This document shows, in pieces, positions 1 to 64,000 of a DNA stretch of 64,000 bases. A program made the translations under genes and the position numbers. The notes beneath the pieces are model-generated. The model made no database searches, was not told where the DNA came from, and saw nothing but the letters and a program-made list of their open reading frames with translations. The stretch's first letter is position 1. Every line of letters begins with the position of its first letter. Source of the DNA: Candidatus Latescibacterota bacterium (GTDB lineage: Bacteria; Latescibacterota; UBA2968; UBA8231); NCBI GenBank assembly GCA_965242865.1, contig CBDETK010000013.1, positions 4,832,001-4,896,000 on the forward strand, written 5' to 3'.

Positions 1-2358
1 TGTTTTACCTTTTGCGCGGAGTATTGGTGATCTGTCCACAAATATACCTTTGCCGGCGTTGACGTCGGCTCCGTTTTTAAGTAGGACTTCGGCGACCTCA
101 TAAGCGTTTGCAGATGCTGCAAAATGCAGCGGCGTATCGCCATCCTCGTCCTCCGCGTTGACTTTGGCTCCGTTTTTAAGTAGGACTTCGGCGACCTCAT
201 AAGCGTTTGCACCCGCCGCCACATGTAGCGGCCTATCGCCATCTTCATCCTCCGTGTTGACTTTGGCTCCGTTTCGTAGCAAGACTTCGGCGACCTCATA
301 AGCGTTTGCACCCGCCGCCACATGTAGCGGCGTAAAGTCTTTATCGCCCTTGGCGTTGACTTTGGCTCCGTTTTTGAGTAAGACCTCGGCGACCTCACAA
401 GCACTGGCATACGCCGCCAAATGCAGCAGCGTAAGGCCCTCCTCGTCCTTGGCGTTGACTTTGGCTCCGTTTCGTAGCAAGACTTCGGCCACCTCACAAG
501 CATTTGCCAACGCCGCAGCATGTAGCGGCCTACGGCCTTTATCGTCCTTGGCGTTGACTTTGGCTCCGTTTTTGAGCAAGACTTCGGCGACCTCATAAGC
601 ATTGGCCAACGCCGCCAAATGCAGCAGCGTATCGCCATCCTCGTCCTTGGCATTGACGTCGGCTCCGTTTTGTATCAAGACTTCGGCCACCTCACAAGCG
701 TTTGCAGACACCGCAGCACACAGCGGCGTATCGCCCTCCTCGTCCTTGGCGTTGACTTTGGCTCCGTTTTGTATCAAGACTTCGGCCACCTCACAAGCAT
801 TTGCCAACGCCGCAGCATGCAGGGGTGTATTATCTGCACACTCATAATCGTCATCGTCGCTTTCCATTTTATTTAAAAATGCCGTAAGGTGCGGCGAGAT
901 ATTGGCATGTAACGTGGCCTTCGCCTCGATGTCCGCCCCCTGATCCAGCAGGGATTGAGCGAGTGCAGGCAGGTTTAGCTGCACAGCATGATGCAGGTCG
1001 GTCACGCCTTTGTTGTACACTATATCCGGGGATGGATTGCGACCCACCTTCTCAACAAATTCCGCCTTCTCTCTCGCTTCTGCCTCTTCGCGCACCGTTC
1101 GTTCCGGGCTTGCAAGGTTTAGCGACCGGAAAATTTCATCCACTGCACTGAGCATCTTTTGCCGGATCACTCCCATCTGCTCCTTAATGGGCGCGAAATC
1201 TCGCTTTTGCGATTCTATCAGCTTGCTGACTTTTTCCCCTAAAACGTCCGCATCGTCAGCGCTCAACTCAGAAAGATGAAAGTCGATATCTGTGAGCTCG
1301 GTTGTCATCCACTTGGCCGTCCGTTCGTCTTTGAGAATGGCATTTGCATACATTTCAAAGACGTCATCAATCTCTTGCTTCAATTCCGCGCTCGCTCCTT
1401 GGGGCTGGTTTTGTGCGCGGAAAAAGTCCTCTAACGACTGCTCGTCGTAGAAGAATTCCTCGCCGCGCCGGGAGCTATACACGCTGATTCCGCAAGGCTC
1501 AATATCCGCGTCGGTCAGCGCGTTTTTCACCTCGTCCAGAATAGCCTCCAATTCGCCGCGCGGCTTGATATCCGCCTTGTTCAAAACCACGTATAACGGC
1601 AATGACCCCAACTCCAAATCCGCCAGAAATTCCAGATCCTCCTCGGGAACCGTGCCCGTCGCGTCTAGCCCAATCATCCAAATAAGCGCGTCCCGATCCT
1701 TGAGAAAAGCAGCGGCCGTCGTCCGGTCGTCGCTGCGGCCCCCCGGATTGTAGCCCGGCGTGTCGATCAAGCAGATGTTGGCAAACAGGTTGTCGCGCAA
1801 AGGAACCTCTACCGTGATGGAGGGCATGATGTGCTTGAGATTGAAGGAGAAGGTGTCGATGAAATTGTGGGACAGTTGGGAATACAGGGCCGGGTCAATA
1901 TCCACCGTATCGCCGCTGCGAGAAAAGCCCTTAATCGCCATCTCCGAATTGGCCATGACAAACGAAGGAATGGCCGTGGCCGGTTCGATTCGCTCCGGCA
2001 GCAAACGGTCGTATCCCTCGATAAAGCTATTGACGAAAGCCGACTTGCCGCTGCTGAACCCGCCGCCGATGGCAATGGCTCGCTTGGCGGAAAGGTGTGG
2101 AAAGGCGACGAGTTCCTTGAGCCGCTCGGTCAGCCGTTCCAAGCGCTCTATGGCGGTCGCTTCCTCAGCCAACGACGACTCCGCATCGGCAAACTCCCGA
2201 AACTCCCCGTTCAAGAGGGTCTCGAACTGCTTAAATTCTACGTGTTCATTGGGTTTGGCGGTGAGCAGATCGGAGACCAGTTTGTACTTTTTCTGCAAGT
2301 CCTCATGCTCTGAACGCAACCGAGCCGCGTCCTCTGCGACGAACGTACTCTCAGCCAT
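1..2358 (-). CDS. Dynamin-like GTPase fused to C-terminal ankyrin repeats (3' end beyond window)
   Basis: Manual translation. ATG at 2358 overlaps the upstream stop, and the frame stays open to base 1 (>=786 codons). MAESTFVAED..., G1 GGGFSSGKS, G2 PATA, G3 DTPG, G4 NKAD, a helical region, then repeats such as GDTPLHFAASANAYEVAEVLLKNGADVNA. Not in the ORF track because there is no stop in the window. Confidence 0.9.
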   Translation of the reverse strand, partial: MAESTFVAEDAARLRSEHEDLQKKYKLVSDLLTAKPNEHVEFKQFETLLNGEFREFADAESSLAEEATAIERLERLTERLKELVAFPHLSAKRAIAIGGGFSSGKSAFVNSFIEGYDRLLPERIEPATAIPSFVMANSEMAIKGFSRSGDTVDIDPALYSQLSHNFIDTFSFNLKHIMPSITVEVPLRDNLFANICLIDTPGYNPGGRSDDRTTAAAFLKDRDALIWMIGLDATGTVPEEDLEFLADLELGSLPLYVVLNKADIKPRGELEAILDEVKNALTDADIEPCGISVYSSRRGEEFFYDEQSLEDFFRAQNQPQGASAELKQEIDDVFEMYANAILKDERTAKWMTTELTDIDFHLSELSADDADVLGEKVSKLIESQKRDFAPIKEQMGVIRQKMLSAVDEIFRSLNLASPERTVREEAEAREKAEFVEKVGRNPSPDIVYNKGVTDLHHAVQLNLPALAQSLLDQGADIEAKATLHANISPHLTAFLNKMESDDDDYECADNTPLHAAALANACEVAEVLIQNGAKVNAKDEEGDTPLCAAVSANACEVAEVLIQNGADVNAKDEDGDTLLHLAALANAYEVAEVLLKNGAKVNAKDDKGRRPLHAAALANACEVAEVLLRNGAKVNAKDEEGLTLLHLAAYASACEVAEVLLKNGAKVNAKGDKDFTPLHVAAGANAYEVAEVLLRNGAKVNTEDEDGDRPLHVAAGANAYEVAEVLLKNGAKVNAEDEDGDTPLHFAASANAYEVAEVLLKNGADVNAGKGIFVDRSPILRAKGKT
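58..849. repeat. Eight tandem 99-bp units encoding 33-aa ankyrin repeats
   Basis: (G/A)TTGAC(TTT/GTC)GGCTCCGTTT recurs at 58, 157, 256, 355, 454, 553, 652 and 751. A degenerate ninth repeat (TDLHHAVQLNLPALAQSLLDQGADIEAK) lies at about 920-1010. Confidence 0.95.
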
Positions 2359-4549
2359 TATCAATCTCCTTCAATTCAGCGCTAAGACGGGTGATTCGCC
2401 CCAACTCCATGGTCTTATTTGCAATCGACTTTTCAAGTGAGGCGAGTTCCTTCTCAAACTTTTCCAGCAACCGCGTATCTAAATCAACGCGCCCCATCTC
2501 GGCGGTGAGATCATCAATGTACTCAAGCACCTCCTTGCGAAAGTCTCGACAAAACTTCGTAGAATAGTCGCATGCCTGTTGAAAAAATTTCTCCGCGTCC
2601 TCCCCTTCCAATACCCCTTGAGAAGTTAGGGTTGCTGGCAGTTGGATATTGTAGGTGAATGGTGAAACGGATATGGAGTTGACGGCATTTTTGATGATCT
2701 CGCGGACCCTCCATGCTTCTATCTCTTCATCGCCCAATTCTCGTCGCAAAATTTTGGTAAGCTCCCCATTGAGTCGCGCCCGCCACTGGTCCTTTTGGGC
2801 ATCTGTTTTCTCCGCAACCGTCTCCACCATTTCTTCACAAGACTTCGCCAAGCTCTCAACGACAGCGTTCGTGCGGATAGTCTCAATCCTTATACATTTC
2901 GTCCTCTTAAAGATGCCGGTTTGAAACGTTCTAGATGTTACGCCTCTTGTTCCATCTAAATCCGCTCGTAGCTGCCGATCGCGCCTTCCCAGTTCCTTCT
3001 TAAACTGGTCTTTCAGTTCTTTATTGGTCTGGTTGACCAATTCCTCGTGCGCCTCGCGAATGAGAAACGCCGTCTTTTCCAGCGACTTGAGCAAGCTGTC
3101 GCGCCGCTTCTTAAAGCTCTCAATCTCCATGTGCTCAATTTGGGTATGCCGCTCGTTCGCATACTTGAGGAGGCCGTTCTTTAGCTCGTGCAGCGACTGG
3201 AGCTTGGCGGCGATGTACTCTGTTTGTCGGGTCTTGATGATGGCGTCCTTTTGTTCGCGCACAGTGGCGACGATTTCCCGAATGCGCGATATGTTGGACA
3301 GCTTATCCAGACTGATACGCGATAATTCTGCATTTTCAGCCGAGAAATAGTTTTGATACTCAGCCAACAAATTGCCCCAAGCATGCTGCATCCCCTCGTC
3401 CCACTCATCTTTCTGCTCAAAACGCTGCTTCAGGCTTTCGCAAATGCCCGCCGTGTGAATGATTTTACCTCGCTCAAGCAACGGATCGTACGTATCGCCC
3501 ACTTCGGGATTGCGCTCCTTCAAATCGTCAATGACCTGCTCCAGATGGCTGCCAAGCACCTCCGTAGTGAGGCGGTCCAACGCACGATCCAAATTCCCGT
3601 TGCTCTCATCCTGCAAATTGCCGTAAAGCTGCATATCGGCTTGCGACGCCACCACGTATAGCTCGCGGATGCCTTCCTTCCCAGTGATGCGATCCATCAG
3701 GTTCAGATCCACGGTAGTCATAAACTGACCGGCCGGACTGACGATCAACACCACATCGCATTGACGCAGATGTTGTTGGGTGCGCTCCTCACGCGACCGA
3801 ACCGGATCGTTAATCCCCGGCGTATCCACAATTTCTATATCCCGCAAATTCTCTTGCGGCAACCGAATGTTGACGCTTTTGGTAACGGGCATGTAGCGGC
3901 CGGTCGCGCCGACGTAATCATCCAGTTGGTGCCGCAAATCGGCAAGCCTTGCCCATTGGAGCACGGTCTTTTCCTCGAGCGTTCCGATGTTGAGCATGGA
4001 CTTTTCGATCTTATCGTATTGATCATAAGCGGCGATCAAGGCGTCGTTGCCCTCCCTCATCGCCCGCTTCGCCCTGCTGCTCGCCCGCTCTTCTGGAGAT
4101 CGGCGCGCCCGAATTTCTTTTGCTCGTTCTTCGGTTAGAAATTTCTCGTAGAGCCGCTCTTCTCGCGTCTTGTATTCGCGGTACTTGTCCCTAATATGCC
4201 GTAAGTCCTCTTGGGTAAAAAACTCCACTTCCGCCGCTGGGCTTTCGCCATAAGAAAGCGTCGTCAAGGCCGCCGTCATGGGAGTTGCCGCCTTGGGCAG
4301 AATGCTTTCCCCCTGAAAGAGCAGGGCGTTTAGCAGCGAAGATTTTCCCGATTTGACCCGCCCCACAACGCCGATCTTGAGTAGGCGATTTTCACCTTCA
4401 ATGGCCGCCAGACTTGCTTGCAACTCCTTGGCCGCGGGAACGCCGTGTTCTTGAGCGAGGCTTGCCGCTTCATCCCCAAGAAAATCCTCATAGCGACCTA
4501 CGACCCGCTCCAGCTCGTCCCTATACGCGACGATTCCACTGTGTTCCAT
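2351..4549 (-). CDS. Dynamin-like GTPase, 732 aa
   Basis: G1 GRVKSGKS, G2 PMTA, G3 DTPG, atypical G4 SQAD, long helical C-terminus. RBS GGAGG upstream. Confidence 0.9.
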   Translation of the reverse strand: MEHSGIVAYRDELERVVGRYEDFLGDEAASLAQEHGVPAAKELQASLAAIEGENRLLKIGVVGRVKSGKSSLLNALLFQGESILPKAATPMTAALTTLSYGESPAAEVEFFTQEDLRHIRDKYREYKTREERLYEKFLTEERAKEIRARRSPEERASSRAKRAMREGNDALIAAYDQYDKIEKSMLNIGTLEEKTVLQWARLADLRHQLDDYVGATGRYMPVTKSVNIRLPQENLRDIEIVDTPGINDPVRSREERTQQHLRQCDVVLIVSPAGQFMTTVDLNLMDRITGKEGIRELYVVASQADMQLYGNLQDESNGNLDRALDRLTTEVLGSHLEQVIDDLKERNPEVGDTYDPLLERGKIIHTAGICESLKQRFEQKDEWDEGMQHAWGNLLAEYQNYFSAENAELSRISLDKLSNISRIREIVATVREQKDAIIKTRQTEYIAAKLQSLHELKNGLLKYANERHTQIEHMEIESFKKRRDSLLKSLEKTAFLIREAHEELVNQTNKELKDQFKKELGRRDRQLRADLDGTRGVTSRTFQTGIFKRTKCIRIETIRTNAVVESLAKSCEEMVETVAEKTDAQKDQWRARLNGELTKILRRELGDEEIEAWRVREIIKNAVNSISVSPFTYNIQLPATLTSQGVLEGEDAEKFFQQACDYSTKFCRDFRKEVLEYIDDLTAEMGRVDLDTRLLEKFEKELASLEKSIANKTMELGRITRLSAELKEIDNG

Positions 4550-4692
4550 TTCGTCCCTCCTTATAGCCGTCCTAAACGCCTTGAAAGCATAGAATGTTCA
4601 TCGACACCGTCTTTTTGCCTACGAGGCGTCATTTGAATGTACCGCCTAAACGCCGACCACTCAAGCTATCTGCCGGTCAACGCCGACCGCGC

Positions 4693-5180
4693 TCACAGCG
4701 GCATGTACTCCAGCCCAAAGACCCGCTCGACAAACCAACCCACCCCAAAAAGCCCAATCACGGCCGACACCACCAAGACGACCGTGCGCTGATAAGGCCG
4801 CCGACTGAGCCAAGCAACCAACGGAAAGACCAGCGCGACAATACCCACTTGGCCGATTTCCACGCCGGCGTTGAACGCAAACAGCGAGGCGACCAGCCCG
4901 TGCGTGGGCAGCCCCAACTCGCGCAGCACATTGGCGAAGCCAAATCCGTGGACCAGCCCAAAGGCAAAGGTGATCATCCAGCGGTAATCCGGGCGCTTGA
5001 GCCAGAAATTTTCCGCCGCCACGTACACGATGCTCAAGGCGATGGCCGCCTCGATCCACTCGCTCGGCAGACGGACGATTTCGAGGGCCGCCAAGCAGAG
5101 GGTGATGCTGTGGGCCACGGTAAAGGCCGTGACGACCTTGACCAGACTGAGCAGCCGACCGCCGACCACAATCAGTGCCA
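4693..5180 (-). pseudogene. HupE/UreJ-family membrane protein, N-terminally truncated
   Basis: Motifs TAFTVAHSITL, EAAIALSI, FGLVHGFGFA and FNAGVEIGQ. Similarity begins abruptly at LALIVVGG, with unrelated sequence upstream. Confidence 0.75.
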
Positions 5181-5331
5181 ACCAAATTCGTATAACTGGT
5201 ATTGAGCTTGTGGGCGCGAGCTGGAGTGGGGGCGGCCAAAAACAGCGGAATGTCGCAACGCAGGGCGATTTGCTTTTGCGCGGCCGCTTGGCTGACCGAA
5301 CCAACGGACGCATCGATCAAGGGCTTTAGTA

Positions 5332-6217
5332 ACCAATGGTGCTAGTCTGTTGACCGTGGTCCCGGTAGTTCCTACGCTGAGAGTATCCACCCTTTCAGCC
5401 CCGGAGCGTCCTGATGACCACGGCCGAGTTTATAATAGCCCTGTTCTACCGCATTGACAATCAAATGCTTGACGTGCCGAAACATCCGCAAGCGTCCCTA
5501 TACCCCAGTGAGGTGGTCACCTTAGGGATGTTGTATGCGCTCAAAGGCGGGGGTAAACGGGCGTTTTACCGCTGGCTGGTGCGGGACTGGCACGCTTGGT
5601 TCCCGCGCCTGCCGTCGCGCACGCGCTTGTTCCGCCTCTTCGCCGCCCATGCCGATTGGACCGACCGCTTCCGCGCCGAGCCGACGCCGTTAGGGGTGGT
5701 CGACAGCTATGGCATTGAGTTGATCCATCCGGTGCGTCAGGGTCGGGCACAGCACTCCCTCGGAAAGAAAGGGCTCTCCAATCACCGCTGGATCGTCGGC
5801 GGTAAGCTCTGCGTTATCGTCAATCAGTGGGGGCGGATCGTCGATTGGGATTGGAACACGGCATAAGTCCACGATTCGGTCTTTCATCCGATGATCCGAC
5901 GCTTCCAACAGCAAATGATCGTCCTCAGCGACCCAGGCTTTCATGCCAAAACCGGCGATCCGGCCAATCTGAAAGTCTGTCCTCGCAACACGTGGAACGA
6001 GCGGATGCTCATTGAGACCGTCTTTTCCATGCTCACCCGAATTAGCCGCTTTAAGCAGCAGACCCATCGGGCTTGGGCGTATTGTACTGCCCATCTCAGC
6101 TTTGCCATGGCCGCCTTCAACCTGCTGGTGCAGTGGCATGGAAGGCAGTCCGATGAAAACGGATTCGTCCCGTTGTCTATCGCCGAGTTCGGATTGTAAA
6201 ACACTAGCACCATTGGT
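5332..6217 (+). mobile_element. IS982-like insertion sequence, about 886 bp
   Basis: Terminal inverted repeats ACCAATGGTGCTAGT / ACTAGCACCATTGGT. 5-bp target duplication TAGTA at 5327-5331 and 6218-6222. Confidence 0.85.
5414..6199 (+). pseudogene. DDE transposase (IS982-like) with in-frame stop
   Basis: ORFs 5414-5866 and 5891-6199 share one frame, split by TAA at 5864-5866. DDE candidates VVDSYG, LSDPGF and RMLIETVFS. Confidence 0.8.
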
Positions 6218-6313
6218 TAGTAGGCAAGGGACCCGCTCGACTTCGAGTTGGTCCGACTCCAGCCGCGACAGGTCGAGCAAGTCGCCGAGCATTGCCATGA
6301 TTTCTGCCTCTTG

Positions 6314-6592
6314 CTAGTGGTAATCGACCAAGTCAACGTCGTACGCGTCGCCTTCTTCAAAGCGGAAGCTGATCTGCCAGTTGGCGGAAATCGAGATGCT
6401 CCAAAACTCTTTTAGATCGCCTTTCAGAGGGTGAAGTCGATATCCTGGTAAATTGAGATCCGATGGCTTGCTCGCGTCGTCGAGGTCCGCCAAAGCGAGT
6501 GCGATCCGTTGTGCCTGATCAGCACGTACTTGGCTCATATCTCCGCGCTCATACAACCGCTTGAGGCCGCGGTGTCGAAACGTCCAAATCAC
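6314..6592 (-). CDS. higB: HigB-type (RelE/ParE) toxin
   Basis: FRHRGLKRLYE...LNLPGYRLHPLKGDLKEFWSISISANWQISFRFEEGDAYDVDLVDYH. Probable GTG start at 6592. Confidence 0.88.
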   Translation of the reverse strand: MIWTFRHRGLKRLYERGDMSQVRADQAQRIALALADLDDASKPSDLNLPGYRLHPLKGDLKEFWSISISANWQISFRFEEGDAYDVDLVDYH

Positions 6593-6736
6593 AAATAAAG
6601 TCTGTCTAACTTCCCGCCTTTTTATGCTTGCTCTCAGCATGCATCTGTCGGCGAAAGGGAGGGGCTAGATTGTATCCTTGCTTAGACACTCCTTGATCAC
6701 GCAAGCACTGGAGCAACTCTCTTGCTTTCAGCACCT

Positions 6737-7165
6737 TCCTCACCAAAATTCGCGCCCAGTACTTGGGGCACGATGCCGCATCCGGCCGGGCGTGCGATCC
6801 CCTGCCGGAGCAATGCGAAAGAACGCTGGCAAGGCTGGCCGAGCTCGATGCAAAAAAAGCGATGGCCTTGCGCCGATATTTCAGCGAGATGTCCGCCGTG
6901 ATTGCGGAGATGCAGCGGGTTTTGAAAAAAGGCAAGGCGGCCGTGATTGTCGTCGGCACTTCGCATCTGCGCGGCATAGATGTCGAGACGCAAAAGGGGC
7001 TTGCCGCCATTGGCAAAAGCGTCGGTTTTGATTTGGCCGGAATCGGCGTCCGCCGCTTGGACCGCGACAAGCGCATGATGCCAGCGCGCTTGGGGCACGA
7101 AACGCCACTCGCAGATTGAGCAACGGATGCACGAAGAGTACGTGATTGGATTGGTGAAATCGTAA
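6737..7165 (+). pseudogene. C-terminal remnant of an amino (N4C/N6A-type) DNA methyltransferase, frameshifted
   Basis: YFSEM...EMQRVLKKGKAAVIVVGTS...RMMPAR. A +1 shift near 7090 continues as SQIEQRMHEEYVIGLVKS* (TAA 7163-7165). No start codon and no catalytic motifs. Confidence 0.6.
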
Positions 7166-7353
7166 TGTTGGGAAGAATCGAAGAATTGAGCAGAATCGCG
7201 TCGCTGGCAGATGGTACTGGCGACATAGACTGCATGTACCATTTTGCGCTGCGCGAATTAGCAGAATCCTCGGATGTTGAGCTATTGGAGGTGCTGGTCT
7301 CCGGCCGACGCTTGCGCGACATCAGCGACTTGCCGTTTGATTTGGCGATCTGA
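7165..7353 (+). pseudogene. Internally deleted NgoMIV-family restriction endonuclease
   Basis: SRIASLADGTGDIDCMYHFAL...GRRLRDISDLPFDLAI resembles the NgoMIV-family C-terminus. TAATG coupling to the MTase remnant. Only 62 aa. Confidence 0.75.
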
Positions 7354-7405
7354 GTATCGCCTTGCAAGCATGGAATGTTTATCGGTAGCGTCTTTTTTTT
7401 GAGAA

Positions 7406-7438
7406 GTCACTCCCGTGAAAGCGGGAATCCAATCTTGA
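7406..7438 (+). repeat. REP-like palindromic element
   Basis: GTCACTCCCGTGAAAGCGGGAATCCAATCTTGA. A related copy lies at 18241-18299 on the opposite strand. Confidence 0.6.
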
Positions 7439-7610
7439 ATGATGTAGCGTTGCTATATATCTGGAGATTGAGCCTTTGACGTAAGAACATCTACGACCAA
7501 AGATGTGGCAAAAAATAGATGTTTTTACAACGAAAGTGGAGTTACACAGCACAATGGGTTGCCTTTGTTGCTGGTTCCCGCCCACCATGTACCGTACGGA
7601 GAAAACACCT

Positions 7611-8723
7611 ATGAGTAAGGAAGCCCGCGCACTGTACGCGGCTATGGGGGCGACGCCCGTGATCAACGCCCTCGGCCCGCGCACCCTCTTAGGGGGATCG
7701 TCCCCCCACCCGGACATCATCGCCGCGATGGAACTGGCCGGCCGCTACTACGTTGATATGGATGCCTTTTTGGCGAGCACCGGGCGGGTCGTCGCCGACC
7801 TGCTCGGGGCCGAGGCCGCGCTGATTACCCCGGGCTGCGCGGCCGCGTTGGTCCTCGGCACGGCCGCTTGCATAACCGGCGTAGATCCGGAGAAAATGGC
7901 CCGCTTGCCCGATGCGACCAGCATGCCCAACCAAGTGGTCATCCAAAAGGCCCAACGCTACAAATACGACCGCATGGTGCGCCTGCCCGGGGCCACCCTC
8001 GTGGAGGCGGGCACCGAGCAGGGCACCACAGCCGACGAGCTGGCCGCAGCTTTTGGCCCCCAAACGGCCGCCCTCCTCTACCCGGCCATCGACACCCCAG
8101 CCGCCATCGTCCCGCTGGCCGAGGCCATTGCCATCGCCCACGCCCACGACGTGCCGATCTTCGTGGATGCGGCCTTCCGCGTCTATCCCCTAGCCGGCTT
8201 AACCCAATACATCGCGGCCGGGGCCGACTTAGTTGGCTACGGGGCCAAGTACGTGGGCGCGCCCAATTCTTCGGGCATCCTCTGCGGCCGCGCCGACTTA
8301 ATCGAAGCCGCCCACCTGCACAGCTTTGCCTGCTTTGAAACCCGCGACCTAGAAGGGGTTGGCCGCCCGCTCAAAATCGACCGCCAAGAAGTCGTCGGCG
8401 TGGTCGTGGCCCTGCGCCGCTGGCTGGCCATGGACCACGACGCCCGCAACCGAGGCGACGCCCGCCGCGCCGAGACCGTGCGTCAGCACTTGGGCCAACT
8501 GCCCCACGTGCAAAGCTCGGTCGATGGCGCGTCCCTGACGCTGACCTTGGACGAACCAGCCCTCGGCCGCACCGCGGCCGACCTAGAAAAAGCCCTGCGC
8601 AACGGCAATCCCTCGGTCTGGCTCTCAGCGGCCCCGGGCCAACTTCACTTGTCCATGCCCACCGTGGCCGACGGGGATGAGGAGCTTTTGGCCACGCAAT
8701 TGAAGAAGGCGTTAAGTGGTTAG
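7611..8723 (+). CDS. SelA-like PLP-dependent enzyme (DgaE-like ammonia-lyase family)
   Basis: PVINALGPRTLLGGS, GAEAALITPGCAAAL, VDAA, YGAKY (PLP lysine), GRPLKIDRQEVVG. RBS before ATG 7611. Confidence 0.8.
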   Translation: MSKEARALYAAMGATPVINALGPRTLLGGSSPHPDIIAAMELAGRYYVDMDAFLASTGRVVADLLGAEAALITPGCAAALVLGTAACITGVDPEKMARLPDATSMPNQVVIQKAQRYKYDRMVRLPGATLVEAGTEQGTTADELAAAFGPQTAALLYPAIDTPAAIVPLAEAIAIAHAHDVPIFVDAAFRVYPLAGLTQYIAAGADLVGYGAKYVGAPNSSGILCGRADLIEAAHLHSFACFETRDLEGVGRPLKIDRQEVVGVVVALRRWLAMDHDARNRGDARRAETVRQHLGQLPHVQSSVDGASLTLTLDEPALGRTAADLEKALRNGNPSVWLSAAPGQLHLSMPTVADGDEELLATQLKKALSG

Positions 8724-8732
8724 TGGGCTGGG

Positions 8733-10502
8733 ATGAGCACGCCCCAACAACAGGCCGAGGCTCTCGCGGCCGGGCTGTATGACCATCAGATCGAGGGCAT
8801 CGCCTTTTTGTTGGGTCGCCAGCGGGCGATCCTCGCCGACGACATGGGGTTGGGCAAGACGCGGCAGTCCGTGCTGGCCATGCGCCAAGCCCGCCCGGAG
8901 GGGCCGTACCTAGTCGTCTGCCCGGCTGCGGTTAAGACCAACTGGGTGCGCGAGATCGAATGGGTGCTGCCAGCGGCCGAGGTCGCCATCGTCGGCCCCG
9001 CACCCGCGCCGGCCCCCGGTTATAGCGGCTGGGTCGTCATCAACTACGACATCCTCGCCAAACACCCGCTGACAGCCCACGCTTGGAGCGGCTTAGTCTT
9101 TGACGAGGCCCACTATCTCAAAAACTACCGCAGCCAACGGCACCGCCTGTCGCTGGACTTGGTCAAAGCCGTTGGCGACGAGGCGGTGGTCCACCTTTTG
9201 ACCGGCACGCCGCTGACGAGCCGGCCGCGCGATCTCTTCCCCTTGTTGCAGTTGGTGCGCCACGCGCTCGGGCGTTCGTTCGTCGCGTTTGCCAAACGCT
9301 ATTGCGACGGGTACAAAGGCGACTACGGCTGGGTGGCCGATGGGGTCTCCAATATCGACGAATTGACCGTGCAGTTGCACGGCATCATGCTGCGCCGCAC
9401 CAAGGCCGAGGTGCTCGACCTGCCGCCCAAGATCCGCAGTTGGCTCGACGTGGAGGTCGCCAGCCGGGTGGCGCGCGAGATGAGCGAGGCGGTGATGGAG
9501 CTGTTGCACACCATCTCGCGCCGGGGCCGAGCCGAGCTCGCTGGCGAGACCGAGGCGGAGCGTCGCTCGCGCCAAGGCTGGATCATGGGCCAGCTAACCA
9601 CGGCGCGCAACCGCTTGGCCAGCACCAAGGTCCGCAGCACAATTCCCTTTGTGGAAAACGCGCTCGAACAGGGCGAGAAGGTGCTGGTCTTCTCGTGTTT
9701 TCTGGCGCCGGTCAACACGCTGCGCAAACACTTTGGCCCGCAGGCAGTCGCCATCACCGGCGAGGTGCCGGCGAGCGAGCGGCAACGCCTAGCCGACCGC
9801 TTTCAGCAGGACGACTCCGTGCAGGTGCTGGCCGCGCAGATTACGGCTGGGGGCGTCGGGCTCAACCTCACGGCCGCTCGGCAAGTGGTCTTCAACGATC
9901 TCGACTGGGCGCCGATTAACCACTGGCAGGCCGAGGACCGGGCGTACCGCATCGGGCAACGGCAAGCCGTGAACGTCACCTATATGGTCGGCAGCGGGAC
10001 CATCGACGAGTTCGTCAAGACGGTCCTCGAGACCAAGTCCACGCTGATCGACCAACTCGTCGAAGGCAGTGCCTTGCCCGAACACTTCCAGCGCGACGTG
10101 ATGGACGAGTTGCGGCGCGTAATGGAAGCGCTGCCCGCACCGTCCACTGGCGAGATGGGCGAGCGGCAAGTGGTGGAACTGTTGCGCGAGGCCGGGGCGG
10201 CCTTTGTCGCCGAGCAGCCTGCCGTTGATGCGCTGACCAAGGCGCGCTTGCCGTCGGCCGAGGCGGTGCGCGCGTTGGCCCGGGTGTTGGCCGGGCCGGA
10301 ACGGGCCTTGTACCGGGTGGATAGCTCGTCCAAGCCGGGGGCGTTCTACGAGCTGGAGGCGGTGGGAAGCGATGTAAGTTGCAGTTGTAAGGGGTTTGCT
10401 TATCGGGGGATTTGCCAACATGCGCGGGCGCTGAAGGAGGCGTTGGTCAAGGGGGAGGGCTTGCCGGAGGGATTTGTCGCCGGCCGTCAAGCCCCCGCTT
10501 AG
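8733..10502 (+). CDS. SNF2-family (HARP/SMARCAL1-like) ATPase with C-terminal SWIM zinc finger
   Basis: LADDMGLGKT, DEAH, LTGTP, GVGLNLT and QAEDRAYRIGQ. C-terminal CSCKGFAYRGICQH. Confidence 0.9.
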   Translation: MSTPQQQAEALAAGLYDHQIEGIAFLLGRQRAILADDMGLGKTRQSVLAMRQARPEGPYLVVCPAAVKTNWVREIEWVLPAAEVAIVGPAPAPAPGYSGWVVINYDILAKHPLTAHAWSGLVFDEAHYLKNYRSQRHRLSLDLVKAVGDEAVVHLLTGTPLTSRPRDLFPLLQLVRHALGRSFVAFAKRYCDGYKGDYGWVADGVSNIDELTVQLHGIMLRRTKAEVLDLPPKIRSWLDVEVASRVAREMSEAVMELLHTISRRGRAELAGETEAERRSRQGWIMGQLTTARNRLASTKVRSTIPFVENALEQGEKVLVFSCFLAPVNTLRKHFGPQAVAITGEVPASERQRLADRFQQDDSVQVLAAQITAGGVGLNLTAARQVVFNDLDWAPINHWQAEDRAYRIGQRQAVNVTYMVGSGTIDEFVKTVLETKSTLIDQLVEGSALPEHFQRDVMDELRRVMEALPAPSTGEMGERQVVELLREAGAAFVAEQPAVDALTKARLPSAEAVRALARVLAGPERALYRVDSSSKPGAFYELEAVGSDVSCSCKGFAYRGICQHARALKEALVKGEGLPEGFVAGRQAPA

Positions 10503-10641
10503 CAGTTTACAAGAGCCCCGCGATTGCTCATGGTTAATGCTCAGTGCGCTACACCAGCGACCAGCCTTCCGCCCGGACAGAACAGCAAGTGTATCCCCCG
10601 TCCGAAAGGCGTCGTGCAAAAGTGCTGAGAGGAGACCGCAG

Positions 10642-11358
10642 ATGACAAGCCGCCGCTGGCGCAAAGCCCAAGTCAGCGAACGCGACTGGTGGCAGTCCCG
10701 GGCCGCCGACATGGCGCTAGATTTCTACGCGGCCTTTGCCCAAGCCCTGCGCCGGGAGCTCGACGGTGTGCTCACCTTGACGGCCGACACCCGCATCCTA
10801 GAAATCGGCAGCGGTGCGGCCGGTATCCTCACCCATCTCAGCGAAAGCAACTACCGCCACGCGGTTGATCCGCTAGAGGATTTTTACGCCTCCATCGAAC
10901 GCTTTCGCGCCTTCCGCGATCCGGCCGTGCAGTACCACGCGGGCGCGGGCGAACAACTCGACTTCCCGGCCGACCACTTCGACTTAGTCATCATGGATAA
11001 TGTCCTCGACCATTGCGCCGACCCCGAGCAGGTCCTCCTTGAAATGCACCGCGTGCTCAAGCCGGAAGGCACGGCCTATTTCCGCCAGAACACGTACCAC
11101 CTTTGGGGTCGCTTGGTGCGCGGGCTGATGGAGTGCTTTCAGATAGACCGGGGGCATCCCCATACCTTTTCAAAGCGGTACTTACGGCGTCGCTTCGCTC
11201 GGCTAGGGCTGACAGTGCGCCGCTTTGAGCGCGGCGGCTATTGGGCCACTTGGCGCAAAGAAATCCGCTCATCCCGCCCGCTAGACCAAGCCAAAGCCCT
11301 GCTCTTAGCCACCCGAGACCGCACCCTGTACATCTTGCAAAAATCAGCGACGCCCTGA
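10642..11358 (+). CDS. Class I SAM-dependent methyltransferase
   Basis: ILEIGSGAAG, FDLVIMDNVLDH and HRVLKPEG. RBS GAGGAG. Confidence 0.85.
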   Translation: MTSRRWRKAQVSERDWWQSRAADMALDFYAAFAQALRRELDGVLTLTADTRILEIGSGAAGILTHLSESNYRHAVDPLEDFYASIERFRAFRDPAVQYHAGAGEQLDFPADHFDLVIMDNVLDHCADPEQVLLEMHRVLKPEGTAYFRQNTYHLWGRLVRGLMECFQIDRGHPHTFSKRYLRRRFARLGLTVRRFERGGYWATWRKEIRSSRPLDQAKALLLATRDRTLYILQKSATP

Positions 11359-11429
11359 ACGTTCCGAGGTGGACGCGGCGGCTGTTTATAGGTAGGTATA
11401 TTGTGGACGCGTTGGCCCTTGGAGTAATC

Positions 11430-12554
11430 ATGCCCTACGATATATCGAAAGAAAAAAGGGATTGGTACCGGGAGATTGCTGCGCGATCTAGACAAAGAAA
11501 AAAAGCCGCGATCCGCGGTGAACTTGAGCGCGCCTCAAGCAGAATGAATAAACCCGTTCTGGAACCCAGTGCCCTAATGCCCCAACATCGCCCACAAGGC
11601 TTGCGGGCGATGTCCCTGTTTTCGGGGGGTGGCGGCTTGGACCTCGGGTTTGAGCGAGCCGGGTTTGAGCATGTTGTCAGTTGCGACCTATTGGATATTT
11701 GCGGTGCCACGCTGCGGCGCAATCGCCCCCAATGGAAGGTGCTGGCGGGTCTAGCTGGTGATGTGACAAAGGTCCATTGGGCCGCCTATAAAGGCACTGT
11801 CGATCTCATCCACGGCGGCCCTCCATGCCAGCCTTTTTCGGTAGCTGGCAGACAAGGTGGAAGCGAGGATACTAGAGATATGTGGCCGGCGTTTATCGAC
11901 GCCGTGCTGGCGGTCCAGCCCGATGCGTTCGTAGCCGAAAACGTTCCGGGACTGCTCAACCCTAAGTTCAATAAATATGTGAACAAGGCGATCCTAGCGC
12001 CGTTAGAGCCAAGTTATCACATCGCCAAGTTCAAGGCCGTTGCCTCTGAGTTTGGCGTCCCTCAAGTGCGAAAGCGGGTCATTTTCGTCGGGTTTAGATC
12101 GCCCAAAGCCGCCCGCGAATTCGAGGTTCCACCGGCAACGCACTTTCTCAACGACAGTCTGTTTGCATCGGGGCACTGGGCGCTGGGTGCTAGGGCGGCT
12201 TTGGGCTTAGACGACATTGGATTCGATTGCTTCGCGCCGACTCTCCGCTCTGGCTTTACTGGCCCGAGAAAAACGACGAGTGTTCTCAACAGCAAGGCGA
12301 GTCAAAAGGTTTGGCAAAGGCTACAGATTTGGCCGAATGGCGTCCAAAAGTCGAGAGAGGAAGCCGCGATGTTCCCTCCCGAAAACGGACACTTCCGGCT
12401 TTCCGTCCAAGACTGTGCCCTCCTGCAAGGGTTTCCAGCCGATTGGCTCTTCGCCGGTGCTGTGTACCAAATCCTTGGGCAAATCGGCAATTCCGTTTGT
12501 CCGCCGGTGGGTTATGCTATCGCAAAATCCGTAGCGAGCGCGTTGAGGGCCTAA
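11430..12554 (+). CDS. DNA (cytosine-C5) methyltransferase
   Basis: Motifs LFSGGGG, GGPPCQ, ENV, QVRKR, LQGFP and QIGNSV. RBS GGAG before ATG 11430. Confidence 0.93.
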   Translation: MPYDISKEKRDWYREIAARSRQRKKAAIRGELERASSRMNKPVLEPSALMPQHRPQGLRAMSLFSGGGGLDLGFERAGFEHVVSCDLLDICGATLRRNRPQWKVLAGLAGDVTKVHWAAYKGTVDLIHGGPPCQPFSVAGRQGGSEDTRDMWPAFIDAVLAVQPDAFVAENVPGLLNPKFNKYVNKAILAPLEPSYHIAKFKAVASEFGVPQVRKRVIFVGFRSPKAAREFEVPPATHFLNDSLFASGHWALGARAALGLDDIGFDCFAPTLRSGFTGPRKTTSVLNSKASQKVWQRLQIWPNGVQKSREEAAMFPPENGHFRLSVQDCALLQGFPADWLFAGAVYQILGQIGNSVCPPVGYAIAKSVASALRA

Positions 12555-13253
12555 ATGGCTGTCCAAGACGATAGACGAGAAAAGGAAATGTGCCGGCTCT
12601 TGGGCTTGCGAGAGGGAGCAGGTCGCTCCGATGTGGACGCATTCTTTGACTTTGAAGCGTACTTTGCGCCCATAGAACTCAAATCGACGACGACAGGCTC
12701 TGTTTCAACTGCAAGAGATGTAGGCCCCACTCACATAGCAAAGTGGCGATACCGAATATGGGTTTTCGGTTTTTACGACATCTCGGGAACCGCTCTACAG
12801 AAATTACTCGCACTTGGGCCTAATGAAATGGAAAGCTGGATTGCAGAAATTGAGCTATATATTAAACCTGACCTTGCGATAGGAGACCGCGTGGCAGAGA
12901 AACTTGACTTTGAAGACTTGTACATTGTATGCAAAGAAAAGAGCAAGTACAGCTTAGAGGACGCCAAGTCCCTTCACAAGCGACAGTGGAACCAAGAGAA
13001 GTATCGTTCGGAAATGGATGATGCGAATGGTTATACCCCGGCGAAAATGCTCGAAATTCTCAAGTTGCGAGCCATTTATCTCAACCAGCGCGGTTCAACT
13101 CTGAATAACCCACATATCCCGAAGTCGTTCTTTGCAAACTTCAGGGACCGAATGATCGACGCGGTACATTGCAGGGCAGATGCCCGAGCTGCTATCCACC
13201 AGACGCTACGCGACATAACGCTTGCCAACGAGACATTGCAGTGGACTCGATAA
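12555..13253 (+). CDS. Putative type II restriction endonuclease (PD-(D/E)XK-like)
   Basis: Starts immediately after the MTase stop. DVDAFF...IELKS acidic/ExK motif. Lower GC than the flanks. Confidence 0.6.
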   Translation: MAVQDDRREKEMCRLLGLREGAGRSDVDAFFDFEAYFAPIELKSTTTGSVSTARDVGPTHIAKWRYRIWVFGFYDISGTALQKLLALGPNEMESWIAEIELYIKPDLAIGDRVAEKLDFEDLYIVCKEKSKYSLEDAKSLHKRQWNQEKYRSEMDDANGYTPAKMLEILKLRAIYLNQRGSTLNNPHIPKSFFANFRDRMIDAVHCRADARAAIHQTLRDITLANETLQWTR

Positions 13254-13278
13254 TTCACTCTTAGCAAGGATCCTACAG

Positions 13279-13923
13279 ATGGCCTTTGAAATTTTCGACT
13301 TTCGCAAAGACGAGCACATCAAAAACCTGCTCGTCACCCCTCACATCCGCTCTCGCTTTCTCCGCATGCAGCCGGGCGCGGTGGCCGATCTGCACAGCCA
13401 CGATCTCGGCCACGAAATTTTCCTCATCCTGCAAGGCCGCTGCGTCTTTCACATCGCCGGCAGCGAACAGGAGCTGGGCGCAGGTCAGCTTTGCGTTGCC
13501 CTCGCCGATGAAATCCATCAGGTGCGGGCCATCGGCGACGAGCCCATGGTCATGTACCTGTCGGTAACGCCCCACATCCAGCCGACCCACACCGGTCGCG
13601 ACCCCGATGGCACCCGCCACCCGACCCGCTTCCAGCCCGCTAGCGCGTACGATGTGGAGACGGATGCCGACACGCCCATCGACGACCTCATCGACCAATT
13701 CACGGTCGCGGCGGACGCCTTGGCCCGCGCAGCCAGCGACCAAGCGACCGCACAACGCGAACGGAGCGGCCAACTCAAGGCAGCCCTCGCGGCCAGCGAC
13801 CAAGCACAGGCCACCGAGCTGCGCGAAGCTATGTGGCAAGAGGTGTATCAGAGCTTCAAGCGAGCCTACGCCTTGGCCGATCTCTGGAACGACCTGACGC
13901 CCCGCGTCGGAAAGGTGGGGTGA
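13279..13923 (+). CDS. Cupin-domain protein with helical C-terminal extension
   Basis: HSHDLGHE...EIHQV metal-binding cupin motifs. Confidence 0.8.
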   Translation: MAFEIFDFRKDEHIKNLLVTPHIRSRFLRMQPGAVADLHSHDLGHEIFLILQGRCVFHIAGSEQELGAGQLCVALADEIHQVRAIGDEPMVMYLSVTPHIQPTHTGRDPDGTRHPTRFQPASAYDVETDADTPIDDLIDQFTVAADALARAASDQATAQRERSGQLKAALAASDQAQATELREAMWQEVYQSFKRAYALADLWNDLTPRVGKVG

Positions 13924-13924
13924 C

Positions 13925-14995
13925 ATGGCCCCCATCCGCATCGGCGTAGTGGGCTGCGGCGCCGTCGCCCAAGTCCAGCACCTGCCCAACCTCGCCGCGC
14001 TCAAGGACCTGTTTTCCGTAGAGATGGTCTGCGACCTCTCGCCGCGCTTGGCGCAGACGGTGGCGCGAGAGTTTTACGTGCCGCACCACACCTGCGACTG
14101 GCGTGCATTGCTCGCCGCCGACCTCGACGCGGTGCTCTTGTGCCACACCGACCCCAAGACCGAGATCGCGGTCGCCGCCTTTGAGGCCGGCAAGCATGTC
14201 TTCGTTGAAAAGCCGATCTGCTTCTCCCTGCAAGAGGCCGACCGGATCATGGCCGCTCGGCAGGCGGCGGGCACGGTGGGCTTGGCCGGTTATATGAAGG
14301 TGTACGATCCGGCCTTTGAGGCGGCCGCACGCGCAACCGCCGACATGGGTGCGATCCGCTTCGCCCAGATCCACCACCTGCACACCAACAACGCGCATCA
14401 CCTCGCGCACTTCCGCCTGCACCGGGCCGACGATCTGCCCGCGGATGCCGTTGAGCAGACGCGGGCGGCCCGCACGGCGGCCGTGCGCCAAGCCATCGGC
14501 GAGGTCTCCGCCGACGTGCAGGCGGCCTTTGGCCACCTCGCCGGCAGCATGATCCACGACCTCTATGGCCTGCGCGCCATCATGGGCGTACCCGACCGGG
14601 TCGCCAGCACCGAAATCTGGTACGAAGGCTGGGGCGTCAGCACCATGCTCGTTTATGCAAACGGTGCTCGGTGTGCGGCCACTTGGGTTGAGTTGAAGGA
14701 TGTGCGCGATTTCAAGGAGACCCTCGAAGTCTGCGGGGACGACCGCCGCGTCCTGCTTTCTTATCCGACCGGCTTTTCGCGGGGGATCCTCTCCACCTTG
14801 GAGATTCAGACCCTCGACGAGGCCGGGGAGGCCATCGTCCACCGCCCGGCCATCGCGTGGGAAGGCCCCTTCGTCCGCGAGTTAAAGCACTTCCACGCCT
14901 GCATCGCCGAGGGGGCCAAGCCGCGCACTCCCTTGGAAGAGGCCCGCTGCGACATCGCCCTAATCATCGACATCGTCAAAGCCTATAGGGGTTAG
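13925..14995 (+). CDS. Gfo/Idh/MocA oxidoreductase
   Basis: IGVVGCGAVA and AGKHVFVEKP. Confidence 0.9.
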   Translation: MAPIRIGVVGCGAVAQVQHLPNLAALKDLFSVEMVCDLSPRLAQTVAREFYVPHHTCDWRALLAADLDAVLLCHTDPKTEIAVAAFEAGKHVFVEKPICFSLQEADRIMAARQAAGTVGLAGYMKVYDPAFEAAARATADMGAIRFAQIHHLHTNNAHHLAHFRLHRADDLPADAVEQTRAARTAAVRQAIGEVSADVQAAFGHLAGSMIHDLYGLRAIMGVPDRVASTEIWYEGWGVSTMLVYANGARCAATWVELKDVRDFKETLEVCGDDRRVLLSYPTGFSRGILSTLEIQTLDEAGEAIVHRPAIAWEGPFVRELKHFHACIAEGAKPRTPLEEARCDIALIIDIVKAYRG

Positions 14996-15103
14996 TTTCT
15001 TCCGCTCTCCATCCTAGGGCTATAAACGACAATATCGAGATGTTCGTCGCTCATGTCCGATTATTCTGAGAATTTAATGGAGATGAGACTGAATAGCATA
15101 CAC

Positions 15104-15913
15104 TCAATCGGCGAAATACGCCCGCATCTTCTCCAAACCAACCCGGGCGACAGCCGCCGGATCTTGCGCCCACAGCCCCGGATTAAACAACTCCAGCGAC
15201 ACAAACCCCTCGTAGCCCTGCGCTCGCGCCAGCCGCTCGATCGCGCGCAACGGCCCGGCCCCGTCGCCCGGCATCACCCGGTCGGCGTCGCTTTGCTCGG
15301 CAAAAGGCTTGTCGCCCGGCGCGTCGTTCCAGTGCCAGACCGCGACCTTGTCGCCCGGCACCTTGGCAATGCTCTCGATGGGGCCGCCGCCGCGCAGGAT
15401 GTGGAACGGGTCCATGACCAAACTGGCATCGGCATGATCGGCGTCTTCGGCAATCTGCCAAGCTTGGTCAATGGTATGCACGCTTTGCACAAAGCCTAAG
15501 TACTCCATCGCGGGGCGCACGCCGATTTCCCGGCCCAGCTCCAGCAAGGCGCGGTACTCGGCCCCGCCCCGGCTCAGGTCGCAGGACGTCAGCGGTGGGC
15601 TGGCGACTATAAACTCGGCCCCCACCGCTGCGGCCTGCGCCAGCCGCCGCCGAACCTCCTCCATAGCCGGCCCCCGCGCCGCGCCCTCAACCCCCAACCA
15701 GCCGTGCAGCGCGATGACGGTCGGCACCGCCAGCCCGTAGTCGGCCAGTGCCTGCCGCACATCGGCGAGCGAACCGCCCTGCTGCTCGTGCGCGGTCAAG
15801 TCGTCGTTCCACAGCTCAATGCCCCGGTAGCCGGTCTGCCCGGCAATGCGGATTTTCTCCAGCAGCGCCGCCGGACGGATCGTCGATGTGTTGAGCGCGT
15901 ATTGCACCGTCAT
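15104..15913 (-). CDS. Sugar phosphate isomerase/epimerase (xylose isomerase-like TIM barrel)
   Basis: GYRGIELW, MEYLG, MDPFH, HWND, PGDG and SLELF. Confidence 0.88.
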   Translation of the reverse strand: MTVQYALNTSTIRPAALLEKIRIAGQTGYRGIELWNDDLTAHEQQGGSLADVRQALADYGLAVPTVIALHGWLGVEGAARGPAMEEVRRRLAQAAAVGAEFIVASPPLTSCDLSRGGAEYRALLELGREIGVRPAMEYLGFVQSVHTIDQAWQIAEDADHADASLVMDPFHILRGGGPIESIAKVPGDKVAVWHWNDAPGDKPFAEQSDADRVMPGDGAGPLRAIERLARAQGYEGFVSLELFNPGLWAQDPAAVARVGLEKMRAYFAD

Positions 15914-15935
15914 GTTGTTTCCTTTCTCGCTTTTG

Positions 15936-16958
15936 TTAAGCCACGCATAAAAAATCCCGCCCCTCTGTCAGCCCCAATCCAGCCAACGCTTGCCGAATCA
16001 GGGCTCGCGCCCCCCGCGACGCCACCGCCGCCAAGAGGATCGGCCGCTCGTGCCGCCCCCACCAAGCCGGCAAGTCTTCCGGCCCGAGCACCGGCTTGCG
16101 CCGCAAGGTGCCGCCGATTTTTTGGGGGGCAATATCGACAAATACATTGGGAGCCCGGCCTTCGCGCTCCAAGTGTTTGGCGAGCCGCCGGCCGGTCTTG
16201 CCCGCGCCCCAAACGGCCAGCCCGTCCCGCTCTTGCAGCGGCCCGGCGCAAAGATAGTGCGCTTTGGCGCGGAGGAAGTTTTCCACCGAGTAGCGGCCCT
16301 GTACGTGCGTGGCTCGCTGCGGGTGCTCGCGCCAGTAGTGCAAGACCTCCGGCACCTTGGCAAAGCGCCGGCCCGCCGCCCGATAGCGCAGCCACAGATC
16401 GTAGTCCTCCGGCCAGCCCCGCTCTTGGTAGCCCCCCAAGGCCACCAGTTCCTCGCGGCGCATCATGGCCGACGGATTGGCGATGGGACTCTCGATAAAA
16501 AACTCTCGTTCAATCGCCGCGCCATCCACCAAGCCGTTTAACCAAGCTTCGTACCCCAACATCCCCTCCCCGGTTGCCGCCCGCGGAAAGATCTCCACCA
16601 GACAGCTCACTACGCTCAAGCCGCGATCGGCTTCCAACCACGCGCGTTGTTTTTCCAAGCGCTCGGGGTGCATCCGGTCGTCGGCGTCCATGCGCGCCAC
16701 GTACTCGCCCCGACACCAGACCAAGCCCCGGTTCGGGGCCTTGACAATCCCTCCGTGGGCGGCGAGCAACGCCCGAAAGCGGCTATCGCGGCAGCTCCAT
16801 TCCAAGAGGATGTCGCCACTCTCGTCCTCTGAGCCGTCGTCTATGCCCACGACCTCAAAATCTTCCCAGCTCTGTGCTTGGATGCTGGCCAACGTTTCCG
16901 TCAGGGTGGCGGCCGCATTGAACACGGGCAGGAGTACGGATATGCGGGGCGTTTTCAT
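15936..16958 (-). CDS. Glycosyltransferase family 2
   Basis: ISVLLPVFN, DDGSED, RMDADD and EDYDLWLR. Confidence 0.9.
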   Translation of the reverse strand: MKTPRISVLLPVFNAAATLTETLASIQAQSWEDFEVVGIDDGSEDESGDILLEWSCRDSRFRALLAAHGGIVKAPNRGLVWCRGEYVARMDADDRMHPERLEKQRAWLEADRGLSVVSCLVEIFPRAATGEGMLGYEAWLNGLVDGAAIEREFFIESPIANPSAMMRREELVALGGYQERGWPEDYDLWLRYRAAGRRFAKVPEVLHYWREHPQRATHVQGRYSVENFLRAKAHYLCAGPLQERDGLAVWGAGKTGRRLAKHLEREGRAPNVFVDIAPQKIGGTLRRKPVLGPEDLPAWWGRHERPILLAAVASRGARALIRQALAGLGLTEGRDFLCVA

Positions 16959-17045
16959 GGTTCTGCTGTTTCCGCTGCGCCCTTGCTGGAGGGCGTCCCG
17001 TCGGTGCTTGACATTCTTTTGCTCAATGCCCGATTTTTAATCGCT

Positions 17046-17807
17046 ATGATACATCTCAAATCGCCCTTGGAAATCGACCGCATCCGCGCCAGTTGCCGCA
17101 TCGCGGCCGAAGCCATGCTCCGCGTTGAAGAAGCCCTCGCGCCCGGGGTCACCACCCGCCACCTAGACCGCATTGCCGACCGCTACATCCGCGGCCAAGG
17201 AGCCGTTGCCAGTGCCTTGGGCTACCGCGGCTTTCCCCGCAGCATCTGCGTCTCAGTCAACGACGAAGTCGTCCACGGCATCCCGGGCGACCGCGTCGTG
17301 CGAGCAGGGGACATCCTCGCCGTTGACATTGCGGTTAAAAAGGATGGCTTTCACGGCGACATGAACGTCACCATGAAAGCTGGCTGCGTATCCCCCCAAA
17401 CCCAACGCCTGCTCGACGCCACGCGCCAGAGCTTGGAGGAGGGATTGGCCGCCTGCACGCCCGGGCGACGCCTCGGCGACATTGGCCACGCCATCCAAAG
17501 CTATGTCGAAGCGCGCGGCTTTTCCATCGTGCGCACGTACTGCGGGCACGGCATTGGCCGCAACTTCCACGAGGAACCCCAGTTGCTCCACTACGGCAAG
17601 GCCGGCACGGGCCGCCGCTTGCAAACCGGCATGGTCTTCACCATCGAGCCAATGGTCAACGAGGGCGGCCACGACACCCGCGTCCTCGACGACGACTGGA
17701 CGGCCGTCACGGCCGACGGCAAGCTCTCGGCGCAATACGAGCACACCGTGGCCGTCACCCACAACGGGCCGGACGTGCTGTCGCGCTTTGCCGATCTGCC
17801 GTACTGA
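17046..17807 (+). CDS. map: Methionine aminopeptidase type I
   Basis: CVSVNDEVVHGIP, FHGD, GHGIG, TIEPM and SAQYEHT. Confidence 0.95.
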   Translation: MIHLKSPLEIDRIRASCRIAAEAMLRVEEALAPGVTTRHLDRIADRYIRGQGAVASALGYRGFPRSICVSVNDEVVHGIPGDRVVRAGDILAVDIAVKKDGFHGDMNVTMKAGCVSPQTQRLLDATRQSLEEGLAACTPGRRLGDIGHAIQSYVEARGFSIVRTYCGHGIGRNFHEEPQLLHYGKAGTGRRLQTGMVFTIEPMVNEGGHDTRVLDDDWTAVTADGKLSAQYEHTVAVTHNGPDVLSRFADLPY

Positions 17808-17863
17808 GTTGCCGAGCGGCGGCATTTTCTTATTTTTTAAGTTCATTTCGCAAGGAGAACAGC

Positions 17864-18157
17864 ATGGCAAGGCCAGCAAAAACCCAATCCAACGTCGACG
17901 ACGATAACACTGAATTTTCGTTTGACCCCGGCACGCAGATCGAGCTAGAACTCGAAGACACCTGCTGCGTCACGGGCGAGGAGGTCAAATTCAGCTTTTG
18001 TCGCTTCCCCGACTACAAAAGCGGCACCCTGATGGTCATGTCCAAGCGCGCAATGCTCGAGCACCTGCGCGCCGGCGACTCCATCGCCAAGTTCAAAGAG
18101 GTGCTGGTCCAGCGCCACGGCGAGCAAGTCTTAGCCGAGCACTACTCCAACCACTAG
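17864..18157 (+). CDS. Hypothetical 97-aa protein
   Basis: RBS AAGGAGA, high-GC3 codon usage, and a hairpin downstream. Confidence 0.7.
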   Translation: MARPAKTQSNVDDDNTEFSFDPGTQIELELEDTCCVTGEEVKFSFCRFPDYKSGTLMVMSKRAMLEHLRAGDSIAKFKEVLVQRHGEQVLAEHYSNH

Positions 18158-18181
18158 CGCAACGCGCCACATCTACAGGCA

Positions 18182-18217
18182 AAGAAGGGATGGTCCCACA
18201 GCGGACCATCCCTTCTT
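18182..18217. terminator. Hairpin between convergent genes
   Basis: 15-bp perfect stem AAGAAGGGATGGTCC / GGACCATCCCTTCTT with a 6-nt loop. Confidence 0.75.
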
Positions 18218-18240
18218 GTGCGATAGTAATCCTACGTCCT

Positions 18241-18299
18241 TCAAGACTGGATTCCCGCCCCGTGTCGGAGCACGGGGTGACGTTCTTTCGCGGGATGAC
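18241..18299 (-). repeat. REP-like element with a second hairpin nested inside
   Basis: Minus strand reads GTCATCCCGCGAAAG-AACGTCACCCCGTGCTCCGACACGGG-GCGGGAATCCAGTCTTGA. Confidence 0.6.
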
Positions 18300-18322
18300 G
18301 ACTCGTAGGCAAAAAGACCGCG

Positions 18323-18892
18323 CTATGAGCGGGCCAACAGGGCCTCGATATCCTCGCCAAATACCCCGCGGGGATTGGGCCGGCCGCTCCGGTCGCGCGG
18401 TACGCCCAAGTGCATCTTGTACACGCGGCCTTCGCGATCAAAAATAAAGGTGAGCGGTACGCCCATCCTCGCCAAACTTTTTTTGTAGAAGGCGCGGAGC
18501 AGCTCGTGTTGGCTGTCGTGAACCACCGGGTAGTTGATGGCCAAGCGCTCGACGAACTCGCCTATTAGGGGGAGGACGCGCTCGGTAGGGCCTTGATCGA
18601 TGGAAATGCCAATGATCGCCACCTGCTCGGAGTCGTACTCATTGCTCATCTCGACCAAGGCTGGAATCTCGTAGCGGCACGGGCCGCACCAAGTCGCCCA
18701 GAAGTTGACTAGGACTATTTTGCCCGCGTAATCGCGCAAATCCACGCGCTGGCCCTGATAGTCGTTCCACTCCGCAGTTTGCGGCGGGAAGAGCTGGTCC
18801 CCTTTCGGCTCGGGGGCGGGAGAACTACAGCCCAGCGCGAGGAGTGCCAATCCACTGAGCACCACGGTGTGCATAATGAGTCTCATATTCAA
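18323..18892 (-). CDS. TlpA/ResA-like thiol-disulfide oxidoreductase lipoprotein
   Basis: Lipobox LALGC and NFWATWCGPC. Confidence 0.9.
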   Translation of the reverse strand: MNMRLIMHTVVLSGLALLALGCSSPAPEPKGDQLFPPQTAEWNDYQGQRVDLRDYAGKIVLVNFWATWCGPCRYEIPALVEMSNEYDSEQVAIIGISIDQGPTERVLPLIGEFVERLAINYPVVHDSQHELLRAFYKKSLARMGVPLTFIFDREGRVYKMHLGVPRDRSGRPNPRGVFGEDIEALLARS

Positions 18893-21800
18893 TTGGAATT
18901 AGAATGAGAAAAGCCCACCGAGGCTTGCACCTTGGGCGTCAGCCGGGTGGCTCGGGGGCCGATCAGTTCCTCGATGCCGCGCAGCAAATCGTCGCAGGGA
19001 TCGACGCGAATGGTCTTTGAGCGCACCATTTTGTCTTGCTCGTCGCCGTTTTTGAGCTGGACCCACAGCTCGCAGGCCCCCAGGTGGCGGTCGCAGAGGT
19101 GGCGCAGCCGGCTGAGAAGGGGGTCGCCTGCGTTCTGGTAGGACAGCGACAAGGTGACGGACTGGGTCAGTTCGGCCCGCGCCGACTTGAGGGGGAGGGC
19201 GCGGTCGGCCTGTACATTCAGGCGTCCGTGCCGCTCGGAAACGCGGCCCTCGACGAGAATGGTTTCGCCCTCCACGAGCAGTTGTTGGTGGCTGGCGAAG
19301 GCTTCGGCGAAAAACGCGATGTCGCCCGTGCTGTTGAGGTCTTTGAGCGTGACAAAGGCAAAGGGGTTGCCCCGGCGGTCAAAGAGCTTGCGGACCTCCT
19401 CGACGAGACCGCCAACCCGCAGCGGCGCTCCGTTGCGCTGCCCCTCTATCTCGCTTAGAGGCTGGGCGAAGTTTTTTAGGTCGCGGGCGTAGGGCGCGAG
19501 CGGATGGCTGGACAGGTAGAACCCCAAGAGGTCGCGTTCCTTGGCCAGCTTTTCGCGCTCGGACCACTCCTCGACTTCGGGCAACTCCTGCACCAGCTCG
19601 ACCGAGCCGCCGGCGTCGAAGAGGCTAATCTGCCCCCGCTCGCGGTTTTCTTGGGCCTTGCCGGCGGCCTTTAAGGCCGACTCGAGCCCGTCCATTTGCT
19701 GGGCGCGATGCCCTTCGAGCCCGTCCAATGCTCCCGCCGCGATCAAGCTCTCGACCACGCGCCGGTTGACGGCCTGTAGGTCAATGCGCTCGCAAAATTC
19801 AAATAGGGTCGTAAAAGGGCCATCGGCAATCCGCGTATCGACCATGCTCTGCGCGGCCCCCTCGCCGACGTTTTTGACCGCGGCTAGGCCGTAGCGAATG
19901 CCCCCAGCGGTCGGCGTAAAGTTGAGCGTGCTTTCATTGACATCGGGGGGCAGGACCGGGACGCCCATGCGGCGACACTCATCCAAAAGCACGGTGAGTG
20001 TATCGGTGTTTTTGCGCGCTATCGTCAGGGAGGCCGCCATGTATTCCTTGGGATAGTGGGCCTTGAGGTACGCGTTTTTGTACGCGCCTTCGGCGTAGCA
20101 GGCCGCGTGCGACTTGTTGAAGGCGTAGCCGGCAAAAATCTCAATCTCGCCGAACAGCTTGTTGGCCAAGGCCCTTTCGACCTCGTGGGCGACGCAGCCG
20201 CCGACGAAGTCCTTTTTGACCTTGGCCATTTCCTCGGGCTTTTTCTTGCCCATGGCCTTCCGCAAGATGTCGGCTTGCCCGAGGGTGAAACCGGCCAGCT
20301 CTTGGGCGATGCGCATGACCTGCTCCTGATAGACCATAATGCCGTACGTTGGCTCCAAAATCGACTCCAACTTGGGGTGGTCGTAGGAGACGGCCTCTTG
20401 GCCGCGCTTGCGGGCGATGAAGGTCGGGATATTGTCCATCGGCCCCGGGCGGTAGAGGGCGTTCATGGCGATAATGTCTTCGATGTCGTCCGGCTTGAGC
20501 TTGCTCAAGTAGTCGCGCATCCCCGGGGACTCAAACTGGAAAACGCCGATCGTATCGCCGCGCCCAAACAGGTCGAACGTGGCCCGGTCATCCCACGGAA
20601 TGGCTTCCAAATCAAAGGCTGGCTCCTTGAGCTGAATCAGGCGCACGGCCTCATCGACCAGCGAAAGCTCCTTCAAGCCCAAGATGTCCATCTTGAGCAA
20701 GCCGATGTCCATGCAGGTCTCGCCGACGAACTGAGTGGTTATGGTCCCGTCTTTGGGGGCGCGATAGAGCGGCACGTAATTGGTCAGTTCGCCCGGGGCG
20801 ATGATGACGGCGCAGGCGTGAACTGAGGCGTGGCGCGCCATGCCTTCCAACCGGCGGGCGTATTCGACTAGCTTGCCCTCGTCGCCGGATGCTTCGGCGA
20901 GCTGCTGGAGCTCAGGCACCCGCTCAATGGCCGTGTCGAGGGTGATTTTCAGTTCGGCCGGCACCTGCTTGGCAATGCGATCGACCTCGCCAAAGGGCAG
21001 GCCCAAGACTCGCCCCACATCGCGCACGACCGCTTTGGCGCCCATCGTCCCAAACGTGATGACCTGCGAGACATTGTCCTTGCCGTACGTATCCACCACG
21101 TAGCGCAGCACCTCGTCGCGCCGGGTGTCGTCAAAGTCGATGTCGATGTCGGGCGGCTCAATGCGCTCGGGATTGAGGAAGCGCTCAAAGATCAGGTCGT
21201 ACTTGATGGGATCTACATTGGTAATGCCAAGGCAATACGAGGCCAAACAGCCCGCGGCCGAGCCGCGCCCCGGCCCCACGGAGATGCCCTGCTGGCGGGC
21301 GTAGTTGACCATATCCCAGACGATGAGGAAATAACCGGCAAAATCTTGGCTGGTGATGACGCTTAGCTCGTAGTCGAGCCGCTCTTGCACGGCCGGATCG
21401 ACCGTGCCGTAGCGCCGCTCCAGCCCCTCCTGCGCCAGTTGGGTCAGATAGTCGTCGCTGGAGGCGTAGCCCGTTGGGATGGGAAAATCCGGCATATAGG
21501 TCTTGCCGAATTCGAGCTCGACGTTGCACTTGTCGGCAATCTCGAGGGTCCGCTCCAGCGCGTCGGGCAAATCCGCAAACAGGGACCGCATCTCGTCCGG
21601 GCTCTTCATGTAGAGGCCGTCGGGATAGCACAGGCGATTTTTTTCGCCCACGGTCTTGCCGGTCTGGATGCAGATCAGGGCGTCGTGGGCCGCGTGGTCT
21701 GTGGCGTGGAGGAAGTGGAAGTCGTTGGTGGCCACCAGCGGCACCCCCAGCTTGCGATGCAGCTTGAGCAGGCCGTCGTTTACCTTGGCTTCCGGGTCGA

Positions 21801-22347
21801 TGTCGTGGCGCTGGATCTCCAAGTAGTAATCCTCGCCAAACAGGTCCATAAACTCGCGGGCGACCTTTTCGGCCGCGGCCATGCCCTCGCGCTGAATGAG
21901 ATGCGGAATCTCGCCGCCGATGCAGGCCGACATGCAGATTAGGCCCTCGGCGTGTTCGCGCAACAGCTCCTTGTCGATGCGGGGATTGTAGTAGTAGCCT
22001 TCGAGATAGCCCTTGGAGACCAGCTTGGTCAGATTGCGGTAGCCGGTGGCGTTTTTGGCCAGCAAAACTAGGTGGTTGGAAGCGTGCGTTAGGCCGCGGG
22101 CGGCTTGGCGCCGGTGGCGGCTATCAATCGCCACATAGACCTCGCAGCCGATGATGGGGTTAATGCCTGCGTCGCGGCAGGCCTTGTAGTGCTCGATGAC
22201 GCCGAAGAGGTTGCCGTGGTCGGTGAGTGCCAAGGCCGGCATGCCCTGTTCGGCCGCTAACTCGGCCATCTCGCCGATGCGACACGCTCCGTCGAGCAGG
22301 CTGTATTCGCTGTGACCGTGTAAATGGACGAAACCAGCCGAAGCCAT
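18889..22347 (-). CDS. dnaE: DNA polymerase III alpha subunit
   Basis: PHP domain FVHLHGHSEYSLLDG, GRGSAAG, PDIDIDF and YAFNKSH. RBS GGAGGTG before ATG 22347. Confidence 0.98.
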   Translation of the reverse strand: MASAGFVHLHGHSEYSLLDGACRIGEMAELAAEQGMPALALTDHGNLFGVIEHYKACRDAGINPIIGCEVYVAIDSRHRRQAARGLTHASNHLVLLAKNATGYRNLTKLVSKGYLEGYYYNPRIDKELLREHAEGLICMSACIGGEIPHLIQREGMAAAEKVAREFMDLFGEDYYLEIQRHDIDPEAKVNDGLLKLHRKLGVPLVATNDFHFLHATDHAAHDALICIQTGKTVGEKNRLCYPDGLYMKSPDEMRSLFADLPDALERTLEIADKCNVELEFGKTYMPDFPIPTGYASSDDYLTQLAQEGLERRYGTVDPAVQERLDYELSVITSQDFAGYFLIVWDMVNYARQQGISVGPGRGSAAGCLASYCLGITNVDPIKYDLIFERFLNPERIEPPDIDIDFDDTRRDEVLRYVVDTYGKDNVSQVITFGTMGAKAVVRDVGRVLGLPFGEVDRIAKQVPAELKITLDTAIERVPELQQLAEASGDEGKLVEYARRLEGMARHASVHACAVIIAPGELTNYVPLYRAPKDGTITTQFVGETCMDIGLLKMDILGLKELSLVDEAVRLIQLKEPAFDLEAIPWDDRATFDLFGRGDTIGVFQFESPGMRDYLSKLKPDDIEDIIAMNALYRPGPMDNIPTFIARKRGQEAVSYDHPKLESILEPTYGIMVYQEQVMRIAQELAGFTLGQADILRKAMGKKKPEEMAKVKKDFVGGCVAHEVERALANKLFGEIEIFAGYAFNKSHAACYAEGAYKNAYLKAHYPKEYMAASLTIARKNTDTLTVLLDECRRMGVPVLPPDVNESTLNFTPTAGGIRYGLAAVKNVGEGAAQSMVDTRIADGPFTTLFEFCERIDLQAVNRRVVESLIAAGALDGLEGHRAQQMDGLESALKAAGKAQENRERGQISLFDAGGSVELVQELPEVEEWSEREKLAKERDLLGFYLSSHPLAPYARDLKNFAQPLSEIEGQRNGAPLRVGGLVEEVRKLFDRRGNPFAFVTLKDLNSTGDIAFFAEAFASHQQLLVEGETILVEGRVSERHGRLNVQADRALPLKSARAELTQSVTLSLSYQNAGDPLLSRLRHLCDRHLGACELWVQLKNGDEQDKMVRSKTIRVDPCDDLLRGIEELIGPRATRLTPKVQASVGFSHSNSN

Positions 22348-22633
22348 GATCACCTCCGCTACCTGTATGCGTTAGAAAACTCTGGACTCGTTAGAAAGCA
22401 CGGCCGAACAACGGGCCAAATTGCCTTGGGGAAGGGCATCGCCTCTTGGGAAACATAGCCAATTCAACAGGGGCTGTCAATGACGTACCGCCGGGATTGT
22501 TGTTTTTATAAAATACTGTTATTATTTGACTTAACTTCAATCCAAAATTATTTGCGCCGCGGGCAGAACCGGCCGCAACTCGCGGCTGGGCCTAGACCGG
22601 CCTATCTTTGATTTTTTGCCGAGGAGACCTCTG

Positions 22634-22882
22634 ATGATTGACGAAGAGCTATTGGCGATTCTCGCCTGTCCCGAAACCAAAGAGCCGGTCGCCCTCGCCG
22701 AGGACGACCTCATTGCCGCGCTCAACAGCCGCATTGCGCGCGGCCAAGTCAAGAACCGGGCCGGCAAGACCGTAGAAGGCAAAATCGATGGCGGCCTAGT
22801 CCGTGCAGACGGCGCGTACCTCTACCCGATCCAAGACCAAATCCCCATCCTGCTCCTCGACGAGGCCATTCCGCTCCGCTAG
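22634..22882 (+). CDS. Trm112-family protein
   Basis: MIDEELLAILACPETK...YPIQDQIPILLLDEAI. RBS GAGGAG. Confidence 0.85.
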   Translation: MIDEELLAILACPETKEPVALAEDDLIAALNSRIARGQVKNRAGKTVEGKIDGGLVRADGAYLYPIQDQIPILLLDEAIPLR

Positions 22883-22885
22883 CAC

Positions 22886-22916
22886 AAAAAAAGGGACTGT
22901 ACCAGCGCACAGTCCC
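22886..22916 (-). terminator. Intrinsic terminator downstream of tRNA-Leu
   Basis: Stem GGGACTGT / ACAGTCCC with an A7 tract (U7 on the minus strand). Confidence 0.75.
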
Positions 22917-22930
22917 GTTGCAACGTTTAA

Positions 22931-23015
22931 TGGTGCCGAAGCGGGGATTCGAACCCCGACGCCCTAAGGCACTGCCCCCTCAAGACAGCGTGTCTACCAA
23001 TTTCACCACTTCGGC
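22931..23015 (-). tRNA. tRNA-Leu(GAG)
   Basis: GCCGAAGTGGTGAAATTGGTAGACACG CTGTC-TTGAGGG-GGCAG ... GTTCGAATC ... CCA. Long variable arm and the usual position after secG. Confidence 0.96.
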
Positions 23016-23033
23016 ACAAAAATTAGGCTGATG

Positions 23034-23393
23034 CTACGGCTCCTCGGCCGCCTCTTCCTTCCCGCCCAGCAGATGCTCTGCCTCCGGGATGGCGGGCACT
23101 GCGGGGGCCTGTTGCTCGGCCATGGTCCGTTGCGTCGCCGTCGTCGGAGTGGTCTCGGCCGTCTGAAAGGCCACCGACTGCACCAAACAACTCAGCATAA
23201 AGGCCGTGGCCAGCACGGTCGTAGCCTTGGTCAGAAACGTGGCAGCCGTGCGGCCACCCAACACCGAGGAAGAGGCCAACCCACCGCCGATCGAGCCGGC
23301 CAAGCCGCCGCCCTTGCCCGCCTGCAAGAGCACAGTGACGACTAGGAACAAGCAAATCAGCACGTGAAAAATCGTAAATAGAATTTCAATCAT
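23034..23393 (-). CDS. secG: Preprotein translocase subunit SecG
   Basis: VLLQAGKGGGL...FLTKAT, located after tpiA. Confidence 0.93.
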   Translation of the reverse strand: MIEILFTIFHVLICLFLVVTVLLQAGKGGGLAGSIGGGLASSSVLGGRTAATFLTKATTVLATAFMLSCLVQSVAFQTAETTPTTATQRTMAEQQAPAVPAIPEAEHLLGGKEEAAEEP

Positions 23394-23435
23394 GGTCTCG
23401 TTCTCGCGATGGGGGTTGCACTTATTGAGGTAAAT

Positions 23436-24194
23436 TTAAGGGTAAAGGGCGGTCTTCACAATAGCGGCAAACTGCGCGGCGTCTAGCGCGGCACCGCCGA
23501 TCAAGCCGCCGTCGATGTTGTCTTGGGCCAAGAGTTCGGCTGCGTTTTCGGGCTTGACGCTGCCGCCGTACAGAATTCGCACCTCGTCATTGGCCGCTGT
23601 TCCCAATCGCCCGGCGAGGAAGCGGCGGATCATCGCATGGACCTCCTCGGCTTGCGCGGCCGTGGCCGTCACCCCGGTGCCAATCGCCCAAACCGGCTCG
23701 TACGCCCACAGCACCGCGCGGGCCGCGCCGGCCTCAATTCCCGCGAGCGCACCGCCCACTTGGCCGAGGACGACCTCCTCGATGCGGCCCTCTTCGCGCT
23801 CCTGCAAGGTCTCGCCGACGCAGACTACTGGGCGCAGGCCGGCTTGGAGGGCGCGGGCTAGCTTGCGGTTGACCAGCAAGTCGTCCTCGCCGCAAAACTG
23901 CCTTCTCTCGGAGTGCCCGAGCAAGACGTGAGAGCAACCAGCCGCCAAGAGCATGTCGGCGGATATTTCGCCGGTGAACGCGCCCTGCCGCTCCGAGTGC
24001 ATGTTCTGGCCCCCCAGCCCAATGGCGCTGTCGGCAAGGGCCGTGCGGACGGCGGGCAGACTCGTAAACGGCGGACAGACGACCACTTCCACCGCGAGCT
24101 CGGCGACGAGGGGCTTGATCCCTTCGACCAGCTCGACGGCTTCCGCAGCGGTCTTGTGCATCTTCCAGTTGCCCGCGACCATGGGTCGGCGCAT
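23436..24194 (-). CDS. tpiA: Triosephosphate isomerase
   Basis: AGNWKM, GHSERR, YEPVWAIGTG and YGGSV. Confidence 0.98.
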   Translation of the reverse strand: MRRPMVAGNWKMHKTAAEAVELVEGIKPLVAELAVEVVVCPPFTSLPAVRTALADSAIGLGGQNMHSERQGAFTGEISADMLLAAGCSHVLLGHSERRQFCGEDDLLVNRKLARALQAGLRPVVCVGETLQEREEGRIEEVVLGQVGGALAGIEAGAARAVLWAYEPVWAIGTGVTATAAQAEEVHAMIRRFLAGRLGTAANDEVRILYGGSVKPENAAELLAQDNIDGGLIGGAALDAAQFAAIVKTALYP

Positions 24195-24195
24195 C

Positions 24196-25398
24196 TCAGA
24201 GCTCCTCGTCGTCCAAGACCGCCACCCCGGGCAAGACCCGCCCGCTCATGCACTCCAGCGAAGCCCCGCCCCCCGTAGAGATGTGGGTCATCGCTGGCGC
24301 CAAGCCGGCTTGGGCGATGGCCGCGGCCGTATCCCCCCCGCCAATAATGCTCAACGCGCCCGCGCTGGTGGCGGCCGCTAGGGCTTGAGCGACCTGTTGG
24401 GTCCCCTCCGCAAAGGGCGTCATCTCGCACACGCCGAGGGGGCCGTTCCACACGATGGTGCCGCCGCGGGCGATTTGGTCGGCATAGCACTGCCGGGTCT
24501 GGGGGCCGATGTCCATGCCCTGCCAACTGGGCGGTATGGCGTCGCGGACCACGACTTGCGCTCGGGCGTCGGCCGCAAAGCGGTCGGCCACCACGCAATC
24601 AACCGGCAGCCGGAGCTCCAACCCCTCGCGTTCGACTTGGGTCAACAACTGCCGGGCCGTATCTAGGCGGTCCGCTTCGAGCAGGGAATCCCCGATTTCT
24701 AGCCCCAGGGCCTTAAAAAAGGTATAGGCCATGCCGCCGCCGATGAGCAGGGCATCCACGCGGTTGAGCAAGTGCTCAATCAGCTCGATCTTGCCCGAAA
24801 TCTTGGCCCCGCCCAAAACCGCGGTAAAGGGCCGTTGCGGCCGGCGCAGTGCCTCGTCGAGATAGGAAATCTCCCGCTCCATCAGCAGGCCGCTGGCCCC
24901 CGCGCCCAGCCAGCGCGGCACCCCCTCGGTCGAAGCGTGGGCCCGGTGCGCGGCCCCAAAAGCGTCGTTGACGTACGCGTCGCCGAGTGCGGCCAAGTGC
25001 TGGGCAAAAGTCGGTTCGTTTTGCTCCTCTTGCGGGTGGAAGCGCACGTTTTCTAAGAGCAGGACCTGCCCCGGCTGCAGGGCCGCGGCTTGGGCCGCAA
25101 CCTCGGCCCCCACGCAGTCTGGGGCCAAGGCCACCGCGCGCTTCAACAACTGACTCAGACGCTCGGCTATCGGGGCCAGCGATAGCGCGGGCACTCGCTG
25201 GCCCCGAGGACGGCCCAAGTGCGACATGAGCAGTACAGAGGCCCCCTGCGCCAATAAGTGCTCGATGGTTGGCAGGGCGGCGCGAATTCGCGTGTCGTCG
25301 ACAATCTGGCCGGCCGGGTCGAGCGGCACGTTGAAATCCACTCGCACCAGCACCCGCTTGCCAGCGATGTCGAGGTTCCTGATGGTGCGCTTGGCCAT
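24196..25398 (-). CDS. pgk: Phosphoglycerate kinase
   Basis: RVDFNVP, SHLGRP, DAFGAAHRAHAS and STGGGA. Confidence 0.98.
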   Translation of the reverse strand: MAKRTIRNLDIAGKRVLVRVDFNVPLDPAGQIVDDTRIRAALPTIEHLLAQGASVLLMSHLGRPRGQRVPALSLAPIAERLSQLLKRAVALAPDCVGAEVAAQAAALQPGQVLLLENVRFHPQEEQNEPTFAQHLAALGDAYVNDAFGAAHRAHASTEGVPRWLGAGASGLLMEREISYLDEALRRPQRPFTAVLGGAKISGKIELIEHLLNRVDALLIGGGMAYTFFKALGLEIGDSLLEADRLDTARQLLTQVEREGLELRLPVDCVVADRFAADARAQVVVRDAIPPSWQGMDIGPQTRQCYADQIARGGTIVWNGPLGVCEMTPFAEGTQQVAQALAAATSAGALSIIGGGDTAAAIAQAGLAPAMTHISTGGGASLECMSGRVLPGVAVLDDEEL

Positions 25399-25402
25399 GG
25401 AT

Positions 25403-26455
25403 TTAACCGAAGAATACCGTGGCGAGGTCGTACAGCTCTTGGTCGACCACCTTGATCTGATCGACCGCCTCGGCCAGTGGGATCGCCACGATTTCGTTGC
25501 CTTGCAGGCTCACCATCTTGCCGAAGTCGCCAGCGTGAACCAAGTCGATGGCGGCAATGCCAAAGCGCGTACCCAAAACCCGGTCGAAGGCCGTGGGCGT
25601 TCCGCCGCGCTGCAAGTGCCCCAGCACCGTGACCCGGGTCTCGTAGCTCGTCGCCTGCTCCACTGCGTTGGCGACGAGCTGGCCGATGCCGCCCAGCTTG
25701 ACGTGGCCGAACTCGTCGCGCCCCCCTTCGGAGACCACGTATTCGTCCGCCCCGCCTTCCTCGGAGACGAGCTGGGCCCCCTCAGCCACGACCACGATCG
25801 AAAAGTCCTTGCCGCGCTCGTGTCGCTTGCGGATGGTGCTGACCACTTCCTCAATGGTGTATTTCTGCTCGGGGATGAGAATCATGTCGGCGCCCCCGGC
25901 CAAGCCCGCGTGCAGGGCGATCCAACCGCTATGCCGGCCCATGACCTCGACGACCATCACTCGATTGTGCGATTCGGCCGTGGTGTGAATTCGGTCGATG
26001 GCCTCGGTGACGATGTTGACGGCCGTGTCAAAGCCAAACGTGTAGTCCGTGCCGCTCAGGTCGTTGTCGATGGTCTTGGGCACTCCCACGACCGGGACGC
26101 CCAAGCTCGCGAGCTTGTTGGTCACCCCCAGCGTGTCCTCGCCGCCGATGGCCACGAGCGCGTCCAACTTCATCCGCCGCATGTTATCGACGACAATTTC
26201 GCCGCCGTCTTCTTGTTTGAACGGGTTGGTGCGCGATGTGCCGAGGATGGTGCCGCCCTTGGGCAAAATGCCAGAAATCTCTCCCAGTCCCAAGGGATCC
26301 CAGTCGCACTCCATCATCCCTTTCCAGCCCTTGAGAATGCCGCGAAAGCGGTATCGGTATGCGGTAATGCCCTTGCGCACCACAGCGCGAATGACGGCGT
26401 TGAGGCCCGGACAATCGCCGCCGCCGGTCAATATGCCGATCGTCTTTTCGGCCAT
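25403..26455 (-). CDS. pfkA: 6-phosphofructokinase (group III; PPi-type signature)
   Basis: TGGGDCPGLN, GGEDT, PKTIDND, MGR and LGHLQRGG. Confidence 0.93.
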   Translation of the reverse strand: MAEKTIGILTGGGDCPGLNAVIRAVVRKGITAYRYRFRGILKGWKGMMECDWDPLGLGEISGILPKGGTILGTSRTNPFKQEDGGEIVVDNMRRMKLDALVAIGGEDTLGVTNKLASLGVPVVGVPKTIDNDLSGTDYTFGFDTAVNIVTEAIDRIHTTAESHNRVMVVEVMGRHSGWIALHAGLAGGADMILIPEQKYTIEEVVSTIRKRHERGKDFSIVVVAEGAQLVSEEGGADEYVVSEGGRDEFGHVKLGGIGQLVANAVEQATSYETRVTVLGHLQRGGTPTAFDRVLGTRFGIAAIDLVHAGDFGKMVSLQGNEIVAIPLAEAVDQIKVVDQELYDLATVFFG

Positions 26456-26524
26456 ATTTGGACTCCTTGGCTCGTGGCCAACGCTGATTGCAGCTTGAAG
26501 TATGGGGGGGTTCAAAGAGGGCTA

Positions 26525-26553
26525 AATGTAGGTGCTTATTATAATTAGGTCAA
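26525..26553 (-). promoter_or_regulatory. Sigma70-type promoter candidate for the pfk-pgk-tpi operon
   Basis: Minus strand TTGACC-N17-TACATT in an AT-rich patch. Confidence 0.55.
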
Positions 26554-27213
26554 TAGATCGCCCGCGCCCGAGCGCGCCAAGACAACAGCCCATAAGCGGT
26601 TGTCGCCCACGGCGTGGGCACAAGCCGCCATGGTCTCACCGGTCGTCCACACGTCGTCCACTAGCCCGATGCGGGCGTTGGCGGGCGGCGCGGTCAGGCG
26701 GGCAAACGCACCGCAGAGGTTGGCGCGGCGTTCCTCGGCCGACAGGAGGGCTTGCTGCCGAGTATTCCGCTGCCGGCGCACGATCCCGTGGTACACGGGA
26801 ATGCCGAGGGCAACGCCCAACCCCGCGGCGATTTCCGCGCTCTGGTTGAACCCGCGCTCCCGCAACCGGGCCGGGTGCAAGGGCACGGGCACCAAGCAAT
26901 CGAGCGGAGCGAGTTGCTCGGCCAAGCACTGCCCCATGCGCTCGCCCAACGCCCGCCCGAGCCGCGCTTGGTTGTGAAATTTGAGCGCGTAAATGGCCTG
27001 TTGCAGCGCGCCGGTGAACGGCCCCAACGCGACGACCTGTTCAAACGCGCGGCCGCCGGCCTCGGCGCGAGGCTGCGGAGGGTGCGGCTCAATCGCCGCC
27101 CAGCACGACCGACAGAGCAGGGCCGCGGCCTCGATGTCCGCTTGGCAAACCGCGCAGTGCGGCGGATAGGCAAAGTCCAACAGGGCGCGGCCCCACGTCC
27201 GTAGTGTTTCCAT
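26545..27213 (-). CDS. comF: ComF-family protein
   Basis: CAVC...CRSC zinc ribbon, PVPLH, ERGFNQS and LVDDVWTTGET. Confidence 0.88.
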   Translation of the reverse strand: METLRTWGRALLDFAYPPHCAVCQADIEAAALLCRSCWAAIEPHPPQPRAEAGGRAFEQVVALGPFTGALQQAIYALKFHNQARLGRALGERMGQCLAEQLAPLDCLVPVPLHPARLRERGFNQSAEIAAGLGVALGIPVYHGIVRRQRNTRQQALLSAEERRANLCGAFARLTAPPANARIGLVDDVWTTGETMAACAHAVGDNRLWAVVLARSGAGDLLT

Positions 27214-27369
27214 TTTGCCCGCTCTCGTTACCCAAAGACTACGCTCTGGGCAGCCTGCCTGCATTGCGTATAACCCAGAAAAAAACGTGCCAAACCAACT
27301 TGCCATCGTTTGTTCCTTTTTCGTATTTCCACCCAACTCACACTCCCAACACCCAACAGAGGATCGATT

Positions 27370-30258
27370 ATGTCCCTCCGGTACGCACTCGTCTTTCTCG
27401 CCTTGGCCGAGGCCCTGCCTGCGGAATACAACCTGCTGCACGGCCCCGACCCCCAAGACCCCATGCAGGCCCACATCTACCAACTCGACAACGGCCTGAC
27501 GATTTACTTGACCTCAAACAAAGAGGAGCCGCGCTTTTACGCGGAAATCGCCGTGCGCGCCGGTTCCAAGCACGACCCCCAAGACGCCACCGGCATTGCC
27601 CATTATCTGGAGCACATGCTGTTCAAGGGCAGCCAAAAAATCGGCACCCTCGACTACGAACAGGAGAAGGTTCACCTCGACCGGATCGAGGTGCTCTACG
27701 AGCAGCACTTTGGCGAGACCGACCCAGAAAAAAGGGCCGCGATCTACGCGCAGATCAACGCCGAGAACCAACGGGCCGCGGCCTACGCCATCCCCAATGA
27801 ACTCGATCGCCTCTACACCGCAATGGGCGAGCGCGGGCTCAACGCCCACACTTGGGTCGAGGAAACCGTCTATAAGGTGGAACTGCCCGCCAATCGCCTC
27901 GCGCACTGGGCCAAGACCGAGGCCGAGCGCTTTCACAAGCCCGTGTTCCGCCTCTTCCAAACCGAGTTAGAAACCGTCTATGAAGAGAAAAACCGCGCCC
28001 TCGACAACAAGGGCCGCGTCATCCGCCAAGCCGTGCAGGAGCAGCTCTACAAAGTCCATCCCTATCGCGTCACCACGCTGGGCACGGTAGAACACCTGAA
28101 AAACCCCTCGCTAAAGCGCATGTACGAATTCTACCACGCGTACTACGTGCCCAACAACATGGCGATCTTCATCTCCGGCGACATCGACCTCGACGCGACC
28201 ATCCAGCTCCTCGATCGCGAATTTTCCCTTTGGCAGCGCAGCGAGCTGCCGCCATTTCCCGCGTACCAAGAGCCGCCCCTCAGCGAAGTGGAGCGAGTCG
28301 AGGTCCAGTACCCCGGCGAGGAATACGTGCTGTTGGCCTTTCGCACGGCCGCGCGCACGCACGAGGACGCCGAGGCCCTGCAAATCCTCGATATGATCCT
28401 CGACAACGCCACGGCCGGGCTGATCAACCTCAATCTCAATCAGCAGCAGAAGGTGCGCGAAGCCGGCTCCTATCCCTATCTACTCAACGACTACGGCGCC
28501 CAGTACTTGTGGGGCATCCCCAAGCAGGGCCAGACCCTCGAGGAAGTCGAAGCCCTGCTCTTGGAGCAAATCGACCGGATCAAGGCGGGGCAATTCGAGG
28601 ACTGGATCATCCCGGCCATTGTCACTGATTTCAAAAAGAGCGTAAAGCAAGGGCAGGAAAGCAACGGCTCCCGGGTCGGCTTTATGCGCGATTCATTCCT
28701 CGGGTTTGAGGAATGGAGCCACGCGGTGCGCGCCCTCGACCGCATGGCCGCCATCGAGAAGCAAGACATTGTCGCCGTCGCCAATACCTATTTCAACGGA
28801 GGGTATGTCGCCGGCTACCGCCGCGATGGCGAGCAAGACATACCCGAGATTGACAAGCCGCCCCTTGACAAAATCGACATCGACGCCTCGCGTCAATCGG
28901 CCTTTTTTGCCGAGGTCATGGCCATGCCCTTTGCGGAGATTGAGCCGATCTATCTCGTGCCCGAGCGCGACTTTACCACCCGCGAGTTGGCGGGCGGCAA
29001 CCCGCTCTACTACGCCCGCAACCCGCTCAACGACCTGTTCAACTTTTCCATTGCGATCGACCTCGGCTCCCTAACCGAAAATCGCTTACCCATAGCCCGC
29101 GAGCTGCTCGACAAGTCCGGGACGGCGCGCTTTACGGCCGAAGCCCTGAAAAAGGAGTGGTACAAGTTGGGCACCGACTTTAGGATGAGCGTCGGCCACC
29201 AAGAGACCACGATTTCCATTTCGGGCCTCGACGACCACTTTGCCGCGTCGCTGGCCTTGTTGTCCGAGCTGATGCGCGGCCCGACCACGGACGACGCCAC
29301 GCTCGCCGAGCTTCAGGCCATCCTCATCGCTCGCCGCGACGACGCGCTCAAGGACCACCGCACCATCCACGAAGCCCTCTACCGCTACCACCGCTTAGGC
29401 GATCTGGCGTACTACCGCCGGGTGTTGTCCAACGAGGAAGTCCGGGCTTTGGGGCGTCAAGAGCTCATCGACCTACTCAGCGGCTTGCTCTCCTATCGCC
29501 AGACCCTCAGCTACACGGGGTCGAAAACCATCGAGGAAGTGCAAGCCATCCTCGCCCAGCACTATTCATTGCCCACCGCGCCGGTCGAGCCGCCGCCCTA
29601 TCGGGTCCTAGCGTTTACCCAGCCCGAAAAAACCCAGATTTACTTTTTTGACAAGGAAATGGCCCAAGCCCTCGTGCGGATCGAGTACGTGGACGTGCCC
29701 TACCAAGCAGCGCTCGAGCCCGCCGTTGAGCTGTTCAACGACTACTTCTACGGCGGCATGGCCGGCATTGTGTTCCAAGAAATTCGCGAAGCGCGTGCCC
29801 TCGCCTACTCGGTGGGTGCGCTCTACTTCAACGGCCACGACCGAGCCGATTACAACTACATGGTCGGCGGCATGGGCACGCAAGCCGACAAGACGCCCGA
29901 AGCGGTTGCGGCCTTCGTCGGCTTGCTCGACGACATACCCGCTTCGCCCGAGCGCTTTGCCGCGGCCCAGCTTTCCGTGCTCAACAAGTACCGCACGGAA
30001 CGGCTCGGGTTCCGCTCGGTGCTGGGGGCTGTGCGCGGCTGGGAGCGCAAGGGGCTGGCCGGCGACCCGCGCGCCGGGCGCTTTGAGCAGATCCAAGCGA
30101 GCAACCTCGACGAGGTGCTCAAATTCTACCGCCAGCACGTCCAAGGCCGCCCCAAGCTGATTTCGATCACGGGCGACAAGCGCAAAATGGACTTAGAGGC
30201 CCTAGCCGCACAGGGCGAGATCATCGAGTTGGGCTTGGAGGACCTGTTCGCCTTCTGA
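27370..30258 (+). CDS. M16 (insulinase-family) zinc peptidase, exported
   Basis: Signal-like N-terminus and inverted zinc motif HYLEH. About 960 aa. Confidence 0.92.
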   Translation: MSLRYALVFLALAEALPAEYNLLHGPDPQDPMQAHIYQLDNGLTIYLTSNKEEPRFYAEIAVRAGSKHDPQDATGIAHYLEHMLFKGSQKIGTLDYEQEKVHLDRIEVLYEQHFGETDPEKRAAIYAQINAENQRAAAYAIPNELDRLYTAMGERGLNAHTWVEETVYKVELPANRLAHWAKTEAERFHKPVFRLFQTELETVYEEKNRALDNKGRVIRQAVQEQLYKVHPYRVTTLGTVEHLKNPSLKRMYEFYHAYYVPNNMAIFISGDIDLDATIQLLDREFSLWQRSELPPFPAYQEPPLSEVERVEVQYPGEEYVLLAFRTAARTHEDAEALQILDMILDNATAGLINLNLNQQQKVREAGSYPYLLNDYGAQYLWGIPKQGQTLEEVEALLLEQIDRIKAGQFEDWIIPAIVTDFKKSVKQGQESNGSRVGFMRDSFLGFEEWSHAVRALDRMAAIEKQDIVAVANTYFNGGYVAGYRRDGEQDIPEIDKPPLDKIDIDASRQSAFFAEVMAMPFAEIEPIYLVPERDFTTRELAGGNPLYYARNPLNDLFNFSIAIDLGSLTENRLPIARELLDKSGTARFTAEALKKEWYKLGTDFRMSVGHQETTISISGLDDHFAASLALLSELMRGPTTDDATLAELQAILIARRDDALKDHRTIHEALYRYHRLGDLAYYRRVLSNEEVRALGRQELIDLLSGLLSYRQTLSYTGSKTIEEVQAILAQHYSLPTAPVEPPPYRVLAFTQPEKTQIYFFDKEMAQALVRIEYVDVPYQAALEPAVELFNDYFYGGMAGIVFQEIREARALAYSVGALYFNGHDRADYNYMVGGMGTQADKTPEAVAAFVGLLDDIPASPERFAAAQLSVLNKYRTERLGFRSVLGAVRGWERKGLAGDPRAGRFEQIQASNLDEVLKFYRQHVQGRPKLISITGDKRKMDLEALAAQGEIIELGLEDLFAF

Positions 30259-30264
30259 GTCCTA

Positions 30265-30293
30265 TTGACAAAGCTCGCCCCGCCGCCTAGCTT
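30265..30293 (+). promoter_or_regulatory. Sigma70 promoter of tRNA-Met
   Basis: TTGACA-N17-TAGCTT, 15 nt upstream of the tRNA. Confidence 0.7.
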
Positions 30294-30308
30294 GTACAGC
30301 GCGTTTTT

Positions 30309-30385
30309 GGCGGCGTAGCTCAGTTGGTTAGAGCAGTGGAATCATAATCCATGGGTCGGGGGTTCGAGTCCCTTCGCCGCTACCA
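30309..30385 (+). tRNA. tRNA-Met(CAT), probably elongator
   Basis: GGCGGCGTAGCTCAGTTGGTTAGAGCA GTGGA-ATCATAA-TCCAT ... GTTCGAGTC ... ACCA. Lacks the initiator 3GC anticodon stem. Ile2 is not fully excluded. Confidence 0.92.
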
Positions 30386-30389
30386 TTTC

Positions 30390-30437
30390 CACAGCAAAAG
30401 GCACTTGCGATCGCGATCGCAAGTGCCTTTTGCTGTG
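30390..30437. terminator. Bidirectional terminator-like perfect 48-bp palindrome
   Basis: CACAGCAAAAGGCACTTGCGATCG|CGATCGCAAGTGCCTTTTGCTGTG between convergent genes. Confidence 0.7.
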
Positions 30438-30457
30438 CCGGGCCTCCAGTGGCTGTC

Positions 30458-33358
30458 TCAAAACTCCGCGAGAACCGCCACCACCTCAAGGCGCGCATTC
30501 CCGTCGTCAAAACGGTAGGCGTAGCGCATGCCCATATCGAGGGGGATCGGCAGCGAAAAAAGGTGGAAATTCATCGTCAACTCGGCCCCGGCCGCTTGGT
30601 AGATTGCCGGGGGCTGGGCGTCGTCCTCGCCGCGCCCGTAGTCGTAAAAGAGGTTGGCCTTGACGCGCTTGAGATAAAACAAGGCCCCCAAGTTCCAGTC
30701 CGGGTAAAACAGCGGCAGCCCATAGTTGACCGCCCCTTGGTAGAAGCGGCCATGGAACTCGTAGCCGTAGCCGCGGACAAAGGGCTGTTCGCTGGCAAAG
30801 CGGTAGGGCTGGGCTTCAGCCGGGTCCTGCCACTCGGAGGCACCCACCAAGCGCACGCTGTGGTGGACCGCCAGCCCGGGGACGAGCAACTCCAAGCGCC
30901 CCGACAGCAAGGCACCGTCGTAATCGCCCGCCAAGGGCGTGTGGCGGTAGGTCAGTTGCAGGCTCTGGCCCCACGCCGGCGCCAGATCGCGCACGGCCGA
31001 CGGCCGCCACCGCTGAAAGGTTAGCTGGTACGTCAGCGGCGCAAAGCGGCCGTTGTGGTTTTTTGTAAACACATCTTTTACGGCTTGGTTCGCGCTGCTC
31101 GAATCGGGCCAGTAGAGGTCGTCCGCGGGCCGGTTGAGCTCGTTCCTACCGGCGATATCGGTCCATTCGGCCTTCGCGCTCAAATGGGCAGCAGCCCGAT
31201 AGGGGCCGCGCGAAAAATCCAACGGCAGTTCGACGCCGCCGCGCAGGCTTTTTTCCGTCCACTGGTCCGTTCTTTCTCGTTCTTGGACCGCGAGGCGACC
31301 GTCTTTGGCTGCTCTCGTTTTGACCGCGTAGTCTTCGGCCCGCTCGCCCCAGCGCCCGCCCACGCTGAAGACGGGATACCACGCCGCCACGCTGAAATCG
31401 CCTAACACACTGAAGGCGCGCTCGTTGCTGTTGTATTCGACCCCGCCGCGCAGGCTGCTGAGCTCGAGCAAGTCGCTGGACAGGAGACTGAGGCCATAGC
31501 GCGGCGCAACGGGCGAGAGCGACCAGCTATGGACCTTGAGCAGATGCGGTCGATAGCGGCTCACCGGGTAAGCCCGCTGCGGAATGTCCGCCAATACGGG
31601 GCCGCCCTGCTCTTGGTCGATCAGGGGTTCGTAGTAGCGCACTGGGCGGTCGGCAACCTGCTCGACCGGGGTCCAAGTCGCCGGGTCCAAAGCCATGACC
31701 GCGATGCGGTAGCCATCCACGGTGTATTCCTCGAACCACAGCGAATCGCCGGCCACGGCCGCGTGAGCAGCCGCCAGCGGCCGAGCGGTCACCGCGTAGC
31801 GGGCCGCGCTGGGCAGGTGAACGGCGTGGATGTTGTCGATGCCGGCATGCGGCGCGTCGAACAGCAGGTACGAACCCCAGAAGACCGGCCAGCCAATATC
31901 GGCGTGGGTGGGCGGCAACACGATTTCCCCACTGCCATCGGCCGCGGCAATGCGTTCGAGCGCGTTGCCGCGGCCGTCCTGCCGCACCACAGCGATGTGA
32001 CGCCCATCCGCAGACCACGCCGGCGTGCGCCAAAACACCCCGTCGGGAGCCGAGAACCGGGCCTGCTCCGCGCCGCTGGCGGTTTCCAACACCACCAAGT
32101 GGCAGCGCCGGGCCGGGCCGAATTCGATTGCGGCGACGCGCTCGCCAGCGGGGGAAAGAGCGGGGGCGAACAACTTGGCTTTGTGGGTGAGCTGGCGCGT
32201 CTGGCCGCTGGCGATATCCAACACCATCACGTCGGAATAGTTGCGGTAGGCCCAGCGCGGGTCCGGGGTGGAGCGGTTCCAGACCACTTTGCCGCCGGCC
32301 GAGCGGATGCCGCCGAGGGACTGGTAAAAACGCACGCGCTCTTCGCGGCCGTCGGGGTGGAGCCGCACCAGCGTCGGCGGGTCGGCCAAGCCGTGCTTAC
32401 TCGCCAGTACGCTGCCATCGGCCAGCGGATGCGGATATTGGTAGTTGGTCCAGATGCCCGACTCGCTCTGCCCGGCGAGCACCCGCACCGGCGTCGTGGA
32501 CAGGTCTTTTTGCTGCGCCCGCCACAGTCCGGCCAACTCATCCATGGTCCGCTCGTACGTCTGGGCGGCACTGGCACCGGTGTATTTCTTGAGTGCCCGG
32601 CTGAAGGCAAAAGGGTGGAAGCCCCAGCGAGCGGTGCGGCCCAGCACCTCGTCCCACAGCTCCGGCCCGTAGCGGCGCTTGACGTACGTCGTCATGAAAT
32701 ACCCTAGCTGGTAGTGGCTGGGATACCAGTCTCGGTATGAGCGGTGGTAGGCTTTGTAGTAGGAATAGCGCCGGCCCGCCAGCAGCAGGGCGCGGATGTC
32801 CAGCTCGAACCGGGGCATGCGCCCGCGCCCGGCCTCGCTCAGGGCGGTCTCAATCCCCACCGCATCCCCCTCCCAAAACCAGCGCGGCACCAACAGAGCG
32901 CTCAGCACGGTTTCGCCCGCTTCGCCGGACAGCACGGACGCCAAGCGGACAAAGCCCCGGCGCATGCGGTCGAACTGCACCACGTGGCGCATCTCGTGGA
33001 TCGCCAGCATTTGGTACCACTCGCCGGCGATCAGCCCCGCGTTCTGGAACGGGGTGCTGTACCACACGGTGCGGCGCGGCGCCAAGGCGACAAAGCCGTT
33101 GGTCTCGGTCGTTTGGTTGAGCAGCACCACATCGAGCGGCTTTTGCGGCCCCCGCAGCGTTTTGGAGACCGGAGCGTAGATGTGTTCGAGCGTGTTGGCC
33201 ACCCGCTGGGCGTCGGTGGCGATTTCGGCAGGGAAAACGACCGTGAATCGCTCCGTTTGGATCTGCCGCCAGTCTAGGCCGGGCGGGTTTTGCGCGACGG
33301 CCGGGCCGGCGATTAGCACGACCAGCGCGACCGCTTTTAGCATCTTGGCCGAGTACAC
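30458..33358 (-). CDS. Outer-membrane protein: zincin-like domain, TolB-like propeller and Omp85-like barrel
   Basis: Signal peptide, HEMRH and WFWEGDA, PALSP/PAWSADG repeats, VRGY motif, terminal Phe. Confidence 0.75.
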   Translation of the reverse strand: MYSAKMLKAVALVVLIAGPAVAQNPPGLDWRQIQTERFTVVFPAEIATDAQRVANTLEHIYAPVSKTLRGPQKPLDVVLLNQTTETNGFVALAPRRTVWYSTPFQNAGLIAGEWYQMLAIHEMRHVVQFDRMRRGFVRLASVLSGEAGETVLSALLVPRWFWEGDAVGIETALSEAGRGRMPRFELDIRALLLAGRRYSYYKAYHRSYRDWYPSHYQLGYFMTTYVKRRYGPELWDEVLGRTARWGFHPFAFSRALKKYTGASAAQTYERTMDELAGLWRAQQKDLSTTPVRVLAGQSESGIWTNYQYPHPLADGSVLASKHGLADPPTLVRLHPDGREERVRFYQSLGGIRSAGGKVVWNRSTPDPRWAYRNYSDVMVLDIASGQTRQLTHKAKLFAPALSPAGERVAAIEFGPARRCHLVVLETASGAEQARFSAPDGVFWRTPAWSADGRHIAVVRQDGRGNALERIAAADGSGEIVLPPTHADIGWPVFWGSYLLFDAPHAGIDNIHAVHLPSAARYAVTARPLAAAHAAVAGDSLWFEEYTVDGYRIAVMALDPATWTPVEQVADRPVRYYEPLIDQEQGGPVLADIPQRAYPVSRYRPHLLKVHSWSLSPVAPRYGLSLLSSDLLELSSLRGGVEYNSNERAFSVLGDFSVAAWYPVFSVGGRWGERAEDYAVKTRAAKDGRLAVQERERTDQWTEKSLRGGVELPLDFSRGPYRAAAHLSAKAEWTDIAGRNELNRPADDLYWPDSSSANQAVKDVFTKNHNGRFAPLTYQLTFQRWRPSAVRDLAPAWGQSLQLTYRHTPLAGDYDGALLSGRLELLVPGLAVHHSVRLVGASEWQDPAEAQPYRFASEQPFVRGYGYEFHGRFYQGAVNYGLPLFYPDWNLGALFYLKRVKANLFYDYGRGEDDAQPPAIYQAAGAELTMNFHLFSLPIPLDMGMRYAYRFDDGNARLEVVAVLAEF

Positions 33359-33492
33359 GACAGTACTCCTAAATTATGGTGGAGACGCTAGGATTGATTG
33401 TATGGGGAAAGCAAGTTTTTATTGCGGAGAACGTTCTAGTTCTTGCAGGTGCAACCGCAGGTGCTTTTTGCGTTGCAGGTACTCCTGCAAAA

Positions 33493-33894
33493 CTAACTGC
33501 CGATGCGAATGCGGTTGACCGCCCGCGCGAGCGCCGCCTGCGCCCGCGCAACATCGACCTGCTCCTCCTGCACCCGTGCCAACCGTTCCTCAGCGCGACG
33601 CCGCGAAGCCTCGGCCCGCTCAACGTCGATTTCCTCGAGGTGCTCGGCCGCCTCGGCTAGCACCGCAACCTGCGTGCGTCCGACCTCGACAAACCCGCCG
33701 CTGATGGCCATTTGGACCGCGCTGCCATCCTCTTCGACAAAGCGCAACCGCCCGATTTGCAACGCGGTCAAAAGCGGTATGTGCCCGGCGAGGACGCCAA
33801 AGCTCCCTTCGCTACCGGGTGCTTGCAGGCTGGAAACCTGCCCCGCGTAGGCCACCCGCTCGGGCGTGACGACCTCTAAGGCAAACGCGGGCAT
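33493..33894 (-). CDS. atpC: ATP synthase epsilon subunit
   Basis: LEVVTPE, GSFGVLAGHIP and ISGGFVEV. Confidence 0.96.
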   Translation of the reverse strand: MPAFALEVVTPERVAYAGQVSSLQAPGSEGSFGVLAGHIPLLTALQIGRLRFVEEDGSAVQMAISGGFVEVGRTQVAVLAEAAEHLEEIDVERAEASRRRAEERLARVQEEQVDVARAQAALARAVNRIRIGS

Positions 33895-33897
33895 GGC

Positions 33898-36175
<2,278 letters not shown>

Positions 36176-36183
36176 AGCCCGGC

Positions 36184-37710
<1,527 letters not shown>

Positions 37711-37725
37711 AGATCCTCCTGCTGA

Positions 37726-38262
37726 CTAACCGGCTAGACGCGCTTGCAGGTGCGCTAGATAGGTGTTCACGCTGCCGTCGAATACGGTGTCGCCGAGGCG
37801 GACGACTGCGCCGCCCCGCAGGCTGGTATCGACTTGGACATTCAAGCGCACTTTTTGGCCGCTGTGGCGTTCTAAACGCGCTTGTAGGAGCTGGCACTGC
37901 TCGGCGCTCAACGCCACGGCCGAGCGCACCTCAGCGCCGATGATGCCCTCGCGCTCGGCGACTTGGTCGAGAAAACTTCCGAGGGCCGCGCCGATGATGG
38001 AAGCGCGGCCCCTAACCGCCATGAGCCGGAGGAAGTTCAAGGTCAGCCCCTCAATTTTGCCGCCAAAGAGCTGCCGCAGGGCCTCGGCTTGCGCCTGACT
38101 GCCCACCAGCGGGTTGGCCAAAAACTCGCTCAGCTCGTCGGATTGGCCTACGGTCGCCAAAAGCCGCTCGACATCGCGCTGCACGGCCGCGGTGACGCCC
38201 GTTTCAGCGGCGGTCTCCAACAGCGTAGCCCCATAGCGTCGCACTACTTCGGGGGCGTTCAT
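37726..38262 (-). CDS. atpH: ATP synthase delta subunit
   Basis: RRYGATL, VDTSLRGG and VFDGS, plus operon position. Confidence 0.93.
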   Translation of the reverse strand: MNAPEVVRRYGATLLETAAETGVTAAVQRDVERLLATVGQSDELSEFLANPLVGSQAQAEALRQLFGGKIEGLTLNFLRLMAVRGRASIIGAALGSFLDQVAEREGIIGAEVRSAVALSAEQCQLLQARLERHSGQKVRLNVQVDTSLRGGAVVRLGDTVFDGSVNTYLAHLQARLAG

Positions 38263-38284
38263 TGGCCTGCTCGCACCATGGCGT

Positions 38285-38776
38285 TCAATTGGATTCGGGA
38301 ATTTTGGCGATCAAGTCGTCCACGAGGGCGCGGTTTTTCTCATCGTCCAAATTGGCGTCGATCAGTACGCCAGCGGCTTGGACCGCGAGCTGGGCTGTCT
38401 CGCGGCGCAGCTCGGCGATGGCGGCGCGCTGCTCGCTTTCGATGCTGGTCCGCGCTTGCTCGATCATCCGCTCGGCCTCTTCCCGCGCTTGGGAGACGAT
38501 CCGCTGCCGCACGTTTGCCCCAGCCGTGCGGGCCTCGGCGACGATTCGCCGCGCCTCTTCATCGGCCGCGGCGAGCTTCTGCTGGTGCTTGTGCAAGACC
38601 TCTTCGGCCTCTTGGCGCGCCTGATCGGCCTCGGCCAGCGCGTTGCTGATGCGTTGCTCGCGCTCGTCGAGCGCAGCCAAAAGCTGGGGCCAAGCGAACT
38701 TTCTGAGGACGAGGAGCACCACTAAAAAGGTGATGATCGTCCAAATTATGGTCCCTACATGGGGATCGAGTAGCAT
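38285..38776 (-). CDS. atpF: ATP synthase subunit b
   Basis: N-terminal TM helix, KFAWP..LDERE..I, coiled coil. Confidence 0.95.
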   Translation of the reverse strand: MLLDPHVGTIIWTIITFLVVLLVLRKFAWPQLLAALDEREQRISNALAEADQARQEAEEVLHKHQQKLAAADEEARRIVAEARTAGANVRQRIVSQAREEAERMIEQARTSIESEQRAAIAELRRETAQLAVQAAGVLIDANLDDEKNRALVDDLIAKIPESN

Positions 38777-38786
38777 AAGGGTACTG

Positions 38787-39014
38787 CTACTTGGTCAGCA
38801 CGATCAGCAGGCAAAACACCTCGCCGATCAGGGCCACGCCCTCAATCAGGGCGGCGGTCAAGATCATATTGGTGCGGATATCGCCTACGGCTTCGGGTTG
38901 ACGGGCGATGCTCTCCATCGCCGCACCGGCCAAGCGGCCGATGCCCAACGCCGCGCCAATCGCGCAAAGCCCCATGCCAATTGCGGCACCCATATACGCC
39001 AACTGCATTTCCAT
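38787..39014 (-). CDS. atpE: ATP synthase subunit c
   Basis: Gly/Ala-rich helix, RQPE loop and LIEG. Confidence 0.96.
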   Translation of the reverse strand: MEMQLAYMGAAIGMGLCAIGAALGIGRLAGAAMESIARQPEAVGDIRTNMILTAALIEGVALIGEVFCLLIVLTK

Positions 39015-39050
39015 ACCAAATACTCCCTCTTGTGAACAGTGTGAACCCCG

Positions 39051-39881
39051 CTAGTGGTCCGGGTGAGCGGCCATACTGATAAAGACCGTTGATAACAGGG
39101 TAAAGACAAAGGCTTGCACAAATCCCACGAAAATTTCGAGTAGGTAAATCGCCACGGCAAAGGGCACGGACCCAAGGGCGATCCACTCGCTTTGCAAAAT
39201 GGCGATCAAACCCAAGAAAACCAAAATCGCCACGTGGCCGCCGGTCATATTGGCGAAGAGGCGCACGCAAAGGGCGAAGGGCTTGACGAATAAACCGATC
39301 AATTCTACGGGAATTAAAATGATCAAAAGCACCGGCGGGACGCCGGAGGGGACTAAGCTCTTGCAGTAGCCGAGCAAGCCATTGTTGGCAATGCCGGTTC
39401 CTAGCATAAAAAAAAAGGAACACAAGGCTAGGCCCGCGGTGACGTTAACATTGCTCGTGGCCGTAGCGCTGTAGGGAACCAGCCCCAGCAAGTTGCAAAA
39501 TAGGATGAAAAAGAAGATCGTCAGCAAAAAAGGCAGGTACTTTTTGCCGCCCTCGCCCATCATGGGCAATACGACCTCGTCGCGGAGGAAGACGACGATG
39601 GCTTCAAAGAAATTGGCCAAGCCCGAAGGCACGGCCCGCGGCTTGCGAAAGGCCCTGAGCATGAGCGCGATGAGCAGAATGCTCGCCACCCACATAATCA
39701 CTACGTGCCGGGTGATGGAGAGGTCAATGCCGAAAAGCTCTAGCGAAGGAAGATCAACTTTGCCGGCGAGCAGGTGATGCCGATCGACAAAGGGCAATTC
39801 GAGATAGCGACTATCTACAATGTGCCCTATGATGTCCACTTGCCCATTTGCGGCATCTGCCGCCTGCGTATCGCCAGCCAT
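39051..39881 (-). CDS. atpB: ATP synthase subunit a
   Basis: NLLGLVP, VRLFANMTGGH and QAFVFTLL. Confidence 0.96.
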   Translation of the reverse strand: MAGDTQAADAANGQVDIIGHIVDSRYLELPFVDRHHLLAGKVDLPSLELFGIDLSITRHVVIMWVASILLIALMLRAFRKPRAVPSGLANFFEAIVVFLRDEVVLPMMGEGGKKYLPFLLTIFFFILFCNLLGLVPYSATATSNVNVTAGLALCSFFFMLGTGIANNGLLGYCKSLVPSGVPPVLLIILIPVELIGLFVKPFALCVRLFANMTGGHVAILVFLGLIAILQSEWIALGSVPFAVAIYLLEIFVGFVQAFVFTLLSTVFISMAAHPDH

Positions 39882-39969
39882 TTACTGCCTTGTGAAATGT
39901 CTCAATAGGAGGGAAACTGTAACTGTAGCAACAACCAACCGAACAAATTAATTCGGCCGCAAATTTCTG

Positions 39970-40278
39970 TCAACACTTCGCGGCCTTGTAACGCTCTGCG
40001 CGACCTTGCAACTTGAGTACGTAAAGGATTTCAAAAACGAGTAAAAGCAAGTACGCGGCCACCAAGGCGATGAAGTAGCTCACCGCGTGGACTCCGAGCC
40101 ATTTGAGCGCGAGTGCCGAGAGGCCGGCCACCGCGATCAACCGGGCGATCATCCCGCCGAAGAAGGCGATCATAAAGACCTGCATCCCCTTGTTCCACCC
40201 CCAGTGAATCGCCGCCAGCGCGAGCGCGCCGTTGAACCCGGCAACCACCAAGCCAGCGACGATGCTGTCCCACCTCAC
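39970..40278 (-). CDS. AtpI-like membrane protein
   Basis: Hydrophobic multi-TM protein directly upstream of atpB. Confidence 0.65.
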   Translation of the reverse strand: MRWDSIVAGLVVAGFNGALALAAIHWGWNKGMQVFMIAFFGGMIARLIAVAGLSALALKWLGVHAVSYFIALVAAYLLLLVFEILYVLKLQGRAERYKAAKC

Positions 40279-40517
40279 CGCCCATCCTCCCGCTTGCGCC
40301 GCTCATCTAAGGCCATCAGGGTCCGATAGAGCTTGTAAAACCCACCAACCGCGCCACACAGGGTGCCCAACAAGAGAAAGAGCGGCGTCGTTGCAAACGC
40401 GGCGTCGAGCCACCAGCCAATGGCCACAAAGATCAGGATCGTCGCCGCAAATTGGATTCCCAGACTGGCGTACGGGCCGATAGCCGCGTACGCCCCGGTC
40501 TTTTTTTTAGCGACCAT
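40275..40517 (-). CDS. AtpZ/gene-1 family protein
   Basis: LGIQFA...IGWWLD...TTPLFLLLG. Probable start MVAKKK. Confidence 0.8.
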   Translation of the reverse strand: MVAKKKTGAYAAIGPYASLGIQFAATILIFVAIGWWLDAAFATTPLFLLLGTLCGAVGGFYKLYRTLMALDERRKREDGR

Positions 40518-40534
40518 ATTCTCTGTGCAAACGC

Positions 40535-40738
40535 TCAGCTCGTCTCCGCTTCGGCCTGCCCGCACGAACCGGGGGCCTGCCCGCACTCGCAGAGGGGCTG
40601 CCCCAGTGCATCGCGCATGGTGTCCAGCCCGCCGCACGAGCCTTGGAGGCGGCGATTGCTAAAGATCACGCCGACGGCCATGGCGGCCATGACCAAGCCA
40701 AAAGCGGCAAAAGCGGCAATAAGCGTACTCATAGTCAT
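40535..40738 (-). CDS. nqrM: Na+-NQR maturation factor NqrM (DUF539)
   Basis: AMAVGVIF...LQGSCGGL...CECG...SC, directly after nqrF. Confidence 0.82.
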
Positions 40739-40770
40739 CCTGCCTTTCTCTTCGCACCTGAAGCCCCGAC

Positions 40771-42009
40771 TTAAAACTCGTCGTAGCGGATCATTTCCTC
40801 TTCAATGCCCAAATCGTCGAGCATCGCGAGCACGGCTTGGAGCATCAGCGGGGGGCCGCACATGTAGTACTCGACGTCTTCGGGGGCGGGATGGTCTTTG
40901 AGGTAATTCTCATGCACCACTTGGTGAATAAAGCCCACGTACCCGCCCCAATTGTCTTCTGGCCGCGGCTCGGACATGGCGATGTGGAAGGTGAAGTTGG
41001 GAAACTCCGCTTCGATTTTGCGGAAGTGGTCTTCGTAGAAGACCTCGTTGGGATTGCGCGCTCCGTACCAGTACGACACCTTGCGCCCGGTCTGGAGCGT
41101 GTGGAAAAGGTGGTATAGATGCGACCGCAACGGCGCCATGCCCGCGCCGCCGCCGATATAGACCATCTCGCGGTCGGTCTCTTGGATGAAAAATTCGCCG
41201 AAAGGCCCCGAGATCGTCACCTTGTCGCCCGGCTTGCGGCTGAACACATAAGAAGAGGCAATGCCGGGCGGCACAGCTGCCCAGCCGCCCTTTTCGCGAT
41301 CGGGCGGCGGGGTGGCGATGCGGATGTTGAGCATGATGATGTCGCCCTCGGCCGGGTGATTGGCCATTGAATAGGCGCGGAAGACAGGCTCGGTATTGAC
41401 GGCTTTGAAGTCCCAGACCTTGAAGCGGTCCCAATCGGGATGAAAGCGGTCCTCAATGCCCTCAAAGTCCTTGAAGTCGCACTCAAAGGGCGGCACTTCG
41501 ATCTGGATATAGCCGCCGGGCTGGAAATCCAGCGTTTCGCCGGCGGGGAGTTTGACGATAAACTCCTTTATGAAGGTCGCCACGTTGTCGTTGGAGACGA
41601 CTTCGCATTCCCACTTTTTGACCGAGAACACTTCGGGCGGCACCGCTATCTTCATGTCCTGCTTGACGTTGACTTGGCAGGAGAGCCGGACGCCCTCGCG
41701 CGCCTCGCGCTTGGTAATGTGGCTGGTCTCGGTCTGCAAAATATCGCCGCCGCCCTCGTAGATGTGTACCTTGCACTGGGCGCAGGTGCCGCCGCCGCCG
41801 CAGGCCGACGACACAAAGACCTTGTTGTCGGCCAGCACGTTGAGCAGCTTGCCCCCGGCCGGTACGGCGAGCGCCTTGCTCTCGTCGTCGTTGATGAGGA
41901 TCCGCACATCGCCGCTCGGCACCAGCCGGGAGCGGGCCACCAAGATGAGGGCCACCAAGGCCAGCACCACGCCCGTGAACATGCCAACGCCGGAAATAAT
42001 TTCAGTCAT
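40771..42009 (-). CDS. nqrF: Na+-translocating NADH:quinone reductase subunit F
   Basis: [27 protein letters not shown] and MCGPP. Confidence 0.97.
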
Positions 42010-42025
42010 CAGATGCTCTTTTCTT

Positions 42026-42637
42026 TTAGAGCTGAATACCGGAAAAGGACATAAAGGCCAAAGACATCAGGCCCACCGTAATGAAGGTAATCCCGAGGCC
42101 GCGCAGCCCTGGGGGGACATCGCTGTACTTCATCTTCTCGCGGATGCCGGCCAGCGCGACGATGGCCAGCGCCCAGCCAAAGCCCGAGCCAAAGCCAAAG
42201 ACCACGCTCTCGCCCAAGTCGTAGTCGCGCTCGACCATGAACAGCGAACCGCCCAAGATGGCGCAGTTGACGGTGATCAAGGGCAGGAAAATTCCCAGCG
42301 CATTGTAGAGAGCCGGCACGAACTTGTCGAGAAACATCTCGAGGATCTGCACCATGGCGGCGATGATGCCGATGTAGCTAATCAGCCCCACAAAAGTCAG
42401 ATCGACCCCACTCAAGCCCGCCCACGCCAAGGCGTCCTCCTTGAGTAGGTACTGGTAGATTAGGTTGTTGGCTGGGACGGTAACCGTCTGCACCACGATT
42501 ACGGCGATCCCCAGCCCGAATGCGGTTTGCACCTCCTTGGAGACCGCCAGAAAAGTACACATCCCCAAAAAGAACGCGAGTGCCATGTTCTCGACGAACA
42601 CGGACTTCATGAATATGCTCAGATAGGCTTCGACCAT
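42026..42637 (-). CDS. nqrE: Na+-NQR subunit E
   Basis: [19 protein letters not shown] and [10 protein letters not shown]. Confidence 0.97.
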
Positions 42638-42643
42638 GTTTGA

Positions 42644-43267
42644 TTATTCCTCCTCGACCTGCTCGCTCTTCCAGCTCCTGAGTGCCCAGATAAATAAGCC
42701 AATGATGAAAAACGCGCTCGGCGGCAAGAGCATCAGCCCGTTGGGCGCGTACCAACCGCCCTCGGCTGCCAAGGCGAACATTTGGACGCCAAACAGCGAC
42801 CCCGACCCGAATAGCTCGCGCAACACGCCGACGACCATCAAGATGACGCTGTAACCCAAGGCGTTGCCCAAGCCGTCGAGAAAGCTCAGCCCGGGGCCGT
42901 TCTGCGAGGCGAACGCCTCGGCGCGCCCCATGATGATGCAGTTGGTGATGATCAGGCCGACGAAAACCGAGAGCTGTTTGCTGATCTCAAAGGCATAGGC
43001 GCGCAGGAACTGATCGACGATGATCACCAGCGAGGCGATGATCGTCATCTGCACGATGATGCGGATGTTGGCGGGGATAAAGTTGCGGATCACGCTGACG
43101 GCCATGTTGGAACAACAGAGCACAAAAATGACCGCCAAGCACATGGTGACGGTGGTCTCCAACTTGGTCGTCACCGCCAGTGCCGAGCATATCCCAAGGC
43201 TCAGCAAGGCAATGGGATTGGAGTCAAAGAGCGGCCTAAAGAGGACGTCTCGCGGTTTGTCAGCCAT
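42644..43267 (-). CDS. nqrD: Na+-NQR subunit D
   Basis: [10 protein letters not shown] and [16 protein letters not shown]. Confidence 0.97.
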
Positions 43268-44059
43268 TTAACTAACTCCTCGTTCTTTGAGCTTGGCCAG
43301 ATACGGCCCAAAGGCTTGCGCCCCCAGCCAGTAGCGCAGCATGTCCCGGACGCCGCGCGAGGTAATAGTGGCACCCGACAGGCCATCGACCTGATACTGG
43401 GCTTCGGGCCGGCCCGAGACGACTTTGCCCCGGATCACCTCGATGCGCACGGCGCCGCTTTCGTCGAAAGCCTTTTTGCCGTCCCACAGGGCCTTCCAAC
43501 TGGGGTTATCGACCTCGCCGCCCAAGCCCGGGGTCTCGGCGTGTTCGTAGTAAACCAGCCCGCGAATGGTGTTGAGGTCTCTGGCGTCGAGGGCCACAAA
43601 CCCATAGAGCGTTGACCACAGCCCTAAGCCGTGGACGGGCAGGATGACTTTTTTGATTTGGCCCTTTTGCGACACCATGTAAACCGAAGCATGGAGCGCC
43701 CGGCGCTTGACGTTGGCAATATCTACCTTGGCCGGGACCGGCTCGCTTTGCGCCGGGTCTTTGGCCGCCCGCCGCTGGTCGTAGGCAATCGGGTCAACGC
43801 CATCGACGTATTCCCCGCTCGCCAAATCGACGACGCGGGGATTTATGTTCGCGTACAACTCCTCGATCCGCTCGCCATCGGCGCCCTCGCCGGACTTTAG
43901 CAGGCCAGCGGCCATTAGAATGTTGCGCTTTTTGTCGAGCGTCTTGTTGATGGCTTGGGTCGGCCGCAGCGACACGGCCGCGGCCGATACCAGCACGGAG
44001 CAGACCAAGCACACGCCGAGGGCCACGCCGAAGGTTCTACCCACTGAATCGTTCGCCAC
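43268..44059 (-). CDS. nqrC: Na+-NQR subunit C
   Basis: GLWSTLYG, ETPGLGGEV and FMN site DGLSGAT. Confidence 0.97.
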   Translation of the reverse strand: MANDSVGRTFGVALGVCLVCSVLVSAAAVSLRPTQAINKTLDKKRNILMAAGLLKSGEGADGERIEELYANINPRVVDLASGEYVDGVDPIAYDQRRAAKDPAQSEPVPAKVDIANVKRRALHASVYMVSQKGQIKKVILPVHGLGLWSTLYGFVALDARDLNTIRGLVYYEHAETPGLGGEVDNPSWKALWDGKKAFDESGAVRIEVIRGKVVSGRPEAQYQVDGLSGATITSRGVRDMLRYWLGAQAFGPYLAKLKERGVS

Positions 44060-44071
44060 GTTGTCTCTCTC

Positions 44072-45289
44072 CTACGCGCTGACCGCCGTACGGGCCAGCC
44101 GGCGCTTGATGTTGGCTTGCATTACCACGTGATCGATCGCCGGCGCAAAGACATTGCCAAAGAGAATGGCCAGCATTACGCCCTCGGGAAAGGCCGGATT
44201 GATCACGCGAATCAGCACGGTCATAAAGCCGATGAGGGCTCCGTACGCCCACCGGCCGGCCGGGGTCATGGACGCGGACACCGGGTCTGTGGCCATATAG
44301 ACACAGCCAAAGGCATATCCTCCCAGCACCAAGTGCCAGCTCGCGTCCATCTCGAACATCGGGTTGGTGTCGCTGCCCATGGCGTGGAGCAACTCGGCGC
44401 AGACGACCGTAGCGGCCGTCATGCTGGCGATGATTTGCCAAGAGCCGACTCTAGTCGCGATGAGGATGGCGGCGCCGAGTACGCAGGCTAGGGTGGATGT
44501 TTCGCCCATGGACCCGGGGATCGCGCCCAAGAAGGCCTGCGTCCAAGTCACCGCACCGGTGACGGCCGCCATGCCGTCGGCCGCGGCCGCCCCCAGCGGG
44601 GTCGCATGGGTAAAGCCGTCGGCCGCGACCCAGACCGCGTCGCCGGTGATTTCGGCCGGATACGCAAAATAGAGGAAGGCCCGGCCAGTCAGGGCTGGAT
44701 TGAGAAAGTTTTTGCCGGTGCCGCCGAAGACCTCCTTGCCCAACACCACGCCAAAGCTAATGCCGATGGCCACCTGCCACAGGGGGATCGTCGGCGGCAG
44801 GGTCAAGGGAAAGAGCATGCCCGTGACCAAGAAGCCTTCGTTGATCTCGTGCTTGCGAACCATTGCGAAAAGCCCCTCCCACAGCCCGCCCACCATGTTG
44901 CACACCAAAAAGACTGGAAAAAAATAGAGGAAGCCGTGGAATACATTGGCCAGCGCATTGCTGGGATTGTAGCCTATGCCGAGGATGTCGATGATGATCC
45001 CGCGCCATTCGCCCGTTGTGGCGGCCCCCATCTGCTGCATGGCCAGATTGATCTGATACCCCGTGTTCCACATCGCCATGAAGATGCAGGGCACGAGCGC
45101 GGCGACGACCGTGATCATGGTGCGCTTGAGGTCAATGCTGTCGCGCACGTGCGTCGGCCCCTCGGTGACGCGACCGGGCGTGTATAAAAATGTATCGGCG
45201 GCCTCATAGAGAGCGTAGAATTTTTCCAGCCGCCCGCCCTGGTGGAAAAGAGGCTCGGCTTGGTCGAGCAGATCTCGCAACACCTTCAT
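44072..45289 (-). CDS. nqrB: Na+-NQR subunit B
   Basis: [35 protein letters not shown] and MATDPVS. Confidence 0.97.
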
Positions 45290-45298
45290 TGAATGCGT

Positions 45299-46666
<1,368 letters not shown>

Positions 46667-46843
46667 TCAGAATAAAAGCCAACGAGCGCGATGGAGCAAG
46701 CTATAATGTGCGGAAATCGCGCTCCGGTCCAACTTGCCAAGCCGGGCAAAACCTCGGATTTTAGGCGAGCCGGCGCGACCAAACACGCACGCGCCCCAAA
46801 GCCCTAGCCGCTTGGTACACCCTAAGCGAAGGAGACGCACCCC

Positions 46844-47836
46844 ATGAGCCTGACGCGCGAGGAAATTGTCGCCCTCTACAAAAGCCCCGTACTCGACCTC
46901 GCGTACCGCGCCGCGACCGTTCACCGGGCACACCACGATCCCCGGCAAGTACAGGTCTGCACCCTGCTTTCGATCAAGACCGGCGGCTGTCCCGAAAATT
47001 GCAGCTATTGCTCCCAGTCGGCCCATTTCGATACGGGCCTCAAACGCCAAGAATTGCTGTCCTTGGCGGCCGTGCGCACAGCGGCCGAGCGCGCCGCGGC
47101 GGCCGGCAGTACGCGCTTCTGCATGGGCGCGGCTTGGCGTCAAGTCCGCGACGGCACGGAATTCGACCGCGTGTTGGACATGGTGCGGGCGGTCGCGGCC
47201 ACCGGCATGGAAGTCTGCTGCACGTTGGGCATGCTCAACGCCGACCAAGCCCGCCGCTTGCGAGAAGCCGGCCTCCACGCGTACAACCACAACTTGGACA
47301 CCGGAGAAAACTACTATTCCGAAATCGTCTCCACTCGCACCTATCGCGACCGCCTCGAAACCTTGGGCCATGTCGGCCGGGCCGGAATATCGGTCTGCTG
47401 CGGCGGCATCTTGGGCATGGGCGAAAGCGAGGCGGACCGCATCGACTTGCTCTGCGCGCTCTTGCAACTGCCAACGCCGCCGGAGTCCATCCCGGTCAAC
47501 GCCCTAGTACCCATCGCCGGTACGCCCCTAGGCGACCGCGAAACAGTGTCCGCGTGGGAACTCATCCGCACCATCGCCTGCGCTCGCATCCTCTTTCCCC
47601 AAGCCATGGTGCGCCTCTCTGCGGGCCGCGACCAACTCTCGACAGCCGAACAAGCCCTGTGCTTTTTGGCTGGGGCCAACTCCATCTTCTCGGGCGACCG
47701 CCTTTTGACGACGCCCCACCCCGGCACCGACGCGGACCAAGCCCTCTTTGACCTTCTCGGCCTAGAAGCGCGGCTCCCGCACCGGGCTTCAGAGCGCGTC
47801 GAGCAGCTCGCAGAGGCAGTCGTAGATCGAAGCTAG
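46844..47836 (+). CDS. bioB: Biotin synthase
   Basis: CPENCSYC radical SAM motif, RFCMGAAW, YNHNLDT and RLSAGR. Confidence 0.97.
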   Translation: MSLTREEIVALYKSPVLDLAYRAATVHRAHHDPRQVQVCTLLSIKTGGCPENCSYCSQSAHFDTGLKRQELLSLAAVRTAAERAAAAGSTRFCMGAAWRQVRDGTEFDRVLDMVRAVAATGMEVCCTLGMLNADQARRLREAGLHAYNHNLDTGENYYSEIVSTRTYRDRLETLGHVGRAGISVCCGGILGMGESEADRIDLLCALLQLPTPPESIPVNALVPIAGTPLGDRETVSAWELIRTIACARILFPQAMVRLSAGRDQLSTAEQALCFLAGANSIFSGDRLLTTPHPGTDADQALFDLLGLEARLPHRASERVEQLAEAVVDRS

Positions 47837-49075
47837 CTGGGGCCGCTCCATGCAGTAGGGTGGCAGCACGTACACGCTATTGCCCAAGGGCCGCAGCAGG
47901 AATCCCCGCGCCAAAAATTGCTCCCTCAGCAGCGGTCCCACCTCGTGCAGGTAGCCTTCCGCGCCCTCGGCTACCACGTCCGCGGCCACAATCGTACCGC
48001 ACACCCGCACCCGCTTGAGCCGCTGGTGGCCGCGCAACCGCGCCGCTTCCTCGCGCTGCCAAGCCGCTAGCCAGCGGAAAGGCTCGTTGGCGAGCAAATC
48101 CAGCGAGGCCAGCGCGGCCGCGCACCCGAGCGGATTGGCCGTATAGGAGTGCCCGTGATAAAAGGCTTTAGTGGGATCGTCGCGATAGAAGGCCGAGAAA
48201 ATCCGCTCGCTGCAAACCGTGGCCGCCAGCGGCAGAAAGCCCCCGGTCAGCCCCTTGGCCAAGCAGATGAGGTCGGGTTGGGTCGCGGCTTGCTCGCAGG
48301 CGAAGAGCGTCCCGGTGCGCCCAAACCCAGTTAGCACCTCGTCGTAGATCGCCAACACATCCCATTGGCACAACAGGGCCTGCACAGCCGCGAGAAAGTG
48401 CGGGCGGCACATCCGCATGCCCCCCGCGCCCTGTACCAGCGGCTCTAGTATCATGGCCGCGTACTGGCCGGGCCGGTGCTCCAGCAGCTCCTCCAGCCGG
48501 GCCAGTGCCCGCGCCTCTTTGGCCTCTACCTCCTCATCGCCGGCCCAGGTGGCCGGAAAGGGCACGGCGTCGGCCGGAAAAAGCAGGTCGGCAAAAGGGC
48601 GCGTAAAAAGCGAGCGTTCCCCCACGGACATCGCCCCGAGCGTGTCGCCGTGATAGGCCCCCTCCAAGCGCAAAAAGCGCGTGCGCGTGTGCTCGCCTTG
48701 GTTGTGCCAAAACTGATAGGCCAGTTTGAGCGCGACTTCCACGGCTGTCGAGCCATCGTCCGAGTAGAAAACCCACTTTAGCGGCGCGGGCAGGGCCTCC
48801 GCCAGCCGCCGGGCTAGCTCCTCGGCCGGGCGATGGGTAAATCCGGCCGCGATGACCTGTTCCAGCTCTTGGGCCTGCGCGGCCACGGCCGCGGCGATCT
48901 CGGGCTGGCCGTGGCCGTGCAAGGTCACCCACCAGCTCGAAATGCAGTCGAGGATCGGCCGCCCATCCTCTAGCGTTAGCATGGCCCCGCGCCCCGTGCG
49001 CACCGGCTGCACTGGCCGGGCCGCCTTCATTTGGGTAAAAGGCGACCACACGTGGGAAGCAACGCGCTCAGCCAC
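47789..49075 (-). CDS. bioA: DAPA aminotransferase
   Basis: WSPFTQM, SSWWV, YHGDT, QGAGGM, AKGLTGG and HGHSYTANP. GTG start overlaps the bioD stop. Confidence 0.95.
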   Translation of the reverse strand: MAERVASHVWSPFTQMKAARPVQPVRTGRGAMLTLEDGRPILDCISSWWVTLHGHGQPEIAAAVAAQAQELEQVIAAGFTHRPAEELARRLAEALPAPLKWVFYSDDGSTAVEVALKLAYQFWHNQGEHTRTRFLRLEGAYHGDTLGAMSVGERSLFTRPFADLLFPADAVPFPATWAGDEEVEAKEARALARLEELLEHRPGQYAAMILEPLVQGAGGMRMCRPHFLAAVQALLCQWDVLAIYDEVLTGFGRTGTLFACEQAATQPDLICLAKGLTGGFLPLAATVCSERIFSAFYRDDPTKAFYHGHSYTANPLGCAAALASLDLLANEPFRWLAAWQREEAARLRGHQRLKRVRVCGTIVAADVVAEGAEGYLHEVGPLLREQFLARGFLLRPLGNSVYVLPPYCMERPQLASIYDCLCELLDAL

Positions 49076-49691
49076 GACGGCCAAAATAGCGGGCGAACAG
49101 CGCCCGGACGTTGGTGGGCGACAGTGCGACCCGGCGGTCGAGGGTGGCCAGCACCGACACTTGTCCATAGTGGGCAATGGCGCGGCAATTGGCTGGATTG
49201 GGCGGGCCGTTGACCACCACGCCCACGAGCGGGCAACCGTTGCGGCGCAGTTGAGCGAGCGTCAACAGCGTGTGATTGATGGTGCCCAATTCGCTGTGCG
49301 CCACCACCAGCACTGGCAACCCCAGCGCGGCCATCAGATCGATCATCAGGTGCCGGTCGTCGAGCGGGACCATCACGCCGCCCGCCCCTTCGACGATCAA
49401 ACGCGACCGCTTGGGCAGGGCGAAGCGGCTCATCTCGATCTGCACACCTTGGCGTCGGGCCGCCTCGTGCGGCGACAGGGGGGTGCGCAAGCGATAGGTC
49501 TCCGGCAGGACGCGCTCGGCCGGCAGGCCGGCGACGCGCCGCACCCAATCGGCGTCCGCAGCGGTTCCGGTTTGCACGGGCTTCCAATAGGCGGCCTCCA
49601 GCCCCACCGCGAGCAAGGCCGAGACATAGGATTTGCCGACGCCCGTGTCCGTCCCGGTGACGAACAAGCGCGCGGGGAGCTCAGCCGCCAC
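49068..49691 (-). CDS. bioD: Dethiobiotin synthetase
   Basis: TGTDTGVGKS, WKPVQTG, VEGAGG and LGTINH. Confidence 0.95.
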   Translation of the reverse strand: MAAELPARLFVTGTDTGVGKSYVSALLAVGLEAAYWKPVQTGTAADADWVRRVAGLPAERVLPETYRLRTPLSPHEAARRQGVQIEMSRFALPKRSRLIVEGAGGVMVPLDDRHLMIDLMAALGLPVLVVAHSELGTINHTLLTLAQLRRNGCPLVGVVVNGPPNPANCRAIAHYGQVSVLATLDRRVALSPTNVRALFARYFGRRG

Positions 49692-50487
49692 GGCCCCCCG
49701 CTTTCTCGACCGCTAGATAGTGAATGGCGCAGGTGATCTCCACGCCGTTGGGACAATCGCGATCCCAGCCGCGCACGAGCCGGCGCAAGTGCGCCGGGCC
49801 GAGGGATCGCGGTCGCATCGGTGCTTGGGCCCCCGTGCGCTTGAGGTGGCGCAAGAAGTCGTGCGCGGTGGGGAAGCGCAGCGCGAGCGTTTGTTCCCAT
49901 TGGCGCACTGCGACTGGTTCGGCCGCGAATGCGCCGGCCACGGCTGCCAAGGCGGGCAAGGGGTTGGCGCTGCAGGGGACGCCTTGGCGTGCACATTGGC
50001 GGTGCCATTCGGCGTATGAACCCATCCCCGGATAGGAGCAGAGCAATTGCCCGCCGGGTTTGAGCGCGGCCAGCAGGTGCCTCAGCCCAGCGGGCAAATC
50101 GGCAAACCACTGAACCACAAAACTGGCGCAGATCAAGGCGTAGCGTCCCTCGCTTCTTAGTTGCTCCCCATCCAAGACCCGATAGCGGAGGTCTGGATGG
50201 GCGACTTGGGCGGCCATTTTTTGCCGACAATGCGCGACCATGGCCGGCGCGAGGTCGGTCAGCTCCAACCGACGCTTGGGGAAGAGCGCGGCCAAGGACG
50301 CACTCAAAAAGCCCGTGCCGCAGCCGATTTCGAGCACCGGGCCTTCTACTAGGTCGCTGGCGCACTCGGCCGCGCATTGAGCCAACGCGGCCGCGCCCAC
50401 GCGCTGCTCCTCGGCGTGGCAATCGTACGTCGAGGAGCAGCGGGAGAACTTCTCCACGACGCGGGCCTTAAAACTCGCTTCCGTCAT
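49681..50487 (-). CDS. bioC: Malonyl-ACP O-methyltransferase
   Basis: FSR...YD..A..Q, LEIGCGTG, VQW and LKRTGA, plus cluster position. Confidence 0.85.
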   Translation of the reverse strand: MTEASFKARVVEKFSRCSSTYDCHAEEQRVGAAALAQCAAECASDLVEGPVLEIGCGTGFLSASLAALFPKRRLELTDLAPAMVAHCRQKMAAQVAHPDLRYRVLDGEQLRSEGRYALICASFVVQWFADLPAGLRHLLAALKPGGQLLCSYPGMGSYAEWHRQCARQGVPCSANPLPALAAVAGAFAAEPVAVRQWEQTLALRFPTAHDFLRHLKRTGAQAPMRPRSLGPAHLRRLVRGWDRDCPNGVEITCAIHYLAVEKAGGRGG

Positions 50488-51143
50488 ACCGGCTGCATCC
50501 CGCGCCAAGCCCGTTCAACGCGCTCCCAACACGCCCTCGGATGCGTCAGGGGCAGCGCGTGACCGGCCTCCGCCACGATAGCCAGCACACTATTGGGCCG
50601 CAACGCGCTCAGTTCTTCGGCCCGCTCTACGGGCACTACGCGGTCGCGGCGGCCGTGCAAAATGAGCACCCGCGTAGCGGCCGGTATTGCGGCTAGCTCC
50701 AACGCGCTCTCCTGCAATAGCTGCAAATCGCGGCGCAAGCTCGCGACGTCAATGGCCCCGGGCCAGCGGCTGTCTGGCGGCACTCCACAGCGGGCGTAAA
50801 AATCGGCCAATAAGGCCGCTGGTTCGCGCTCCAAGCGCGCCAGCATCTGCGCGACCGTGCGGCGCGACCGGGCGACGCGCCGGGCGCATGGCGCGTGAAA
50901 GTGGCGAAAGCCGCTGAGGATCGCGATCAACTCGGCCCCCCAGATCCGGGGCGGCAACAGGTGCAAGCCGAGAGAGTGCGCCAAGACAATGCGCGGCCGG
51001 ACCGCGACCGTGGCGACCGGGCCGAAGTACCCTCGGTCTGGGCAGTGCAGCGCAAAGCCGGCGGGCAAGATCGCCCGCCAGCGATCCCAGCATCCCGCAC
51101 CAAACCCCCAGCCGTGTTGCGCGACCACGTCAACGACGGCCAT
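50484..51143 (-). CDS. Pimeloyl-ACP methyl ester esterase (BioH/BioK-like alpha/beta hydrolase)
   Basis: HGWG, AHSLG nucleophile elbow, HGRRDRVV and GHALP. Lies between bioF and bioC. Confidence 0.8.
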   Translation of the reverse strand: MAVVDVVAQHGWGFGAGCWDRWRAILPAGFALHCPDRGYFGPVATVAVRPRIVLAHSLGLHLLPPRIWGAELIAILSGFRHFHAPCARRVARSRRTVAQMLARLEREPAALLADFYARCGVPPDSRWPGAIDVASLRRDLQLLQESALELAAIPAATRVLILHGRRDRVVPVERAEELSALRPNSVLAIVAEAGHALPLTHPRACWERVERAWRGMQPV

Positions 51144-52293
51144 CGCGCCACCGCTGGAGCAGTTCGACCAGCCTATCGAGGTCGCTCGGCTGGTGTAGGG
51201 CGCTGAGTGCCAAGCGCACCCGCGCCCGGCCCGGCTCGACTGTGGGCGGGCGAATGGCCACGGCGAGGACGCCGTTTTCTTCTAGATAGGCGTTCAGGGC
51301 CAACGCTTCGCCCTCCGCGCCCACCATCAGCGGCACGATCTGCGCGGTGGCCGCCCCGGTATCCCAGCCTTGCGCCCGCAACGCATTGCGCAAGTACTGG
51401 GCGTGAGCGAGCAAGGTTTGGCGCTGGGCGTCCATTTGCGGCACCAGCTCTAGGGCCGCATCGACCGCGCCCAAAACGGCCGGCGGCAGCGCGGTCGTGT
51501 AGATGAACCCCGGGCAGCAGTTGACCAAGTACTCCCACAACTTCTCGCCGCAGGCCACGTACGCCCCAAAAGACCCCAGAGCCTTGCCAAAGGTGCCGAC
51601 GCATAGATCCACGGCCTTGCCGCACGTCAGCCCCATTCCCCGCTCGCCCAACACGCCCGTGGCGTGTGCTTCGTCGATGACCAGCAGTGCGTCGAACGCT
51701 GCGGCCAATTCGACGAGCGCGTCGATGTCGCTGACGTCGCCGTCCATGCTAAACACCGATTCGGTGACGATCACCCGGCGCGAGTGCGTCGCCGCGCTTT
51801 CGGCCAGCAGGGTGCCCAGGTGATCCAAGTCGCCGTGGCGGTAGCGCCGCACCCGACAGCGCCCCAAAATTGCCCCTTGCACCAAGCTGTTGTGGCAGCG
51901 CCGGTCGAGCAAGATGAGGGCGCGCCGATCGACCAGTGCCGGCAGCAGCGAAACATTGGCCTGATAGCCCGAATTGAGCACCAGCGCCCGCTCGGTCTGC
52001 TTGAGCTTGGCCAAGGTCTGCTCCACTTGGGCAAAGCCCGGCTGAGAGCCACAAACCAAGCGCGCGGCCCCGGCCCCGGCCCCGTAGTGCTCGACGAACT
52101 CAATGGCCCGCGCCCGGACGAGCGGGTGCGACGCCAAGCCGAGGTAATCGTTGGAGCTAAAATTGACCAGTTCGCGGCCCTGCGCTCGCACTCGCGCCCG
52201 GCCGGCCGGAGCCCAAGTCCGTAGCGACCGCAGCTGCCCGGCCTGTTGCCGCCGCGCCAATTCGGCGCGCATAAAGTCGAATTTTGTCTGCAT
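51130..52293 (-). CDS. bioF: 8-amino-7-oxononanoate synthase
   Basis: FSSNDYLGL, ESVFSMDGD, DEAH, GTFGKALG and IRPPTV. Confidence 0.95.
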   Translation of the reverse strand: MQTKFDFMRAELARRQQAGQLRSLRTWAPAGRARVRAQGRELVNFSSNDYLGLASHPLVRARAIEFVEHYGAGAGAARLVCGSQPGFAQVEQTLAKLKQTERALVLNSGYQANVSLLPALVDRRALILLDRRCHNSLVQGAILGRCRVRRYRHGDLDHLGTLLAESAATHSRRVIVTESVFSMDGDVSDIDALVELAAAFDALLVIDEAHATGVLGERGMGLTCGKAVDLCVGTFGKALGSFGAYVACGEKLWEYLVNCCPGFIYTTALPPAVLGAVDAALELVPQMDAQRQTLLAHAQYLRNALRAQGWDTGAATAQIVPLMVGAEGEALALNAYLEENGVLAVAIRPPTVEPGRARVRLALSALHQPSDLDRLVELLQRWRDGRR

Positions 52294-52346
52294 AACGTGA
52301 AGCTGTGGCAAATGATTCGCCCAAGCAAGGTAAGCCGCCTACGGGC

Positions 52347-52375
52347 TTGCCGCACGAGGTGCGTTGGTCTATACT
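52347..52375 (+). promoter_or_regulatory. Sigma70 promoter candidate for panB
   Basis: TTGCCG-N17-TATACT. Confidence 0.55.
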
Positions 52376-52403
52376 ATCGCCGTGAACTTGCTCCTCCGCT
52401 GCC

Positions 52404-53297
52404 ATGGCGACGACCCATAAAATCACTGTTTCTTCGCTCCAGGCCAAAAAGGAGCGGGGCCAGCAGATCTGCATGCTGACGGCCTACGACTACCCCACGG
52501 CTGCGCTGCAAGACGAAGCCGGCCTCGACGTGATCTTGGTCGGCGACTCAGTGGGAACCAACGTCTTGGGCTATCGCGGCCCGCAGCAGGTGACCATGGA
52601 CGACATCCTCCACCACCTGCGGGCGGTGCGCCGGGCGGTGCGCCGGGCCTTTCTCCTCGCCGACCTGCCCTTCATGTCCTTTCAGCCCTCGGTCGAGACC
52701 GCGGTCCAAAACGCCGGGCGTCTAGTCCAAGAAGGCGGAGCCGAAGGCGTCAAACTAGAGGGCGGTCGGCCGGTTTTGCCGCAGTTAAAAGCCATTGTGG
52801 AGGCTGGCGTTCCGGTCGTCGGCCACCTCGGGTTTACCCCGCAGTCCCAAGCCCGCGAGTTCTACCTGTTCAGCGACCGGCGCGGCACTGTGCCCAAGTT
52901 TCACGGCAAGGGGCCGAAGGGGGCCAAAGCCCTCGTCGAGCACGCCCTGCGCCTAGAGGACGCCGGCGCGTTTGCCTTAGTCCTAGAGATGGTCACAGAA
53001 GAAGCCGCCCAAGCCGTGGCCGAGCGGCTCAAAATTCCGGTCGTCGGCATTGGCGCGGGCCGCTATTGCGACGGCCAAGTGCTCATAGTCCACGATCTCG
53101 TCGGCCTCAACCAAGAAGCCTTAATCCTCACCAAAGCCTACGGCCAAACGCGCCAAGTTTGGGTCGAAATGTTCAAAACCTACTGCCGCGAAGTCGCCGA
53201 AGGCCGCTTTCCCACGGCCGAAAACACCGCGCACATGGCCCCGGAAAAACGCGCCCGCTTAGACCAACTGCTCAGCGATGGCGGCCCGAATCGCTGA
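52404..53297 (+). CDS. panB: 3-methyl-2-oxobutanoate hydroxymethyltransferase
   Basis: MLTAYD, LVGDS, VKLEGG, GHLGFTPQ and GIGAG..CDGQVL. Confidence 0.93.
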   Translation: MATTHKITVSSLQAKKERGQQICMLTAYDYPTAALQDEAGLDVILVGDSVGTNVLGYRGPQQVTMDDILHHLRAVRRAVRRAFLLADLPFMSFQPSVETAVQNAGRLVQEGGAEGVKLEGGRPVLPQLKAIVEAGVPVVGHLGFTPQSQAREFYLFSDRRGTVPKFHGKGPKGAKALVEHALRLEDAGAFALVLEMVTEEAAQAVAERLKIPVVGIGAGRYCDGQVLIVHDLVGLNQEALILTKAYGQTRQVWVEMFKTYCREVAEGRFPTAENTAHMAPEKRARLDQLLSDGGPNR

Positions 53298-53319
53298 GCC
53301 TTCGAGAGGAAAATTTCTC

Positions 53320-54825
53320 ATGCGCTTACTCTACGCCGCTGCCCTGATGTTGTGGACGACTGCCCCCGCGCTGGCCCAAGACGCCCAACAAAGCTGGATT
53401 CAAAAAATTGACGCTGCGTTTGGGTCCATCGTCGCGGCGATGGCCGGCGTCCTCTTCGCCGACCTAGGCACGAAAATTCCCCTCATTATATGGGTGCTCG
53501 TCCTAGGCGGCATTTACTATTCGTTCTATTTTGGCTGGATTTCCCTGCGCGGCTTCCGCCATGCCATCGACGTCATCCGAGGCCGGTACGACGACCCGGA
53601 CGACCCCGGGGAAATCTCCCATTTCCAAGCCCTCACCAGCGCCCTGTCGGCCACCATCGGCCTCGGCAACATCGCCGGCGTGGCCATTGCCGTCAGCTTG
53701 GGCGGGCCGGGCGCGGTCTTTTGGATGCTCCTGACCGCCTTGTTCGGCATGTCCTCCAAGCTGGCCTCCTGCACCCTAGCCGTCATGTATCGCAAAATTC
53801 ACCCCGACGGCCGCATCTCCGGCGGGCCGATGTACTACCTAGAGCACGGGCTGGCCAGTAAAGGGCTCAAGCCGTTGGGGCGCGCATTTGCCATTCTGTT
53901 CGCCATCTTTACCATTGGCGGCTCCCTCGGCGGCGGCAACATGTTCCAGTCCAACCAAACGGTCGAGATCCTCAGCACCGTGTCGCCGGCGGTGGGAGAC
54001 TACAACTGGGCCTTTGGCCTCCTCTTCGCCTTGCTGGTGTCCTTGGTCATCATCGGCGGCATCAAGCGAATTGGCCGCGTCACCTCCAAGATCGTGCCCT
54101 TCATGTGCCTGCTCTACGTGACCGCTTCCCTCGTCATCATTCTATCGCACCTCGCCGCAGTGCCCGCCATGATCGCGACCATTTTCCGCGAAGCCTTCTC
54201 GCCGCAGGCCCTGTACGGTGGCTTTTTGGGCGTCCTAATCGTCGGCGTCAAGCGGGCGGCCTTTTCCAACGAGGCCGGCCTCGGCTCTGCGGCCTTTGCC
54301 CACGCGGCCGCCCGCACCAACGAGCCGGCGCGCGAGGGCATGGTCGCGATGATCGGCCCCTTCATCGACACGATCGCGATCTGCTTGATGACCGCCTTGG
54401 TCTGCATGATTACCGGGGTGTACACCGATCCTCAGTTCCAAGCGAGTGAAGGCTTTATCGTGGGGGCCAAAATGACCGCGGCGGCCTTTGATTCGTTCCT
54501 GCCCGGCGCCCGCTATGTCCTCGCCATTGGCGTCATGCTCTTTGCGTACTCGACGATGATTTCTTGGTCGTACTACGGCGAGCGAGCGTGGGAGTACCTC
54601 TTTGGCAGCCGCTTCAACCTAATCTACCGGGTCATTTTCGTCGTCTGCGTCTTCTTTGGCTCGATCGTCACGCTCAAAAACGTGCTCGACTTTACCGACA
54701 TGATCCTGTTGAGCATGGCCTTTCCCAACATCATCGGCGGCATCATCCTCAGCCCGCAGATCAAGGCGTGCCTGCAAGACTACTGGGGCCGGCTAAAAAG
54801 CGGTCAGATGACGCGCTACAAATAA
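53320..54825 (+). CDS. Alanine/glycine:cation symporter (AGCS family)
   Basis: GLGNIAGVA, GGPGAVFWM, GGPMYY, FSNEAGLGS and SWSYYGE. Confidence 0.93.
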   Translation: MRLLYAAALMLWTTAPALAQDAQQSWIQKIDAAFGSIVAAMAGVLFADLGTKIPLIIWVLVLGGIYYSFYFGWISLRGFRHAIDVIRGRYDDPDDPGEISHFQALTSALSATIGLGNIAGVAIAVSLGGPGAVFWMLLTALFGMSSKLASCTLAVMYRKIHPDGRISGGPMYYLEHGLASKGLKPLGRAFAILFAIFTIGGSLGGGNMFQSNQTVEILSTVSPAVGDYNWAFGLLFALLVSLVIIGGIKRIGRVTSKIVPFMCLLYVTASLVIILSHLAAVPAMIATIFREAFSPQALYGGFLGVLIVGVKRAAFSNEAGLGSAAFAHAAARTNEPAREGMVAMIGPFIDTIAICLMTALVCMITGVYTDPQFQASEGFIVGAKMTAAAFDSFLPGARYVLAIGVMLFAYSTMISWSYYGERAWEYLFGSRFNLIYRVIFVVCVFFGSIVTLKNVLDFTDMILLSMAFPNIIGGIILSPQIKACLQDYWGRLKSGQMTRYK

Positions 54826-54852
54826 TCAGCGGTCCGCCGCTGGCTGGAAAAG

Positions 54853-55962
54853 TTACCGTTGAGTAGCCTGCAACCGCCGCACCCGCGCCGGGGTGTGGTC
54901 TTGGGCAATCTCCGAGGAGAGAATGCCCAACGAGCGGTCCGCGAGCGGCAGATCCACGCGGGCAAAGCCGGTGCGGTGCGATTGGCGCAGGGCAATGGCC
55001 ACTTCGAGGGCGGCCCGCCCATCGTCGCCCGAGCAGCGCGGCGGTGCGCCGGTCTCTATGGCGTGAATCAGGTCCTCTATAATGGTCAGGCCCATGCCTT
55101 GGATGCGCGTCGGATAGGGAAAGGGTACGGACGCGGGCACTCCGCGTCCCCGGTTGCCGCCCGGTGCCGTGCGGATGTACTCCATTTGGGTGCAATTGGC
55201 TAAAGAGCGGATGCGGCCCTCCGTGCCAATGACGTCGATTTCCCAAGCCGCGACCCCGGTGGGAGTAGCGCGGATAAAGGCGCGGACGCCGTTGTCAAAG
55301 CTGAGATAGCCGTTGCCCTGCGGGTCGGTTTCGCCGGCGGCCGCGGCATCTGATTCCATTTCGCCAAAAACCCACTCAACCTGCCCCCCCGCCAAGTAGC
55401 GCACAATGTCGATGAGGTGGCTGCCGTTGTGCGACAGGCCGCACTGGGCGTAGCCGGTGACTTGGAGGATTTGCCCGAGTGCCCCTTTGTCAATGAGGGC
55501 GCGGGCCTCGCTGAAGAACGGGTTCCAGCGGCGGGCGCAGTTAATGGCCAAGGCCGTGCCGTGTTGGCGGCATACTTCCACCATGGCATCGGCTTCGGCC
55601 AAGGTCAGGGCGATGGGCTTTTCGGCCCATATTGCCTTGACGCCCGCGCGGGCGCAGTCCTCCACGATCTGCGAGCGAATGCGGGCGGTCGTGCAGACGC
55701 TGACCAAGTCGAGGTTTTCGCGCTCCAACATTTGGCGATAGTCGCTGTAGAGATGGTCTTGCGCCAGCCCCCAGCGGTCGCCGAAAATGGCGCGTTGCTC
55801 GGCGTGCGGGTCGGCGCCAGCCACCAGTTCCGCATGGGGCGAAGCGCGGTACGAGGGGGCGTGGCAATAGGGCAGAAAAATGGACCCGCCTTCGCTCATT
55901 TCGTCGTCGAACGTGCTGCCCATGCGGCCCAAGCCGATAACGGCGGCGCGATGCGTAGTCAT
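54853..55962 (-). CDS. Gfo/Idh/MocA oxidoreductase
   Basis: VIGLGRMG, WAEKP and HNGSHLID. Confidence 0.88.
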   Translation of the reverse strand: MTTHRAAVIGLGRMGSTFDDEMSEGGSIFLPYCHAPSYRASPHAELVAGADPHAEQRAIFGDRWGLAQDHLYSDYRQMLERENLDLVSVCTTARIRSQIVEDCARAGVKAIWAEKPIALTLAEADAMVEVCRQHGTALAINCARRWNPFFSEARALIDKGALGQILQVTGYAQCGLSHNGSHLIDIVRYLAGGQVEWVFGEMESDAAAAGETDPQGNGYLSFDNGVRAFIRATPTGVAAWEIDVIGTEGRIRSLANCTQMEYIRTAPGGNRGRGVPASVPFPYPTRIQGMGLTIIEDLIHAIETGAPPRCSGDDGRAALEVAIALRQSHRTGFARVDLPLADRSLGILSSEIAQDHTPARVRRLQATQR

Positions 55963-56039
55963 AGTCTCCTCCGGCGTTTTGGGTGGTGATTTTACGGTCG
56001 CGTCCTTAGCTCATAGATAGGGGCCGTAAAACGCGTTGG

Positions 56040-58199
56040 ATGGAGCATAGCCCGCAACGACGAGTGGCGCAACGCATTGGGCGTTTCGTTGACGGCTTCG
56101 CTGTCAAAGCGTTGATTAGGAAGCTAGCCAACAGACCTGCGCCCGCCGCAGCAACCACACAACCCCCGACCGCGTTGCGATCCACGTTTGATATACAGCG
56201 GCTGAAGATCGGCTCCCTTCTCACCATTCTCGGCGCCGTTCTCGGCGCGGTGCATGTCTTGATCCGCACTTCCACGTACGGCGCGACGATCTCGCCGGAC
56301 TCCGTACTGTACCTGTCCGTTGCGGCCAACCTCAGCACCGGAGAGGGTTTGCGAGACTTCACAGGCTTAGATCCCCTGTATCACCCCCCTTTCTTTCCCA
56401 TCCTCCTGTCCGCCTTGGGTCTGGCCGGAATCGGGCCGGCCGATGCCGGGCGGCTGGTCAACGCCGTTGCCTTTGGCCTGATCATCCTGCTGTCGGGCCT
56501 CTACCTGCGCCGAACTCTTGCCTCGCCTCGCCTTGCGGCTGGTGCCACGCTGGTCCTCGCGACCTCCTTTAACCTCAACCATTTCGCTTCCGGCATCCTG
56601 ACCGAGCCCTCCTTCATCCTGTTCGCGCTCCTCGCCCTGATCCTGCTCGAGTCCTTTCTGCGCCAAAGAGCCGCTTGGCCGTCCCTCGTGGCCGCGGCCG
56701 CGTTCAGTGCCTTGGCTGCGACCACGAAGTTCGCGGGCGTGGCGGTGATATTCACGGGAGTTTGCCTGCTGCTTTTGCGCCGGGAGTCGCCGCTCGCCGC
56801 TCGCCTCAAGTCGGCGGCCGTCTATGGAGCGGTCGCGGCGGTTCCTCTGGCGGCTTTTCTGGTGTACAACTCGCTGCGCTTCGGGGCACTGGTGAGAAGC
56901 TGGCCAAAACAAGAAGCCACGTCCCTGTCCCATTCACTCGTTCGCACGGTCTATCTAAGCTACCGGGAGATCGTCCCCTCAACCGCGCCCGATTGGTTGG
57001 CGCATCTTCTCTGGGCGGCGGGCGGTCTGGTCGTCCTCGGAGCAGCTATAGTCTGTATGCGGCACAGGAGCGAACTGGCCAAACCGCTCTCCTTCATGGC
57101 GTGGCCGGCCTTCCCATTGGTTGTGTTTGCCTTGGCGTACTGGGTGTTGATGGTGGTGATCGTGCCGCTCAAGTTCGGTGCTTCGATCATGCGGATCCGG
57201 TTCCTCATGCCGTGCTATGTGCCGCTGGTGCTGTCGGCAACGATCTTGGTGGATCGCTTCTTGGGGATCCGCAGCGAAGGCTGGGTGTCTGCGGTCAAGT
57301 GGGCTTGGGCCGCCCTCGTCCTGATTGGCTGCTGCGCGACCGTCGGCCGCTCGACCATAAGCAATCTCGACGCCACGGCGCAGGCTGTGGCGTCCGGCTA
57401 CTTTGGCGACAAGTTTAATACAGCGTACTGGGACGCAAGCGAAACAATCGGCTACCTGAAAGCCAACCCGACGGACGCGGATATGTACTCCAACCGCAAC
57501 AGCCTGCTGTACACGGTGCTCGCGCTGGATGCCGGAATCAACGTCCTCGAGAAGTATCACCTGATCGAGAGACACAAACCGCTTGTAGTACCGCCGGAGG
57601 AGGACGAAAGCGGCCGGAACGGTACGCTTTTCGTTTGGCTGCACAAGTTCACCCCCTTCTATAACTTCGGTGCCGCCGACCTGCGCGCCTTGCCCCAGCT
57701 AGAGCCGGTAGCAGAGCTAGCCGATGGTGCCGTATTCAAAATCAACAGAGCCTACGACACCCTTGCAGCCCTGCGAGCAACGTATAACGCAATCGTGGCC
57801 GGCGAACCGGCAATCCGCTCTACCTTTGACGTATATCTCGGCGAAAATACCTTGACTTACGTCAAACAGCCGTGTGCCCGCGCCGACGCGGAGGAGACGT
57901 TCTTTCTACACCTGTTTCCCGCTCACGAGGATGACTTGCCGGACCACCGCAAGCAGCACGGCTTTGACCGCCTCGACTTTGAATTCGACTGGCGCGGCGT
58001 CCGCTTCGACGACAAGTGCTGGACAAAGCGCGAGCTACCCGCATACGCCATCACCCGCATCCGCACCGGCCAAGGCAACGCTTGGAACGCCGAGATTTCC
58101 GCCGGGAACCGCACCGGCTCGATTCTGGCCCGATCACTTCCCCTAGCTTATTTTATAAACCCCGAATCAAGGCGGCTTTCTGAAAACCATCCGAATTGA
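56040..58199 (+). CDS. Multi-TM ArnT/PMT-like (GT-C) membrane protein with extracytoplasmic C-terminal domain
   Basis: SPDSVLY, HPPFFP, LTEP and TKFAG, with many TM segments. Start position uncertain. Confidence 0.65.
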   Translation: MEHSPQRRVAQRIGRFVDGFAVKALIRKLANRPAPAAATTQPPTALRSTFDIQRLKIGSLLTILGAVLGAVHVLIRTSTYGATISPDSVLYLSVAANLSTGEGLRDFTGLDPLYHPPFFPILLSALGLAGIGPADAGRLVNAVAFGLIILLSGLYLRRTLASPRLAAGATLVLATSFNLNHFASGILTEPSFILFALLALILLESFLRQRAAWPSLVAAAAFSALAATTKFAGVAVIFTGVCLLLLRRESPLAARLKSAAVYGAVAAVPLAAFLVYNSLRFGALVRSWPKQEATSLSHSLVRTVYLSYREIVPSTAPDWLAHLLWAAGGLVVLGAAIVCMRHRSELAKPLSFMAWPAFPLVVFALAYWVLMVVIVPLKFGASIMRIRFLMPCYVPLVLSATILVDRFLGIRSEGWVSAVKWAWAALVLIGCCATVGRSTISNLDATAQAVASGYFGDKFNTAYWDASETIGYLKANPTDADMYSNRNSLLYTVLALDAGINVLEKYHLIERHKPLVVPPEEDESGRNGTLFVWLHKFTPFYNFGAADLRALPQLEPVAELADGAVFKINRAYDTLAALRATYNAIVAGEPAIRSTFDVYLGENTLTYVKQPCARADAEETFFLHLFPAHEDDLPDHRKQHGFDRLDFEFDWRGVRFDDKCWTKRELPAYAITRIRTGQGNAWNAEISAGNRTGSILARSLPLAYFINPESRRLSENHPN

Positions 58200-58209
58200 A
58201 GAGATACCC

Positions 58210-59631
58210 ATGTCCCCCGGAACGTTAATTTCCCTGCAACAGGCGTTTGCGACTCCGCTCGACGAGGCCAATTCCTACTACCGTCGGCACATTAACGAAA
58301 AGCTGCTCTCCCTCTATTCGATCCTCGGCACCGGCGATTTGGAGTACACCAGCGCCCGAGGCTCCGAGCTCAAACTGGCGGATGGAACGACCGTTCTGGA
58401 CTTCACGTCAGCGATGGGCAGCCTTTCGTTGGGCCACAACCATCCGCAAATCGTGGCGGCCGAAAGAGCCTGCCACGATCGCGAACTGATCGACATGATG
58501 AAGGTCGGGCCGAGCAGAATCCAAGGCGTTCTCGCGTACAACATCGCCCAGCTCTTAGGCCCGGCACTCGACACGACCATATTCTGCGTCACCGGGGCGG
58601 AAGCCGTTGAGGCGGCCATGAAACTTTGCGAGATCGCCCAAGGGCCCAAGCGACGCAAATTCCTCGTGGCCACCGGGTCCTTCCACGGCAAATCGCACAC
58701 CACCCTGTCGATAACGAGGAGCGGCGACTACGCCCGCGGCGTTCTCCGAGGGCTGCCGCCCGAGTGCGTCCTCGAGGTGCCTTTTGGCGATGTGGACGCG
58801 GCCCGCGAGCAAGTCGCAGCTCATGCCGACAGCATCATCGCCGCGATCCTCGAACCGATTCAAGGGCAGGCGGTGGTCGTGCCGCCGGACGGGTATCTCA
58901 ACGAGGTGGGGAAGATCTGCAAAGACGCCGGTATTTTGCTGGTGATCGATGAAACCAAGCTCGGGCTGTGCAGATCGGGCCGGATGTTCGCCTACGAGTG
59001 GGACGTGGCCGCACCGGACGCACTCGTGTTCGGCAAGGCGCTCGGAGGCGGCAAACGCGCCATGTCAGTGGTGGCGACCTCCCGCGAGCTCTTCCGCCGA
59101 GCTTATGGCAAGAGGCAGACCTGCGCCTTGCAAACGACGACCTTTGGGGGCATAGGCGAGTCGTGCGCGGTGGCGATTGAAACGCTCAATTTTATGGTGG
59201 ATCAAGGGCTGGCCGCCCAAGCCGAGAGCAAGGGGGCTTACCTGTGCGCCGGGCTGCAACGGCTCCAAGAGCAATTCCCCGAATTTGTGCGCGAAATACG
59301 AGGCCGGGGCCTGTTTCAAGGCCTCCACTTGCGGCTGCGGCCTCGCGTCACAGCGGCGTTTGGCGCGCTCGATACGAAAACCGTCAAATCCGCCGCGGCC
59401 GCGGCCTTCGTAAACTACATGCTCCGCAAGCACCGCATCCTCCTGCATTTCGTGGATAGCGACCCCGACGTGATTCACCTAATGCCTCCGCTGACCGCGT
59501 CAACCGAGGAGCTAGACCGGCTCTTGCACGCCCTACAGGCCACATTGGAAGCCGGCTTGGTGGGCATTGCGTCAAACTTTGCCCGGCATCTGGGCGATCA
59601 AACCCTGGCCTCGCTGAAGAGCCGAGAGTAA
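58210..59631 (+). CDS. Class III PLP-dependent aminotransferase
   Basis: LGHNHP, GAEAVEAA, SFHGK, EPIQG, FGKALGGG, TFGG and RGRGL. Confidence 0.9.
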   Translation: MSPGTLISLQQAFATPLDEANSYYRRHINEKLLSLYSILGTGDLEYTSARGSELKLADGTTVLDFTSAMGSLSLGHNHPQIVAAERACHDRELIDMMKVGPSRIQGVLAYNIAQLLGPALDTTIFCVTGAEAVEAAMKLCEIAQGPKRRKFLVATGSFHGKSHTTLSITRSGDYARGVLRGLPPECVLEVPFGDVDAAREQVAAHADSIIAAILEPIQGQAVVVPPDGYLNEVGKICKDAGILLVIDETKLGLCRSGRMFAYEWDVAAPDALVFGKALGGGKRAMSVVATSRELFRRAYGKRQTCALQTTTFGGIGESCAVAIETLNFMVDQGLAAQAESKGAYLCAGLQRLQEQFPEFVREIRGRGLFQGLHLRLRPRVTAAFGALDTKTVKSAAAAAFVNYMLRKHRILLHFVDSDPDVIHLMPPLTASTEELDRLLHALQATLEAGLVGIASNFARHLGDQTLASLKSRE

Positions 59632-59636
59632 GTCAA

Positions 59637-60239
59637 TCAGTCAGGCCGCTGCAACGAGACGATCCGCAGCCCGTTGACTTCTTCAAGCACCTCGGTTTTA
59701 TAGGCCCCGATCAAAGCCATTTCCGGCCTGTACAAGGACATCATAACCACGCCTCCTTCCGCCAGATAGCGCGGCGCCTCTGCGAGAAAACGACGCAGCA
59801 GTTCCATCCGTTGTTTTTTGACCAAGAAATACACGATGGCGATGACCACGCGGTTGTTGCGCGGCATCAGGGACTTTACGAACTCCAACGGCGCCGCAGG
59901 AGCCGAGGTGTGCCCCAAAGGCGGGTTGAAAACAATCAGATCGAATAGACCGGAGACGCCGCTGAAAAGGTCGCTGTACTTGAACTCCAGTGCTAGGTCG
60001 TTCGCCCGAGCGTTGCCGGTTGCACACTGGAGCGCGGTGCTGTTCACATCGACCCCCATAGACCGCCAGCCTTGAGACTGAAGGTAAAGCGCGATGAAGC
60101 CGGTTCCGGTCCCGATGTCGAGGGCTGTCTGGCCCGCTTGTCGCCCGGCGTGACGCGCCATACTAAGCGTATCGGGGCCAACCCGGGAGACCCCGGGCGA
60201 GTTGTTGACGAGAATGTCGTTGAATTCCTTGTACTTCAT
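59637..60239 (-). CDS. HemK/MTS-like SAM methyltransferase
   Basis: LDIGTGTG, SDLF and FNPP. Confidence 0.82.
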   Translation of the reverse strand: MKYKEFNDILVNNSPGVSRVGPDTLSMARHAGRQAGQTALDIGTGTGFIALYLQSQGWRSMGVDVNSTALQCATGNARANDLALEFKYSDLFSGVSGLFDLIVFNPPLGHTSAPAAPLEFVKSLMPRNNRVVIAIVYFLVKKQRMELLRRFLAEAPRYLAEGGVVMMSLYRPEMALIGAYKTEVLEEVNGLRIVSLQRPD

Positions 60240-60306
60240 AAAAATCTCCTTTGGAGGCTGTCGTCGTTAGGCGACCGAGGAAAATTGCGGCCTCGGCACG
60301 AGTCCA

Positions 60307-62097
60307 TTATGGGCTGGCTGACGCGGGCACGGGGGGGGCCACCGGCTGCAAGCGGATGAAGGTCTTGAGCAGCTCCCACTGCCAAGAGTGCGGAAAGCCG
60401 TACGGGTCTTGCTGGCTCGGCCAGCCGGTCCAGCGGGTCGTGTTGCAAGGATAGCGGATGATGAGCTGCGCCAAGAAGATGTCGGGCAACTCCCCCACCC
60501 AGATCTCCATGGCCTCCACGAACAGCGCCAGCAGCTTCTCATCGCCCGCTTGCAGGGGCGCGATGCGCTCGACGATGCGGTCGAACTCCTCGTTGCGCCA
60601 GCGCGAGGTGGTCGCCCACAGCGGCGCCGGCTGGCCGGTGGGGCGGAAGTATTGGGAGGTGTAGTAGGACAGCATCAGATAGGGATCCATGCCGCGCACC
60701 CCGCTGGGGCCTTTGCAGCCGAGGGCCGCGGCCTGCTCTCCGGTCTGCACGAGCGAGGTCAGCCCCGGGGAGGTATCGAAGCTGGCATCGAACCCTGCGG
60801 CGCGCAGTTGCTCCGTTAGGGGCGGGCCGTACGCGCGCAGAAACTGCGGCACAAATATGGCGATCTCGAGCCGCTCGCCCTCCGCGTCGATCCACAAGCC
60901 CTCGTCGTCTTTGCGATAGCCTTTTCCCGCCATGATCTGGTTCACCTCTGGCAGGTGCGGCTCGGCGTCGTACCCGTGCCGAGCGAGAATCTCCTGTAGG
61001 GCCGCGTCAAACGGCGCGAACCAGTCGTAGGGCGTGAAGGGATGCAGCGCGACCACGCCAGCCCCGGACTCGGCTAGCTGGACGAGCTTCTTCCGGTCGA
61101 TGGCCATGCTGATCGCCCGGCGAATCTGCGGATCGTCAAAGGGCGGCTCCGAGCAATTCAGGTTGAGATCAATGGGGCACCAATCGAGATAGCCGTAGGG
61201 CGGTTGCCGCTCGGAGAAGGTCACGACCCGCGCATTGCGCTCTAGGACGCTTTCGAGGGTGAGCACCTGCATGATGGGGGCCATGTCGAGTTGATCGGTC
61301 AGCAGCAGTTGCGCCGCTTGGCTCTCCTCCTGCTGGGGCACGTAGATGATCCGCTCGATCTTTGGCTGGGGTTTGAACCCGGTCTGAGCCCCCCACCAGT
61401 CGGGGCGCAGGTCGTAGATTTTCTGGTGCGGCGAAGCGTACACGAGCCGATAAGGCCCCGTGCCGAGGGGCAAGCCCGCCCCGAGGTCGTGGAAGGTGAA
61501 CTCTAGGGGGTCTTGATCCTTCCAGATGTGTTCGGGTAAAATGAAGACGCCGTGGTTGCTGCTCAGGGTGGTCGCCCAAAACGCCGGCCCCGCCTTTTTG
61601 AGCACCAGCCGCACCGTGTGGTCGTCGATGACTTCGGCGGAGTCGAAAAACTCGGGCAGATCGGCCAGATGGACCATGGACTTAGCGTGGTCGCGCAGCA
61701 TGTTAAAGGTGAAAGCCACATCGCCGGCGGTGAAGGGCTGTCCGTCCGCCCATTCAATGCCTTGGCGGAGCTTTACGGTGATCGCGGTCGCGTCGTCGTC
61801 GTATTCCCAGTGCTCGGCCAGCCAGTTTTCGTGCGCCCCGGTGAGCACATTGTACATGATCAGCGGCTCAAACATGGCTGGCAGCGTCCCTAGGTGGAAT
61901 CCTTGGTCGGAGCCGGGGATATAGGGGTTCTGGTTGTCGAATAGGGGATACTGGCCCGGACCGCCGTTCATCAAGATCAAGGTGCGGTCCCGGGGGACCT
62001 CCTCCAGCACCACCTCCGGCCCGCAGCTAGCCAGCGCCGCGACCAGTAGGGGCAAGGACGCCCCGGTGAACAAAACTTTTCTACCCATGCTCCACAT
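60307..62097 (-). CDS. ABC transporter solute-binding lipoprotein, family 5 (copy 1)
   Basis: Lipobox LASC, WADGQPFTAGDVAFT, GTGPY and PFDDPQIRRAI. Confidence 0.92.
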   Translation of the reverse strand: MWSMGRKVLFTGASLPLLVAALASCGPEVVLEEVPRDRTLILMNGGPGQYPLFDNQNPYIPGSDQGFHLGTLPAMFEPLIMYNVLTGAHENWLAEHWEYDDDATAITVKLRQGIEWADGQPFTAGDVAFTFNMLRDHAKSMVHLADLPEFFDSAEVIDDHTVRLVLKKAGPAFWATTLSSNHGVFILPEHIWKDQDPLEFTFHDLGAGLPLGTGPYRLVYASPHQKIYDLRPDWWGAQTGFKPQPKIERIIYVPQQEESQAAQLLLTDQLDMAPIMQVLTLESVLERNARVVTFSERQPPYGYLDWCPIDLNLNCSEPPFDDPQIRRAISMAIDRKKLVQLAESGAGVVALHPFTPYDWFAPFDAALQEILARHGYDAEPHLPEVNQIMAGKGYRKDDEGLWIDAEGERLEIAIFVPQFLRAYGPPLTEQLRAAGFDASFDTSPGLTSLVQTGEQAAALGCKGPSGVRGMDPYLMLSYYTSQYFRPTGQPAPLWATTSRWRNEEFDRIVERIAPLQAGDEKLLALFVEAMEIWVGELPDIFLAQLIIRYPCNTTRWTGWPSQQDPYGFPHSWQWELLKTFIRLQPVAPPVPASASP

Positions 62098-62172
62098 CGT
62101 TTACCTCTCTCTGTAATACAAACCGGCGACTTGCTCTTTGCCCGCGCCTGTCTCGTGCCGGCCCCCGGCCCA

Positions 62173-63969
62173 TTATGGGCTGATTGACGCGGCCATCGTC
62201 CGCTGGGGCGCCGACTCGCCCGCTGGCTGCAAGTGAATGAAGGTCTTGAGAAACTCCCACTGCAAGGGGTGTAGAAAGCCGTACGGGTCTTGCTGGCTCG
62301 GCCAGCCAGTCCAGTAGGTCGTGTTGCAAGGATGGCGGACGATGAGCTGCGCCAAGAAGATGTCGGGCAATTCTCCCACCCAGATCTCCATGGCCGCGAC
62401 GAACAGTTCCAACAGCTCCTCATCGCCCACTTGCAGGGGCGCGATGCGCTCGACGATGCGGTCGAACTCCTCGTTGCGCCAGCGCGAGGGGGTTATCCAC
62501 AGCGGCACCCGCTGGCCGGTGGGCCGGAAGTATTGGGAGGTGTAGTAAGACAGCATCAGATGGGGATCCGTGCCGCGCACCCCGCTGGGGCCTTTGCAGC
62601 CGAGGGCCGCGGCCTGCTCTCCGGTCTGCACGAGCGAGGGCTGCCCGGGCTCAGCGCTCGCGTCGAAACCCGCGGCGCGCAACTGTTCAATTAGGGGCGG
62701 ACCATACGCTGACAGCCACTGCGTAAATATGGTGATCTGGAGCCGCTCGCCCTCCGCGTCGGTCCACAAGCCCTCGTCGTCTTTGCGATAGCCTTTTCCC
62801 GCCATGATCTGGTTCACCTCTGGCAGGTGCGGCTCGTCGCCGTACCCATGCCGAGCGAGGATTGCCTGCAGGGCCTCGTCAAACGGCGCGAACCATCTGT
62901 AGGGCGTGAAGGGATGCAGCGCGACCACGCCGGCCCCGGACTCGGCTAGCTGGACGAGTTTTTTCCGGTCGATAGCCATGCTGATCGCCCGGCGAATCTC
63001 CGGATCGTCAAAGGGCGGCTCCAAGCAATTCAGGTTGAGATCAATGGGGCACCAATCGAGATAGCCGTAGGGCGGTTGCCGACCGGAGAAGGTCACGACC
63101 CGCTCGTTGCGTTTTAGGACGCTTTCAATGCTGGGGACCTGCATGATGGGGGCTATGTCGAGCTGATCGGTCAGCAGCAGTTGCGCTGCTTGGCTCTCCT
63201 CCTGCTGGGGCACGTAGATGATCCGCTCGATCTTTGGCTGGGGTTTGAACCCGGTCTGAGCCGCCCACCAGTCGGGGCGCAGATCGTAGATTTTCTGCTC
63301 CGACGAAGCGTACACGAGCCGGTAAGGCCCCGTGCCGAGGGGCAGGCCGGCGTCGAGATCGTGGAAGGTGAACTCTAAGGGGTCTTGGTCTCGCCAGATG
63401 TGCTCGGGCAAGATGAAGACGCCGTGGTTGCTGCTCAGGGTGGTCGCCCAAAACGCCGGCCCCGCCTTTTTAAGCATCAGCCGCACCGTGTGGTCATCGA
63501 CGACTTCGGCGGAGTCGAAAAACTCGGGCAGATCGGCCAGATGGACCATGGACTCAGCGTGGTCGCGCAGCATGTTGAAGGTGAAGGCCACGTCCCGTGC
63601 AGTGAAGGGCTGTCCGTCCGCCCATTCAATGCCCTCGCGGAGCTTTACGGTGATCGCGGTTGCGTCGTCGTCGTATTCCCAATGCTCGGCCAGCCAGTTT
63701 TCGTGCTCCCCGGTGAGCACATTGTACATGATCAGCGGCTCAAACATGGCTGGCAGCGTACCCAAGTGGAATCCTGAGTCGGATCCGGGGATATAGGGGT
63801 TCTGATTGTCGAACAGGTAATACTGGCCCGAACCGCCGTGCATCACCATCAAGGTGCGGTCCCGGGGGACCTCCTCCAGCACCACCTCCGGCCCGCAGCC
63901 AGCCAACGCCGCGACCAGTAGGGGCCAGGACGCCCCAGCGCACGATACTTTCCTACCCATGCTCCACAT
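62173..63969 (-). CDS. ABC transporter solute-binding lipoprotein, family 5 (copy 2)
   Basis: Lipobox LAGC and the same motifs. Near-identical to copy 1 over long stretches. Confidence 0.92.
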   Translation of the reverse strand: MWSMGRKVSCAGASWPLLVAALAGCGPEVVLEEVPRDRTLMVMHGGSGQYYLFDNQNPYIPGSDSGFHLGTLPAMFEPLIMYNVLTGEHENWLAEHWEYDDDATAITVKLREGIEWADGQPFTARDVAFTFNMLRDHAESMVHLADLPEFFDSAEVVDDHTVRLMLKKAGPAFWATTLSSNHGVFILPEHIWRDQDPLEFTFHDLDAGLPLGTGPYRLVYASSEQKIYDLRPDWWAAQTGFKPQPKIERIIYVPQQEESQAAQLLLTDQLDIAPIMQVPSIESVLKRNERVVTFSGRQPPYGYLDWCPIDLNLNCLEPPFDDPEIRRAISMAIDRKKLVQLAESGAGVVALHPFTPYRWFAPFDEALQAILARHGYGDEPHLPEVNQIMAGKGYRKDDEGLWTDAEGERLQITIFTQWLSAYGPPLIEQLRAAGFDASAEPGQPSLVQTGEQAAALGCKGPSGVRGTDPHLMLSYYTSQYFRPTGQRVPLWITPSRWRNEEFDRIVERIAPLQVGDEELLELFVAAMEIWVGELPDIFLAQLIVRHPCNTTYWTGWPSQQDPYGFLHPLQWEFLKTFIHLQPAGESAPQRTMAASISP

Positions 63970-64000
63970 CGTTTACCTCTCTCCGTACGACAAGCCGGCG

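Follow-up and report, generated by a model that had tools for sequence, protein, structure and literature searches.

The two dynamin-like GTPase genes at the start of the window, i.e. the whole 64,000-nt stretch of Candidatus Latescibacterota DNA analysed here, are, on good support, the two downstream members of a conserved cassette of three dynamin-like GTPase genes, called gene1, gene2, and gene3 below. Gene1 and gene2 lie upstream of gene3 on the same strand in 66 of the 67 related loci with at least 4300 nt of upstream sequence (13 of 80 loci were excluded, their upstream flank being too short). A previous sequence-only reading of this DNA had proposed a system of two genes, comparable to LeoABC, Eleos, or Cj-DLP1/2; this gives way to a three-dynamin cassette from which gene1 is missing here. 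On balance, it is probable that gene3 would be the adaptor or sensor through which a GTP-powered dynamin machine binds its target; this machine is most likely a conflict system. The features of the locus, in window coordinates, are the following.

1..2358, minus strand, continuing 33 nt past the window edge: gene3, mini-dynamin-like protein of 796 aa that ends in an ankyrin array
1..48, minus strand: first part of the incomplete capping repeat at the gene3 C-terminus (residues 771-786)
49..840, minus strand: eight canonical 33-residue ankyrin repeats (residues 507-770)
841..1038, minus strand: linker and degenerate, interrupted first ankyrin repeat (residues 441-506, the repeat at ~452-506)
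1039..1398, minus strand: C-terminal helices completing one bundle (residues 321-440; AF2 model)
1399..2085, minus strand: GTPase domain (residues 92-320; Pfam, AF2, conservation), with G1 GGGFSSGKS at 98-106, T128, DTPG at 199-202, and NKAD at 260-263
2086..2358, minus strand: N-terminal helices of the helical bundle (residues 1-91; AF2 helices 2-33, 40-59, 66-85)
2351..2358, minus strand: 8-nt overlap of gene2 stop and gene3 start, ATGGCTGA
2351..4549, minus strand: gene2, full-length dynamin-like protein (732-aa ORF, ATG start), with P-loop GRVKSGKS at residues 63-70, helical insert of the G domain at ~113-184, DTPG at 242-245, and long trunk helices with a beta-hairpin at 535-559
4550..4692, no strand: synteny breakpoint (blastn, tblastn for gene1, contigs)
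4693..5313, minus strand: HupE/UreJ-family membrane protein gene (Pfam HupE_UreJ_2, E 5.3e-40)
5414..7353, no strand: mobile/defence debris
5414-5866 and 5891-6199: two IS-like ORF fragments (no Pfam match; IS-like by eye only)
6314-6640, minus strand: HigB-like toxin
7165-7353, plus strand: C-terminal 62 aa of an NgoMIV-type restriction enzyme (fragment)

Domain architecture of gene2 and gene3

The gene2 product, whose ATG is preceded at 7 nt by an SD-like AAGGAGG, is assigned to the dynamin superfamily, with a G domain and a predicted helical neck/stalk bundle. Pfam Dynamin_N is recognised at E 8.3e-24 and 84.9 bits, against a gathering score of 27, and the P-loop, the switch-I Thr, and the DxxG motif do not vary across 53 relatives. 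In the AF2 model (pLDDT 85.2), the P-loop is preceded by about 55 residues forming three short helices, and then by a strand (57-63). Foldseek aligns this model with SynDLP, BDLP, and Cj-DLP1 over 743-865 columns (E 2e-16 to 6e-12), and Cj-DLP1 (5owv_A) is also the PDB sequence match (E 3.1e-14); for both gene2 and gene3, the top Foldseek matches are dynamin-like proteins (DLPs), mitofusins, or EHDs throughout. Of the elements by which dynamins bind membranes at the trunk tip (paddle, TM, or PH), gene2 shows no hydrophobic stretch, its Kyte-Doolittle maximum outside the G domain being 0.57, but it has the beta-hairpin at 535-559.

The gene3 product is modelled as a "mini-DLP" of the same superfamily, made of a G domain and only one helical bundle. 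Dynamin_N matches its residues 95-249 (E 4.7e-9, 36.9 bits, above the gathering score of 27), and the key residues of its GTPase motifs are invariant or nearly so among 80 relatives, S102, G104, K105, T128, D199, and P201 being invariant. The AF2 model of the core (pLDDT 92.1) matches dynamin-superfamily structures in Foldseek at E ~1e-11, the best target-normalised matches being truncated mitofusin-1 and mini-MFN1 (TMt 0.40-0.43). Neither a trunk nor a hydrophobic paddle was seen in this model, and the hydropathy profile contains no hydrophobic segment. As claimed earlier, a single frame runs from a GTPase domain bearing GGGFSSGKS, DTPG, and NKAD through a stalk into the ankyrin part, where eight tandem repeats are found in register, with the degenerate repeat before them and a partial cap after. 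Both the Pfam matches (E 1e-42 to 1e-60 over the ankyrin families; Ank in 8 stretches at E 4.6e-60, besides Ank_2, 3, 4, and 5) and the register of the 33-residue units mark the array as ankyrin repeats, and TRF detects a period of 99 nt with 7.8 copies and 82% matches (L009:10055-10830, i.e. window 55-830). Residues 417-468 are similar to the first part of an ankyrin ORF that stands by itself in this genome, where 27 ankyrin ORFs are detected with an HMM built from the gene3 repeats; since ankyrin arrays are that common in this genome, the fusion could be opportunistic. Among NCBIfam models of Legionella Dot/Icm ankyrin effectors (AnkH, AnkY, and others; cut-offs 450-1400 bits), none is reached, the best score being 178 against 600, and this match is generic ankyrin similarity confined to the repeats.

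Both genes are thus dynamin-like, as read earlier, and the sequence of the junction bears out that they overlap and are translationally coupled: gene2 ends in ...GAT AAT GGC TGA, and the gene3 ATG (2358-2356) lies inside. The same overlap of 8 nt occurs in L012, and by our own ORF calls gene2 and gene3 overlap, or lie no more than 1 nt apart, in 27 of 33 related loci. When open ends are allowed, the gene3 frame extends over 1..2364 on the minus strand and is 3'-open; the start is placed at the ATG at 2358 rather than the TTG at 2364 because the orthologues also open with MAEST... The last 10 codons and the stop were recovered outside the window by extending the contig (L009:9968-12358), and the protein ends after the array with no further domain. 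That the frame leaves the window at its edge is probably the reason why gene3 is missing from the ORF track.

A misassembly or a stop at ~1050-850 had been named beforehand as a doubt about this fusion. The frame is open there, and the junction between core and array is bridged in two runs: a short-read contig of X1, possibly the source sample, spans 790-2068 with 0 differences, and a contig of X5, an independent sponge-metagenome run, passes from core to array with a linker 75 nt shorter and in frame. Misassembly is accordingly judged unlikely. It is true that the short-read contigs stop within the repeat array; nevertheless, with the same core-plus-ankyrin build found in 61 of the 120 clusters listed, from other assemblies, and in a paralogue of this genome, it is scarcely credible that the fusion is an artefact of assembly or gene calling.

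The three-gene cassette and the loss of gene1

In complete cassettes, gene1 encodes ~570 aa and is Cj-DLP2/LeoA-like, and gene2 encodes ~735 aa and is BDLP/Cj-DLP1-like. Gene1, of which Cj-DLP2 is the PDB match (E 7.5e-9), has a strongly hydrophobic paddle (Kyte-Doolittle 2.35 at residue 446) and seems to be the sole member with a clear membrane anchor. The gene3 family comprises 396 clusters at 50% identity (E <= 1e-30), and the cassette occurs in genera including Helicobacter, Campylobacter, Neisseria, Pseudomonas, Treponema, and Fibrobacter. Within the phylum Latescibacterota, 11 of 168 genomes have a match, as do 5 of 30 in the genus, single-contig genomes included. Some cassettes are borne on plasmids (P. 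aeruginosa, Calditerrivibrio, E. coli, Photobacterium), and in a P. aeruginosa plasmid a WYL-domain gene lies directly 5' of the three dynamin genes, itself preceded by EH-signature and helicase genes. Defence genes are found near some loci (BrxL and PglZ in L040, SspH-like and GmrSD in L034); among 10 flanking ORFs compared with PADLOC, chosen as the largest and not at random, 5 had no match. At least one NCBI record with the core-ankyrin build is named just "ankyrin repeat domain-containing protein".

At the window locus, gene1 was not found by tblastn. In blastn against the closest genomes (L011 and L012), whose loci have all three genes, similarity ends at ~4539, where gene1 sits in those genomes, and the contigs of several runs diverge at 4561-4616. 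The HupE/UreJ gene occupies the place of gene1 directly upstream of gene2 on the same strand, and the restriction-modification and toxin-antitoxin debris reported earlier is indeed nearby, in the form of the HigB-like toxin, the NgoMIV fragment, and the IS-like ORFs. Gene1 has been lost here through a rearrangement beside this debris. On the other side, 21 nt past gene3 and on the same strand, contig extension revealed a rimO-type radical-SAM methylthiotransferase as the downstream gene. RimO, together with 3-dehydroquinate synthase, also flanks the cassette of L011 and L012, and the Latescibacterota cassettes generally sit between housekeeping genes.

The same genome, a MAG, has two further copies: a paralogue with all three genes intact, and a remnant that has collapsed to a 183-aa chimera. 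The paralogue is flanked by a GFO/IDH/MocA-type oxidoreductase (by eye in L010, by Pfam in L013 and L016) and presumably by signal peptidase I, identified by eye. The window pair may need the gene1 of the paralogue in trans, or may function in a reduced form. Compared to L012, gene2 has a dN/dS of 0.29 and the core of gene3 one of 0.17, which indicates purifying selection on both. Their G+C contents (52.4% for gene2, 54.6% for gene3) are below the genome mean of 60.6% and the 64.1% of rimO, and may stem from a charged coiled-coil composition.

The variable module and the proposed function of the cassette

The C-terminal module of gene3 differs by lineage, being ankyrin, HHH_3, TPR/Sel1, WG, MORN, FGE-sulfatase, or SWIB. 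Besides the ankyrin share given above, HHH families account for 20 of the 120 clusters listed, combinations of ankyrin with FGE-sulfatase or with SWIB are present, and 8 of 10 hand-picked long representatives carry Sel1/TPR, WG_beta_rep, MORN_2, or FGE-sulfatase. A tree of the gene3 cores requires no fewer than 16 changes of module label. Even cores that are identical in the kept columns belong to proteins of unequal total length (872 aa in P0020 versus 983 in P0021; 938 in P0022 versus 896 in P0023), and ankyrin repeat number appears to change fast between near-identical cores. The repeats are homogenised within one protein, which fits recent tandem expansion as well as selection for new specificities. 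The earlier idea of a built-in variable sensor is favoured by this comparison, the same position carrying varied modules in relatives, and sensing itself would be a plausible use of them.

According to the explanation held here to be probable on balance, the module of gene3 would bind a target, either a protein (ankyrin, TPR, Sel1, WG, MORN) or DNA (HHH_3), the gene3 G domain would pair in a GTP-dependent manner with that of gene2 and/or gene1, and target recognition would lead to the recruitment or activation of the membrane-binding dynamins. The role would be directed against phages or mobile elements, in an Eleos/Mx-like manner and with an NLR-like variable repeat sensor; more broadly, the cassette may act in defence or membrane remodelling. 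Besides the cassette anatomy and the variety of modules, the patchy and mobile distribution, the defence genes near some loci, and the low G+C speak for this explanation, while the housekeeping neighbours in Latescibacterota and the absence from this locus of gene1 with its anchor speak against it. More tentatively, and with considerable doubt, the cassette could be a new and widespread, Mx-like prokaryotic immune system, in which gene3 as the pattern-recognition subunit would bind a phage or plasmid component with its repeat module (here the fast-evolving ankyrin array), and GTP-dependent G-domain pairing would make gene1 and gene2 seal the membrane, tether it, or sacrifice it. Against a defence role, the gene3 core is matched by no model of PADLOC. 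The modelling of the heterodimer, which had been suggested as a check, gave a score of 0.32 for gene2 1-530 with gene3 1-470, against 0.00 for the best of 3 controls, and was graded "weak support": 58 of 80 solved complexes pass the same mark, as do 2 of 110 mismatched pairs, but at 0.60 or below only 7 of the 80 solved complexes and both mismatches do so. The runs share at least 64% of their contacts, with partner pLDDT of at least 71; since dynamin G-G dimers have already been solved, the pass may reflect likeness to them.

The cassette could instead be a housekeeping or stress-related machine for membrane repair or fusion, like B. subtilis DynA or Cj-DLP1/2, with a module that only localises or scaffolds the complex. 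The Cj-dlp1/2 operon, as far as the consulted part of its description goes, holds a third gene, cj0413, which is HcpA-like (PMC6104087). The folds of gene2 and gene3 are those of membrane-remodelling DLPs, gene1 has its paddle, and the Latescibacterota loci lie amid housekeeping genes. As HcpA-type proteins are Sel1-repeat proteins, pairs of DLPs with a repeat protein as partner would already be known from outside defence. Such a machine would, however, hardly be so patchily distributed within one genus, even among single-contig genomes, nor be carried on plasmids, swap its modules repeatedly, and change its repeat number quickly; three copies at unlike stages of decay in one genome are also odd for housekeeping, and this reading is considered unlikely. 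Somewhat more improbable is that the window pair is a decaying remnant, functionless since the loss of gene1 and yet to gain stops. The absence of gene1, the end of synteny where gene2 begins, next to the IS, HigB, and restriction-enzyme debris, and the collapse of another copy in the genome would agree with it, but both ORFs are intact, the GTPase motifs are kept, the SD 5' of gene2 is strong, and the complete gene1 of the paralogue could serve in trans. The dN/dS values argue in the same direction, though they are averaged over the time preceding gene1 loss.

Sponge symbionts are enriched in ankyrin proteins, and the array, as a eukaryote-like module, might act on sponge host proteins, with the dynamin part reshaping membranes of the host or the bacterium as it is taken up or persists. 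In this context, the present Latescibacterota lineage, whose gene3 module has 8 full ankyrin repeats, occurs in sponge metagenomes: near-identical sequence is found in the runs X5-X8 (0.29-0.60 of words present), the X5 pieces aligned to the window being mostly 95-99% alike, related cores carry ankyrin with SWIB, and this genome has many ankyrin ORFs. Nevertheless, bacteria of many phyla, whether free-living, gut-dwelling, or pathogenic, have the cassette with a different module or with none, sister cores bear the DNA-binding HHH_3 in place of ankyrin, neither a signal peptide nor a hydrophobic N-terminus was seen in the gene3 sequence and hydropathy profile, and no secretion genes adjoin the locus, so that a symbiosis factor of this kind is very unlikely.

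Bacterial dynamins are known as pairs, and for DynA, LeoABC, Eleos, and Cj-DLP1/2 alike the question arises how they are targeted or switched. A trunk-less third dynamin, whose binding module is the sole variable part, would offer a testable answer to it, namely an adaptor/sensor subunit, and experiments are feasible because Pseudomonas, Neisseria, Marinobacter, and Campylobacter with the cassette can be cultivated. Should the cassette be an immune system, dynamin immunity of the Mx type and variable sensors of the NLR type would be joined in one machine, and sponge symbionts would gain a defined molecular context for one of their many ankyrin proteins.

Comparison with known systems

No paper on the three-dynamin cassette was found in literature searches, nor one describing the architecture of gene3; the earlier remark that this architecture was not known to have been described stands in that sense, but it is not rare, occurring in many metagenomic clusters and, in this genome, twice and as a remnant. 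Eleos, in the consulted passages of the 2022 preprint of Millman et al., is a two-gene dynamin-like anti-phage system (LeoBC and LeoA) which needs the P-loops of both proteins for defence and often adjoins other defence systems. The cassette resembles it as an operon of consecutive dynamin-like GTPases. It differs in having three complete G domains instead of two dynamins, gene3 being without an Eleos counterpart, and a variable repeat module is not mentioned in those passages. An Eleos-type assignment by PADLOC, proposed as a check, did not follow, as neither gene2 nor gene3 of the window matched its Eleos models at E <= 0.01. With the cassettes of three relatives, gene1 gave weak, partial matches to LeoA (E 9e-9 to 3e-12) and LeoBC (E 4e-4 to 2e-8), gene2 matched LeoBC at E ~1e-11 in two and was unmatched in L010, and gene3 matched no Eleos model.

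In the parts of PMC6104087 consulted, Cj-DLP1/Cj-DLP2 (5owv/5oxf) form a heterotypic pair of a BDLP-like long DLP and a LeoA-like DLP with a paddle at the trunk tip. Gene2 and gene1 match Cj-DLP1 and Cj-DLP2, respectively, and the operon likewise contains a third gene; yet its genes stand in the opposite order, only the G domain shows identity and this is low, Cj-DLP1 has a 119-residue N-terminal globular assembly domain for tetramer formation as opposed to the ~55 residues of gene2, and the third gene of the cassette is itself a GTPase rather than HcpA-like. ETEC LeoABC shares with the cassette its three consecutive dynamin-family genes, but LeoC (206 aa) and LeoB (572 aa) are, in the consulted part of PMC4159319, two halves of one DLP, so that LeoABC yields two dynamins where the cassette has three complete G domains. 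Membership of gene1 in the LeoA/HP0731 family (NCBIfam NF041922, cut-off 325 bits) was rejected, since scores are far under that value: 19.9 bits for the paralogue gene1, and no match at E <= 1e-5 for gene1 of the Leclercia, H. pylori, and Pseudomonas loci. The model of B. subtilis DynA, which has two DLPs in one chain (NF052648, cut-off 1600 bits), gives only 23.6 bits with gene3 and 20 with the paralogue gene1.

Mini-MFN1 (5yew, 5gof, 5gnt, and others) shows the same G domain and single four-helix bundle as the gene3 core, although it is an engineered truncation of a protein with a second bundle and transmembrane segments, while gene3 is naturally short and runs into its module. Finally, STAND/NLR-like NTPases such as Avs and bNACHT are a possible functional analogy and not relatives of gene3 by family: in gene3, as in them, a conserved NTPase core is combined with a C-terminal module, in gene3 drawn from repeat families (TPR, ankyrin, Sel1, WG, FGE-sulfatase) and varying among close relatives, a pattern that marks sensors in STAND systems. 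The word "dynamin" has 0 occurrences in PMC7159879. The STAND core is an ATPase whereas gene3 is a TRAFAC dynamin GTPase, and in place of a fused effector, gene3 is accompanied by two more dynamins.

Anatomy of the dynamin-ankyrin gene pair

The anatomy of the window locus (G000:C13:4832001-4896000, that is, contig C13 of the present genome, G000) is solid, and comprises two dynamin-like genes:

gene2, 2351-4549, minus strand, 732 aa, from an ORF listing with open ends
gene3, ATG at 2358 and running off the window edge, minus strand, 796 aa after retrieval of the flank

The stop of gene2 and the start of gene3 overlap over 8 nt (ATGGCTGA), an AAGGAGG motif lies 7 nt 5' of the gene2 ATG, and both genes are intact. 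In comparison with L012, the syntenic locus of one of the two closest genomes, dN/dS is 0.29 in gene2 and 0.17 in the gene3 core (the protein without its C-terminal module). Extension of the contig, as proposed by the sequence-only reading, gave the gene3 C-terminus, ten codons and a stop past the window edge, and, 21 nt further, a rimO-type methylthiotransferase gene followed by a GBBH-like_N gene. Pfam detects Dynamin_N in both proteins and ankyrin families, in eight stretches, in gene3, whose residues 507-770 form eight in-register 33-residue repeats, preceded by an interrupted degenerate repeat and followed by a partial cap; at the DNA level, this array is a tandem repeat with a 99-nt unit, 7.8 copies and 82% matches. 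ORFs, Pfam and repeats therefore agree with the initial observation of a dynamin pair with an 8-nt overlap and an ankyrin fusion, which is true in all its parts. Regarding regulatory signals, the region L009:8500-15000 of the extracted window locus contains no promoter-like site, against a mean of 2.8 in shuffles, and six terminator-like sites, against 7.5, counts that are not informative. The sequencing runs listed for the locus include no RNA run, which is evidence neither for nor against expression.

A misassembly or a stop at the core-array junction had been considered as a possible source of the fusion, and short-read contigs do end within the repeats. Such an artefact is contradicted by the frame, which runs without interruption from the core into the array, and by bridging contigs: one from run X1, possibly the source sample, covers 790-2068 and spans the junction with 0 differences, and another from X5, an independent sponge-metagenome run, also spans it, the linker there being 75 nt shorter and in frame. 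It is further contradicted by other assemblies, some with megabase contigs, from which come the 61 clusters with ankyrin families among the best 120 protein clusters retrieved with core residues 1-470 (repeat-HMM check). In addition, this genome has a second dynamin-ankyrin gene at another position.

Ahead of the first full gene3 repeat, the linker is polymorphic in length: at window 829-918, the X5 relative has 13 other letters in place of 88 nt, a net difference of 75 nt that keeps the frame.

A truncated three-gene cassette

The view of the pair as a two-gene system turned out to be wrong, since the window genes are the remainder of a three-gene cassette. One genome per species was scanned with a gene3-core alignment, yielding 80 loci, 13 of which had too little flank and were excluded from the gene-order count. 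Of the 67 loci whose upstream flank reaches 4300 nt or more, 66 (all but L044) have homologues of both gene1, the paddle-bearing first member, and gene2 upstream of gene3 and on its strand. The closest of the 80 loci (81-82% identity) are from Candidatus Latescibacterota, while remoter ones come from Helicobacter, Campylobacter, Neisseria, Pseudomonas, Treponema, Fibrobacter, Leclercia and others. Cultivable non-pathogenic carriers include Marinobacter and Thiothrix. At most junctions within the cassette, the genes overlap or stand a few nucleotides apart, and gene2 and gene3 overlap or are at most 1 nt apart in 27/33 cases; as the ORF calls use the first possible start, these overlaps can be overstated. 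An intact copy is present in the same genome:

L010:6652-12673 (G000:C13:1661652-1667673), minus strand, intact three-gene paralogue

Its three consecutive dynamin genes encode 573, 734 and about 661 aa; four ankyrin repeats belong to the third. G+C content is low (50-58%), as in the window copy. By eye, a signal-peptidase-I-like gene with proteasome/Pup-type genes borders one end of the paralogue, and a GFO/IDH/MocA-type oxidoreductase the other.

Several loci depart from this arrangement. Gene1 is duplicated in tandem at L016:2073-5652, and two gene3-like matches stand in tandem at each of L059, L067, L078 and L080. In Helicobacter pylori (L084:6411-9497), a single 1029-aa ORF with three Dynamin_N stretches combines the end of gene2 and the whole of gene3: in that strain the two genes are either fused or read through.

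The window locus and its syntenic counterparts in the two closest genomes are similar in DNA sequence from rimO through gene3 and gene2, up to about window position 4539. At that breakpoint, L012 has gene1, preceded by a 3-dehydroquinate synthase gene, and the window has, upstream of gene2:

4693-5313, HupE/UreJ gene
two IS-like ORF fragments, IS-like by inspection, with no Pfam match
HigB-like toxin gene, with no evident partner
C-terminal fragment (62 aa) of an NgoMIV-type restriction enzyme

Besides weak G-domain matches to both gene3 copies, gene1 has two matches in the whole genome, namely gene1 of the L010 paralogue and a 183-aa chimera:

L092:1501-2052 (G000:C13:4667082-4667633), plus strand, gene1-type residues 1-121, then two ankyrin repeats, in frame

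The dynamin part of this chimera includes the P-loop and is 82% identical to the paralogue gene1. The whole looks like a third cassette, in which an internal deletion reaching from gene1 as far as the gene3 end would have caused the collapse. The gene1 5' piece at C13:4667082-4667441 was considered as the lost gene1 of the window, and rejected in favour of this separate collapsed cassette.

The cassette is targeted by IS activity in more than one genome. At L011:4873-5946, in the other closest genome, an IS4/5-family transposase (206 aa, DUF4096 and DDE_Tnp_1) lies within the 5' end of gene2, whose first 47 codons remain upstream of it; identification of this ORF as HupE was rejected.

In terms of composition, gene2 (52.4% G+C) and gene3 (54.6%) are low compared to the genome mean (60.6%) and to rimO (64.1%), only 7.6% of 2.2-kb windows having a G+C of 53% or less. 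Window 7503-8723(+) holds a 406-aa ORF with weak SelA/PLP-dependent enzyme matches (E 1.9e-5), and from this ORF onward G+C rises to 62-68%, thereby marking the end of the low-G+C stretch.

The variable C-terminal module and its genomic setting

More than this one truncated locus, the main point is the family-wide pattern. Among the best 120 core relatives, 61 have ankyrin repeats, 20 helix-hairpin-helix domains (HHH_3 and related) and 39 none or another module, some of the latter being truncated predictions. Chosen relatives also show ankyrin with FGE-sulfatase, ankyrin with SWIB, and long N-terminal coiled coils, and in eight of ten long representatives picked from an exhaustive search the core is followed by Sel1/TPR, WG_beta_rep, MORN_2 or FGE-sulfatase. 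At 50% identity, the family comprises 2563, 1047 and 396 clusters at E <= 1e-3, 1e-10 and 1e-30, respectively. On a FastTree phylogeny of 119 cores, a three-state module label requires at least 16 changes; the starred branches alone force four for ankyrin and eight for helix-hairpin-helix. Total protein length differs even where the kept core columns are identical (872 vs 983 aa; 938 vs 896 aa), and it extends from 726 to 894 aa over the 17 clusters whose cores are 91-95% identical. On the IncF plasmids of E. coli, gene3 consists of the core alone (405 aa), and its end is overlapped by the gene of a large CFI-box-CTERM protein, so that the partner module may also be separately encoded. Taken together, comparative inference makes a built-in variable sensor, as put forward in the sequence-only reading, the best available explanation of the gene3 module, which would act in that role.

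The IncF arrangement is exemplified by L112 (NZ_CP148279.1, 4848-12436), with three 'dynamin family protein' genes, the third of 405 aa and overlapped over 8 nt by the gene of an 829-aa 'CFI-box-CTERM domain-containing protein'; ten Escherichia plasmids match this type of cassette. In cluster P0036 (877 aa), the C-terminus after HHH_3 resembles, by eye, a HigA/XRE-type helix-turn-helix, Pfam being silent at E <= 1e-4, and may represent either an additional module or two genes called as one. Five consecutive ankyrin-rich ORFs (G000:C13:478115-483185; 5 to 12 HMM matches each) share 64-74% DNA identity with the window array, and the first of the five has a start similar to the gene3 linker (residues 417-468); in total, 27 ORFs of this genome have such repeats. 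Legionella ankyrin effectors, MzaA and TRP channels (NCBIfam), as well as PDC-M72A, 'Ankyrin' and MzaA (PADLOC), were rejected as families, their matches being confined to the repeats and far below cut-offs.

The distribution of the cassette is patchy, with matches in 11/168 genomes of the phylum (G000 included) and 5/30 of the genus, of which several single-contig genomes are without it. Plasmids are among the carriers. No match was obtained with the gene3 core in a phage collection (tblastn), nor with Leclercia gene2-gene3 DNA in E. coli complete genomes (blastn). On a P. aeruginosa megaplasmid, a WYL-domain gene lies directly 5' of the cassette and is itself just preceded by annotated EH-signature and DEAD/DEAH helicase genes, annotations that describe the Zorya proteins ZorC and ZorD; on the other side of the cassette come integrases and IS elements. 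Among ten large flanking ORFs hand-picked at eight loci, PADLOC recognized PglZ and BrxL (L040), SspH (L034), a TnpB/Cas12f-like protein (L033) and, weakly, a UvrD/GajB-like one (L057), with nothing for five of the ten; GmrSD adjoins the L034 cassette according to Pfam. The housekeeping-gene surroundings of the Latescibacterota cassettes count against the defence reading.

Folds, contacts and comparison with known systems

A segment of gene1 is strongly hydrophobic (Kyte-Doolittle 2.35 at residue 446). Among PDB sequences, Cj-DLP2 ranks first for gene1 (E 7.5e-9) and Cj-DLP1 for gene2 (E 3.1e-14). The AF2 model of gene2 (pLDDT 85.2) aligns with SynDLP, BDLP and Cj-DLP1 over 743-865 columns. 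The gene3 core matches no PDB sequence at E <= 0.01, and its model (pLDDT 92.1, pTM 0.82) consists of a G domain and one helical bundle, which makes it a natural 'mini-DLP' without trunk or paddle. Foldseek relates it to IniA, BDLP, mitofusins and Cj-DLP2 (E ~1e-11), with top target-normalised scores (0.40-0.43) for truncated mitofusin-1, and the ESM Atlas returned generic 'dynamin family protein' clusters only.

Gene order, coupling and co-occurrence suggest that gene2 and gene3 bind each other. A complex prediction with gene2 residues 1-530 and the gene3 core, both as alignments, scored 0.32 against 0.00 for the best control, which ranks as 'weak support'; the runs share at least 64% of contacts and partner pLDDT is at least 71. 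The mark used was passed by 58/80 solved complexes and 2/110 mismatched pairs, yet the passes at 0.60 or below comprise just 7/80 solved complexes and both mismatches. Moreover, dynamin G-domain dimers are solved, and likeness to them may therefore explain the gene2-gene3 result.

In the main text of openly accessible papers, no description was found of the three-dynamin cassette, nor of any bacterial dynamin carrying fused repeats, ankyrin or other; the Millman preprint (Table S5) and Michie et al. (File S1) might list relatives. According to the Millman preprint, Eleos is a two-gene LeoBC and LeoA operon which protects against jumbo phages and requires both P-loops; its co-localisation with defence systems is reported at 60%. 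Its PADLOC models match neither window protein, and match the gene1 and gene2 of relatives weakly and partially. In ETEC LeoABC (PMC4159319), three genes yield two dynamins. Cj-DLP1/2 (PMC6104087) forms a heterotypic pair whose N-terminal assembly domain has no equivalent in gene2, and its operon includes a third gene, cj0413, described as HcpA-like. Absent from Eleos, LeoABC and Cj-DLP1/2 as far as these source texts extend, the third GTPase with its variable module is the feature proper to the cassette, which is placed among multi-dynamin operons.
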